56,989 nucleotides of DNA from Phenylobacterium deserti (GTDB lineage: Bacteria; Pseudomonadota; Alphaproteobacteria; Caulobacterales; Caulobacteraceae). Location of the stretch: the NCBI GenBank assembly GCA_945859865.1, contig CAMAOY010000001.1:1-56989 (forward strand), given 5' to 3'. Below, piece by piece: positions 1 through 56,989 of the stretch (the first letter of the stretch is position 1; each line of letters starts with the position of its first letter). A program made the translations under genes and the position numbers. Under the pieces are notes generated by a model. The model did no database searches. It had not been told where the DNA came from and saw only the letters and a list, made by a program, of their open reading frames with translations.

Positions 1-431
1 CCCAGGCCGTCGAGCCGGCCCTCGGCCCGCGCCATGGTCTGGCGGCAGCCGAAGCATTCAACACCGGGATTGCGCGCGGCACCCGCGAGCAGGCGCTCCA
101 GCCAGTCGGGGGCAGCGAAGGCGTCGGGATTGACCAGGGCCAGCCAGTCGCCCCTGGCTTGTCGGGCGCCAAAGTTAACCCCGGCGGCAAAGCCCAGGTT
201 GGCGCCCGCCTCGATGAGCCGCACCTGGGGCAAGGCCCTGGCCGCTGCCTGGGGTGCGCCGTCCGTGGAGGCGTTGTCGACCAGCAGGATCTCCTGGGGG
301 GGTAGGGTCTGCCGGGTCAGGGCCAAGAGGCACCGGGCAAGGTCGTCCCCGGACTGCCAGGCCACGACAATGACGCTGACAGAGGCCTCCGGAGGCCTGT
401 CAGGCTTGTCTTTCCCCGCGTCCCGCGCCAT
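1..431 (-). CDS. Glycosyltransferase family 2 protein (5' part; runs off window start)
   Basis: Manual translation from the ATG at 431: MARDAGKDKPDRPPEASVSVIVVAWQSGDDLARCLLAL...ILLVDNASTDG...NLGFAAGVNFGARQARGDWLALVNPDA, which has the GT2 (WbbL-like) motifs. Not in the ORF track because its stop codon is outside the window. Confidence 0.85.
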   Translation of the reverse strand, partial: MARDAGKDKPDRPPEASVSVIVVAWQSGDDLARCLLALTRQTLPPQEILLVDNASTDGAPQAAARALPQVRLIEAGANLGFAAGVNFGARQARGDWLALVNPDAFAAPDWLERLLAGAARNPGVECFGCRQTMARAEGRLDGL

Positions 432-475
432 GCGTCGCACCCTTCGCGGCCTTGCCGCCCGTTTCCGGGAGCTCC

Positions 476-1033
476 ATGACGACCCTAACGCCCCTGGCCC
501 TTCCCGAGGTCCTGCTTATCACGCCGCGCCGCCATGGCGATGCGCGGGGATGGTTCTCCGAGACCTGGAGCCGCAAGTCCCTGGCCGCCGCCGGTCTCGA
601 CATCGACTTCGTCCAGGACAACCAAGCCTTCAACGCCCGTAGCGGGACCGTCCGGGGCCTTCACTTCCAGACGGCGCCCCATCCCCAGGCCAAGCTGGTG
701 CGCGTCCTGGCCGGGGCCATTCTCGACGTCGCCGTTGACGTGCGGGCAGGTTCGCCCACCCGGGGGCGCTGGGTCTCGGCCCGGCTGACCGCCGAGGGGG
801 GGGAGCAGCTCTTCGTGCCCCGGGGCTTCGCCCACGGCTACTGCACCCTCTGCGACGACGTCATGCTGGCCTACAAGGTCGACGGCGACTATGCGCCGCA
901 GACCGAGGGCGGCGTGACCTGGAACGATCCCGACCTCGCCATCGACTGGCCGGTCGCGCCGGACCAGGCCGTCCTTTCGGACAAGGACCTTGTCCTGCCC
1001 CGCCTCGCCGATCTTCCGCCCCTGTCCTTCTGA
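476..1033 (+). CDS. rfbC: dTDP-4-dehydrorhamnose 3,5-epimerase
   Basis: Motifs DARGWFSE, FVQDN, RGLHFQ, QAKLVRV, DVAVDVR, GFAHG, WNDPDL, LSDKD. ATG at 476 after GGGAG. Confidence 0.95.
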   Translation: MTTLTPLALPEVLLITPRRHGDARGWFSETWSRKSLAAAGLDIDFVQDNQAFNARSGTVRGLHFQTAPHPQAKLVRVLAGAILDVAVDVRAGSPTRGRWVSARLTAEGGEQLFVPRGFAHGYCTLCDDVMLAYKVDGDYAPQTEGGVTWNDPDLAIDWPVAPDQAVLSDKDLVLPRLADLPPLSF

Positions 1034-1055
1034 GTCCCCCACATCCAGGCGCTGC

Positions 1056-1889
1056 ATGTCCGAAGACAACGAAATCCTGACACTCCTCGACCTGGAGACC
1101 CTGGACACGGACCTCTTCCGGGGTTTCAACCCGCCCTTCGAGACCCGCCGGATCTACGGCGGTCAGGTGGTGGCCCAGGCCCTGGCCGCCGCCTACCGGA
1201 CGATCGAGGACCGGGTCTGCCACTCCCTGCACAGCTATTTCATCCGCCCCGGGAACCCGAAGCTCCCGATCCTGTTCCAGGTCGACAGGGCCCGGGACGG
1301 CGGCTCGTTCAGCGTACGCCGGGTGGTGGCCATCCAGAATGGCAAGCAGATCTTCAACCTGGCGGCTTCCTTCCAGGTTCCCGAGACCGGCTTCGAGCAC
1401 CAGCTTCCCATGCCCGAGGTCCCGCCCCCGGAAGCCCTGAAGACTGAGGAAGAGCTTCGCGCCGAGGTTGGCCTCGACTCAACGACCCAGCGGATCTGGC
1501 CTGTGGAGCTCAAGCCCTGCGATCCAGTCCCCCATGGCTTTGTCGGCGTCCGCGAGCCGGTGGACATGTGCTGGTTCCGTACCCGCCTGCCCCTGGGCGC
1601 CGACGTCGCCGTCAACCAGTGCGCCCTGGCCTATGGCTCGGACATGACCCTGATGGACCCCTCCCTGCGTCCGCACGCGGTGGACTGGGACAGCGGCCGG
1701 CTGCAGGCGGCCAGCCTGGACCACGCCATGTGGTTCCACCAGCCGACCGACTTCCACGACTGGCACCTCTTCGTCCAGGACAGCCCCTCGGCCTCGGGCG
1801 GGCGGGGCTTCAACCGGGGCCAGATCTATGCCCGTGACGGAAGGCTGGTGGCCGAGGCCGCCCAGGAGGCCCTGATCCGCTGGCGCTGA
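1056..1889 (+). CDS. tesB: Acyl-CoA thioesterase II
   Basis: Motifs IYGGQVVAQAL, HSLHSYFIRPG, RDGGSFS, ASLDHAMWFH, SPSASGGRG. Confidence 0.92.
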   Translation: MSEDNEILTLLDLETLDTDLFRGFNPPFETRRIYGGQVVAQALAAAYRTIEDRVCHSLHSYFIRPGNPKLPILFQVDRARDGGSFSVRRVVAIQNGKQIFNLAASFQVPETGFEHQLPMPEVPPPEALKTEEELRAEVGLDSTTQRIWPVELKPCDPVPHGFVGVREPVDMCWFRTRLPLGADVAVNQCALAYGSDMTLMDPSLRPHAVDWDSGRLQAASLDHAMWFHQPTDFHDWHLFVQDSPSASGGRGFNRGQIYARDGRLVAEAAQEALIRWR

Positions 1890-1958
1890 CGTTGCGTCAC
1901 GGTGGCCCGCCGGCGAAATCCGTGACAGCGTGGCAGGTGGTTGCGGCGGGGGGAGCTC

Positions 1959-2873
1959 ATGGACCCTATCCTTCATCACTACGACGCCTCGCCCTTCTCG
2001 GAGAAGGTGCGGATCGTCTTCGGCATGACCGGCCAGGCCTGGTCCTCGGTGATCACGCCCAACATCATGCCCAAGCCGGACCTGACGCCGCTCACAGGCG
2101 GCTACCGGCGGGCGCCGGTCCTGCAGATCGGCGCCGACGTCTATTGCGACTCCCAGGCCATACTCGATGAGCTGCAGAGGCGCTCGCCCCTCCCCGGTGA
2201 CCGGGGTCTGGCGGGCCTGAGGGCCATCAACCTCTGGGCCGACCGGCTGTTCTTCCAGGCCACGGTTCCAGTGATCTTCGGGGAACTGGGTCATCTCACG
2301 CCCAAGGCCTTCATCGCGGACCGCGAGAAGCTGTCGGGGCGGCCCTTCGACGTGGGGGCCATGGCCCAGGCGGCGGGGCCCATGCAGGTCCAGTGGCGGG
2401 GTCATGCCGCCTGGATCGACGACGCCCTGGACGCGGCACCCTTCCTGGCGGGCGAGCGCCCCAGCCTGGCGGACGCCGCCGCCTGGATGAACATCTGGTG
2501 GCTGAAGGGCGCCCTGCCCGACACCTACGCCCGCCTGACCGCCGGCCTTGACCGGCTGGAGGCCTGGCGCACCCGCATGGCGGCGATCGGCCATGGCGTG
2601 CGCAAGGACATTACCGGTGCGGAGGCCCTAGGCGTCGCCCGCAGCGTCCGGCCCGCGGACCCGCCGTCGCATGACCCCAATGACGCCCTTGGCCTATCCC
2701 CCGGCGATCCGGTGGTGGTCATGGCCGACGACTATGGCCGGGACCCCGTTTCCGGAACCCTGGTGGCGGCTCGCCGCAACCGGCTGATCCTGGCGCAGGA
2801 GACCCCCGACCTCGGCCGCCTGCACCTACATTTCCCCCGGGTCGGCTACATCGCCATGCCCGGCAAGACCTGA
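1959..2873 (+). CDS. Glutathione S-transferase family protein
   Basis: Motifs LHHYDASPFSEKVR, PKPDLTPLTGGYRRAPVLQIGADVYCDS, and the C-terminal HFPRVGY typical of the long GST-like family. Confidence 0.88.
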   Translation: MDPILHHYDASPFSEKVRIVFGMTGQAWSSVITPNIMPKPDLTPLTGGYRRAPVLQIGADVYCDSQAILDELQRRSPLPGDRGLAGLRAINLWADRLFFQATVPVIFGELGHLTPKAFIADREKLSGRPFDVGAMAQAAGPMQVQWRGHAAWIDDALDAAPFLAGERPSLADAAAWMNIWWLKGALPDTYARLTAGLDRLEAWRTRMAAIGHGVRKDITGAEALGVARSVRPADPPSHDPNDALGLSPGDPVVVMADDYGRDPVSGTLVAARRNRLILAQETPDLGRLHLHFPRVGYIAMPGKT

Positions 2874-2884
2874 AGGAGACTTCC

Positions 2885-3688
2885 ATGGACGACCGCATCC
2901 AGGTGACCCTCGACAACGGCGTCGCCGACGTCCGTCTGGTCCGCACCGACAAGATGAATGCCCTCGACGACCGCATGTTCCAGGCCCTCATCGACACGGG
3001 CGAGCGCCTCAAGACCGACAAGGGCGTACGGGCCATCGTGCTCTCAGGCGATGGCCGGGCCTTCTGCGCCGGCCTCGACATGGGCAACTTCGCCAAGATG
3101 GCCTCCGGCGAGCGCCGTGGCGGGGCGGGCCTCGTTACCCCCAAGCGCACCGAGGGCGGGTCCAACCACGCCCAGCACGCCGTCATGGTCTGGCGCGAGC
3201 AGACCGTCCCGGTGATTGCCGCCATCCATGGCGTGGCCTTCGGCGGCGGATTCCAGCTGGCTCTGGGGGCTGACATCCGCTTCGTCACCCCGGACGTCCG
3301 CATGGCGGTGCTCGAGATCAAGTGGGGCCTGGTGCCCGACATGGCGGGCCTGGTGCTGATGAAGCGGCTGGTTCGCGACGACGTTGCCCGGGAGCTCACC
3401 TACACGGGCCGGGTCTTCAATGGTGAGGAGGCCCAGCGCCTGGGTCTCGCCACCCGGGTCTGCGCCGATCCCCGCGCCGAGGCCCTGGCCCTGGCGGCCG
3501 ACATCGCCTCGAAGAACCCCGACGCCATCCGGGCCGGCAAGCGCCTCCTGGACTTCGCGCCGGACGCCGACCAACACGCCATCCTCCTCGCTGAGAGCCA
3601 GGAGCAGGGGGCCCTGATCGGCTCGCCCAACCAGGTCGAGGCGGTGAAGGCGGCCATGGAGAACCGGTCGGGCGTCTACGCCGACTGA
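2885..3688 (+). CDS. Crotonase/enoyl-CoA hydratase family protein
   Basis: Motifs [46 protein letters not shown] upstream. Confidence 0.92.
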
Positions 3689-4809
3689 AGCGCCGCCCAT
3701 TCGGCCCGGACATCGGGGTCGGTCTCGGCGTCCGCGTAGCTGCGGGCGAGGTCGAGGACCTCCAGGCGTGGCAGAAGTCGCCCCAGCGCCCAGACCGCGG
3801 CACCCCGCACCAGGGGCGAGGCGTCCTCCAGCCGTGCCCTTGCAGCCGGGACCAGGGCCAGATCTCCGGAATTGCCGATGGCGTACAGGACATTGCGAAG
3901 GAACCGGTCCCTTCCCGTGCGTTTGACCGGCGAACGGGCGAACCGGGCCCTGAAGGCGGCGTCGTCCAGGGCCGACAGCTCGGCCAGTACAGGGGCCGCC
4001 AGGTCGTCCCGGGCCGCCAGCCTCTGCTCGCGTCCGGCCTGGGCGAACTTGTTCCAGGGGCAGACCGCCAGGCAGTCGTCGCAGCCATAGATCCGGTTGC
4101 CCAGGCCGGGCCGCAACTCTGGGTCCACCGGCCCCTTGTGCTCTATGGTCAGGTAGGAGACGCAGCGCCGGGCATCGAGCTGGTAGGGGGCGGGGAAGGC
4201 CGCCGTCGGACAGGCATCGAGGCAGGCCCGGCACTGGCCGCAATGGTCGGTTTCGGGCGCGTCGGGCGTCAGGACGGCCTCGGTGAGGATCACGCCGAGG
4301 AAGAGCCAGGAGCCGAAGTCGCGGCTGACCAGGTTGGTGTGCTTGCCCTGCCAGCCCAGGCCCGCCTGCTGGGCCAGGGGCTTCTCCATCAGGGGGGCGG
4401 TGTCGACGAAGACCTTCAGTCCGGCGCCGGTCCGCGAGGCCATCCAGCCCCCCAGCTGCTTGAGCCGGCCCTTGATGACGTCGTGATAGTCCTCACCCTG
4501 AGCGTAGACCGAAATGAGCCCCCGGTCGCGCAGGGCCAGGCCCTCCAGGGGATCGGCTTCGGGACCGTAGTTCAGGCCCAGGACGACCGCGCTGCGGGCG
4601 TCCGGCCAGAGGGAGCGGGGGTGGGCGCGCCGGTCCGCCGTGGTGGCCATCCAGTCCATATCGCCCTGCCGTCCCGCCTCCAGGAAGGCCTGCAGCCGGG
4701 CGGTCGCCGGCCAGGGCGCATCGAGGCCGGTGAACCGGCAGACCTCAAAGCCCAGCCCGGCCGCCCGGCGCCGGATCTCGTCCCGGGGGTCAGAAGTCGA
4801 GGTCGTCAT
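3676..4809 (-). CDS. queG: tRNA epoxyqueuosine(34) reductase QueG
   Basis: Motifs [30 protein letters not shown], and two 4Fe-4S motifs ([12 protein letters not shown]; [12 protein letters not shown]). Start MTTSTS overlaps the fzlA stop. Confidence 0.95.
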
Positions 4810-5461
4810 AGTGCGCCGCTGGGGCCAGTCCGGGCCAGCGGTCGGCAAGGATAGGACGAAAGGCCGGGCGGGACTTGAGCTTCATGTACCAGGTCTTGAC
4901 CGCCGGATATCCGTCCCATGGGACATCCCCCAGGTAGTCGATCACCGACAGGTAGGCGGCGGCGGCGAAGTCGGCCAGGGACAGGCGCCGGCCCGCCAGC
5001 CAGTCCCGGGCCGACAGCAGGGCCTCCAGATAGGCCATGTGGTGGCGAAGGGCGTCCCGACCCTGGCGGAGGGCCGCCAGGTCCGGCGCCCCCAGGCCCA
5101 GAAGCCGCTTCTCCATCTTCTCGTGAAGCAGGTAGCCAGCCACCTCCAGGTCGAACTTGCGGTCGAACCAGAGGACCAGGCGCCGGGCCTCGGCGCGCTC
5201 CTCCGGCGCCCGTCCCAGGAGGGGGGGCTCGGGGCAGGTTTCCTCGAGGTGGTCGAGGATGGTCCGGGACTCGCAGAGCACCAGCCCGTCCTCCACCATG
5301 ACCGGCGTCACCCCCGAGGGGTTGAGGTCCAGGAAGGCGTCAGGCTGCTCCCAGTAACGGACCGTCTGCTCGGTGAAGGCGAGGCGCTTCTCGCCCAGGA
5401 CGAGGCGCACCTGGCGGGAGGCGGGGTCCAGCGGGAAGTGATGCAGTATGCGTTCGGTCAT
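4790..5461 (-). CDS. fzlA: GST-fold FtsZ-binding protein FzlA
   Basis: [20 protein letters not shown]...WFDRKF...[16 protein letters not shown]-terminal YDDLDF. The fzlA-queG linkage is conserved in alphaproteobacteria. Confidence 0.9.
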
Positions 5462-5511
5462 GCCTGGCCCGCGAGGCGTCGTAAGTCGGTCCCCATCAAG
5501 CGGATCAGACC

Positions 5512-5526
5512 TTAAGGGGCCGTTTA
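5512..5526. promoter_or_regulatory. Candidate CtrA site upstream of fzlA
   Basis: TTAA-GGGGCCG-TTTA, one mismatch to TTAA-N7-TTAA, about 50 bp upstream of the fzlA start. Confidence 0.45.
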
Positions 5527-6462
5527 CTCTGCAGCCGTGACTTCCGCGAAAGCCCCGCCATGGGGTTCGGCTATGCCCCTCGGATCCGGATGGATCAGGA
5601 TGTCGGCCATGGGGAAGGCCGCCAGGAGCCGCCGCTCGGCCTCGACGATGACCTGGTGGGCGTCCGCCAGGGTCAGCAGGGGATCCAGGTCCACGTGCAT
5701 CTGCATGTGCACATAGGGCCCAGAGGCTCGGGTGCGCAGCTGGTGGACGTCGCTCAGGCGGGGGTCCTGGGTGACCAGCTCTACGATCCGGGCGCGTTCC
5801 GTCGCCGGTAGCTCCTGGTCCATCAACTGCACTGCGGCCTCGCGAAAGACGCTGATGGCGCCCCACAACAGCAGGCCTGCAATCAGCAGGGCGGCCGCGC
5901 CGTCCAGGCCCTGGATTCCGAGCCATGCCGAAGCCGCGATCCCGGCCAGGGCTGCCAGGTTCGAGAACAGGTCCGAGGCGTAATGCGCCCTGTCGCCGCT
6001 GATCGCCACCGAACGCGTCCGCTTCAGAACCCAGGTCTGGGCGCTGATCAGGCCGAAGGTCATGACGATCGAGAAGATCATCACCGCCAGGGCCCAGCCC
6101 TCCGCCGCTATGGGCTGGGGGTTCAACAGGCTGCGGATGGCTTCCTGCCCGATCAGGGCCGCCGAGGCGAAGACCAGGCCGGCCTGCAGGAGGCTGGCGA
6201 AGGCCTCGGCCTTGCCATGGCCGAAGCGGTGGTCGTCATCCGGCGGCACCGCTGCATAGCGGACGGCGAAGAAGGTGATGGTCGAGGCGACGAGGTCGAG
6301 GGCCGAATCCGCTAGGGAGGCGAGCAGGGCCACCGACCCTGACGCCATCCAGGCAATGGCCTTGACCGCGACCAGCAGGGCGGCGACGCCCACCGACAAC
6401 AGGGTGATTCCCCGGGTCAGGCTGGCCGGCGGCAGGTCGGAGGCTCGCGTTTCAAACGACAT
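5524..6462 (-). CDS. fieF: Cation diffusion facilitator family transporter (FieF/YiiP-like)
   Basis: Motifs SVALLASLADSALD, DDDHRFGHGKAE, AHYASD, HQLRTRASG, and C-terminal IHPDP. Confidence 0.88.
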   Translation of the reverse strand: MSFETRASDLPPASLTRGITLLSVGVAALLVAVKAIAWMASGSVALLASLADSALDLVASTITFFAVRYAAVPPDDDHRFGHGKAEAFASLLQAGLVFASAALIGQEAIRSLLNPQPIAAEGWALAVMIFSIVMTFGLISAQTWVLKRTRSVAISGDRAHYASDLFSNLAALAGIAASAWLGIQGLDGAAALLIAGLLLWGAISVFREAAVQLMDQELPATERARIVELVTQDPRLSDVHQLRTRASGPYVHMQMHVDLDPLLTLADAHQVIVEAERRLLAAFPMADILIHPDPRGIAEPHGGAFAEVTAAE

Positions 6463-6524
6463 GACGCCCCTACTACCCTCTGGGCCTCTTTCAGCCAATC
6501 CACCCCGCGGATCCGGCGGCGGCC

Positions 6525-6914
6525 TCATCCGGAGCCCGACACCGCGTAGGCCCTCAGGACGTCCAGGGGGACGACGGCGAGGGTCTCCTCGTGGGTGGCT
6601 TCCAGGACCACGCCCGGCGCCGCTCCCGCGTCGAGGGCCTCCTTCCAGCGCGGCGCGCACAGGCACCAGCGGTCGCCCGGCTTCAGGCCCGCGAAGCGGT
6701 AGGCGGGGACCGGCGTCGTCAGGTCATTGCCCATGGCGTCCGAGAAGGCGAGGAACTCGGCGGTCATGACGGCGCAGACCGTGTGCAGGCCGACGTCTTC
6801 CGCGCCGGTCTCGCAGCAGCCGTTGCGATAGAAGCCGGTGACCGGGTCCAGGCCGCAGGGGTCGAGGGTCCCGCCCAGCACGTTGAGGGCGTCGGGGTCG
6901 TAGCGGGTGATCAT
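6525..6914 (-). CDS. DUF2237 family protein
   Basis: NVLGG.L..C..DPVTGFYRNGCC, HTVCAVMT.EFL, LKPGDRWCLCA.RWKEA. Confidence 0.88.
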   Translation of the reverse strand: MITRYDPDALNVLGGTLDPCGLDPVTGFYRNGCCETGAEDVGLHTVCAVMTAEFLAFSDAMGNDLTTPVPAYRFAGLKPGDRWCLCAPRWKEALDAGAAPGVVLEATHEETLAVVPLDVLRAYAVSGSG

Positions 6915-6979
6915 GGGTTCATCATAGTCTAGAACGGCCCGGTCCGGCGACCCTTCTCGCCGCGCCAAGGAGATCCGAG

Positions 6980-7837
6980 ATGAGCCCCGCCCGCCCCCGC
7001 CGCAGCGCCCTCTACATGCCGGCCGGAAATCCCCGCGCCATCGAGAAGGCGCGGAGCCTGGCCTGCGACGTGGTCATCCTCGACCTGGAGGACTCGGTGG
7101 CCCCTGAGGCCAAGCTGGCGGCCCGTGGCCTTGCCGTCGCCGCCACGGCCGAGGGCGGCTTCGGCCGCCGCGAGCTGGTGGTCCGGGTCAACGGCCTCGA
7201 CACCCCCTGGGGCGAGGCCGACCTCGCCGCTGTCTCCGCCGGCGCCGTGCGACCCCATGCGGTCCTTGCGCCCAAGGTCTCGACGCCGGCGGATGTCGCT
7301 GCCTACGCCGCTCGCCTGCCGCAGGGCGTCGACCTCTGGATCATGGTCGAGACCTGCGCCAGCCTCTTTGCCCTGGATCGCCTGGCCGCCTCGGGCGGAC
7401 CCCTGTCGGCCCTCGTCATCGGGTCGAACGACCTGGTGAAGGAGATGCGCTGCCGGGTGGACGCCGAACGCCGCCCCCTGCAGGCGGCCCTGTCCCTAAC
7501 AGTCGCCGCCGGCCGCGCCTTTGGGCTGACAGTCCTCGACGGGGTCTGGAACGACATCGCGGACCTCGCCGGCCTTGAGGTCCAGTGCCGGCAGGGCGTC
7601 GAGTTCGGCTTCGACGGCAAGACCCTGATCCATCCCGACCAGATCGCCGCCGCCAACCAGGCCTTCTCCCCGGACCCGGAAGAGGTGGCCTGGGCGCAGA
7701 TCGTGGCGGCTGCCTTCAAAACGGCGGAAAGTGCCGGCAAGGGAGTCCTGCGGGTCGAGGGCCGGATGGTCGAGCGCCTGCACCTGGAGCAGGCCCTTCG
7801 CCTGCTGGAGATCGCCGGAGCCCTTGAAGAGGCATGA
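6980..7837 (+). CDS. HpcH/HpaI aldolase/citrate lyase (CitE/malyl-CoA lyase-like) CoA ester lyase
   Basis: Motifs RRSALYMPA, ILDLEDSVAP, VRVN, MVET, GSNDL, GFDGKTLIHP.QI, MVERLH. Confidence 0.9.
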   Translation: MSPARPRRSALYMPAGNPRAIEKARSLACDVVILDLEDSVAPEAKLAARGLAVAATAEGGFGRRELVVRVNGLDTPWGEADLAAVSAGAVRPHAVLAPKVSTPADVAAYAARLPQGVDLWIMVETCASLFALDRLAASGGPLSALVIGSNDLVKEMRCRVDAERRPLQAALSLTVAAGRAFGLTVLDGVWNDIADLAGLEVQCRQGVEFGFDGKTLIHPDQIAAANQAFSPDPEEVAWAQIVAAAFKTAESAGKGVLRVEGRMVERLHLEQALRLLEIAGALEEA

Positions 7838-8481
7838 CCCCGCCCCGCACTCGAGCCGCCGTCCTGGCGTTCGCTCTCCTGTTCGCGCCGGCCCTCGCCG
7901 GTGCCCAGCCGGTCGATCCCATCGGCGAACTCCTGAAGTCCGCACCGGCTGCGCCTTCCCCGCCTTCGGACGAGGACGACGAGGCCCGGGGCGTTGACCT
8001 CGACCTGCCGGACGCCGCCCCGAACACGCCCTCCCGTCCCGGCCCGGTCTCCGTTCCCGGGCAGCGCGTCCTGGTCGACGACCACAATCGCACGCCCGAG
8101 CCACCGCTGACCTCCGCTGAGCGCGGCTATGAGTCGCGGATCCGTGCGGGCTTCACCGCTGCGGAGACCCGCCAGGGCGCGCTTGAGGGTCGCTGGCTGG
8201 TCCGCAGCCAGGCCGGCGCCCTCTACGCCTTCCAGCTGATCGATTCCGGATCGGGAACCCTGGACGGGGCCTGGAGCGACCCGCGCCGCCCGGGTGCCCT
8301 GACCGGGACCGGCTACATCCGGTCCGCCAGCCGCAGCACCGACCGTCTGACCCTCAGCTTCGAGGCCCCACCCCACCGCGGTGCGGTGCGGCTCCAGCTG
8401 CGTGCGGAACCCGCCGGCCAGTGGTCGGGCGTCCTGTCCGAGGACGGGGTCGAGGTGTCCGTTCGCATGCAGCGCGACTGA
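7834..8481 (+). CDS. Hypothetical exported protein
   Basis: Sec-type signal peptide (AVLAFALLFAPALAGA), Pro-rich linker, host-like codon usage, ATGA overlap with the upstream gene. Confidence 0.7.
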   Translation: MTPPRTRAAVLAFALLFAPALAGAQPVDPIGELLKSAPAAPSPPSDEDDEARGVDLDLPDAAPNTPSRPGPVSVPGQRVLVDDHNRTPEPPLTSAERGYESRIRAGFTAAETRQGALEGRWLVRSQAGALYAFQLIDSGSGTLDGAWSDPRRPGALTGTGYIRSASRSTDRLTLSFEAPPHRGAVRLQLRAEPAGQWSGVLSEDGVEVSVRMQRD

Positions 8482-8488
8482 ACCCGGT

Positions 8489-8950
8489 TCAGCGCGGACC
8501 GCGTCCGGGGAAGGGCGGATAGGGCTGGGCGCCAAGCGCCAGGGCAGGGCGTGCAGCGGCCATGGCCCTCGCCAGGGTTTCGGCCTCCATGCGCTCCGCT
8601 TCACCAAAGCCCCAGACCGGACCGGGCCAGGCCGGGTCGTCCTGTCGCCGGCCGACCACATGCACGTGTAGCTGGGGCGTGACATTGCCCAGGGCGCCGA
8701 CGTTCAGCTTGTCCACCTTCAGGGCGAGGGCGACGCCCAGGGCCCGGACAGCGTGTCCTGCGGCCACGATCTCCTCGACCAGCAGGCGCCGTTCCGCGGC
8801 GGACAGGTCCTCGATCTCCCGGGCGCCGGGGACCTGCGGGATCAGGATCAGCCAGGGCCAGCGGGCGTCGTCCTGCAGCCGGACGTGGCAGAGGGGCAGC
8901 TCGTCCAGGGCATGGGAGCCAGCGAGGAAGGCGGGATCGATCTCAGGCAT
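8489..8950 (-). CDS. HIT family protein
   Basis: LQDDARWPWLILIP, KLNVGALGNVTPQLHVHVVGR, DPAWPGPVWG. Confidence 0.9.
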   Translation of the reverse strand: MPEIDPAFLAGSHALDELPLCHVRLQDDARWPWLILIPQVPGAREIEDLSAAERRLLVEEIVAAGHAVRALGVALALKVDKLNVGALGNVTPQLHVHVVGRRQDDPAWPGPVWGFGEAERMEAETLARAMAAARPALALGAQPYPPFPGRGPR

Positions 8951-9074
8951 GGGGACAGATTGGCCGGGCGGGCGGGTCTTCACAAGCGCCTACGGCGTTG
9001 CAGGCCCCGGCGCTTCCAGCTAGGGACCGCTGAGCCGCGGGGCAACCGCGAGGCGCACATCCAGGAGAAGAACC

Positions 9075-10061
<987 letters not shown>

Positions 10062-10064
10062 TCC

Positions 10065-10856
10065 TCAGATCCACCCGCGCCGCCGCAGTTCGGCGGCGTA
10101 GGTGCGGCTGACCGGCGCCTCGGCGCCGTCCCTCAGGGTCAGGGTGGCGCGCCCGTCGCCCCGGCGGGCGTCGACGATGGCCGCCCGGGCGACCCACCAG
10201 GAGCGGTGTACCTGCATGCCTTCCTGGCCCTCCAGTTCGGCGATGGCGTCGGCCATGCGCAGCAGGATCAGGTCCTGTCCCGCGCTGGTGTGCACGCGCA
10301 GGTAATGGTCCTCGGCCTCCACGGCCCAGATTTCGGCACTGCGCATCCGCACGGGTAGCCGCTCCAGGAAGCGGGAGGGGCCGGCGTCCAGTTCGGGCCG
10401 GGGCCTGTCCACGCGGGCCAGGTTCACCGTGACCGAGAGCAGCGACATGGCCACGGACACCACCAGGGACGTACCGATGAAGCCGGGCAGGGCCGAGAGG
10501 CCTATGTGCGCACCCGGGATCAGGCTCGCGGTGAGCCAGACGATCCCGCCGATCGGAGCAAAGATCAGGAGACCGCCGAGGACAGCGCGGAGCCAGGGAT
10601 TCAACCGGGGCGCAAGCCGGCCGGCCAGAAGGTATCCTCCCAGGCCGATCATGCCGGTCAGGATCGACACCGGGACCATGTAGACGATCCGCAGGACCAG
10701 GGGATAGGCCGTCAGGCCGAAGGCACCCACGAAGGCGAGGAAGGCACCGACGGCGGCAGCGACGCCAGCTGTCACGCTGACCGTCCGCCGCAGGCCCGCC
10801 GCCGTCCACGCTTCGTGAACGGCATCGGGCAGCCACCTGCGAACCGGCGACGTCAT
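10065..10856 (-). CDS. Membrane-anchored LytTR-family DNA-binding regulator
   Basis: About 4 N-terminal TM segments, then a LytTR domain (AEDHYLRVHT..G..LIL.RM.DAIAEL...GMQVHRSWWVA...VSRTY). Start uncertain (10856 or 10865). Confidence 0.85.
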   Translation of the reverse strand: MTSPVRRWLPDAVHEAWTAAGLRRTVSVTAGVAAAVGAFLAFVGAFGLTAYPLVLRIVYMVPVSILTGMIGLGGYLLAGRLAPRLNPWLRAVLGGLLIFAPIGGIVWLTASLIPGAHIGLSALPGFIGTSLVVSVAMSLLSVTVNLARVDRPRPELDAGPSRFLERLPVRMRSAEIWAVEAEDHYLRVHTSAGQDLILLRMADAIAELEGQEGMQVHRSWWVARAAIVDARRGDGRATLTLRDGAEAPVSRTYAAELRRRGWI

Positions 10857-10961
10857 CTGGCGCATCCCCGATTGCCGACAGGTCCGCCGCTCCCGAAGAC
10901 CGGGGTCGAAGACAGGGTGCCGACCTGGGCCGCCCGGTTTCCGCCTGATGGAGATTCCCGC

Positions 10962-11510
10962 ATGTCCTTCTTTTCGCAGCTTCCCCGCCCGTCCCGCAAG
11001 CGGGTGCTCGGCCTGGCCATCCTTGCTGGCCCCCTGGTCCTGGCCGGTGCCCTTCTGCCCGCCTACCTCGCTGATCCGGAAGGCGTCCGGGCCCTGTTTG
11101 CCGTCCGCCTGCACGGACCCGACCTTGAGCTCCTCGGCCGGACCTCCCCGGTCATCCTTGTCCATCTCGCCTTCGGAGTGCTGGCCCTGGCGGTCGGCGC
11201 CATTCTGCTGGCGGGCCGCAAGGGGGCCCGGATGCACCGGGTCCTGGGCTGGGCCTGGGTCCTGGCGGTCGGGACCGTCGCCCTCACCTCCCTGTTCATC
11301 AAGACGCAGAACCCGGGGCACTTCTCGATCATCCACCTCCTCAGCGGCTATGTGATCATCGCCCTTCCCCTCGCCGTCGCCGCAGCCCGCCGCCATGATG
11401 TCCAGCGGCACCGCAGGTACATGACCGGCATGTATCTGGGCGGCTTCGCCGTGAACCTCGTCTTCGTTCTGCTGCCAGGGCGTCTGGTCTGGAACCTGTT
11501 CCTCGGCTGA
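10962..11510 (+). CDS. DUF2306-like membrane protein
   Basis: RKG..MHRVLGWAW, FS.IHLLS, HRRYM..MYLGG, LLPGR. Five TM segments; RBS GGAG. Confidence 0.78.
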   Translation: MSFFSQLPRPSRKRVLGLAILAGPLVLAGALLPAYLADPEGVRALFAVRLHGPDLELLGRTSPVILVHLAFGVLALAVGAILLAGRKGARMHRVLGWAWVLAVGTVALTSLFIKTQNPGHFSIIHLLSGYVIIALPLAVAAARRHDVQRHRRYMTGMYLGGFAVNLVFVLLPGRLVWNLFLG

Positions 11511-11557
11511 TCCCCGCACCGCACCGAAACTGACTCTGCAGCAGGCCCCTTCGGCGG

Positions 11558-11586
11558 TTGCCTGATCTCCGGGGGGTGCCTATAAA
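11558..11586 (+). promoter_or_regulatory. Putative sigma70-type promoter of the sucCD-sucAB-lpdA operon
   Basis: TTGCCT-N17-TATAAA, 50 bp upstream of the sucC ATG. Confidence 0.55.
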
Positions 11587-11636
11587 ACGGCCACTCGCCA
11601 AACGGGCGAGCCAGCAGAACAGCGTCTCTGGGCCCC

Positions 11637-12836
11637 ATGAACATCCACGAACATCAAGCCAAGACCGTCCTGTCCGAGTTCGGCGTGGCGGTCCCGCGCG
11701 GGTTTCCCGCCTTTTCCGTCGAAGAGGCCGTAAAGGCCGCTGAACAGTTGGGCGGCCCGGTCTTCGTGGTGAAGTCCCAGATCCACGCCGGCGGGCGCGG
11801 CAAGGGCCGCTTCGAGGGCCTCGGGCCCGACGCCAAGGGCGGCGTCCGGGTGGTCAAGAGTGTCGACGAGGTGCGGATCAACGCCCAGGAAATGCTCGGC
11901 CGGGTCCTGGTGACGCACCAGACCGGGCCCAAGGGCAAGCAGGTCAACCGTCTCTACATCGAAGAAGGCGCGGCCATCGCCAAGGAGTTCTACCTGTCCC
12001 TCCTGGTCGACCGCGAAACCAGCTGGGTCTCGGTGGTCGCCTCGACGGAGGGCGGCATGGATATTGAAACCGTCGCCCACGACACGCCGGAAAAGATCAT
12101 TACCTTCGGAATCGATCCGGCGACCGGCGTCTGGCCGTTCCACGGGCGCACCCTGTCCAAGGCCCTGGGTCTCAGCGGCGACCTCGCTAAGCAGGCGACC
12201 AAGCTTCTGGGTCAGCTCTACGCGGCCTTCGTCGCCAAAGACATGGCGATGCTCGAGATCAACCCGCTGATCGTGACCGCCGATGACCAGTTGCGGGTCC
12301 TGGACGCCAAGGTGTCCTTCGACTCCAACGCCCTCTACCGGCATCCGGAAGTGGTGGCTCTGCGCGACGAGAGCGAAGAAGATCCCAAGGAGATCGAAGC
12401 TTCTAAGTTCGACCTCTCCTACATCGCCCTCGACGGCGAAATCGGCTGCATGGTCAACGGTGCCGGCCTTGCCATGGCGACCATGGACATCATCAAGCTC
12501 TACGGTGCCGAGCCCGCCAATTTCCTGGACGTCGGTGGCGGTGCGGACGAAGCCAAGGTGACGGCCGCCTTCAAGATCATCATGGCTGATCCCAATGTGA
12601 AGGGCATTCTGGTCAACATTTTCGGCGGGATCGCCCGGTGCGATATCCTGGCCAACGGCGTGGTTAACGCCGTCAAGCAGGTAGGCCTGACTGTGCCCCT
12701 GGTGGTGCGCCTGGAAGGCACAAACGCCGAGTTGGGCAAGAAGATCATCAATGAGAGCGGCCTCAACGTCATTGCCGCCAATGACCTCAGCGATGGCGCC
12801 GAGAAGATTGTGAAAGCCGTGCGGGGGCTCGCCTAA
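11637..12836 (+). CDS. sucC: Succinyl-CoA synthetase beta subunit
   Basis: [54 protein letters not shown]. Confidence 0.97.
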
Positions 12837-13714
12837 TGTCCATTCTGATCGGCAAGGAAACCCGGGTCATCTGCCAGGGCATTACCGGCGCCCAGGGCAC
12901 CTTCCACTCCGAGCAGGCCATCGCCTACGGAACCAAGATGGTCGGCGGCGTGACCCCCGGCAAGGGCGGGACCACCCATGTGGGTCTGCCCGTGTTCAAT
13001 ACGGTGGATGAAGCCGTGCGGCAAACGGGCGCAGACGCCAGCGTGATCTATGTGCCGCCGCCCTTCGCCGCGGATTCGATCCTCGAAGCGATCGACGCTG
13101 GGATTCCGCTGATCATCTGCATCACTGAAGGCATTCCTGTCGCCGACATGATCAAGGTCAAGCGCGCCCTGTCGGGCTCGAAGTCCCGGCTGATCGGCCC
13201 CAACTGCCCGGGCGTCCTGACGCCGGAAGCCTGCAAGATCGGGATCATGCCCGGAAATATCTTCAGAAAAGGCTCGGTCGGGGTGGTTTCGCGCTCGGGT
13301 ACCCTTACCTATGAGGCGGTCTTCCAGACCACCCAGGTGGGCCTTGGGCAGACCACAGCCGTGGGCATTGGCGGCGACCCCGTGAAGGGAACGGAGTTCA
13401 TCGACATACTCGACTTGTTCCTGAAGGACCCCGAGACCGAGTCGATCATCATGATCGGCGAAATCGGCGGTTCGGCCGAAGAAGATGCTGCGGAATTCAT
13501 AAAGAATTCAGCGATTCGGAAGCCTATGGTCGGCTTCATTGCGGGCCGTACCGCACCGCCCGGACGCAGGATGGGCCATGCCGGTGCCATCATCTCGGGC
13601 GGCAAGGGCGGCGCGGAGGACAAGATTTCGGCGATGGAGTCGGCGGGAATCCACGTGGCGCCGTCTCCTGCGAAGCTGGGAGAAACCCTGCTCGAGGTAC
13701 TGAAGGGTACCTGA
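12836..13714 (+). CDS. sucD: Succinyl-CoA synthetase alpha subunit
   Basis: [47 protein letters not shown]. Confidence 0.97.
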
Positions 13715-13796
13715 GGGGGCCACAATTCAATCTTGAGCGGTCCAGCTCGTCTCTCCTCCAGAAGGCGTCGCGGGCCGCCGGCGACAGGCGGGCAAC

Positions 13797-16745
13797 ATGG
13801 CGGATGACGCTGGACGGATCAACGAGCTCCTGGCGGAGACTTCCTTCCTTTATGGCGGCAACGCCGCCTTCATTGAGGACCTCTACGCGCGTTGGCTGAA
13901 TGTGCCCGACTCGGTCGAGGCGTCCTGGCGCAGTTTCTTCGCCTCGGTTCATGACCGTGCCGGAGCGGGTCAGCCCCTGTCCCCCCCGGCCTGGACTGCC
14001 CGCACGGCGCCGGTCGCCCGTCCGGACTGGCTTTCCGCCATCGACGGGCTCTGGCCTGCCGTCGAAGCCAAGCTGACCTCGACGATCTCCGAGCGGACCC
14101 CCGCCGTGGCGTCGCAGGACGTCCGTGCGGCCACCCTCGATTCCCTGCGCGCCATCATGATGATCCGGGCCTACCGGGTGCGGGGGCATCTGCGGGCCAA
14201 CCTGGACCCTCTTGGCATCGCCGTTCCCGAGGGCGACGCCACCGAGCTCGATCCCGCCTCCTACGGCTTCTCCGAGGCGGACTACGACCGTCCCATCTTC
14301 CTGGACTACGTCCTGGGCCTGGAGACCGGCACGCTCCGCGAGATCCTCGCCATCCTCAAGCGCACCTACTGCGCCGACATCGGCGTGCAGTACATGCACA
14401 TCTCCGACCCGACGCAGAAGGCCTGGCTCCAGGAGCGGATCGAGGGGCGGGACAAGGAGATCGTCTTCACCCGCGAGGGCAAGATCGCCATCCTCAAGAA
14501 GCTGATCGAGGCCGAGGGCTTCGAGCGCTTCCTGCACAAGCGCTTCCCCGGCACCAAGCGCTTCGGCCTGGACGGCGGCGAGGCCATGGTCCCGGCCCTC
14601 GAGCAGATCATCAAGCGCGGCGGGGCCCTGGGCGTCCGCGACATCGTCATCGGCATGCCCCACCGCGGCCGGCTGAATGTCCTGGCCGCTGTGATGGGCA
14701 AGCCCTACCGGATCATCTTCCACGAGTTCCAGGGCGGCTCGACCCTGCCTTCGGACGTGCAGGGGTCCGGCGACGTGAAGTACCACATGGGTGCCTCCTC
14801 CGACCGCGCCTTCGACGGTAACAACGTCCACCTGTCCCTGACGGCCAACCCGTCACACCTGGAGATCGTGAATCCCGTCGTCCTGGGGAAGGCCCGCGCC
14901 AAACAGGCCTACGTGCTGCGCGAGACCTCCAACGCCGGCCGTGGCCACGTCCTGCCCCTTCTGATGCACGGCGACGCCGCCTTCGCGGGCCAGGGCGTGG
15001 TGGCCGAGTGCTTCGCCATCTCCGACACCCGGGGTTACAGGACCGGCGGCTGCATCCACTTCATCGTCAATAACCAGATCGGCTTCACCACGGCACCCAA
15101 GTACAGCCGGTCCTCGCCCTATCCCTCGGATGTGGCGCTGATGGTCGAGGCGCCGATCTTCCACGTCAACGGGGACGCCCCCGAGGCGACGGTCTATGCC
15201 GTCAAGGTGGCCACAGAGTTCCGCCAGAAGTTCGGCCGGGATGTTGTCATCGACATGTTCTGCTACCGGCGGTTCGGTCACAACGAGGGCGATGACCCGA
15301 CCATGACCTCGCCGCTCATGTATGCCCGGATCAAGGATCACCCGAGCACGCGGGAGATCTACGCCCGCCAGCTGATCGGTGAGGGCGTGGTCACTGGGGA
15401 TGACGTCACCCAGTGGGTGACGGAGTTCGAGGCCCTGCTCGACGTGGAGTTGGATGCGGCCAAGACCTACGAGGCCGACAAGGCGGACTGGCTGGACGGC
15501 AAGTGGGCGGGGCTGGCCCTGCCCGAAGGTGAGGATCGCCGGGGCGACACCTCCGTGCCTCTCGCCCGGCTGCAGGGCCTCGGTGACCGCATCACCGCCC
15601 TCCCGGAGGGCATCGACGTCCACAAGAACGTCCGACGGGTGATCGAGGGCCGAAGGTCGGCCATGGAGTCCGGCGACGGCATAGACTGGGCCACCGCCGA
15701 GCACCTCGCCTTCGGCAGCCTTCTGCAGGATGGGTTCCCCGTCCGACTGGCGGGCCAGGACAGCGTGAGGGGCACCTTCACCCAGCGGCACTGCGACATC
15801 GTCGACCAGACCACCGAGGCGCATTACATCCCCCTCAATAACCTCGGCCCTGGCCAGGCGCATTTCGAGGTCATCGACTCGCCCCTGTCGGAAGAGGCGG
15901 TCCTCGGCTTTGAGTACGGATTCTCCCTCGCCGACCCCAAGACCCTGGTGCTCTGGGAAGGCCAGTTCGGCGACTTCGCCAACGGCGCCCAGGTGGTGAT
16001 CGACCAGTTCATCGCCTCCGGCGAGCGCAAGTGGCTGCGGATGAGCGGCCTCGTCCTCCTCCTGCCCCATGGCTACGAAGGCCAGGGCCCCGAGCACTCC
16101 TCCGCCCGGCTCGAGCGCTTTCTCCAGCTCTGCGCCGAGGACAACCTCCAGGTCGTCAATTGCTCGACCCCGGCCAACTACTTCCATGCCCTGCGGCGGC
16201 AGATGAAGCGCGAGTTCCGCAAGCCGCTGGTGGTCATGACCCCCAAGTCGCTCCTGCGGCACAAGAAGGCGGTGTCCCTGCTGCCGGAAATGGGCGAGGG
16301 CTCGTCCTTCCACAGGGTGCTGCACGATGACGCCGAGCGTGGACGTCACACCGCCCTCACCCTCGACCCGCCGGAGAAGATCCGCCGGGTCGTCCTCTGC
16401 TCGGGCAAGGTCTATTACGACCTCCTGGAGGCCCGGGAGGCGCGCGGCCTGACCGACATCTACCTGATGCGGCTCGAACAGTTCTATCCCTGGCCCATGA
16501 AGTCCCTGTCCACCGAGCTGTCCCGGTTCCCCAACGCCGAACTCGTCTGGTGCCAGGAAGAGCCCAAGAATATGGGCGGCTGGACCTTCGTCGATCCCTG
16601 GCTGGAGCTGACGCTCGAACGCCTCAAGGTAAAGGCCAGGCGCGCCCGCTATGTGGGCCGCCCAGCTACAGCCTCCACCGCCGCTGGCCAGATGAGCCGG
16701 CACAACCGCGAACTCCAGGCCTTCCTGGCCGAAGCCCTCGCCTGA
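13797..16745 (+). CDS. sucA: 2-oxoglutarate dehydrogenase E1 component
   Basis: [61 protein letters not shown]. Confidence 0.97.
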
Positions 16746-16761
16746 CCAAGAGGACACGACC

Positions 16762-17955
16762 ATGGCTGACATCATGACCCCCGCCCTTGGAGAGTCCGTC
16801 TCCGAGGCCACTGTGGCGCGCTGGGCCAAGAAGCCCGGGGAGGCGGTCCGCAAGGACGAGATCCTCGTCGAGCTTGAAACCGACAAGGTCAGCCTCGAGG
16901 TGGCCGCGCCCGCCGATGGCGTCCTGGAGTCCATCTCCGCCGAGGAAGGCGCCACGGTCGAGCCGGGCGCAGTCCTTGGACACCTGAAAGAAGGGGCCGT
17001 CGCCGTCGCGCCCGCCGTCGCGCCCGCTCCGGCTGCTGCGGGCGCAGCCCCCAAGGCGGCCCAGCCGGCGCCCGCCGCCCCGGTCCTGGCCCCTTCGGCC
17101 CAGCGCATCGCCACGGAGGGCGGGCTTGATCCCGCCGCCATCCCCGGCACGGGCAAGGACGGCCGTGTGACCAAGGCCGACGCCCTGGCCGCCCTCGAAG
17201 CCCGGGCCGCCGCCCCGCCGCCGGCACCCGTCCCCGCCGCCCCGCGCGAAGCCCATGCCCGTGAGGAGCGCGTGCGCATGACCCGGCTGCGGCAGACCAT
17301 CGCCCGTCGCCTCAAGGAGGCCCAGCAGACGGCCGCCATGCTCACGACCTTCAACGAGGTCGACATGAGCGCCATCATGGCCCTGCGCAACACCTACAAG
17401 GACGCCTTCGAGAAGACCCACGGCGTCAAGATGGGCTTTATGGGCTTCTTCGTCCGGGCCTGTATCCACGCCCTCAAGGCCGTGCCCGAGGTCAATGCCG
17501 AGATCGACGGCCAGGACCTGATCTACAAGAACCACTACGACATCGGCGTGGCCGTCGGCACCGACCGTGGCCTGGTTGTGCCCGTGGTCCGGGACGCCGA
17601 CGCCCTGTCCCTGGCGGGGGTCGAGAAGGCCATTGGTGCCCTTGGCAAGAAGGCCCGGGACGGTGCCCTGGCCCTGGACGACCTGCAGGGCGGGACCTTC
17701 ACCATCTCGAACGGCGGGGTCTATGGCTCGCTCATGTCGACGCCGATCCTGAATGCGCCCCAGTCGGGCATTCTGGGCATGCACAAGATCCAGGAGCGCC
17801 CAGTGGCCGTGAACGGCCAAGTGGTCATCCGGCCGATGATGTACCTGGCCCTGTCCTATGATCACCGGGTCGTCGACGGCCAGGGTGCCGTGACCTTCCT
17901 GGTCCGCGTCAAGGAAGCCATCGAGGATCCGCAGCGGCTGCTGCTCGACATCTAA
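16762..17955 (+). CDS. sucB: 2-oxoglutarate dehydrogenase E2 (dihydrolipoamide succinyltransferase)
   Basis: Lipoyl motif [34 protein letters not shown]. Confidence 0.97.
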
Positions 17956-17989
17956 TCCGGTTCAGGCCCCAGGCGCGCGAGGAAATCCC

Positions 17990-19387
17990 ATGTCCCAGTA
18001 CGACGTCGTCATCATCGGGGGCGGCCCCGGGGGCTACAACGCCGCCATCCGCGCCGGCCAGCTTGGCCTGAAGGCCGCCATCGTCGAGATGCGCGACACC
18101 CTTGGCGGTACCTGCCTCAACGTCGGCTGCATGCCCTCCAAGGCCCTGCTGCATGCCTCCGAGCTCTTTGAGTCCGCCAACCGGGAGTTCGAGCACCTGG
18201 GGATCGAGGTCACGCCCCGCCTGAACCTGTCGAAGATGATGGCCCAGAAGGACGAGTCGGTGGTCGCCCTGACCAAGGGCGTCGATTTCCTCATGAAGAA
18301 GAACAAGGTCGAGCGCCTGCTCGGCAGGGGACGGATCGCCGGCCCCAGCCGGGTCGAGGTGGATGGGGCGGATGGCAAGACCCTGACCCTCGAGGCCCGG
18401 AACATCGTCATCGCCACCGGTTCCGAGCCCTCGGGCCTTCCGGGCCTCAAGGTCGACGGCGACCGCATTGTCGACTCCACGGGTGCCCTGGCCCTTTCGG
18501 AGGTTCCCAAGACCCTGGTGGTCATCGGGGCGGGCATCATCGGCCTCGAACTGGGCTCGGTCTGGCGCCGGCTGGGCGCCGAGGTGACGGTGGTCGAGTA
18601 CCTGGACCGTATCTGCCCGGGCATGGACGCCGAGGTTGCCAAGGCTTTCCAGAGGATTCTGGCCAAGCAGGGCGTCAACTTCCGTCTCGGTTCCAAGGTG
18701 ACGGGTGCCAAGGCCGGCAAGTCCCGGGTGGACCTCACGGTCGAGCCCGCCGCGGGCGGTGCCGCCGAGACCCTGACCGCTGACCGGGTCCTCCTGGCCG
18801 TCGGCCGGCGTCCCTATACGGCGGGCCTGGGCCTGGAGACGGTGGGCCTGGTCCCCGACGCCCGGGGCTTCCTGGAGACCGACCACTTCCGCACGGCGGC
18901 GGCGGGTGTCTGGGCCATTGGTGATGTGATCCACGGCCCCATGCTGGCCCACAAGGCCGAGGAGGATGCCGTCGCCTGCATCGAGCTGATCGCCGGCAAG
19001 GCCGGCCATGTGGACTACAACCTGGTGCCCAGCGTGGTCTATACCACCCCCGAAGTCGCCTGGGTCGGCCGCAGCGAAGAGCAGCTCAAGGCCGAGGGCC
19101 GCGCCTATAAGGCTGGCAAGTTCCCCTTCGCCGCCAACAGCCGGGCCAAGATCAACCACGAGACCGACGGCCTCGTGAAGGTCCTGGCCGATGCCGTCAC
19201 GGACGAGGTCCTGGGCGTGCATATCCTGGGGCCCCAGGCGGGCGAGATGATCGGCGAATACTGCGTGGCCATGGCCTTCCGGGCCGCCAGCGAGGACATC
19301 GCCCGCATCTGCCATCCGCACCCGACGCGCTCCGAGGCTGGCCGGCAGGCGGCTATGGGCGTCGAGGGCTGGACCATGCAGGCCTGA
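17990..19387 (+). CDS. lpdA: Dihydrolipoyl dehydrogenase
   Basis: GGGPGGY, GGTCLNVGCMPSK, GAGIIGLE, MLAHKAE, HPHPTRSE. Confidence 0.97.
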   Translation: MSQYDVVIIGGGPGGYNAAIRAGQLGLKAAIVEMRDTLGGTCLNVGCMPSKALLHASELFESANREFEHLGIEVTPRLNLSKMMAQKDESVVALTKGVDFLMKKNKVERLLGRGRIAGPSRVEVDGADGKTLTLEARNIVIATGSEPSGLPGLKVDGDRIVDSTGALALSEVPKTLVVIGAGIIGLELGSVWRRLGAEVTVVEYLDRICPGMDAEVAKAFQRILAKQGVNFRLGSKVTGAKAGKSRVDLTVEPAAGGAAETLTADRVLLAVGRRPYTAGLGLETVGLVPDARGFLETDHFRTAAAGVWAIGDVIHGPMLAHKAEEDAVACIELIAGKAGHVDYNLVPSVVYTTPEVAWVGRSEEQLKAEGRAYKAGKFPFAANSRAKINHETDGLVKVLADAVTDEVLGVHILGPQAGEMIGEYCVAMAFRAASEDIARICHPHPTRSEAGRQAAMGVEGWTMQA

Positions 19388-19408
19388 CGGCCTGTCAGCA
19401 GGTCAGGC

Positions 19409-20170
19409 TCAGAAGCCAAGCACCTTGTAGCCGACTTCCAGGCCCCAGTCCCCGAAGCGGCCGTCGCCGGCGAAGACCGAGGGCTTGATCGTCACGATGC
19501 CCGTGCCGCCGAAGGCGGGACCGACCACCCGGCCGTAGGTCACCGCCAGGCCCAGGAAGGTCCTGTCGTTCTCCCAGTCCTGGTTGATTGAGGGATCAAA
19601 CGTGAGGAGGTTCCGCGAATCCTTCAGCTTGGGCACGTAGTAGAAGTCCATGGTGGTGGTCCGGACATCCCGCCTGTGGTCGTCTCCCCAGAGCGACTCC
19701 GAATGAACGAGGGCCGGGGCGAAGATCGCGCCGTCCTTGAGGAACCAGGCCTTGATGAGCGTCCCCTTGAGGACGTTCTTGCCCGTACCGAGCTCATCCC
19801 GGGAGGCGGTGTCGAAGATCATTTCCCCCTGGGCGACCCAGCCGCCCTGTCGGCTCAGGCCGAAGACATGGACCACTTGTACGGAGGCATCGCCCAGGCC
19901 ATAGCTGTCGTCCCCGAGGACGTCGACAGAGGCGAGGGGGACCCGGTAGCGGACGCTCCAGTCCCGCTTTTCGCCCAGGGGGACTGTATAGTTCAGCTTC
20001 AGGGTATCGCTCCGGAAGCCGCCCTTCAGGTCCAGACGCTCCCAGGTCGCGTGGGCCTGGGTGGTCAGCTTGGTTGGGTCCGTGCCGTTGTCGGCGGCCT
20101 CCTCCCCATGGGCGCCTGAAGCAGCGGCGAGGAAGAAAGCCGAGGTAGCGGCCAGAATCACGGTTTTCAT
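19409..20170 (-). CDS. Hypothetical exported protein, probable outer-membrane beta-barrel
   Basis: Signal peptide (MKTVILAATSAFFLAAASGAHG), GLGD motif, alternating beta-strand pattern, C-terminal GYKVLGF ending in Phe. Confidence 0.7.
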   Translation of the reverse strand: MKTVILAATSAFFLAAASGAHGEEAADNGTDPTKLTTQAHATWERLDLKGGFRSDTLKLNYTVPLGEKRDWSVRYRVPLASVDVLGDDSYGLGDASVQVVHVFGLSRQGGWVAQGEMIFDTASRDELGTGKNVLKGTLIKAWFLKDGAIFAPALVHSESLWGDDHRRDVRTTTMDFYYVPKLKDSRNLLTFDPSINQDWENDRTFLGLAVTYGRVVGPAFGGTGIVTIKPSVFAGDGRFGDWGLEVGYKVLGF

Positions 20171-20238
20171 CTTCAGTTTCCCGGAAGTGGGCGGAGGTCT
20201 GCAATTCTAGGGTGTTTACCCTTCCTGACTATCGAAAT

Positions 20239-21153
20239 TCAGGCTCTCGGGTGGGCGCTCGCATAGGCCCGGAGCAGGGCGGCGGAATCCACCTGGGTGT
20301 ACCGTTGGGTGGTGGACAGGGAGGCGTGGCCCAGCAGTTCCTGGATCGACCTGAGATCGGCCCCGGCCCCCAGCAGGTGGGTGGCGAAGGCATGCCTGAG
20401 GGCGTGGGGCGTTGCGCTGTCGGGCAGGCCCAGCCGCCCCCGCATCCCCTGCACGGTGGCCTGGACATGCCGGGGCGAAAGGGGCCCGCCCCGCCGGGCG
20501 CGGAACAGGGGCTCATCGGGCGAAATGGGGAAGGGCAGGGCGCGGGCATAGGCGTCCACCGCCTCGGCCACCCGGGGCAGGATCGGTGCCATCCGGGTCT
20601 TTCCCCCCTTGCCGGTGATGCGCAGGACTTCCCCGAGCGGCGCGTCCCGCCGGCGCAGGGACAGGGCCTCGGAAATGCGCAGGCCGCAGCCGTAGAGCAG
20701 GGTCAGGACCGCAGCATCCCGGGCAGCCTCCCAGGGGTCGAGATTGGCGTCCAGGCCGGGTTCGGCGAGGAGTTCAGCCGCCTGGGTCTCCGTGACCGGG
20801 CGGGGCGTGGAGGGGCGCACACGCGGCCCCCTCACCAGGGCGAGGGACGGATTGGGAATGTCCAGCCGCCGATCCAGGAAGGCATGGAAGGTCCGCACCG
20901 CAGACAGGGACTGGGAAAGGGATCGCGGCGAGAGCGGCGTTTCGCCCTGGCGCAGCACGGCCAGCCAGGCCCGGATCTCCGCCGCGCTGACCTCTCCCAG
21001 GTCGACCGCAGACAGAGGGCCCCCGCGATGGCGCTCCAGGAAGCCCAGATAGCGCCGCCCGATAAATCCGTAGGCGGCCAGGGTGCGCGGCGATAGCCGC
21101 CTTTCCTGCTCCAGGTGCTGCAGCCACTGGTCGAGGGCGGCGCGGGCGTCCAT
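20239..21153 (-). CDS. xerC: Tyrosine recombinase XerC
   Basis: LLYGCGLRISE, GKGGK.R, TPHALRHAFATHLL, IQELLGHASLSTTQRY. Lies downstream of DUF484, the usual xerC context. Confidence 0.92.
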   Translation of the reverse strand: MDARAALDQWLQHLEQERRLSPRTLAAYGFIGRRYLGFLERHRGGPLSAVDLGEVSAAEIRAWLAVLRQGETPLSPRSLSQSLSAVRTFHAFLDRRLDIPNPSLALVRGPRVRPSTPRPVTETQAAELLAEPGLDANLDPWEAARDAAVLTLLYGCGLRISEALSLRRRDAPLGEVLRITGKGGKTRMAPILPRVAEAVDAYARALPFPISPDEPLFRARRGGPLSPRHVQATVQGMRGRLGLPDSATPHALRHAFATHLLGAGADLRSIQELLGHASLSTTQRYTQVDSAALLRAYASAHPRA

Positions 21154-21836
21154 CAGAGCTGGAGCCGCCCCGCCAGCCGCTCGGTCACCCGGGCCATGAA
21201 GCCGACAAGTTCCGGGCCCATGTCCGGGGTGAAGCCTTCGGGGTCGCCGGAGCCAAACCCCATCAGGCCCACGCCCCCGTCGTCGGGCAGGTCCAGCCGG
21301 GCCAGGGCCATGGAGCGGATGAAGGGCGCCTGATCACCGAACAGGCCCAGGGCCGTGGCCCGGAAGCCGAGCAGGAGGTTGGCCCCGGGCTCCAGGAGCT
21401 GGTCCACGCCCCCGGGTGGCAGAGCTCGCCAGCCCTCCGGTGCCGCCAGGCCCTCGAGCCCCAGGGCTCCGGCCTGCAGCCCGAACCGGGTGCGTGCGAT
21501 CTCGTCGAGGCGTCGGGCCAGGTCCGGGGCGTTCCGGGCGTCCAGGAGGTCGACCACCGCCTCCCGGGTCTGGGCATGGGCGACGAAATTGGCCCGCGCC
21601 ACGGCCTCGAGGCTGGCCCGGGCCTCGCTCTCCCGGCGTGCCGTCTCGCTGACCCGGGCCAGGGCCGCGGGACCAAACGCCACCACGCGGGCGTCCGCGC
21701 CAAGAGCCAGGCCGAGGGCCTGTAGGGTCTTGGGATCACCCGTCAGAATGTCCGGACGCTTCAGGAGGGCGGCCCGAACGGTCTCGGGACAGGGATCTTC
21801 CGTCGGCTCTGCCTCGCCTGCCCCGCGCATTCGCAT
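21153..21836 (-). CDS. DUF484 (YigA-like) family protein
   Basis: Coupled to xerC. Motifs LEAVARANF, IRSMALARL, FGS.DP.GFTPDMG.ELV.F.ARV. Exact start uncertain. Confidence 0.78.
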   Translation of the reverse strand: MRMRGAGEAEPTEDPCPETVRAALLKRPDILTGDPKTLQALGLALGADARVVAFGPAALARVSETARRESEARASLEAVARANFVAHAQTREAVVDLLDARNAPDLARRLDEIARTRFGLQAGALGLEGLAAPEGWRALPPGGVDQLLEPGANLLLGFRATALGLFGDQAPFIRSMALARLDLPDDGGVGLMGFGSGDPEGFTPDMGPELVGFMARVTERLAGRLQL

Positions 21837-21846
21837 CTCGCCTCCG

Positions 21847-22500
21847 TCAGAGAATCGACTGCCCGGTTGCGGCCCAGTCGCTCAGGAACTGAGAAAGGCC
21901 CCGTTCGGTTAACGGGTGCTTGAAGAGGGCGGCGAAGACCTCCGGCGGCAATGTGGCGCAGTCCGACCCCGCCAGGGCCGCCATCGTGACATGGTCGGGG
22001 CTCCGGATCGACGCCGCCAGGATCTCGGTGTCGAAATCGTAGTTGTCGTAGATGGCGCGGATCTCGGCGATCAGCGACATGCCGTCGGCACCATGGTCGT
22101 CCAGCCTGCCGATGAAGGGCGAGATGTATGAGGCGCCCGCCTTGGCCGCCAGCAGGGCCTGGGCGGCGGAGAAGCAGAGGGTGACATTGGTGGCGATGCC
22201 CAGGACCGCGAATTCGGAGGTCGCCACCAGGCCTTCCCGGGTCAGCGGCACCTTGACCACCACGTTCGGCGCGATGGCGGCCAGCTTCGCCCCCTCTGCG
22301 AGCATGCCCGCCGTGTCGGTGGCGGCCACTTCCGCGCTGACCGGCCCCTCGACCAGGCTGCAGATCTCGGCGATCACCTCGAACATCGGTCGGCCCGACT
22401 TCGCGATCAGGGTGGGGTTGGTGGTCACCCCGTCGACGAGGCCTGTAGCGGCCAGGTCCCGGAGGATCGCCACATCCGTGGTGTCGAGGAAGAGTTGCAT
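21847..22500 (-). CDS. tal: Transaldolase (small TalC/FSA-type fold)
   Basis: DGVTTNP, VSAEV, catalytic VKVP, NVTLCFS, SPFIGR, LAASIR. Glu in SAEV and Phe in SPF favour transaldolase over fructose-6-phosphate aldolase. Confidence 0.88.
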
Positions 22501-22625
22501 GTTGCTGCGTCCGCTTCTGTTGCCGGGCTCTTGTAGGGCTGATGGTCGCCGCCCGGAAGCCCCGACCTGATCCTGTCGAGGAAGCGGAGGCGGCGCAGGC
22601 GCACTCGGAGTATGAAGACGACAAG

Positions 22626-24788
22626 ATGAGCCGCATCGCCTCCGTCCTCCTGCCCCTGCCCCTCCCCGAGGCCTTCGACTACGAGGCGCCCGACGGCCTG
22701 GATCTGGCTGTTGGCGACCAGGTCGTCGCGCCCCTCGGGGGCCGGCTCGTGACCGGGGTGGTCACCGGGCTGCGCGAGGGCGCCGGCGGGAACCGGCCGC
22801 TGAAGCCCCTGGCCGGGCGAATTGATGCGCCTCCGCTGGGCCCCTCCACCCTGGAGTTCGTGCAGTGGGCCGCCCGGTATGCCGCCGACGTCGCCGGCCT
22901 GCCCCTGGCCATCGCCCTGCGCGGCGCGAGGGCCCCGCCGCCGCGTCCCGACCGGATGGCCATTGCCACTGGCCGGCTGCCCGCCCGCTCTACCCCCGCC
23001 CGCACCCGGGTCCTGGAGGCCGCGGCCGTGGGTCCCGCAATGCCCGCCGACCTCGCCCGCAGGGCCGGGGTCTCCGCCGCCGTTGTCCGGGGCCTGATCG
23101 ACGACGGAGCCCTCGAGCTTCGCTTAACGCCTGCGCCTGAGCCGTTTGGGCCGCCCGACCTGGACCTGCCCACGCCGCCCCTCAACGCCAGTCAGGCCGC
23201 CGCCGCCGCTGCCCTCAAGGCCATGATCGGCGAGGGCGGTTTCCAGGCCGCCCTCCTGGATGGCGTGACAGGATCGGGAAAGACCGAGGTCTATCTCGAG
23301 GCGGTCCGCGCCGCCCTGGCCGCGGATCCGGCGGCCCAGGTCCTGGTTCTGCTGCCGGAGATCGCCCTGACCCAGGCCCTGATCGCGAGGGTTACGGAAC
23401 GGTTCGGCGGTGCCCCGGGCGAATGGCACTCCGGTGTCGCCCCGCCCCAGAGGCGCCAGGTCTGGGACGCTGTGGCGGAAGGCCGGTGCCGGATCGTGGT
23501 GGGTGCCCGCTCGGCCCTCTTCCTGCCCTTCCGGCGACTGTCGCTGGTGGTGGTGGACGAGGAGCACGACACCTCCTTCAAGCAGGAGGAGGGCTTCATC
23601 TACCAGGCCCGGGATCTGGCTGTGGTCCGCGCCAAGATCGAGGATGCCTCGGTCATCCTGGCCTCAGCGACGCCGTCCCTGGAGTCCTTGCGCAATGCCG
23701 AGACTGGCCGCTACCGCTGGCTGAGGCTGTCCGACCGGCATGGGGAGGCCCGGCTTCCGGACATCCGCCTCGTCGACCTCCGGCAGGTGCCGCCAGAGGC
23801 TGGGCGCTGGATCTCACCCCCCCTGGCCGAGGCCATGGCCGAGACGCTCGCGGCGGATGAGCAGACCCTGCTCTTCCTAAACCGGCGCGGCTATGCCCCC
23901 CTGGTGCTCTGCAAGGCCTGCGGCCAGAAGCTGACGGCACCCGATACCGATTCCTGGCTGGTCGAGCATCGTTACACCAACCGCCTTGTCTGCCACCTGA
24001 CCGGCTTCTCCATGCCCCGCCCCACCCACTGCCCGCACTGCGGGGCGGCGGACTCCCTCGTGTCGATCGGTCCGGGGGTCGAGCGGCTCGAGGAGGAGGC
24101 CCGGCTGCTGTTTCCCGAGGCGCGGATTGCGGTCTTCTCCTCGGACACGGTGCGCAGCGCGACGGACGCCCGGGCCCTGGTCGAGACCATGGAGACCGGC
24201 GGAATTGACATCCTGGTGGCCACCCAAGCGGCCGCCAAGGGGCACAACTTTCCCAACCTGACCCTTGTGGGGGTGATCGACGCGGACCTCGGCCTGCGCG
24301 GCGGCGATCTGCGGGCGGCGGAGCGGACCTTCCAGCTGCTGGCCCAGGCGACCGGGCGGGCGGGCCGCCGGGATCGTCCAGGCCGGGCCCTTATCCAGAC
24401 CTGGACCCCGGACCATCCGGTCATGCAGGCCCTCAGGGCGCAGGATCGGGACGCCTTCGTCCGCACCGAACTGGACGAGCGCGAGATCGCCGGCCTGCCA
24501 CCCTTCGGCCGGCTCGCTGCCGTCATCGTGTCCGGACGGGATCCCGACGCCCTTGAGGCCTTCGCCAGGGAAATGGCTGCCTCTGCGCCCAATGCCGAGG
24601 GCGTCGAGGTCTATGGCCCGGCCGATGCTCCCCTCGCTCTGGTCCGTGGGCGTCGCCGGAAGCGCTTCCTGGTCCGGGCCGACCGGCAGGTGGACCTCTC
24701 GGGCTATATGGGCGCCTGGCGGTCCCGGGTGAAGCCGCGAGGCTCGATCCGGGTCACGGTCGACATCGACCCCTACAGCTTCTTCTGA
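22626..24788 (+). CDS. priA: Primosomal protein N' (replication restart helicase)
   Basis: [58 protein letters not shown]. Confidence 0.96.
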
Positions 24789-24824
24789 TCCGCACGTTCC
24801 TCTGATCCCGCCGGCCGGGCGGCG

Positions 24825-25592
24825 TCAGTGCCCCGGGCTTTTGCCATTCCCAGCCTTGCGGGCCATCATGTTCAGGATCTCCACGCCGAACGAGAAGGCC
24901 ATGGCGGTGTAGATGTAGCCCTTGGGGATGTGCGTGCCGAAGCCGTCGGCGACCAGGACCATGCCGATCATCAGCAGGAAGCCCAGGGCCAGCATGACCA
25001 GGCTGGGATTGTTGTGGATGAAGTTGGCAAGGGGATCGGCGGCGACCAGCATGATGCCCACCGTGATTACGACGGCGGCGACCATGATGGGCAGTTGGTC
25101 GGTCATGCCGACCGCCGTCAGTATGCTGTCGACCGAGAAGACAAGGTCCAGAATGATGATCTGGACGATCGCGGCCCCGAAATTGGAGGCGACCGCGCCG
25201 CGCTTGTCCAGGACGTCATCCGAGGGCTTGGGATCCATGGTCCCATGGATTTCCTTGGTCGCCTTCCAGAGGAGGAAGAGACCCCCCGCGATCAGGATGA
25301 GGTCCCGCCAGGAAAAGTTCAGGTCCAACGCCCCGATCGTCCAGGGCAGGGCCAATACGGGCTCCGTCAGGTGAACTATCCAGGCGAGGGTCGACAGGAG
25401 GCCTAGCCGCATGATGAGGGCGAGGCTGATCCCGATCCTCCGGGCCCTCTGTCTCTGCGCCTCGGGCAGCTTGTTCGAGAGGATCGAGATGAAGATCAGG
25501 TTGTCGACGCCGAGCACCACCTCCAAAGCGATCAGGGTGAGAAGGGCCGCCCAGGCGGCGGGATCGGTGAGAAGGGGGGCGATTGAGTCCAT
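24825..25592 (-). CDS. TerC family membrane protein
   Basis: [51 protein letters not shown]. Confidence 0.92.
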
Positions 25593-26099
25593 GCGGACAA
25601 ACGTAAGGCAGGATTGCGTCAATTCCAGTGTGGCGAGAGCAAAATCCACGGCGAATTTTCCGTTCGGGGTAGTGGCGGTGCTCTCTTCGCAGGCGCCGGG
25701 CGCCGGAAACTCAGGCGGTGGCTCACATGCCGCGCTGCCGCCCTCCTCTCTGGCGTTAGGCCGACCGCCGCAATTTCCCGACTATTTCCTCCCGACCCCA
25801 AATCTTGATCGATGCCTCTAAAGCTTTCAGATGATCGATCTGGCACGATTACACGCGCAGTATATGTAAACCAAATGCAAAAATGGCTTAAAAGCGTGAG
25901 ACTATTTTTGATTTGCAACAGATTAATAGATAACAATATGCGAGAATATTTATGAGTATATCCTACTGATATCCATCGAGGGCATTCAATTTGACTTTCA
26001 ATTCCCTTTCGGAACTACGCGTAATGCGTCAGTCGGACTTGCGGGATTCGTCCCGAGGCGCTAAACGCAGAATCCTGAAGGTTTGAGGGTAGAGGCTTG

Positions 26100-26771
26100 A
26101 TGTTCAAGCGCGCCATGCACACCGCCGTCGGGGCGCTCGTCGCCGGGATCGTGGCCCTTGCGCCCCTGTCCAGCGCCGTGGCTGACCGTTACTGGCAGTG
26201 CGTTCCCTTCGCGCGGCTCATTTCCGGAATCCAGATCTTCGGCGACGCCCATACCTGGTGGCGCCAGGCGACGGGCCGCTATCAGACAGGCCTCACCCCT
26301 ACGTCCGGTTCTGTCCTCTGTTTCAAGCCCTCCGGCGCCATGACCCTCGGCCACGTGGCCGTCGTCAGCCAGGTCCTCACCGAACGCGTCATCCAGATTA
26401 GCCATGCCAACTGGTCCCGGATTGGCGGAACCCGCGGCCAGATCGAACGCGACGTCACGGTGATCGACGTCTCCGCGGCGGGCGACTGGTCCCGGGTGAA
26501 GGTCTGGTACGATCCGGTCCGCGATCTCGGCTCCAGCACCTATCCGACCTATGGCTTTATCTACCCGGATGCCCAGGCCGCGCACATGGCCTCCGGCCAG
26601 TTCAATGCAGCCCAGAGCGCCGCCCTGACCGTGGCCCAAAGCGCCGCCAGCCAGGTTGCCTCCACCGTCCGTCCGGGTGCCTCGCCCCTGTCCATCCTGG
26701 GACAGGCCGCCGACGCTGGCGACCGGATCGCCGCCCTTATCCAGTCGGTCACCGCGCCGCCGCCGCGCTAG
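26100..26771 (+). CDS. CHAP-domain protein (cell-wall hydrolase)
   Basis: Signal peptide, WQCVPFAR (catalytic Cys), GHVAVV (His), HANWS, GFIYP, then an Ala/Gln/Ser-rich tail. Start could be TTG 26097. Confidence 0.88.
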   Translation: MFKRAMHTAVGALVAGIVALAPLSSAVADRYWQCVPFARLISGIQIFGDAHTWWRQATGRYQTGLTPTSGSVLCFKPSGAMTLGHVAVVSQVLTERVIQISHANWSRIGGTRGQIERDVTVIDVSAAGDWSRVKVWYDPVRDLGSSTYPTYGFIYPDAQAAHMASGQFNAAQSAALTVAQSAASQVASTVRPGASPLSILGQAADAGDRIAALIQSVTAPPPR

Positions 26772-26800
26772 CGGTCCGGCGCGCCCCCGGCTGGTAGCTC

Positions 26801-27769
26801 ATGCTCAATCTCCTTCCCCGCGAGACCCGGATCTTCCGGACTGTTGACGCCCTGGACCTGCCCACCGACTGGCAGGTGCCGGAAGACGTCATCTGGATCG
26901 AACTGGTCAGCCCCGAGCGCCAGGAGGAGGCAATCCTCGAGAGCGCCCTGGGCCTCGATCTGCCCACATCCTGGGAAATGGCGCAGATCGAGCCGTCCAG
27001 CCGCCTCTACATGGAGGGCGGGGCGACCTTCATGACCGCCAGCCTGTTGAGCCGGAGCGAGGAAGAGCGCCCCATCCTGACACCGGTGACCTTCGTCCTG
27101 GCGGGTGGTCGCCTTGTCACCCTGCGCTACGAACCCCTCAGGGCCTTCTCGGCCTTCAGCCAGAGGCTCACGAGCCCCGACTATGCCGGTGCCTCTGAGG
27201 CTGACCTTTTCCTCGACCTCCTCGACGCGGTGATCGAACATCTGGCCGACGTCCTCGAACGCGGGTCCGAGCGGGTCCAGGCCGCCTCCAACGCCATCTT
27301 CGACCGTCCCCGGGGCGCCGCCTTCGAGCCCCTGCTGACGAGCCTGGCCCGGACCCAGTCCCTGGCTGCCCTGGCGCGCACCAGTCTTGCCGGCCTGGCC
27401 CGGCTGTCCAGCTTCGCCGCCCTGGCGCCCGAGATCGCGGGTGAGCCGTCCGCTCAGGCCCACCTGATCTCGGTGAAGGAGGATGTCCAGTCCCTGACCG
27501 AGCACGCCGCTGCCCAGTCGGCGCACATCGCCTTCCTGCTCGACGCCGCCCTCGGCCTGATAAATATCGAGCAGAATGTCAGTATAAAGACCTTTTCGGT
27601 CTTCACTGTGCTCTTGATGCCGCCCACCCTCATCGGGTCCATATACGGGATGAATTTCGAGGCCATGCCCGAGCTCACCTGGCCCTGGGGCTACCCCCTG
27701 GCCCTGGGCCTGATGGTGTTTAGCGGCGTCGCGCCCCTGCTCTGGTTCCGACGCAAGGGCTGGTTCTAG
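26801..27769 (+). CDS. corA: CorA family magnesium transporter
   Basis: IEPSSRLY, FLLDA.LG.INIEQN, PPTLIGSIYGMNF..MPEL.W.WGYP. Confidence 0.92.
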   Translation: MLNLLPRETRIFRTVDALDLPTDWQVPEDVIWIELVSPERQEEAILESALGLDLPTSWEMAQIEPSSRLYMEGGATFMTASLLSRSEEERPILTPVTFVLAGGRLVTLRYEPLRAFSAFSQRLTSPDYAGASEADLFLDLLDAVIEHLADVLERGSERVQAASNAIFDRPRGAAFEPLLTSLARTQSLAALARTSLAGLARLSSFAALAPEIAGEPSAQAHLISVKEDVQSLTEHAAAQSAHIAFLLDAALGLINIEQNVSIKTFSVFTVLLMPPTLIGSIYGMNFEAMPELTWPWGYPLALGLMVFSGVAPLLWFRRKGWF

Positions 27770-27778
27770 CCTCTCCGG

Positions 27779-27865
27779 GCCACCTCCCCCAAAGGGGAGG
27801 AATTAGCCGCTCCAATTGCTCCCCATCAGGGGGAGCTCCGGGCGAAGTCCGGTGAGGGGGTCAAC
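27779..27865 (+). repeat. Palindromic intergenic repeat (CIR/REPIN-like), left-truncated copy
   Basis: CACCTCCCCC-AAA-GGGGAGG-AATT...AATT-GCTCCCCATCAGGGGGAGC-TCCGGGCGAAGTCCGG-TGAGGGGGTCAAC, closely matching 44070-44156. Confidence 0.85.
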
Positions 27866-27897
27866 GGCGGCTTGGCTGCCTCCAGACCCCAAGGGGC

Positions 27898-30591
27898 CTA
27901 GGGCGTCTTGGACAGGCCCTTCAGCCGGTAGAGCGCCTCGAGCGCCTCGCGCGGGCTCATGCTGTCCGGGTCCATGTCTGCAAGGGCGCCGTCCACGGGC
28001 GAGGGGCCTACCGGTTCTGCCCGGCCCGGAGCCTGGGCGGCAAACAGGGGCAGGTCACCCAGCTGGGCCGGGGTGCCCGCCTCCCGCTCCAGGCGTTGCA
28101 GGACTTCGTGGGCCCGGGCGACAACCGCGGGCGGCACACCCGCCAGCCGTGCGACCTGGACGCCGTAGGACCTGTCGGCGGGGCCGGGCCCGGCCTCATG
28201 CAGGAAGACCAGCTCGCCGTTCCACTCCCGGGCGCGCATGGACAGGTTGGCCACGCTCGCCAACCGGCGCTCCAGCTCGGCCAGTTCGTGGTAGTGCGTT
28301 GCGAAGAGGCCCCGGCAACGATTGGTGTCGTGCAGGGCCTCGGCGCAGGCCCAGGCGATGGCCAGTCCGTCCCAGGTCGCCGTGCCCCGACCGATCTCGT
28401 CCAGGATAACCAGGGACCGGGGCGTGGCCTGGGTCAGGATAGCCGCGGTCTCGACCATCTCGGCCATGAAGGTGGACCGGCCCCGGGCCAGGTCGTCGCC
28501 CGCGCCCACCCGGCTGAACAGGCGATCGACCACGCCCAGGCGCAGCCGCCGGGCGGGAACCGGGCATCCGGCCTGGGCCAGCACGGCAAGCAGGGCGTTC
28601 TGCCGCAGGAAGGTCGACTTGCCCGCCATGTTGGGGCCGGTGACGATGGCCAGCCGGGGGGCCGTCACGCCCTGGCCGTCCAGCCGGCAGTCGTTGGGCG
28701 TAAAGGCGCCGCCCGCCCGCCGGACCGCCGCCTCCACCACGGGATGCCGCGCGCCCTCGGCGTCGAGGACTGTGCTCCGGTCGATCTCGGGTCTCACAGC
28801 GTCGGCGTCCTCGGCCCATTCCGCAAGGGCGGCGGCCACGTCGAGGATGGCGCAGGCCGCAGCCGCTTCCCTGATGGGTCCGGCCAGGGCGCAGGCCTGT
28901 TCCCGCCAGGCCTCGAAGGTGGCGGCCTCGATCGCCAGGGCCCTCTCCCCCGCCTGAGCGATCCGGGCGTCAAGCTCCGCCAGCTCCACCGTGGTGAACC
29001 GCATCTGGCTGGCCAGGGTCTGGCGGTGGATGAAGGTCGCGTTCAGCGGGGCCCGAAGCAGGGGTTCGGCGGCCTTGGCGGTGGCCTCGATGAAATAGCC
29101 CAGGACCCCGTTGTGGCGGATCTTCAGGGCCACCCCGCTCTCGGTCGCCAGGCGGGCCTCGAGGGAGAGCACCACCCGGCGGCTGTCATCCCTCAGGCGC
29201 CGGGCCTCGTCGAGTTCAGGGCGGACGCCCGGGGCAACGAACCCGCCGTCCCGGGCCTGGGGGGGCAGGTCGGGGCCGAGGCCGGCCTGCAGGCAGGCCT
29301 GCAGGGCGGCCAGGTCGTGCCTCCGGCTGAGGTCGAGAGCCTCGAGGGCCTCTGCCAGGGCAACGGGAAGGGGCGCATCGAGGGGGCTGCCATCCTGGCG
29401 AAACAGGTCGTGGAGGCCGGCGCCGCCGGTCAGGCCGTCGTGCAGGCAGCCCAGGTCCCGCGGCCCCCCTCGGCCCAGGGCCAGACGGGACAGCGCCCTC
29501 GCCATATCCCCCATGCCCTTGAGCCGTTCCCGGACCTGGCGGCGCAGGTCGCGCCGGGCCCGGAATCCGTCCACGGCGTCCAGCCGCCGGTTGATGCGGT
29601 CAGGATCCAGGAGGGGCCGGGCCAGCCGGCTCGCCAGGAGACGGGCGCCAGGTGCCGTGACTGTCCGGTCGATCGCCGCCAGCAGGGAGCCCTCGCGTCC
29701 GCCGGACAGGCTGCGCTCGATCTCCAGGCTGGCCCGGGTGGCGGGATCGATGGCCATGACGTCGGCCTCGCCGGCCCTTCGGGGTGGCCCGAGCGAGGGC
29801 ATCCTGCCGGCCTGGGTGGTCTCGAGGTGGGCTGCGATCAGGCCGAGGGCCGAGATTTCCGCTCCGGACAGGGCGCCGAAACCGTCCAGGGTCTCGACCC
29901 CATAGAGCCGCTTCAGCCGGGCCTCCGCCGCGCCGGGCTCGGCGAGGGCCGACGGCATGGGCTGGACGAGGCCCCCGGCCGCCTTCAGGGCGGCGCTGAC
30001 CGCCTCGTCGGCGAACAGCCGATCCGGCGCGAGGATCTCCGAAGGGCCTAGGGCGGCGAGGGCCGAGGCGAGGGAGGCCTTGCCAAGCGCCCAGACCTCG
30101 ACCTCACCAGTGGATAACTCGACGCTGGCGATAGCGGCGGCGCCCGCCCTCACGGCCACTGCGGCCAGCCGGTTGGAGCCCCGGGCATCCAGCAGGCTGT
30201 CCTCTGTCAGGGTTCCCGGCGTCACCACCCGGACGATGTCGCGGCGCACGATTGACTTGGATCCGCGCTTTCGCGCCTCCGCCGGGTCTTCCATCTGCTC
30301 GCAGACTGCGACCTTGAAGCCGGACCGGATCAGCTTGGAGAGATAGGCCTCCGCCGCATGCACGGGCACGCCGCACATGGGGATGGGCTCGCCGGCGTGC
30401 TGGCCCCGGGCCGTCAGGGCGATGCCAAGGGCGGCGGCAGCCTGCCGGGCGTCGTCGAAGAAAAGTTCGTAGAAATCGCCCATCCTGAAGAAGACCAGGG
30501 CGTCGGGCTGGCGCGACTTGGCTTCGAAGAACTGGGCCATCACCGGCGTGGCGCCGGACGAATCGACCTGGGGCGTGGCGGGAGCGTTCAT
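27898..30591 (-). CDS. mutS: DNA mismatch repair protein MutS
   Basis: TPVMAQF, FFRMGDFYELF, MCGVP, TPGT, TGPNMAGKSTFLRQ, STFMAEM, DEIGRGT, ATHYHEL, SYG.QVA. Alternative GTG start at 30630. Confidence 0.96.
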   Translation of the reverse strand: MNAPATPQVDSSGATPVMAQFFEAKSRQPDALVFFRMGDFYELFFDDARQAAAALGIALTARGQHAGEPIPMCGVPVHAAEAYLSKLIRSGFKVAVCEQMEDPAEARKRGSKSIVRRDIVRVVTPGTLTEDSLLDARGSNRLAAVAVRAGAAAIASVELSTGEVEVWALGKASLASALAALGPSEILAPDRLFADEAVSAALKAAGGLVQPMPSALAEPGAAEARLKRLYGVETLDGFGALSGAEISALGLIAAHLETTQAGRMPSLGPPRRAGEADVMAIDPATRASLEIERSLSGGREGSLLAAIDRTVTAPGARLLASRLARPLLDPDRINRRLDAVDGFRARRDLRRQVRERLKGMGDMARALSRLALGRGGPRDLGCLHDGLTGGAGLHDLFRQDGSPLDAPLPVALAEALEALDLSRRHDLAALQACLQAGLGPDLPPQARDGGFVAPGVRPELDEARRLRDDSRRVVLSLEARLATESGVALKIRHNGVLGYFIEATAKAAEPLLRAPLNATFIHRQTLASQMRFTTVELAELDARIAQAGERALAIEAATFEAWREQACALAGPIREAAAACAILDVAAALAEWAEDADAVRPEIDRSTVLDAEGARHPVVEAAVRRAGGAFTPNDCRLDGQGVTAPRLAIVTGPNMAGKSTFLRQNALLAVLAQAGCPVPARRLRLGVVDRLFSRVGAGDDLARGRSTFMAEMVETAAILTQATPRSLVILDEIGRGTATWDGLAIAWACAEALHDTNRCRGLFATHYHELAELERRLASVANLSMRAREWNGELVFLHEAGPGPADRSYGVQVARLAGVPPAVVARAHEVLQRLEREAGTPAQLGDLPLFAAQAPGRAEPVGPSPVDGALADMDPDSMSPREALEALYRLKGLSKTP

Positions 30592-30673
30592 CTCGGCGCG
30601 TAAACTAGCCGCCAGCCGCTGCGGCGTCACCAGCGTCCGGTAAGACTCGCTCTCCTGCAGGCCCAGGCCTCGC

Positions 30674-32581
30674 TCAATAGCGAGCCCGCACGCCGAGGGC
30701 AGCCGGGGTCGGTGTGTCGGACAGGCCCTTGGCTCGCTTCAGCACCCAGTCGACAAGTGTGCCCGATATGGCCGAGGCCCCCGGTTCGCCAGGCCGGGCC
30801 TGGCCCGCCCGGGAATCGTCCGCGCCCACGAAGTCGGTATGGAAGTAGATGGCGGCATTGATGGCCGGATCGAACGGGCTGACAGCCTTGGCCTCCGGGG
30901 TCTGCCAGGTCCCGGTCTTGTTGACCTCGGTATAGTCCCTCACGCCCGGGAAGGGGTTGCCGGTCACGCCCTGGGTGAAGCCCTGGCGGGCCACATAGAC
31001 CGGGACCCCGGCGATGGTGGCCTTGTCGAGGTCAAGCTTCACGCCGTCGCGGTCGATCTTCAGCGTCCGGTAGCGGCTCACGAAGCCCGCGTCGAAGTCC
31101 CAGCGCTCGGAAGGGTACCAGTTCGAGCCGATCATGTCGGAGGCGTCGATAACCCGACGGCCCGACTGGGCGAACTTCACCGTCACGGGCCGGATGTTGG
31201 AGCGCGTGGGCGCAAAGGCCTGGGCGTTCAGCCACAGGCCCGCGCGGCCAGCCTCCTTCGGCCCCTCGGGTCCGGGCTCGATCCAGCCGTGGACCCGGCC
31301 AGGATCGACCATGGCGCCGGAGGGTACGCACTTGGGGGGCGGGCCCATGGCGCGCAGGGGGCCGGCCGCCGCTGGCGGCGGCGTGCGATCGCAGCTGTCC
31401 AAGGTCCCGGGCATGGGCGTGAAGTCCAGCCGGCCCAGGCCCTGGCCCAGGAACTGGAGGATCTGCATCTGTACCCCACCGCCGGGTACGGGGTCGGTGT
31501 CGAAGCTCGCACCGGCCCGGGCGAGCCAGGTCATGCGGGTGGTCTTCAGAAAGTCGTCCCCCGGGGCGGGCGCCATGCCCGCGACGCGGAGGGGGAAGAT
31601 GGCCTCGGCGTTGGGATCGGACAGGGCGTAGTAGACGCCGGTTACCGACTGGCTGGCGGCGGAGGCCGGACCGGCTATGGCACCCAGGATGCCGTTGGCG
31701 TCGGTATAGACCCGGTCCTTGCCGCTGCGCAGGGCGTTAACCCGGGCAAGGTAGGCGTCAAGTTCCGCGGCGGTGGGCTCGGGCTGTACGCCCGCTGACG
31801 GGCCGCCGTCGAGGAAGATCAGCCCCGCCAGGCCCTCCACCCCGCGCTTGCCGCCCGGGCCCCGCCGCGCCGCATAGTTGGACACGAAGCCACCGCCCTG
31901 GCTGTGCCCGGCGAGGAAGATGTTGCGGGCACCGGACCGCTCGCGGATCCGCCCGATCATGGCGTCGACATCCGCGGCGTAGGCCTCGAAGCCCCAGTCG
32001 GCCATGAAGGCCAGGTCGGCCTGGGTCAGGGGCTTCCAGGCCGCAGCGGCGGTGGCAGGCCCCACCTTGCCGTCGGGCCCGATAGCGTCCGCGCCCAGGT
32101 AGTGGTTCAGGGCGATCTGCGGGTCGCCCTTGCGCCGGGCCTCGGTCAGGGCCTCGGTCTCGGCTAGGTTGGCGCCCCGGCGCTGCAGGACCCAGACCTC
32201 CAGGCGGCACGGCTGGCCGTCGCAGATCTGCTTTGCCGCGCCGGAGACCATCTGGCTGGACAGGTAGAGCCAGTGGGGCGGGGTCGAGGAGAAGCCCGGC
32301 AGTCCGACGATCACGGCGTTGGCGGGCCGGGGCCGGTCGCCATCGGCGGAGGCCCGAAGGCGCAGGAAGCTGGCGGTATTCAGGGCGGCGGGGGTGCCGG
32401 GCACCTTGCCCCCGGGAACCTGGATATATTCGGCGACCACGTCGGGATAGCCTGGGACCCGGCTGCCGGCGTCTCCGGCCGGTGCGGGGCGCGCCATCGG
32501 CGCTGCCATTGCGGCGACGGGACCTGGGAGCAGGGCTGCGGACAGGCAGGCGGCGGCGATCCGGACTGCGGCGTGGGTCAT
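30674..32581 (-). CDS. Large secreted alpha/beta-hydrolase-fold protein of unknown function
   Basis: Signal peptide, PGFSS oxyanion-like loop, RRGANL, nucleophile elbow GHSQGG, LIFLDGG, C-terminal HTDF. RBS GGAGGA; host-like codon usage. Confidence 0.75.
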   Translation of the reverse strand: MTHAAVRIAAACLSAALLPGPVAAMAAPMARPAPAGDAGSRVPGYPDVVAEYIQVPGGKVPGTPAALNTASFLRLRASADGDRPRPANAVIVGLPGFSSTPPHWLYLSSQMVSGAAKQICDGQPCRLEVWVLQRRGANLAETEALTEARRKGDPQIALNHYLGADAIGPDGKVGPATAAAAWKPLTQADLAFMADWGFEAYAADVDAMIGRIRERSGARNIFLAGHSQGGGFVSNYAARRGPGGKRGVEGLAGLIFLDGGPSAGVQPEPTAAELDAYLARVNALRSGKDRVYTDANGILGAIAGPASAASQSVTGVYYALSDPNAEAIFPLRVAGMAPAPGDDFLKTTRMTWLARAGASFDTDPVPGGGVQMQILQFLGQGLGRLDFTPMPGTLDSCDRTPPPAAAGPLRAMGPPPKCVPSGAMVDPGRVHGWIEPGPEGPKEAGRAGLWLNAQAFAPTRSNIRPVTVKFAQSGRRVIDASDMIGSNWYPSERWDFDAGFVSRYRTLKIDRDGVKLDLDKATIAGVPVYVARQGFTQGVTGNPFPGVRDYTEVNKTGTWQTPEAKAVSPFDPAINAAIYFHTDFVGADDSRAGQARPGEPGASAISGTLVDWVLKRAKGLSDTPTPAALGVRARY

Positions 32582-32660
32582 GGCATCCTCCCTCATCCTG
32601 GGTTCAGCCCAGGGCGGAAGCCAAGTCTAGGGCCGCCCGGGGGAATGGGAAAGGCGGGCT

Positions 32661-33812
32661 TCAGCTCCCGGTGACGTCTTCCCAGAATCTCCGGGCCCGG
32701 TTCAGGAATCCGCTGGATTCCGGATGCTGCTGCTCGCTGGAGATCTCGGCGAACTCCTGCATCAGCGCCTTCTGACGGGCGTCGAGCCGGGTCGGCGTCT
32801 CCACGAAGAGTTCTACCAACAGGTCGCCACGCTCACGGCTGCGCAGGGAGGGCATGCCCCGACCCCGTATGCGCACGGTCCGGCCGGTCTGGGTGCCGTC
32901 CGGCACCTTGACGGTCACCCGGTCAGTCTGCTCGCCACCTGCGCCCGGTCCGCCTGAAAGGCACGGGGCTTCGATCTCACCGCCAAGGACCGCCGTGGTC
33001 ATGGGGACAGGTACGGTGCAGTGCAGGTCGAGGCCTTCGCGCTCGAACAGGTCGTGAGGCCGTACCGAGACGAAGATATAGAGGTCGCCGCGGGGTCCGC
33101 CCCGGGCTCCGGAGTCGCCCTCGCCCGCCAGGCGGATCCGCGAGCCGTCGTCCACTCCGGCGGGGATGCGGACCTGGAGGGTCCGGTTGCGCCGTACCTG
33201 GCCGTGGCCGCGACACGAGGTGCAGGGATCGCTGATCGTCCGCCCCTCTCCACCGCATCGGGGGCAGGTGCGCTCGATGGCGAAGAAGCCCTGGGCGGCC
33301 CGGACCCGGCCGGCCCCGCCGCAGGTCGGGCAGGTGACGGGGCTGGTCCCCGGCTTGGCCCCGCCGCCCTCGCAGGCCTCGCAGCTTATGGTGGTGGCGG
33401 CGGTGATCTCGACCTCTGCCCCGGCATAGGCCTGCTCCAGGGTAATCTCGAGGTCGTAGCGGAGGTCCTGGCCCCGGGCCGGGCCGCTGCGCCTCTGCCC
33501 GCCGCCGAACATGTCGCCGAAGGCCGACCCGAAGACCTCCGAGAAGATGTCGTTGATGTCGGTGAAGCCTGCGCCGCCGCCGCCCTGGCCGCCGTTCACC
33601 CCGGCGTGGCCGAACTGGTCGTAGGCAGCCCGCTTCTTGGGATCCGACAGGACCGAATAGGCCTCGTTGATCTCCTTGAATCGTGTCGATGCCTCCTCAG
33701 AGCCGCCATTCCGGTCCGGGTGGTGCTCCATGGCCAGCTTGCGGAAGGCAGACTTGAGTGCGGCCTCGTCGCTGCCGCGGGCCACGCCCAGGATTTCGTA
33801 ATAGTCGCGCAT
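32661..33812 (-). CDS. dnaJ: Chaperone DnaJ
   Basis: J-domain with HPD, G/F region, four CxxCxGxG repeats, IPAGVDDG.RIRL.GEG. Confidence 0.97.
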   Translation of the reverse strand: MRDYYEILGVARGSDEAALKSAFRKLAMEHHPDRNGGSEEASTRFKEINEAYSVLSDPKKRAAYDQFGHAGVNGGQGGGGAGFTDINDIFSEVFGSAFGDMFGGGQRRSGPARGQDLRYDLEITLEQAYAGAEVEITAATTISCEACEGGGAKPGTSPVTCPTCGGAGRVRAAQGFFAIERTCPRCGGEGRTISDPCTSCRGHGQVRRNRTLQVRIPAGVDDGSRIRLAGEGDSGARGGPRGDLYIFVSVRPHDLFEREGLDLHCTVPVPMTTAVLGGEIEAPCLSGGPGAGGEQTDRVTVKVPDGTQTGRTVRIRGRGMPSLRSRERGDLLVELFVETPTRLDARQKALMQEFAEISSEQQHPESSGFLNRARRFWEDVTGS

Positions 33813-33894
33813 GAGGCGTCAGGCCTTCCGATGCATCTTTCCGAAAGGACGCCGGCCTCGCCTCAGGTCGAGGCGGGCCGGGTCCCGGACAGGT

Positions 33895-35790
<1,896 letters not shown>

Positions 35791-35925
35791 GATGGGTCTC
35801 AAACGCTCCTAATTGGCGGACCGCGCCCGAGGAGCCTCGTCACCAAGCACCCCCCGTTCCTGCGGTCCCCTTGAACAGTCCGGGGTCAACAGCAGGCTCT
35901 TTCGGAGCCATCCTGTCGCCGTGCG

Positions 35926-35953
35926 ATATGGTGCGAATGCGCCGCTCTGCAAG
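35926..35953 (-). promoter_or_regulatory. RpoH (sigma32) heat-shock promoter of dnaKJ
   Basis: Minus strand CTTG-N18-CCATAT (CTTGCAGAGCGGCGCATTCGCACCATAT), about 135 bp upstream of dnaK. Confidence 0.7.
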
Positions 35954-35963
35954 TGCAAAGTCC

Positions 35964-36461
35964 CTAAACCGTAAAGGGCTTTGGCGCAGCCGCGAGGGGC
36001 GTTCCCGCCAGAAGGGCGGCATGGACCTCGGGGGCGAAGGGCGTTGAGGCCCCCCGGGAGGCCAGGAAGGCATGCTGAACGGCCATGGCCTGCTGCTCGA
36101 TGTTGAGGTCCGAAAACCCCAGTCCAAAGCCCGGTTCATAGTGGTAGGCCTCGGGTCCGTCCCCGGCCCTCAGCTTGGCCAGGGCCAGGTTGACGCCCGT
36201 CTGGGCCTGCCAGACGTGGGTCAGCTCATGGATCAGGACGCCCTGCAGGGACAGGCGGGCCTGGCTGAAGTCCTGCAAGGCTGCGGAGGCCGGCCAGAAG
36301 ACCAGGGCCGGGCCTGCGGCGAACGGACGGCGCCAGACCGGCAGGGCGAAGATCCGGACGCGCTCCAGGGCCAGGGCGGAGCCGAACATGGCCGCCGCCA
36401 GCGCCGTCTCCCCATCCGTCAGTCGGCGCAGGGCACCCGGCCTCATCCGTCTTCCGTCCAT
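35964..36461 (-). CDS. Small zincin-like HExxH protein (vgr/Rhs-related, DUF4157-like)
   Basis: R.LT.GE.ALA...FG, IHELTHVWQAQ.G, Y.Y, F...NIEQQA..V. Confidence 0.72.
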   Translation of the reverse strand: MDGRRMRPGALRRLTDGETALAAAMFGSALALERVRIFALPVWRRPFAAGPALVFWPASAALQDFSQARLSLQGVLIHELTHVWQAQTGVNLALAKLRAGDGPEAYHYEPGFGLGFSDLNIEQQAMAVQHAFLASRGASTPFAPEVHAALLAGTPLAAAPKPFTV

Positions 36462-36599
36462 AGACGTCGATATGCTCCCTCCCGGTCCGCGCTGGAAGCC
36501 CCCGGAAGCGACCTTTCAGGCATCGCAGGCTTTGACACCGGCCGCACCTGTCGCCAAATGGGAAGGGGCTGGTGAAGACCGGCGAGGGAGACCCGAACC

Positions 36600-37496
36600 A
36601 TGAAGACCCTGACGCGTCCGGAGGGTACCGAACCTGGGGACCTGACCGTCTCGCGGCGGAGACTGGCGCTGGCAGCCTTCGGCGGTTACGCCCTCTACGC
36701 CTTCTCCGCAGAGGCCCAGACTGTCGCCACCCCCGCGACAGGCCTCATCGCCGGCGAGGTCGAGGTGGATGTCGGCGACCGCATGGTGCCCGCCTATCTG
36801 GCCCGCCCCGACGCCCCGGGCCGGTTTCCCGTCGTCCTGGTGATTTCCGAGGTCTTCGGGGTCCACGAATACATCCGCGATGTCTGCCGCCGCCTGGCGA
36901 AGCTGGGCTACGTGGCCATCGCCCCGGACCTCTTCGTCCGGTCGGGTGATCCTTCCAAGACCAACGACTTCAACCAGATCCGCCGCATTGTGGGCGCGGC
37001 CTCGGACAAGCAGATCTTCAACGACCTGTCTGGGACCGTCCGGTTCCTAAAGGCCCAGTCCTTCGTGGACAAGTCCCGGATGGCAGTCACCGGCTTCTGC
37101 TGGGGTGGTGCCATCGCCTGGCTCATCTGCCAGCGCATGCCGGATTTCCGCGCCGGCGCGGCCTGGTATGGCCGGCTGACCGCGCCCAAGCCGGGGGAGT
37201 TCCTTGGCGAAACCAACCGCCCCTGGCCGCTCCCCGGCGTGGCTCAGCTGCGGGCCCCGGTGATCGGATTCTATGCCGGCAAGGACCAGGGCATCCCTCT
37301 TGCCGATGTCGAGGCCATGCGCAGTGCCCTGGTCGCCGCCCGCAAGACCGACAGCCAGATCATCGTCTATCCGGACAGCCAGCACGGGTTCCACGCGGAC
37401 TACCGAACCAGCTACGATCCTGCCGCAGCCCGGGACGCCTGGACCCGGATGCTGGCCCACTTCGCCGCCAGAGGGGTAAAGCCCCGGCCGTTCTAG
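36600..37496 (+). CDS. Dienelactone hydrolase family protein with Tat signal
   Basis: SRRRLAL Tat-like signal, EVFGVHEYIRDVCRRLA, GFCWGG, D.GIP, HGFHADYR.SY. Confidence 0.9.
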   Translation: MKTLTRPEGTEPGDLTVSRRRLALAAFGGYALYAFSAEAQTVATPATGLIAGEVEVDVGDRMVPAYLARPDAPGRFPVVLVISEVFGVHEYIRDVCRRLAKLGYVAIAPDLFVRSGDPSKTNDFNQIRRIVGAASDKQIFNDLSGTVRFLKAQSFVDKSRMAVTGFCWGGAIAWLICQRMPDFRAGAAWYGRLTAPKPGEFLGETNRPWPLPGVAQLRAPVIGFYAGKDQGIPLADVEAMRSALVAARKTDSQIIVYPDSQHGFHADYRTSYDPAAARDAWTRMLAHFAARGVKPRPF

Positions 37497-37505
37497 GTCC
37501 CGGCG

Positions 37506-37572
37506 CCCTCACCCGGCTTCGCCCTGAGCTCTCCATTGGGGGCGCAATTGGCTCTATAATTCCTCCCCCCAG
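37506..37572 (-). repeat. Degenerate partial copy of the palindromic intergenic repeat
   Basis: Reverse complement TGGGGGGAGGAATT...CAATTGCGCCCCCAATGGAGAGCTCAGGGCGAAGCCGGGTGAGGG aligns with 44081-44149. Confidence 0.7.
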
Positions 37573-37617
37573 TCCCTATCTTGGGGCCATCAGAGCTCCC
37601 GCCGACGGAACCCGCCG

Positions 37618-38316
37618 ATGATCGACCTGCGTCCCTTCGATACCCTCGGCGGTGCCGACCATGGCTGGCTGCGGGCCCGGCATCACTTCTCCTTCTCGGG
37701 CTACCAGGACCCGGCGCGCATGAACTGGGGCGCTCTTCGGGTCTGGAACGACGACGCCATCCAGCCGAACGCGGGCTTTCCGGCCCATGCGCACCAGGAC
37801 ATGGAGATCATCACCTATGTCCTCGAGGGCGCAATCAGCCACCAGGACAGCCTGGGAAACCAGGGCCGAACCGCCGCCGGCGACGTCCAGGTGATGAGCG
37901 CCGGTTCGGGCATCCGGCACGCGGAGTACAACCTTGAGCCGGGCATCACCCGCCTCTTCCAGATCTGGATCCTGCCAGCCCAGGCCGGTGGCGCGCCGTC
38001 CTGGGGTGCCCGGCCCTTCCCGAGGGATGACCGTGCCGGGCGCTTCGTGACCCTCGCCTCCGGCCTTCCGGGAGATGACGAGGCCCTGCCCATCCGCACA
38101 CCTGGCCGGGTGCTGGGCGCGACCCTGCTGGCCGGCGAACGCATCGACTATGAGCTCCCGCCTGAGCGCCGGGCCTATCTCGTACCGGCCCGCGGAGCGG
38201 TGGAGGTCAATGGCGTCCACGTCGGGACCCGGGACGGGGCCGCCATCTCTGGCGAACCTGTTCTGCGCATCACGGCCCTCTCGGACGCCGAACTGGTGAT
38301 GGTGGATACGGTCTGA
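37618..38316 (+). CDS. Pirin family protein (YhhW-like)
   Basis: HGWL.A.HHFSF..Y.DP, LRVWNDD, GFP.H.HQDMEIITYV, H.DS.GN, QVMSAG.GI.H.E.N, FQIWI.P. Confidence 0.93.
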   Translation: MIDLRPFDTLGGADHGWLRARHHFSFSGYQDPARMNWGALRVWNDDAIQPNAGFPAHAHQDMEIITYVLEGAISHQDSLGNQGRTAAGDVQVMSAGSGIRHAEYNLEPGITRLFQIWILPAQAGGAPSWGARPFPRDDRAGRFVTLASGLPGDDEALPIRTPGRVLGATLLAGERIDYELPPERRAYLVPARGAVEVNGVHVGTRDGAAISGEPVLRITALSDAELVMVDTV

Positions 38317-38325
38317 GCCGTCTGC

Positions 38326-39930
38326 CTACCAGGTCCAGTCCCGGGCCAGACGGTCCAGCAGCCGGACCCCGAAGCCCGAGGATCCGGCTGGCTTGACCGC
38401 ATTCGCCGCGCCGTACGCCACGCCGGCGATGTCGATATGGGCCCAGGGAATGTCGCGGCTGATGAACTCGCCGATGAACCAGGCACCGGTCCCGGCTCCG
38501 GCACCGCCTTCCCCGCTGTTCTTGATGTCAGCGATGGTGGAGGCCGTGTCCTTGGCGTAGCTGGGATGGAGCGGCATCTTCCAGAGCTGTTCGCCGGTCT
38601 GCTCGCCAGCGGTCATCAGCCGGTCGGCCAGGGCGTCGCCCCGTGCGAATAGACCGGCATAGTCGTCCCCGAGAGCCGTACGGATTGCGCCGGTGAGGGT
38701 GGCGAGGTCCACGACCGCCGCAGGCTTCAGGTTGCGCTCGGCCCAGACCAGGGCGTCGGCGAGGACCAGCCGGCCTTCGGCGTCAGTGGAGATGATCTCG
38801 ATGGTCTTCCCGTTCATGGCCGTCAGCACGTCGCCAGGCCGGATGGCGGCGCCGTCCGGCATGTTCTCGGCCAGGGCGGCGACGGCAGCTACGTTCACCG
38901 GTGCCCCGGACTTCGCCAGGGACAGGACCGCCCCGGTCACTGAGGCGGCGCCGGACATGTCCATCTTCATCTCGCCCATGCCGGCCCCAGCCTTGATGGA
39001 CAGGCCGCCGCTATCGAAGGTGATGCCCTTGCCCGCCAGGACCAGGGGCTTGCCCTCTGGGACCCCGGCACCCCGGTAGCGCACGACCAGGAGGCGCGGG
39101 GGGCGTGCAGACCCCATGCCCACGCCAGAGAGGGCGCCCATGCCGAGTTGCCGGATGGCGACATCGTCGAGGACCTCGATTCTGACGCCCGGGATCCCGG
39201 CAAAGGCCGCCCGGGCGCTGTCCACGAAGGCCTGGGGATAGAGGAGGTTGGCGGGCAGGTTGGAGACGTCCCGGGTCCACTGGACCGCCTCGACCAGGGC
39301 GAGGCCCCGGTTTCGGTATATCGGCTCGGCGCCGGCTGCACCTGCACCCATGAAGACGACGCCCGCCGGTGCCACCTTCGACCGCTCCGAGGTCAGGAGG
39401 TCCGACCGGTACTCTCCGATGCCAAAGCCGGTGGCGAGCTCCGCCAGCCCGCCGGCCTCAAGCCTTCCCGTCGCCACGGTGACCGGTGCCGGGACCTTGG
39501 CAAGGGCACGGCCCAGGGCTTCGCCCGCCGCCTGAATGCGAGCCGGGGAGGCCCCCTCGCCCAGGCCGAGGAGGATCACCTGGTCGAGGCCCCCGAAGGC
39601 CCTGAGGGTCAGAATCTCGCCGTTGTCGAAGTCGAAGTCCTCGGCCTCCGCCGCCTTGCGGATGTCGGCACCCGCGTTGGGCGAGAGGACTTCGGACGCC
39701 CGCTCCGACGCCTGGGTGATGGAGTCTGCGGCGATCACCAGGACGCCCCCGGTCACCCGGGCCGTCCCGACGAAGGCTGCGGGCCGGCGTTGGGTGGCGG
39801 TGGTCCAGACGGTGGTCGCCGGAGCGATCTTGGTGCCGGTCTTCGGCGTCGCCGCAATCGAGGGATCCGGAGCGGCCAACAGCGAGGCCAGGACAAGGCC
39901 TGCCAGGGCGAAGGGACGGAGCGGAGGCAT
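38326..39930 (-). CDS. Leucyl aminopeptidase (M17) with N-terminal signal peptide
   Basis: GKGITFDSGG.SIK, MKMDMSGAA, ENMP, TDAEGRLVLAD, ATLTGA, WAHIDIAG. Hydrophobic leader MPPLRPFALAGLVLASLLAAP. Confidence 0.9.
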   Translation of the reverse strand: MPPLRPFALAGLVLASLLAAPDPSIAATPKTGTKIAPATTVWTTATQRRPAAFVGTARVTGGVLVIAADSITQASERASEVLSPNAGADIRKAAEAEDFDFDNGEILTLRAFGGLDQVILLGLGEGASPARIQAAGEALGRALAKVPAPVTVATGRLEAGGLAELATGFGIGEYRSDLLTSERSKVAPAGVVFMGAGAAGAEPIYRNRGLALVEAVQWTRDVSNLPANLLYPQAFVDSARAAFAGIPGVRIEVLDDVAIRQLGMGALSGVGMGSARPPRLLVVRYRGAGVPEGKPLVLAGKGITFDSGGLSIKAGAGMGEMKMDMSGAASVTGAVLSLAKSGAPVNVAAVAALAENMPDGAAIRPGDVLTAMNGKTIEIISTDAEGRLVLADALVWAERNLKPAAVVDLATLTGAIRTALGDDYAGLFARGDALADRLMTAGEQTGEQLWKMPLHPSYAKDTASTIADIKNSGEGGAGAGTGAWFIGEFISRDIPWAHIDIAGVAYGAANAVKPAGSSGFGVRLLDRLARDWTW

Positions 39931-39956
39931 GACGGTTTCCTTGGGAGGGATAAGAA

Positions 39957-41570
39957 CTAGTGCCGGAAGACCCGCACGCCCGTGAAGGCCATGGTCACGT
40001 CGGCGGCGTCGGCGGCGGCGATCACCTCCGCGTCGCGGATGGATCCGCCCGGCTGGATCACCGCCGTGGCGCCTGCCTCTGCTGCCTGGACCAGGCCGTC
40101 GGCGAAGGGGAAGAAGGCTTCAGAGGCGCAGGCTGAGCCCTGGGCCAGACTCTCCGGAAGGCCCGCCTGTTCGGCGGCCTCGCCGGCGCGGATCGCGGCG
40201 ATCCGGGCGGAGTCCCGCCGGTTCATCTGGCCCGCGCCAATGCCTGCCGTCTGGCCGTCCCGGGCGAAGACAATGGCGTTGGACTTGACGTGCTTGGCCA
40301 CGGTGAAGGCGAACAGCATGTCCTCGACCTCCTGCGGGGTCGGCTGCCTTTGCGTGACGATCTTCAGGTCCGCCGCCGTCACCCGGGCGGTGTCGCGGCC
40401 CTGGACCAGGAAGCCCCCGGCGACCGGCTTGAAGACCTCGCCCGGCGCCAGGGGATCGGGCATGCCGCCGATCAGCAGCAGGCGAAGGTCCTTCTTCTTC
40501 GCGAACAGGGCGATGGCCTCGTCGTCGGCCTCAGGCGCCACGACCACCTCGGTAAAGATCTTTAGGATCTCCTTCGCCGAGGCCGCATCCAGCCGGCGGT
40601 TCACCGCCACGATGCCGCCGAAGGCAGAGACCGGGTCGCACTGCAGAGCCCGGGCGTAGGCTGTCTTGAGGTCTGCGCCCAGGGCCACGCCGCAGGGGTT
40701 GGCGTGCTTGATGATGGCCACAGCCGCGGACCTGGCCGGATCAAACTCCGCCAATAGTTCGATTGCCGCGTCGGTGTCGGCGATGTTGTTGTAGCTCAGG
40801 GCCTTGCCCTGCATCTGCCGGGCCGTCGCCACACCAATGCGCGGTGATTCCGCGACATAGAAGGCCGCCGCCTGGTGGGGGTTCTCGCCATACCTCAGGG
40901 TCTGGGCCAGCCGGCCCGAGAAGGTGCGGCGCTTCGGGGCGGTCTCGCCCAGTTCCCGGGCGAACCAGGTGGAGATGGCTGCGTCATAGGCTGCCGTGCG
41001 GGCATAGGCCCGGCCCGCCAGGGTCCGGCGCAGGGACAGGCTCGTAGTCCCCTCAACCTCCAGTTCCGCCAAAACTGCCTGCAGGTCCTCCAGCTCGGTA
41101 CAGACCGCCACATAGGCATGGTTCTTGGCTGCCGAGCGGATCATGGCCGGTCCGCCGATGTCGATGTTCTCGATGGCGTTGGCGGCGTCCGCCCCGCCGG
41201 CCACGGTCTTCTCGAAGGGGTAGAGGTTGACGTAGACGAGGTCGATTCCGCCAATGCCGTGCTCGGCCATGGCGGCGGCATGGGCCGGGGCGTCGCGCAC
41301 GCCCAGCAGGCCGCCGTGCACCCCCGGGTGCAGGGTCTTGACCCGACCGTCCATCATTTCCGGGAAGCCGGTCAGGTCCGAGACGTCCTTCACCGCCAGG
41401 CCGGCCGCGGCAATGGCCGCCCGGGTGCCGCCGGTGGAGACCAGCTCGACCCCCAGCCGGGACAGGGCCTGGGCCGCCTCGACTAGGCCGGTCTTGTCCG
41501 ACACCGAGATCAGGCCGCGGCGGACGTGGGCGCGGTCAGGGGCGGGCGGGAAGTGGGGTGCGGCAGGCAT
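39957..41570 (-). CDS. purH: Bifunctional AICAR transformylase/IMP cyclohydrolase
   Basis: [66 protein letters not shown]. Confidence 0.97.
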
Positions 41571-41596
41571 GGCGCTCTCCGTGGCGGTTCGGAAGG

Positions 41597-41675
41597 TCGG
41601 CCCAGGCGAGCGGCACTTTGACGTCCCTGCGCTCCCCGGTGGAGTTCCACCTGTTTCGCCAGTCACGCGGGACGA
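41597..41675 (-). promoter_or_regulatory. ZMP/ZTP riboswitch (pfl motif)
   Basis: Minus strand GTCCCGCGTGACTGGCGAAACAGGTGGAACTCCACCGGGGAGCGCAGGGAC...GCCGCTCGCCTGGGCC. Contains the hallmark GACTGGCG, GGTGG/CCACCGGGGAGC and GCCGYYCGCCTGGGC segments, directly upstream of purH. Confidence 0.93.
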
Positions 41676-41732
41676 AAGGACTCTAGCCCAGCCGGCGATT
41701 CCCTGAAACCGCCCTCAGCCCGTCTCGGGGCG

Positions 41733-42392
41733 TCAGCCGCGCAGGGCGGCGATGTTGGCGGCGTAGGCGTCGGGCCCGCCCCGGAAGACCGCCGTACCCG
41801 CCACCAGGGCGGTGGCCCCGGCATCCACGCACAGGCGTGCGGTCTCGACGGTCACGCCGCCGTCAACCTCCAGCACGATATCCCGGCCGCTGGCGTCGAT
41901 CATCCGCCTCAGGGTCTCGATCTTGGCCAACTGGGAATGCATGAAGCTCTGGCCGCCGAAGCCCGGGTTGATGGACATGACGAGGATCAGGTCGACCTCG
42001 TCCATCATCCATTCGATCACGGCTGGCGAGGTCGAGGGGTTGAAGACCACCCCGGCCCGGGCGCCCAGCTGGCGGATGCGCTTGAGGGTCCGGTTCAGGT
42101 GCGGCCCGCTCTCCGGGTGCACGCTGACAATGTCGGCCCCGGCCTCGACGAAGGCCTCGAGGAAGGGGTCCACGGGGTCGATCATCAGGTGCACGTCCAT
42201 GGGGATGGACGCGTGCGGCTTCAGGGCCCGGACGATGTCGGGTCCCAGGGTGATGTTCGGCACGAAGTGGCCGTCCATGACGTCGATGTGCAGCCAGTCG
42301 GCACCGGCCGCCTGGACGGCGCGGACCTCCTCGCCCAGCCGGGCGAAGTCGGCGGCGAGGATCGAGGGGGCGATGATCGGACGCGGGCTCAT
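41733..42392 (-). CDS. rpe: Ribulose-phosphate 3-epimerase
   Basis: IAPSILAADF, HIDVMDGHFVPNIT.G, DVHLMI, MSINPGFGGQ, EVDGG. Confidence 0.97.
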   Translation of the reverse strand: MSPRPIIAPSILAADFARLGEEVRAVQAAGADWLHIDVMDGHFVPNITLGPDIVRALKPHASIPMDVHLMIDPVDPFLEAFVEAGADIVSVHPESGPHLNRTLKRIRQLGARAGVVFNPSTSPAVIEWMMDEVDLILVMSINPGFGGQSFMHSQLAKIETLRRMIDASGRDIVLEVDGGVTVETARLCVDAGATALVAGTAVFRGGPDAYAANIAALRG

Positions 42393-43726
42393 GATCCGGA
42401 TTTAACGGCCCCTGGGCCCTGCGCCAAGTCCCTGCGGGTGCGGCGGTTCGGCCGACGGGCGAAACGGGCGATGAAGAAGCCGTCTGTCCCGCCCGCCCGG
42501 TGGGTCGGCAGGATCCGAAGGGTCCCGTCCTCACGGCGGCTTTCCGGCGGCGCCCCGCCCTCTCCCGGGGCGATGGGATCGAGGGTAAAGTCGGCGCACC
42601 GCTTCAGGAAGCCGGCGACCTGGGCCTCGCCCTCTTCGGTCTCCAGGGAGCAGACGCAGTAGACAAGGCGCCCGCCCGGACGCACCCGCCGGGCGGCGGC
42701 GTCCAGAAGCCGGACCTGGTCCGCGGCCAGGGAGGCGATGTCCCCGGGCTTCACCGCCCAGAGCACGTCCGGGTTACGGCGGAAGGTCCCGGTGGCGCTG
42801 CACGGCGCGTCGAGCAGGACAGCGTCGAAGGTCCGTCCGTCATCCCAGGTCCCGGAGTCGGCGGCGATAACCTCGGCGGTCAGGCCGGTCCTCTCCAGGT
42901 TCTCCCGCACCCGTCGCAGCCGCGCCGGAGAGCGGTCAAGGGCAGTGACCTCCGCGCCGGCGCCCGCCAGTTGCAGGGTCTTGCCGCCGGGCGCGGCGCA
43001 CAGGTCCAGGGCGGTCAGGCCTGGCCTTGGGTTCAGCAGGCGGGCGGGGACGGCGGCGCTGGCGTCCTGGACCCACCAGCGACCCTCGGCAAAGCCATCC
43101 CAGGCCGCGACCTCGCCCCGCCGGTTGGTACGCCAGGTATCGGCGGCGATCCGGGTCAGATTTAGCGTCTCGGCCAGGTCGCCGGGGTCCTCCCTGAGCG
43201 TCAGGTCGGTGTCTGGCTCTCCGGCGATGACCGAGGCTACGGACAGGGCGGCCGGCCGGCCCCAGGCCGCGCTCCAGCGGGCCAGCAGCCAGTCCGGCGC
43301 CAGGGCCTCGGGGTCGGACAGGTCGGGTGGCTCGCGGATCAGGCCCCTCAGGACGGCGTTGACCAGGCCCTTGGAACGGCGGGCGTCGGGTAGCGACTCG
43401 GCCAGATCGACGCTGGCGCTGACGGCTGCATGGGGCGGGGCGCCCAGGACCAGGGCCTGGACCGCCCCCAGTCTCAGAATATTGCGAACGATCTCCGGCG
43501 GGGCGCGCGGGATGCGCGCGTCGAGGGCGCGGTCCAGCGGGCCCAGCCGCCGCAGGGCTGTCAGCACCAGCAGTCGGGCGAAGGCCCGGTCGCGGGGCTC
43601 CAGGTCGGCCAGGCCGGGCGCGGCGGACTCGTCCTCCAGTCCGGCGCGGCGGGAGAAGGCGGCGGCCAGCAGGTCGAGCGCGGCGCGGCGGGCGGGAAGT
43701 CCGATGGGAAGGCGGGGTTCGGTCAC
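42389..43726 (-). CDS. rsmB: RsmB/NOP family RNA m5C methyltransferase (Sun)
   Basis: NusB-like N-terminus (GLVNAVLR), WVQD, DLCAAPGGKT, LLDAPCSATG..RR.PD, YCVCS, DGFF. GTG start at 43726 is inferred. Confidence 0.9.
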   Translation of the reverse strand: MTEPRLPIGLPARRAALDLLAAAFSRRAGLEDESAAPGLADLEPRDRAFARLLVLTALRRLGPLDRALDARIPRAPPEIVRNILRLGAVQALVLGAPPHAAVSASVDLAESLPDARRSKGLVNAVLRGLIREPPDLSDPEALAPDWLLARWSAAWGRPAALSVASVIAGEPDTDLTLREDPGDLAETLNLTRIAADTWRTNRRGEVAAWDGFAEGRWWVQDASAAVPARLLNPRPGLTALDLCAAPGGKTLQLAGAGAEVTALDRSPARLRRVRENLERTGLTAEVIAADSGTWDDGRTFDAVLLDAPCSATGTFRRNPDVLWAVKPGDIASLAADQVRLLDAAARRVRPGGRLVYCVCSLETEEGEAQVAGFLKRCADFTLDPIAPGEGGAPPESRREDGTLRILPTHRAGGTDGFFIARFARRPNRRTRRDLAQGPGAVKSGS

Positions 43727-43789
43727 GCATAGCCGCCTGCCCGGTTCTGGCAGCCAAGGCAACTGGCGTTTCGCACAGCGGATGACTAG

Positions 43790-43999
43790 ATGGGCTTCAT
43801 GGAAGACGAAGCCCCGCCCAACGCCGCCCCCGGCAAGGCCCTGAGCCCCGCCGCCCGCCGCGCCCTCGAGGAAGCCGCCGCCCGCCGTCTTGCGGAGACC
43901 GAGGCTGCCGAGCGGCTGGCCGAACAGGGCGGCCCTGCCGGCCTCGAGCCGACCCGGTTCGGCGACTGGGAACGCAAGGGCATCGCCGTCGACTTCTAG
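43790..43999 (+). CDS. DUF1674 (SDHAF4-like) protein
   Basis: ARRALEEA, GGP.G.EPTRFGDWE.KG.A.DF. Confidence 0.88.
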   Translation: MGFMEDEAPPNAAPGKALSPAARRALEEAAARRLAETEAAERLAEQGGPAGLEPTRFGDWERKGIAVDF

Positions 44000-44034
44000 G
44001 CGCCTCTGCGGGTGTGAGGGGCAACGGCCCCTCA

Positions 44035-44156
44035 GTTGACCCCCTCCGTCCCGGGGCCTCGGCCCCGGTCCACCTCCCCCTGGGGGGAGGAATTAGAGCC
44101 GCCCAATTGCTCCCCATCAGGGGGAGCTGTCGGCGAAGCCGACTGAGGGGGTCAAC
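44035..44156 (+). repeat. Full-length 122-bp palindromic intergenic repeat (CIR/REPIN-like)
   Basis: Perfect 12-bp terminal inverted repeats GTTGACCCCCTC / GAGGGGGTCAAC. Two arms with internal hairpins flank a central AATT...AATT linker. Lies between convergent genes. Confidence 0.88.
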
Positions 44157-44201
44157 GGCCTCGCCGCAGTTCCCTCTCCATCTATGCCAGTCCGCTCAGG
44201 C

Positions 44202-44912
44202 CTAGACCTGGGCGGGAACCGCCGCCATCTCGGTAATGACCTTAAGGGCGGCCTCGGCCGGATCGTTCGCCGCCGTGATCGGCCGGCCGCATACCAGGTG
44301 CGAGGCGCCGGCCTGCAGGGCCTCGGCCGGGGTCGCGGCGCGGACCTGGTCGTTCTTGGCCGCCCAATCGGGTCGCACGCCCGGTGTCACCACCAGGAAG
44401 TCCTTGCCGCCTATGCTGCGCGCCAGTTCCGCCTCCTGGGGACTGGCCACCACGCCGGCGCAGCCGGCGGCCATGGCCTGGTGGATCCGGCGCTGGACGA
44501 GGCTGCGGGCGCCGGAGCCATAGCCGATCGCCCTGAGGTCCTCGTCCGACAGGCTGGTCAGGACCGTGACGGCCAGGACCTTCAGGCCCGATCGTCCCAC
44601 CCCCCGGACTGCCGCCGCCATCACCTGGGGCTCGGCGTGTACGGTCAGCAGGTCGCAGCCAGAGTCGGCGAGGGCTGCCGCCGCGCGTTCGACCGTGGCG
44701 CCGATATCGTGCAGCTTCCAGTCGAGGAAGACCTGCTTGCCCTGGGCCTTTAGCTCCCGGGCCAGCTCCATGCCCCCCCGGGCGAACAGCTCCAGCCCGA
44801 CCTTGTAGAAACCGACCCGGTCGCCCAGGGTCTCCACCAGGGCGCGCGCCTCGGCCAACCCCGGCTGGTCCAGGGGAACGATCAGTCGGGGGTCAGCGGC
44901 GGGCGGTGTCAT
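44202..44912 (-). CDS. pyrF: Orotidine-5'-phosphate decarboxylase
   Basis: LIVPLD, YKVGLEL, FLDWKLHDIG.TV, TVH, AVTVLTS, VTPGVRP, DQ.R..TP, GRPI. Confidence 0.95.
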   Translation of the reverse strand: MTPPAADPRLIVPLDQPGLAEARALVETLGDRVGFYKVGLELFARGGMELARELKAQGKQVFLDWKLHDIGATVERAAAALADSGCDLLTVHAEPQVMAAAVRGVGRSGLKVLAVTVLTSLSDEDLRAIGYGSGARSLVQRRIHQAMAAGCAGVVASPQEAELARSIGGKDFLVVTPGVRPDWAAKNDQVRAATPAEALQAGASHLVCGRPITAANDPAEAALKVITEMAAVPAQV

Positions 44913-44963
44913 CCTGCGGTCTCCGGGGTCGGCTGGGGCGGCGAATTGGAGTATAAGCCTCCC

Positions 44964-45653
44964 ATGATCCCCGACAATTTCGCCGTCAACTTCTTCATCG
45001 CCCTGTTCGCCCTGATCGATCCGGTGGGCAATGTGCCCCTGTTCGCCGCGGCGACCCGGGGGGTCAAGAACAGCACGGCTCGGCTGATCGCGGTCTTCGT
45101 GGCCCTCTTTGTCATGGGCTTCCTGATCTTCTTCTACTTTACCGGCCTCAGCCTGTTGGCCTTCTTCGGGATCTCCCTGCCCGCCTTCCGGATCGCCGGC
45201 GGCATCCTGCTCCTGCTCCTTGGCCTCGATATGACGCGGAACGACTTCACCGCCGCAATGGCACCCGGGAGCGAGGAGGCCCTCGAGGGTGGCCAGACCG
45301 CCCAGGCCCGCAAGCGGTTCGAGGCCATGATCGTACCCTTCGCCATGCCCCTGCTGATTGGGCCTGGCGCCATCTCCACGGTGATCATCTACGCCAGTGA
45401 GGCCCGGGATTACGGCATGGTCGGCGTGTTTACCGGAGTCGGCGTGATCGCCCTGGTCGCCCTTTCGACCATGCTGTCCTTCTGGGCGACCCCGATCATC
45501 TCGCGCCTGCTGGGACGGATCGGCCTGGCCATCGTGGTCCGGGTCCTGGGGCTGATCCTGTGCGCCATGGCGGTCCAGTTCATCCTCTCGGGAATCGCAG
45601 ACTCCACCCATGGCCTGATCCTCGACGCGGCCTCCAAGCCCTACCAGTCCTGA
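44964..45653 (+). CDS. MarC family membrane protein
   Basis: LFALIDPVGNVP.F, FGISLPAFRIAGG, PFAMPLL.GPGAI, R..GL.L.A.AVQ. Confidence 0.92.
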   Translation: MIPDNFAVNFFIALFALIDPVGNVPLFAAATRGVKNSTARLIAVFVALFVMGFLIFFYFTGLSLLAFFGISLPAFRIAGGILLLLLGLDMTRNDFTAAMAPGSEEALEGGQTAQARKRFEAMIVPFAMPLLIGPGAISTVIIYASEARDYGMVGVFTGVGVIALVALSTMLSFWATPIISRLLGRIGLAIVVRVLGLILCAMAVQFILSGIADSTHGLILDAASKPYQS

Positions 45654-45658
45654 GGCCG

Positions 45659-46459
45659 TCAGGTCTTCCGGAACCGCCCGCCCTGGGACTCCATCAGGGC
45701 CAGGGCCCAGTCTTCCGGCATGAGCCTGGCCAGGGCGGCAATGGTCTTGTTCGGCGCGCCGGGCACACAGACCGGACGGTTGGCCTCCAGGGCCTCCAGG
45801 CCGGCCTCCGCCACTTCGTCGGCACCCATCCATAGCCAGTCCGGCGTCGATTTCCGGGTCGTCTCGCGGGTGCCGTTCACGTCGTGGAATTCCGACCAGG
45901 TGAACCCGGGGCACAGGGCGCTGACCTGGACCCCTGAGCCGGTGGTCTCCAGGTGAAGGCTCTGCGAGAAGCGGATAAGGTAGGCCTTGGTCGCCGCATA
46001 GAGGGTGTGCCCGCGGGCACCGGGCAGGAGGCCCGCCAGGGAGGCGACGTTCAGGATCCGCCCGAAGCGCCGCTCGGTCATGCCGGGCAGCAGCCGATGG
46101 GTGAGTTCGGTGGGGGCGTGCAGCATCACCTGCAGGAAGTCGGCCTGTTCCTGCCAGCCGGTCTCCACGAAGACGCCAGGCAGGCCGTAGCCAGCATTGT
46201 TGACCAGGACGTCAATGTCGCGTCCCGCCGCCTCCACGGCGGCCAGCAGGCGCGCTGGGGCGGCCGGGTCCGCCAGGTCCTCGGGAATGACCAGGGATGC
46301 AGCGCCGAACCTCAGGCGCAGTTCATCGGCCAGGGCGTCCAGGCGTTCCTGGCGTCGCGCCGTGAGGGCGAGGTCATAGCCGCGGGCGGCCAGGCTTCGG
46401 GCGAGGGCGGCGCCAATCCCGGCGGAGGCGCCGGTCACCAGGGCGAGTCGTCGGTGCAT
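45659..46459 (-). CDS. SDR family oxidoreductase
   Basis: TGASAGIG, NNAG, NVAS, YAATK, LCPG.T.SEF. Confidence 0.92.
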   Translation of the reverse strand: MHRRLALVTGASAGIGAALARSLAARGYDLALTARRQERLDALADELRLRFGAASLVIPEDLADPAAPARLLAAVEAAGRDIDVLVNNAGYGLPGVFVETGWQEQADFLQVMLHAPTELTHRLLPGMTERRFGRILNVASLAGLLPGARGHTLYAATKAYLIRFSQSLHLETTGSGVQVSALCPGFTWSEFHDVNGTRETTRKSTPDWLWMGADEVAEAGLEALEANRPVCVPGAPNKTIAALARLMPEDWALALMESQGGRFRKT

Positions 46460-46508
46460 GCCGTCTCCTGTCAGCTTGCCCTCAGGGTGGCGAAGCCCAG
46501 CCGTAGGT

Positions 46509-47273
46509 TCAAGCCCCAAGCTCGGGGGAAGCGCCGCCTCGCCCCGCAGGCTGGGGTCGCGCCCCTGCGGCCACCCCCGCCCGGACCCGGCGGCGGACCT
46601 TGGACGTGACCGGCCGAGGCTGCAGGGCCAGGGTCTGCTTGACCGCCTCCATGAGGATCAGGCCCGAGGCCGGTCGCCAGAGCCGCGAGCCGACCAGCTC
46701 GAATCCCTCCGCCCACCCGGCTAGCCCGGGGATGGGGGGGACATAGAGGGCTCGGGTCCAGCCGGTGGGCGCCAGGCCCGCATCCTCGAGTCGCCGGGCC
46801 AGCTGCCGGCGGCTGTAGGGCCTGCCATGCCCAAAGGGTGTCGACTCGAACGGTGCCCAGGGCCCGTTCCGGGCGGCGGCCACGGCGATCAGGCGCCCGG
46901 CGGGGGCGAGCACCCGCACAGCCTCGCGCAGCAGGGCCTCCGGGTCAGGGCTCTCCTCCAGGGCATGCACCATAAGGATCCGGTCGAAGCGGGCGTTGGG
47001 GAAGGGCAGGGCGTCCTCCGCCGTCAGGACCGCACGGTTTCCGCGCCCGGGGGGCCAGGCGTCCACGCCCTGCCCGGAGGGCATGGCCGCCACCGCCCGG
47101 CCGGCGCCCTGGGAAAGGGCCTCAAGGTACGGAACGGCGTAGCCTGCCCCGAGCATCTCCAGGTCCCGGGTCTCGCCCCAGGTCTCACGGATCTTGCGCG
47201 TCGCCATATCCCGGGCCGCCTGGCCCAGGGGCGAGGCGTAGAAGGCCGCCAGATCAGAGATGTCTTGCCGCAT
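46509..47273 (-). CDS. Class I SAM-dependent methyltransferase (YafS-like, divergent from gloB)
   Basis: FY.SPLG, LG.GYA.PYL, LPF....FDRIL..H.LE, RVLAP.GR, PFGHGRPYS. Confidence 0.85.
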   Translation of the reverse strand: MRQDISDLAAFYASPLGQAARDMATRKIRETWGETRDLEMLGAGYAVPYLEALSQGAGRAVAAMPSGQGVDAWPPGRGNRAVLTAEDALPFPNARFDRILMVHALEESPDPEALLREAVRVLAPAGRLIAVAAARNGPWAPFESTPFGHGRPYSRRQLARRLEDAGLAPTGWTRALYVPPIPGLAGWAEGFELVGSRLWRPASGLILMEAVKQTLALQPRPVTSKVRRRVRAGVAAGARPQPAGRGGASPELGA

Positions 47274-47348
47274 GACGCGGATTTAGGCCTAGTCGCGTCC
47301 GACCGCGAGCCCCGGAAAGTCCGGAAGGCGCGGCGGAGGAAGGTCGCC

Positions 47349-48095
47349 ATGACCCTGACCGTTCATCAGTTCCCCTGCCTGTCTGACAATTACGGCTATC
47401 TGATCCGCGATGAGGCCTCGGGCCGGACCGCCTGCATCGATACGCCGGACGCTACCGCCGTCCTGGCCGAGCTGGGTCGGCTGGGCTGGAAGCTGGACCT
47501 TGTCCTGAACACCCACTGGCACGCCGACCACGCCGGCGGGAACGCCGAGGTCAAGGCCGCCACCGGCTGTGAGCTCCTGGGTCCCGCCGAGGTTTCAGGG
47601 CGGTTCCCTGTCGACCGTGTCCTGTCTCCCGGCGAGACGGTGAGCCTGGGCGGGACGGTGTTCGAGGTCCTGGAGTCTGGCGGCCATACCCTGGGCCACA
47701 TCGCCTTTCACGCACCGGAGGCGGGCGTGGCCTTCGTGGGCGACACCCTCTTCGCCCTGGGCTGCGGACGGATGTTCGAGGGCTCGCCCGCACAAATGTG
47801 GTCCAGCCTGCAGCGCCTCGCGGCCCTGCCCGACGCGACCCGCGTGTACTGCGCGCACGAGTACACGGCCTCGAACGCCCGGTTCGCCCTGTCGGTGGAT
47901 ATGGATCCGGCTGTGCGGGCCCGGGCCGACGCCGTCTTCGCCGCCCGCGAGCGGGGTGAGCCCACCGTGCCCAGCACCATAGGCGAGGAGAAGGCCACCA
48001 ATCCCTTCCTGCGCGCGCCGCACCTGCGGCCGGGGCTGCCCCCGCATGACGCCTTTGCGGCCCTGCGCGCCGAGAAGGATAGCTTCCGGGGCTAG
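47349..48095 (+). CDS. gloB: Hydroxyacylglutathione hydrolase (glyoxalase II)
   Basis: LSDNY.YL, THWHADHAGG, GHT.GH, GDTLF..GCGR.FEG, CAHEYT..N..F, TNPFLR. Confidence 0.95.
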   Translation: MTLTVHQFPCLSDNYGYLIRDEASGRTACIDTPDATAVLAELGRLGWKLDLVLNTHWHADHAGGNAEVKAATGCELLGPAEVSGRFPVDRVLSPGETVSLGGTVFEVLESGGHTLGHIAFHAPEAGVAFVGDTLFALGCGRMFEGSPAQMWSSLQRLAALPDATRVYCAHEYTASNARFALSVDMDPAVRARADAVFAARERGEPTVPSTIGEEKATNPFLRAPHLRPGLPPHDAFAALRAEKDSFRG

Positions 48096-48865
48096 CGGAT
48101 CCCCGCCGCCGCCAGGATGCGGTCGGAGGAGGGGCGGCCTGACATGCCCTGCCCGGGCGCCACGGTGATCTCGATCACGCCCCGCCGGAGCTCGGCCCGG
48201 GCCTGGCGGCCCTCGACCAGCCGCACCCGCTTCACCGTCATCAGGATTTCCCGGCCGTCCTGCAGCCGGGTCAGGCGGAGGATGGCCTCTGCGGCGACCA
48301 TGGCCGCGTCCGCTGTCAGGGCCGAGGAGGCCGGCGAGGCGTCGGCCTCGAAGGGGATAAGCCGCTGGGCGGCCCGGGTCGCCCGGGTGCTGGCCTGGGC
48401 CAGGCGCTCTAGCAGCTGCTGTGGCCCCAGGGGCGTCATGCGCAGGGTCTGGCCAGTGCCGGAAAGGGCGACCAGCAGGCCTTCGGGCCGGTCAAATGTG
48501 AAGACGGTCAACCCGCCGGTCCGGTTTGCCCTCAGGATCGGCTCGCCCAGGTCGTTCAGGTAGAGGATGTCTCCCCGCGGCGCGGGCTGGGCCCTGAGCA
48601 CCCAGACTTCGGGGCTGCGATCGAACTTCATCAGGGGTACGGGCTGGCTGCGGTCGAAGGTGAAGCGCACCCCCGTCTCGCTGATATAGCGGGCCACCAC
48701 CGGCGCACCCGGCGTTCCGGCCTGGACGCCGCCCGGGCTGAACAGGACGCCGCGCCCGACGGTCACGGACTGGGCGCTGGCCGACGCCGCGCAGGCCGCC
48801 GACAGGGCGACCAGCAACAGGAGTCTCAGCCGCGTCCGCCTGTCTGGAAATTGGGATTTGTCCAT
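48092..48865 (-). CDS. Exported protein, DUF4908-like
   Basis: Signal peptide. ARY..E.G..F..DRS...PL.KF..SPEVW.L...P.PRGD..Y.ND.G.P.LR....GG.T.F and C-terminal GRPSS, which I recall as the DUF4908 pattern. Confidence 0.7.
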   Translation of the reverse strand: MDKSQFPDRRTRLRLLLLVALSAACAASASAQSVTVGRGVLFSPGGVQAGTPGAPVVARYISETGVRFTFDRSQPVPLMKFDRSPEVWVLRAQPAPRGDILYLNDLGEPILRANRTGGLTVFTFDRPEGLLVALSGTGQTLRMTPLGPQQLLERLAQASTRATRAAQRLIPFEADASPASSALTADAAMVAAEAILRLTRLQDGREILMTVKRVRLVEGRQARAELRRGVIEITVAPGQGMSGRPSSDRILAAAGIR

Positions 48866-48955
48866 CAGCACCGGTTAGTGCACGGCGACTGGGGCGGATT
48901 TTGGACGCTGCGACGCCCCCGCCCCCTGAATACGCCACTCATACCGGTCCCGCCC

Positions 48956-49681
48956 TCAGCCGGCCATGTACTGGCCGCCGTTCAGCGACAGGGTTGAGCC
49001 GGTGACGAAGCCAGCGTGTTCCCCCGTCAGGAAGGCCACCATGTCAGCGATCTCCTCGCCCCGGCCAAGCCGTCCCACGGGGATCTGGGCGATGATCGAG
49101 GCGAGCACCGCCTCGGGCACGGCCTGCACCATCTCGGTATCGATATAGCCCGGGCAGATGCAGTTCACCGTCACGCCCTTTCGCGCATTCTCAAGCGCCA
49201 GGGCCTTGGTGAAGCCGATCATCCCGGCCTTGGCCGCGGCGTAGTTGGTCTGGCCCGCCTGGCCCTTCTGGCCATTGATCGACGAGATGTTGACGATCCG
49301 GCCCCATTCGCGTTCCCGCATCCCACCGATGACCTGGCGGGTCATGTTGAAGACCGAGTCCATGTTCACCTGGATAACGTCCGACCACTGTGTTGGCGAC
49401 ATCTTGTGGAAGGCCCCGTCGCGGGTGATGCCGGCGTTGTTCACCAGGACGTCCACCGGCCCCAGCTCGGCCTCCACCGCGCGCACCGCGCGGTCGCAGT
49501 CCTCGAAGGCGCCCACATTGCCCTTCACCACCATCACGCCCAGTTCCCGGGCGCAGGCCTGGGCGGCCTCCTCGTTACCGGAATAGCCGGCGGCGACCTT
49601 CATGCCATCGGCCGTCAACCGCTCACAGATCGCGCGGCCTATGCCCCGCGTGCCTCCCGTCACGAACGCCACCCTCGCCAT
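48956..49681 (-). CDS. phaB: Acetoacetyl-CoA reductase
   Basis: TGGTRGIG, NNAGITRD, ISSINGQKGQ.GQ.NY.AAKAG, LNGGQY. Downstream of the thiolase. Confidence 0.95.
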   Translation of the reverse strand: MARVAFVTGGTRGIGRAICERLTADGMKVAAGYSGNEEAAQACARELGVMVVKGNVGAFEDCDRAVRAVEAELGPVDVLVNNAGITRDGAFHKMSPTQWSDVIQVNMDSVFNMTRQVIGGMREREWGRIVNISSINGQKGQAGQTNYAAAKAGMIGFTKALALENARKGVTVNCICPGYIDTEMVQAVPEAVLASIIAQIPVGRLGRGEEIADMVAFLTGEHAGFVTGSTLSLNGGQYMAG

Positions 49682-49709
49682 CGCCGCCTCCTGTTACCGC
49701 CCTTAAGCC

Positions 49710-50963
<1,254 letters not shown>

Positions 50964-50968
50964 CTATA

Positions 50969-50979
50969 CTGCAATGCAA
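50969..50979. promoter_or_regulatory. Candidate PhaR box between phaA and phaR
   Basis: CTGC-AAT-GCAA matches the TGC-N3-GCA motif of alphaproteobacterial PhaR. Confidence 0.5.
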
Positions 50980-51021
50980 TAGTGGTTCCTCTGCCGCGGG
51001 TGCGCTCAGGAAGGAACCGGA

Positions 51022-51630
51022 ATGGCCAACGCGAAGGGTGCCAGGACGGGCGATGGCCCGGTCATCATCAAGAAGTATGCTAACCGCCGACTCTACAACA
51101 CGGCTTCGAGCGCCTACGTTACCCTCGAGCATCTCGCTGACATGGTGCGCAAGGGCGTCGACTTCGTCGTCTACGACGCGAAGACCAACGACGACATCAC
51201 CCGGTCCGTACTCGCCCAGATCATCTTCGACGAGGAAGGCCGGTCCGAAAGTCTCCTGCCCATCCAGTTCCTGCGCCAGCTGATCGGCTTCTACGGCAAC
51301 TCCATGCAGGCCTTCCTGCCCTCCTACCTGGAAATGTCCCTGGCCTCCTTCGCCGATCAGCAGGAGCGCCTGCGCCAGCAGATGACCGGCGCCACACCGG
51401 CGGCCGGGCTCGCCGTCTACGAGGAGCAGGTGAAGAAGAACATGGTCCTGTTCAACCAGGCCATGCAGATGTTCTCGCCCTTCGCCTACGGCAAGCCGGA
51501 GGCGCAGGCGGCGCCCGCCGCCGAGACTCCGCCCCCCGCGCCCCCCGCCTCCGAGGACGACATCGCCGACCTCAAGCGGCGGATGGAGGAGATGGCCGCT
51601 CAGATTGACAGACTTGCTTCTGGACGATGA
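51022..51630 (+). CDS. phaR: Polyhydroxyalkanoate synthesis repressor PhaR
   Basis: IIKKYANRRLYNT..S.YVTL, DAKT..DITRSVL.QII..EE, LLPI.FLRQLI.FYG. Confidence 0.96.
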   Translation: MANAKGARTGDGPVIIKKYANRRLYNTASSAYVTLEHLADMVRKGVDFVVYDAKTNDDITRSVLAQIIFDEEGRSESLLPIQFLRQLIGFYGNSMQAFLPSYLEMSLASFADQQERLRQQMTGATPAAGLAVYEEQVKKNMVLFNQAMQMFSPFAYGKPEAQAAPAAETPPPAPPASEDDIADLKRRMEEMAAQIDRLASGR

Positions 51631-51950
51631 CGGGGCCGATTGATCCCATTCGCAGGTCGCGGCGGACCCCAGGCGCCCGAAACCCGTCTGTCGAGCCTGT
51701 CCTCGCGTTACCGAATCCCAATGCCGGCGCCGGCCGGACGGATCGCGTCAAGCCGCCCCCCGAGACTCCCCTCGCTGAAGGCGCTGCGGTGCTCAGCGCC
51801 CACCTCCTCGGGCAGGAAGGCGCCCGTCGGGGCCTGCGCGGCGGCGCCCCCGTCCTGGATGAAGCCCGCTCGGCCTATGAGACCGCCGAGTGGTCCGGCG
51901 GCGCGGATCGCCGCAAGAAGAAGGGACGCAAGGCGCGCATCAAGACCTGA
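51627..51950 (+). CDS. Hypothetical protein coupled to phaR
   Basis: ATGA overlap with the phaR stop. The C-terminal half looks ordered (AHLLGQ.G.RRGLRGG.PVLD.AR.AY..AEWSG.ADRR). Confidence 0.65.
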   Translation: MTGPIDPIRRSRRTPGARNPSVEPVLALPNPNAGAGRTDRVKPPPETPLAEGAAVLSAHLLGQEGARRGLRGGAPVLDEARSAYETAEWSGGADRRKKKGRKARIKT

Positions 51951-51957
51951 TCCGCTC

Positions 51958-51989
51958 CGGCGAAATCCGCCGACCGGTCAGGATTGCCG
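51958..51989. promoter_or_regulatory. Pair of ftr-like (FlbD enhancer) sites
   Basis: CGGC-GAAATCC-GCCG (51958-51972) and CGGT-CAGGATT-GCCG (51975-51989), matching the CGGC-N7-GCCG core, about 100 bp upstream of the predicted sigma54 start site. Confidence 0.55.
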
Positions 51990-52044
51990 CTGCCAAGGCG
52001 GCCTGTGTCTGCGGAAAAGCCTTGGTTTCTGCAGGCACCCGGTT

Positions 52045-52060
52045 TGGCCCGGGCCTTGCA
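52045..52060 (+). promoter_or_regulatory. Sigma54 (RpoN) -24/-12 promoter
   Basis: TGGCCC-GGGCC-TTGCA with exact GG-N10-GC spacing. Confidence 0.7.
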
Positions 52061-52094
52061 ACAGGGTTGGCGAGATCCTCTCCGGAGCCCCGCC

Positions 52095-52163
52095 ATGCCC
52101 GCCCTCGTCGCCCGTGTCCTGGATGTCGCCCTCGTCGTGGCCATTCTGACCGCATTTACCTGA
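52095..52163 (+). CDS. 22-aa hydrophobic small protein MPALVARVLDVALVVAILTAFT
   Basis: GGAG at 52084-52087, 7 nt before the ATG. High-GC3 host-like codons, directly downstream of the sigma54 promoter, followed by GC hairpins. Confidence 0.55.
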   Translation: MPALVARVLDVALVVAILTAFT

Positions 52164-52187
52164 CGGCCCGGCCGTCCTACGGCGGCT

Positions 52188-52955
52188 TCAGAGTTCGATG
52201 ACGATGCCCGGGCGACGGGCCCGGGACTGCAGCCACATCACGCCCCAAAGATCCGAGATCGAGGCCCAGAGCCGCCCGAGGTTGGTGTACTTCGACGATC
52301 CAGTCGTGCGCGGCCGGTGCCCAACAGGCAGGAAGGCCGTGGAGTAACCCTCTCGCAGCATCAGGGCCGGCAGGTAGCGGTGGATATGGTCGAAGTAGGG
52401 AAGCCTCAGGAAGGCCTCCCGCCGGAAGGCCTTCAAGCCGCAACCCGTATCGTTGGCTATATCCCGGAGCAGGCGCTTGCGCACGCCGTTGCCAATGCGT
52501 GAGGCGACCTTCTTGGCGGCGCTGTCCTGCCGGCGCACCCGCTCGCCTCCCACCAGGGCCAGTTCCGGCGGACCCGACTTCAGGGCCTCGACCAGCCTAG
52601 GCGCGTCTGCGGGATCGTTCTGCCCGTCGCCGTCCAGGGTGACGATGATATCGCCACGGGCCGCCAGCACGCCCGTCCGGACGGCCCGGCTCTGGCCGGC
52701 GTTGGCGCCGTGGCCTAGCACCCTCAGCGCCGGGATCTCGGCCTTCAGGGCCAGCAGGCGGGCGCGGGTGTCGTCCCGGCTGCAGTCGTCAACGAACAGG
52801 ATTTCAAGGCTGTGCCCGGCGAAGGCGGCGGCGATCTCGCGGGCCAGGTCGGCGGCGGCGCCGGACTCATTGAACACCGGAACCACCACCGACACCTCGG
52901 GCCGCGTGCGCGTCTGGCGTCCTTCAGAGGCAGGCTTTGCGGGGGCCTTAGGCAT
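52188..52955 (-). CDS. Glycosyltransferase family 2 (polyprenol-phosphate glycosyltransferase, ArnC/DPM-like)
   Basis: SVVVPVFNE, FVDD.S.D, N.GQS.A, TLDGDGQNDP.D, DTGCGLK.FRR, HRYLPAL, HRPR..G.SKY. Confidence 0.92.
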   Translation of the reverse strand: MPKAPAKPASEGRQTRTRPEVSVVVPVFNESGAAADLAREIAAAFAGHSLEILFVDDCSRDDTRARLLALKAEIPALRVLGHGANAGQSRAVRTGVLAARGDIIVTLDGDGQNDPADAPRLVEALKSGPPELALVGGERVRRQDSAAKKVASRIGNGVRKRLLRDIANDTGCGLKAFRREAFLRLPYFDHIHRYLPALMLREGYSTAFLPVGHRPRTTGSSKYTNLGRLWASISDLWGVMWLQSRARRPGIVIEL

Positions 52956-53025
52956 ATCCCATCCTACGAGCTTTCAGCCCTCAAGGGAAACGACGCCGCT
53001 TCCGTATCGTGCTAACCCACCCCGT

Positions 53026-54702
53026 ATGTGGCTGGCGAACATCATCGACGCCTTCCGGCGGCCCGGCGGCTGGCGCGGTCCGGCGGTCGCGGCCATGTTC
53101 ACCCTCCTGGCTGGCCTGCCCGGCTTCCTGGCCCTGCCGCCCCTCGACAGGGATGAGGCCCGATTCGCCCAGGCTACCGCCCAAATGCTCGAGCAGGACG
53201 ACTATGTGGTCATCCGGTTCCAGGACCAGCCGCGCTTCAAGAAGCCGGTTGGCATCCACTGGATGCAGGCCCTGGCGGCGTCGGCCTTCGGCGACGCGGC
53301 GCTGAGGGACATCCGGCCCTACCGCCTGCCCTCCCTATTGGGTGCCATGCTGGCCGCCACCGCCTGCGTCTGGGGCGCCGCAGGCTTCTTCAGCCGGGGC
53401 GTGGCCCTGATGTCCGGGCTGATCCTGGGTAGCGGGCTTCTGCTGTCCACCGAGGCCTTCATCGCCAAGACCGACGCCATGCTGACGGGGCTTACAGTCC
53501 TCTGCCTTGCGGCCCTGGGGCGTCTCTATGCCGAGGCCCGGGGTGGCCCGCCCGCCGGTCACCTTGCCGTTCCCCTGTTCTGGCTGGCCCTCGCACTGGC
53601 CATCCTGGTCAAGGGCCCCATCACGCCGCTCATCGTCGGGCTCGCCGCCCTGACCCTGCGGTTGGTCGACCGTCGGCCCCTGACGTCCCGGCCCATCGGG
53701 TGGGCCTGGGGGCTGATCCTCCTGGCCCTGGTCATCGGCCCCTGGGCCTGGGCGGTCACGGTGGCAACGGACGGTGCCTTCTGGGCCGCGGCGATCGGCG
53801 GCGACCTCGCCCCCAAGCTGGCGGGTGGGCACGAGACCCACGGCGCCCCACCCGGCTTCCACGTCCTGGCCCTTCCCCTTCTGGCCTTTCCCGCCACCCT
53901 CCTGCTTCCGGCCGCTGCGGTGGTCGCCTGGCGGCGGCGACGCGAGCCCGGGGTCCGGTTCGCCCTGGCCTGGCTGGTTCCCGCCTGGATCCTCTTCGAG
54001 GCCACCCCGACCAAGCTTCCCCACTATGTCCTGCCCCTCTATGCCCCCCTGGCCTGGCTTTGCGCCGCGGGCCTAGCGGAGGCGGCGACGCCGTGGGTGC
54101 GGCGGATCGGGGCTGGCCTGCAGCTTCTGGCGGGAGGTCTCCTGGCGGCGGTCGCCCTTGGCCTTGCCCTCACCTATGGCGATGCCTGGGACCTGCCAGC
54201 CGCCATCCTGGCTGCGGTCCTCTTCGCCCTGGCCGCTGGCGGCGGTGCCCTGTTCCTCCTGCAGGGCCGGGTCTTCCGCGCCCTGGCCTGGGCCCTGCCT
54301 GCCGGGGTCCTGGCGCATGGCGCCCTGACCGGCCTTCTGGCGCCGGGTCTCCAGCCGCTCATGCTGTCCAGCCGGACGACGGAGGTCCTGGCCCGGGCGC
54401 GGCTCCTTCCCGCCCAGGGCGTACTCCCCGGCCCCGTGGCCATCGCCGGATATGCCGAGCCCAGCCTGGTCTTCCGGGTGGGAACCGATACCGGATTGGG
54501 TGACGCCGCCGATGCCGCCAGGGCCCTGGCCTCGGGCCGGGCGGCGGTGGTTGAGGGTCGCGAGCAGCCCGCCTTCCGCGCCGCCCTCGCCCGGAGCGGC
54601 GTCAACCCCATCGAGGTCGGCCGGGTGGCGGGCCTGAATTATTCCAATGGCGATGCGACCGAGCTTACGGTCTACGCCCCGCCCCCGGAGGTCCGCCCAT
54701 GA
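53026..54702 (+). CDS. ArnT-like GT-C glycosyltransferase (PMT_2/GT83-like)
   Basis: DRDEARFAQAT.QML, RFKKP.GI.W.Q, YRLPS, AKTDA.L, LVKGP, TKLPHYVLP. Many TM segments; divergent from the GT2. Confidence 0.88.
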   Translation: MWLANIIDAFRRPGGWRGPAVAAMFTLLAGLPGFLALPPLDRDEARFAQATAQMLEQDDYVVIRFQDQPRFKKPVGIHWMQALAASAFGDAALRDIRPYRLPSLLGAMLAATACVWGAAGFFSRGVALMSGLILGSGLLLSTEAFIAKTDAMLTGLTVLCLAALGRLYAEARGGPPAGHLAVPLFWLALALAILVKGPITPLIVGLAALTLRLVDRRPLTSRPIGWAWGLILLALVIGPWAWAVTVATDGAFWAAAIGGDLAPKLAGGHETHGAPPGFHVLALPLLAFPATLLLPAAAVVAWRRRREPGVRFALAWLVPAWILFEATPTKLPHYVLPLYAPLAWLCAAGLAEAATPWVRRIGAGLQLLAGGLLAAVALGLALTYGDAWDLPAAILAAVLFALAAGGGALFLLQGRVFRALAWALPAGVLAHGALTGLLAPGLQPLMLSSRTTEVLARARLLPAQGVLPGPVAIAGYAEPSLVFRVGTDTGLGDAADAARALASGRAAVVEGREQPAFRAALARSGVNPIEVGRVAGLNYSNGDATELTVYAPPPEVRP

Positions 54703-55604
54703 GCCGCTTCATCGAGGTCGTCGAGGTGGGGCCGCGTGACGGCCTGCAGAACGAGAAGGTCGCCCTGACCCCCGCCCAGAGGGTCGAATTCATCCACCGC
54801 CTGGAGGGCGCGGGGGCCCGTCGCATCGAGACCGTCTCCTTCGTCAATCCTGCCCGGGTCCCGCAGATGGCCGGCGCCGAGGAGGTCTGCGCCGCCCTTC
54901 CGGCCGAGCCGCAGAGGTCGCGGATCGGCCTGGTCCTCAACATGCGCGGCTGGGACCGGGCGGTCTCCACGGGCTGTGACGAGGCCAATGTGGTGGTCTG
55001 CGCCACCGACGCCTTCGGGATCCGTAACCAGGGTGCGGACACCCGGACCCAGATGGACACCCTGGCCGCCATCGCCGGCCGGCGGGCGACCGAGGGCGGG
55101 CCCCGCCTGTCGGTGACCTTTTCCGTCGCCTTCGGCTGTCCCTTCGAGGGCGAGGTCGATCCGGCGCGGGTGGTCGACCTGGTCCGCGAGGCGGCGGGCC
55201 TGCCCCTCGAAGAGATCGCCCTGGCCGACACCATCGGGGTCGCCGATCCCTGGGCCGTCCGGCGCCTGGTGGAGTCCTGCCGGGCCGTCCTGGGACAACA
55301 GAAGCTGCGCCTGCACTTCCACGATACCCGCAATACCGGCCTGGCCAACGCCTTCGCCGGGGTGGAGGCGGGTGTGGACGTCCTGGACGCCAGCTGCGGT
55401 GGCCTCGGCGGCTGTCCCTTCGCACCCAACGCCACGGGCAATATCGGGACCGAGGACCTGGTCTACATGCTCGAGCGGGCAGGCTTTTCGACGGGCTACG
55501 ACCTGCCAGCCCTGATCGCGACCACCGGGTGGATCTGCGGCCTCCTGGGCAAGACCCCGACCGCCGCGGTCACCCGCGCGGGCCTCTTCCCCCTGCCTGC
55601 CTGA
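54699..55604 (+). CDS. Hydroxymethylglutaryl-CoA lyase
   Basis: EVGPRDGLQNE, SFV.P..VPQMA, FGCPFEG, LADTIG, HFHDTR..G.AN, GLGGCPFAP.ATGN..TED. Confidence 0.93.
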   Translation: MSRFIEVVEVGPRDGLQNEKVALTPAQRVEFIHRLEGAGARRIETVSFVNPARVPQMAGAEEVCAALPAEPQRSRIGLVLNMRGWDRAVSTGCDEANVVVCATDAFGIRNQGADTRTQMDTLAAIAGRRATEGGPRLSVTFSVAFGCPFEGEVDPARVVDLVREAAGLPLEEIALADTIGVADPWAVRRLVESCRAVLGQQKLRLHFHDTRNTGLANAFAGVEAGVDVLDASCGGLGGCPFAPNATGNIGTEDLVYMLERAGFSTGYDLPALIATTGWICGLLGKTPTAAVTRAGLFPLPA

Positions 55605-55616
55605 GGGGAGTCCCCG

Positions 55617-56537
55617 TCAGACGGCGGGGCGGCCGAGACGCCAGAAGACCGGGCGGACCACAGCAGCGGCAACGATGAAGGGGGCCAGCCCCAAGGCCGC
55701 AAGGGTCTCGAAGGGGGTGCTCGCGCGCTTGCAGAAGAACCGGGCCAGGCCGCGACCCTTGGCGTACTCGACCCTGAGGGGGTTGGCCCGGCTGGTATGC
55801 CCGACATGGACCACCTCCGCCTCGGGCTGGAAGACCACCTGGCCGCCAGCCTGGCGGATGCGCCAGCACAGGTCGATGTCCTCGACGTGCAGGAAGTAGC
55901 CCTCGTCGAACCCGCCGATCGCCGCGAAATCGTCCCGGCGGATGGCGAAGCAGGCGCCCGAGATGGTCGGCGCCTCGATCACCGCAAGCGGTGCCGGCTC
56001 ATCCTCCAGATGCACCTCAAAGCGCTTCAGGCCAGGGATCCGGCTGGCCAGGGTGGACAGGCTCAGGAAGGTCGAGAGCGGGGTGATCTCACCCCGTCGC
56101 CCGCCCCTCTGTTCTGAGCCGTCGGGGTTCAGGATCCGGGCGCCGACCAGGCTGGGCGAGGGCCGGCCCTCGAGGGCGCGGGCGAGGGCCGCCACCCCGC
56201 CGGGGCCAAGGAAGGCATCCGGGTTGAGGAAGACCAGCAGGTCGCCCCGGGCGGCGTGAGCGCCCAGGTTTGCGCCCCTGGCAAAGCCCACATTTCCCTG
56301 GCCCGACACCAGCTGCACCCTCGGGTTCGTCGCGGCCAGGCCAGCCAGGCGTTCAGCGTCCCCGGACGTGGAGCCATTGTCGACGATGACCACTTCAGCC
56401 ACCTCCGGCTGCGACAGGGCGCTCTCGATCGAGGGGAAGAGGGACTCCCCGGTCATGTAGGCCACGAGCACGACGGAGGCCCCCGCGTTCAACGCAGGGG
56501 CCGCCAGCTTCGGGTCTGGACCGGAACGGGTGAGCAT
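55617..56537 (-). CDS. Glycosyltransferase family 2 protein (WbbL-like)
   Basis: VIVDNGS, N.GFARG.N.G, FLNPDA, SGAC, GGFDE.YFL.VED.DLC.R. Overlaps the thrS stop. Confidence 0.9.
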   Translation of the reverse strand: MLTRSGPDPKLAAPALNAGASVVLVAYMTGESLFPSIESALSQPEVAEVVIVDNGSTSGDAERLAGLAATNPRVQLVSGQGNVGFARGANLGAHAARGDLLVFLNPDAFLGPGGVAALARALEGRPSPSLVGARILNPDGSEQRGGRRGEITPLSTFLSLSTLASRIPGLKRFEVHLEDEPAPLAVIEAPTISGACFAIRRDDFAAIGGFDEGYFLHVEDIDLCWRIRQAGGQVVFQPEAEVVHVGHTSRANPLRVEYAKGRGLARFFCKRASTPFETLAALGLAPFIVAAAVVRPVFWRLGRPAV

Positions 56538-56989
56538 CAGCCTCTCGGGGTGCCGCGGGCCAGGTCAGGCGGGACCGCTTCCGCGGCCAGGGCGGCGACC
56601 GCTTCGTCCAGGGGCAGAACAGTCTGGCCTTCGCTGCCCAGCCTGCGGATGGCCAGGGCGCGGGTCTCGGCCTCCCGGCGACCGACCGCGGCGATCACCG
56701 GGGTCTTGGCCAGGCTATGCTCGCGGACCTTGTAGTTGATCTTCTCGTTACGCAGGTCGAGCTCGACCCTCAGTCCAGCCGCCGTCAGGGTTGCAGCGAC
56801 CTCCCGGGCATAGTCGTCGGCGTCCGAGGTGATCGAGGCCACCACCGCCTGGGTGGGCGCCAGCCACAGGGGGAAGGCCCCCGCATAGTTCTCGATGGTC
56901 ACGCCCAGGAAGCGCTCCATGGACCCGCAGATCGCCCGGTGCAGCATGACCGGCCTCTGCTTGGAGCCGTCCTCGGCCACATACTCGGC
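56537..56989 (-). CDS. thrS: Threonine--tRNA ligase (3' part; begins outside the window)
   Basis: [43 protein letters not shown]. Confidence 0.96.

Follow-up and report, generated by a model that had tools for sequence, protein, structure and literature searches.

A conserved small-protein gene downstream of phaR in Caulobacteraceae, with a sigma54 box, is likely an FlbD-activated orphan of the late flagellar programme

The 240-bp gap between a 107-aa hypothetical gene (which overlaps the stop of phaR) and a convergent GT2 glycosyltransferase gene, in the 56,989-nucleotide stretch of Phenylobacterium deserti DNA that was analysed (the window), holds a conserved small-protein gene that is likely an FlbD-activated orphan of the late (class III/IV) flagellar programme; its product is a predicted single-helix accessory or regulator in the inner membrane. 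The gene has a short ORF under purifying selection and a -24/-12 box, and it is lost together with FlbD and flagella. In published tables for Caulobacter crescentus its orthologue, CCNA_03923, is translated, depends on CckA and carries a weak FlbD peak. The core of the original prediction (a sigma54 transcript that belongs to the FlbD late-flagellar regulon, lies remote from flagellar clusters and encodes a small single-helix protein) is supported by conservation, ribosome profiling, the weak ChIP peak, RNA-seq and co-loss. The features of the locus are as follows.

52095..52163, plus strand: 22-aa ORF, orthologue of C. crescentus CCNA_03923; predicted single membrane helix, R7-x-x-D10
52045..52060, plus strand: sigma54 -24/-12 box TGGCCC-N5-TTGCA; start site predicted near 52071
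52084..52087, plus strand: Shine-Dalgarno-like GGAG, 7 nt before the ATG
51957..51973, unstranded: candidate FlbD enhancer (ftr), CGGC-N7-GCCG at 51958-51972; 10.3 bits, 88 nt before the box, lineage-specific
51974..51990, unstranded: second ftr-like site, weak, reading CGGT-N7-GCCG at 51975-51989; 3.0 bits
52015..52027, minus strand: IHF-like site AAAAGCCTTGGTT, doubtful; 2 mismatches in 9 specified bases
52171..52183, plus strand: short GC hairpin past the ORF stop, without a U-run, against the convergent GT2 stop
51627..51950, plus strand: 107-aa hypothetical protein, orthologue of CCNA_00542; lost together with the peptide
51022..51630, plus strand: phaR, context; retained where the peptide is lost
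52188..52955, minus strand: GT2 glycosyltransferase, convergent context; retained where the peptide is lost

The motif letters all stand where the original prediction had placed them; the second ftr-like site begins with CGGT. The GC hairpin behind the ORF is possibly a terminator common to the peptide gene and the convergent GT2 gene; the first ftr-like site could alternatively be a hairpin behind the upstream stop codon. Further upstream (46509-51630) phaB, phaA and phaR adjoin DUF4908, glyoxalase II-like and methyltransferase-like genes, an ordinary context. Within the window, the -24/-12 box and the ORF are the parts that exceed chance. Taken by itself, the window's genome gives modest statistics (it contains 1190 strand-matches to the bare CGGC-N7-GCCG pattern, and the IHF-like site has its two mismatches); the 16-mer of the box recurs once in the genome, inside an open frame on contig C57, so that the box alone proves little, and the case rests on comparison.

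We compared the locus across the genus, using the 107-aa neighbour as anchor. Box and peptide were present in 28 of 30 loci (one of the remaining two is ended by a contig edge, and the other has different genes inserted), with the box followed, usually after 34-43 nt, by an ORF of 21-23 aa and the consensus M-x5-R-x-F-D-x-A-V-V-(T/A)-L-I-F-T-A-L-T. A first peptide profile found matches in 156 of 301 Caulobacteraceae genomes and a wider one in 236 of the 301 at E<=0.3 (two of five weak matches that were checked proved false); the same short ORF was seen in all 40 of the more distant matches inspected. In these distant loci the usual order is phaR, the 107-aa gene, an optional divergent HTH gene, the box, the peptide, an optional 142-aa membrane gene, GT2 and an ArnT-like gene. 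The overall pattern of the peptide is 21-22 aa with R-x-x-D, 12 mostly hydrophobic residues and a stop. The Asp is invariant, Arg or Lys stands three positions before it in 97 of 99 loci, and the stop codon lies 13 codons from it in 96 of the 99 (six of which are repeat fetches), with TGA, TAG and TAA all in use. No in-frame stop occurs in 90 distinct sequences, and close pairs give pN/pS values of 0.27-0.46, the bias toward synonymous substitutions that had been proposed as a check on the ORF (over all pairs, with synonymous sites apparently saturated, the value is 0.61). Shine-Dalgarno-like words precede the peptide in 57 of the 99 loci, and the best 19-residue Kyte-Doolittle window of the window's own peptide reaches 2.3. 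The family is under purifying selection, and ribosome profiling of the C. crescentus orthologue indicates that it is translated; given this evidence and its conservation across Caulobacteraceae, the ORF at 52095-52163 almost certainly encodes a real protein, as originally claimed. The claim that it is unannotated holds for most genomes (exact look-ups of eight peptides gave no database entry for seven, the exception being a Caulobacter vibrioides hypothetical protein in NCBI and UniProt) and fails for C. crescentus, in which the orthologue is annotated. Searches against Pfam and NCBIfam gave no family matching more than one of 22 members, and a search of PDB gave no match.

Several other readings of the ORF were rejected. 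It had been conceded that the ORF might be the stub of a longer deleted gene; the fixed position of the stop and the use of all three stop codons speak against this. A 59-aa frame that opens at an upstream TTG is not conserved; in relatives a stop often precedes the peptide closely, and many of the open frames span 24-33 aa. The suggested structured or dual-function RNA found no Rfam match at the gathering score (best E 0.54), and the 5' leader varies freely. An attenuator leader peptide of the ilv type does not fit a next gene that is convergent here and in most annotated loci (IlvGEDA_leader matched one of 22 members, at E 0.19), nor, in C. crescentus, does a leader peptide for the same-strand hemF, which in published tables has its own start site and does not move with CCNA_03923.

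The -24/-12 box, GGC-N7-TTGC, stands upstream of the peptide in 93 of 93 distinct loci, about 35 nt before it, so that the predicted sigma54 box at 52045-52060 can be accepted as real. A scan of GTDB asked for the -12 element and the peptide codons, with the -24 element left free, and the -24 GGC appeared at the right spacing in all 80 listed loci (from more than 120 records with the pattern; those listed are mostly Phenylobacterium, Caulobacter, Brevundimonas and Caulobacterales, and a few carry generic or other labels). The columns of the box that were free of selection agree with the RpoN motif GGCNC-N4-CTTGC as given in the accessible part of PMC4287350. We conclude with high confidence that the peptide gene has a sigma54 promoter. 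A further sigma54-like box separates phaR from the 107-aa gene in 8 of 83 family loci, counting one repeat fetch (L018, L019, L023, L024, L050, L051 and L054).

Outside the family the profile searches gave only false matches. A class-wide search (about 298 genomes) gave two weak matches outside the family, both false on reading, and an order-wide search gave one in 160, located inside a 556-aa frame. Such misses do not show absence, because true diverged members (G071, G077, G133, G040 and G711) escaped the profile. In G040 and G711, from a sister family, the box is followed by a diverged 107-aa gene and then by a peptide that ends 13 codons from its Asp, and in G040 the stop of the diverged 107-aa gene overlaps the peptide start; only the Asp and the length are retained in these two peptides. 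The layout of G077 is the same; in G071 each of the two genes has a box of its own in front. The arrangement in G040, G711 and G077 suggests that both genes may once have formed one sigma54 unit. Among 22 genomes from four other families, taken without regard to flagellar status, none had box and peptide behind phaR.

The 107-aa neighbour, under one sigma54 box with the peptide in those three genomes, was not found behind phaR in the three non-flagellated genomes that were read. Its family (241 representatives) has a conserved block at the C-terminus; the 150 of them listed are without exception small proteins, with no named family or structure, and the ESM Atlas yielded only unnamed clusters. 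According to the part of the published record available, its orthologue CCNA_00542 is CtrA-bound and cell-cycle regulated in C. crescentus. The 107-aa gene is likely a second gene of the swarmer programme, and its product is possibly a functional partner of the peptide. On the other side, the divergent HTH gene (CCNA_00541 in C. crescentus) has its start 3-30 nt away from the box (46 loci, among them L045:1110-1421). In many loci this gene follows the GT2 and 142-aa genes on the minus strand, which places the peptide gene antisense within a possible operon.

We evaluated the enhancer with an ftr matrix of our own, built from 19 sites in flagellin and fliX/flgI promoters. The first site in the window reaches 10.3 bits (in the whole genome, 59 of about 2.38 million positions score 10 or more), and its position at -88 matches the proximal of the two ftr sites (-89 and -110) in the genome's own flagellin promoter; the second falls below 2 bits in the closest relative. 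That flagellin promoter (G000:C100:3623-3748) has a textbook layout, with two ftr sites 21 nt apart, an A+T-rich stretch and the box. Across the family, only 4 of 102 loci have a site of at least 10 bits at -130 to -60, and in 46 of the 102 the region around -100 is coding sequence of the divergent HTH gene. Within -260 to +330, 7 of 88 loci outside genus g16 reach 10 bits, and most Caulobacter and Phenylobacterium loci are without a strong ftr; in C. crescentus-like loci the best nearby site has 4.9 bits, at +142. In genus g16 a site of at least 10 bits (12-16) is present in 12 of 14 loci, at -212 to -226, inside a variable part of the 107-aa gene, and all 12 records named Brevundimonas have one at -212 to -232. 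The g16 sites persist while the amino acids change, and they beat synonymous recodings (0.001 or less in ten tested, for sites chosen after the fact). In L062-L075, about 220 nt before the box, the ftr-like site in coding sequence is spelled with codons that are rare in these GC-rich genomes. The enhancer thus appears to shift by lineage, from -88 here to -212 to -232 in Brevundimonas.

The IHF-like site at 52015-52027 has the letters described, with two mismatches and no conservation: a site with at most one mismatch between enhancer and box occurs in 2 of 102 loci. The IHF site of the genome's own flagellin promoter also has two mismatches, but is far more A+T rich (0.55, against 0.38 here). 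Describing the promoter as a complete set of ftr, IHF and -24/-12 elements was therefore an overstatement, given the four of 102 loci with a strong ftr near -100 and the unconserved IHF site; of the two ftr sites claimed, the first scores well and stands at a flagellin-like distance, as a lineage-specific candidate, and the second is weak.

Loss of the peptide follows loss of FlbD. The window's genome, by names assigned from sequence, encodes RpoN, FliX, flagellin, FlbD, TacA and an NtrC. Flagellar genes are without match in two Caulobacteraceae lineages, and sigma54 is likewise without match in 27 of 45 genomes of genus g37 and in G244. The latter (100% complete) has no match for FliX, FlgI, flagellin, RpoN, FlbD, TacA or Flp pilin, is the only one without FliX among 45 same-genus genomes, and has phaR abutting GT2 with the peptide gone; the loss of pili, TacA and RpoN in the same genome qualifies this case. 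In g37, FlbD orthologues (77-82% identity) are found in 14 of 45 genomes. Thirteen of these 14 have box and peptide beside GT2/ArnT; the other, G165 (an assembly of 380 contigs), lacks an ArnT match, and neither profile nor pattern gave a peptide there. Among the FlbD-less g37 genomes, box and peptide are present in 0 of 30 loci (25 with ample flank; one genome gave no locus). In a tree of ArnT and GT2 rooted on the window's genome these 30 genomes form one group (support 0.48), and the co-loss therefore counts as two events, not 31. The peptide is not retained wherever TacA and RpoN are: G083, G156 and G341, from one clade, keep both and lack FlbD and the peptide, which favours FlbD over TacA. 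Two FliX-positive genomes, G078 and G084, have no peptide at the locus, which speaks against necessity. GT2, ArnT and the 142-aa gene remain after the peptide is lost, indicating that their synteny with it is not functional. Both lineages, G244 and g37, are candidates for loss of the dimorphic swarmer programme.

Published data on the C. crescentus orthologue, matched by position and length (CCNA_03923; AHI88526.1, UniProt A0A0H3IXM1; hypothetical protein), bear on translation and regulation. In the available tables of PMC4117421 it is a new ORF mapped by ribosome profiling (560907-560972; 31 and 87 RPKM), which answers the question of translation at the syntenic locus, and its RNA-seq value in the same 2014 data is 0. 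The FlbD ChIP-seq table of PMC4083442, as far as accessible, lists 21 probes genome-wide, among them 560951-561000; this probe, credited there to CCNA_00541, spans the predicted start of CCNA_03923 together with its first codons. A peak thus lies on the orthologue's promoter, as the original prediction would have it, but it is weak: it ranks 16th of 18 gene-linked probes, near the cut-off, the same probe is also SciP-listed, and three of five other low-tier probes checked recur in other ChIP lists, for which reasons it may be background. The predicted start site has no counterpart in the global start-site table of PMC4287350 (the table proper), which has no entry between 560776 and 561664; loss of an RNA of about 120 nt from those libraries is a plausible cause. 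In the hit lists of a transposon screen for adhesion, where flgF and motA do appear, CCNA_03923 is absent (at 66 bp it may have received no insertions), and public RNA runs, sampled in small shares, gave no contig across the peptide ORF. A search of main texts outside subscription journals, figure labels apart, found no paper that names CCNA_03923; it may be among the labels of Fig. 7D in PMC12421884.

Expression data are more informative on control. Table S3 of PMC12421884, the part of that source used here, gives log2 values against wild type for cckA(ts) and for cckA(ts) with ntrC deletion, with L424P and with A446P. CCNA_03923 has -4.03, -1.60, +1.38 and +1.31 across this series, the class III gene CCNA_00944 has -6.63, -3.17, -0.42 and -1.06, the upstream CCNA_00542 has -2.61, -3.79, -3.27 and -3.63, and CCNA_00540 and CCNA_00541 are flat. 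The orthologue thus drops 16-fold in cckA(ts) and, like CCNA_00944, is higher with the ntrC DNA-binding mutants than with the ntrC deletion (about 8-fold; the gain of 2.9-3.0 log2 exceeds the fourfold cut-off of a 24-gene, mostly sigma54-flagellar set in the same source). Its expression follows class III/IV genes in a comparison with one class III gene and three neighbours. Because CCNA_03923 tracks CCNA_00944 while CCNA_00542 is not rescued and the other neighbours are flat, we argue that it has its own promoter under flagellar-type control; this argument is limited by the CtrA targets ccrM and sciP, which belong to the 24-gene set and show the same pattern.

These data must be weighed against two other accounts of how the box is fired. 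The gene could be sigma54-dependent with TacA or an enhancer-independent activator in place of FlbD, the peptide then belonging to general polar or swarmer development. The absence of a fixed ftr in most lineages, the weakness of the FlbD ChIP peak and the loss of TacA in G244 fit such an account, but the three genomes that keep RpoN and TacA without FlbD have no peptide, strong ftr-like sites occur in Brevundimonas and in the window, and CCNA_03923 tracks a class III gene, which makes it very unlikely. Alternatively, CtrA and SciP could control the gene directly through TTAA-N7-TGAA (which we take to be the CtrA consensus) lying over the -12 element, the flagellar-like profile being that of CtrA targets such as ccrM and sciP. 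TTAA does follow the box in 57 of 102 loci (in 21 of them TGAA comes seven bases later), a SciP probe sits at the same place and the drop in cckA(ts) is strong. However, TTAA goes with the HTH gene, which it may serve (41 of 46 loci, against 16 of 56 without that gene), and is absent from the window's own locus and from 40 of those 56; the element always retained is the -24/-12 box, and the CtrA-bound upstream gene is not rescued. We consider direct CtrA/SciP control highly improbable, and FlbD likely to be the activator of the peptide gene.

What the peptide does is less constrained, and there is about an even chance that it is an accessory of a flagellar or polar membrane complex. An FlbD-controlled peptide might instead act on the division or cell-separation machinery and link flagellar assembly to cytokinesis; the regulatory evidence is the same for both, and a review, in its available part, connects FlbD with cytokinesis, but no division gene adjoins the peptide in annotated loci and lineages without it still divide, so that we regard this as quite unlikely. 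It is barely credible that the peptide mimics the Asp-bearing helix of MotB, ExbD or TolR to plug or tune an ion-driven motor: behind the invariant Asp comes a hydrophobic helix whose Phe stands eight residues further, as it does in MotB (compared by eye in two relatives, MotB being absent from the window's assembly), but under the peptide profile the genome's three ExbD/TolR helices score -8 to -13 bits, against 31 for the peptide itself, and sister-family peptides keep only the Asp and the length.

In the mechanism that we propose, FlbD, once freed by FliX, would act from an enhancer of lineage-dependent position to activate sigma54 polymerase seated at 52045-52060, and a transcript of about 120 nt would start near 52071 in the late predivisional cell. 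Release of FlbD by FliX once early flagellar structures are built is described in the accessible portions of PMC3930126 and PMC3096577. The peptide would insert N-terminus-in and uncleaved, as a single helix in the inner membrane; it carries a single Arg-Asp pair, and the sequence flanking the helix is too short for a domain at either end. Peptides of this kind generally work by docking onto a larger membrane protein. The fixed length after the Asp and the conserved small residues suggest a helix-packing surface, and the conserved R-x-x-D pair with its helix of fixed length would dock on a partner; the peptide would serve a membrane complex at the new, flagellated pole.

A bolder version, which we hold to be unlikely, is that the peptide is the missing FlbD-controlled effector, made after the basal body, whose R-x-x-D helix docks on the division or cell-separation apparatus (or feeds back on FliX/FlbD), with the 107-aa neighbour as ancestral partner; if true, this would explain why division stays incomplete in Caulobacter strains mutated in early flagellar genes. 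After more than 30 years of study, the FlbD regulon of C. crescentus is taken to hold flagellar structural genes, and to it we would add an undescribed small-protein family. Databases already list the ORF as a hypothetical protein; in the texts searched we found no published account of its conservation, of the sigma54 box before it, of its likely membership of the FlbD regulon or of its loss along with flagella. A family-wide 21-aa membrane peptide apparently went unremarked because the ChIP peak was credited to a neighbour and the ORF was annotated only in 2014. CCNA_03923 is now a named, deletable candidate for a part in late flagellar assembly or motor control, and also for the way in which FlbD couples flagellar assembly to cell division. 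The gene also offers a clean case of a sigma54 promoter with a fixed core and a moving enhancer, which in Brevundimonas would lie in the upstream coding sequence.

Among known systems, the helix of MotB, ExbD and TolR likewise begins at one invariant Asp, but the peptide has no periplasmic domain, carries Arg three residues before the Asp, and its profile does not match the ExbD and TolR helices. Small single-helix membrane regulators are known from Caulobacter (SidA) and from enterobacteria (MgrB, AcrZ, KdpF and CydX); the peptide shares with them its size, one hydrophobic helix, a regulated promoter of its own and a record of being missed by gene callers, although not their sequence. With the FlbD/sigma54 class III/IV promoters (flbG, flaN, flgF, flgI, fljK and fljL) the window gene has in common the type of -24/-12 box and an ftr-like site at -88, as in its own flagellin promoter, and CCNA_03923 has in common with them the RNA-seq profile and, weakly, a ChIP peak; unlike those genes, the peptide gene has a single weak, lineage-variable enhancer, lies away from flagellar genes, shows no conservation of an IHF site and encodes 22 aa that belong to no family. 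CCNA_03923 itself, whose record in the available table of PMC4117421 has ribosome profiling as its only annotation and an empty conservation cell, differs from the window gene in that a divergent HTH gene occupies the upstream region that here carries the ftr-like site, and agrees with it in locus order, box and peptide family.
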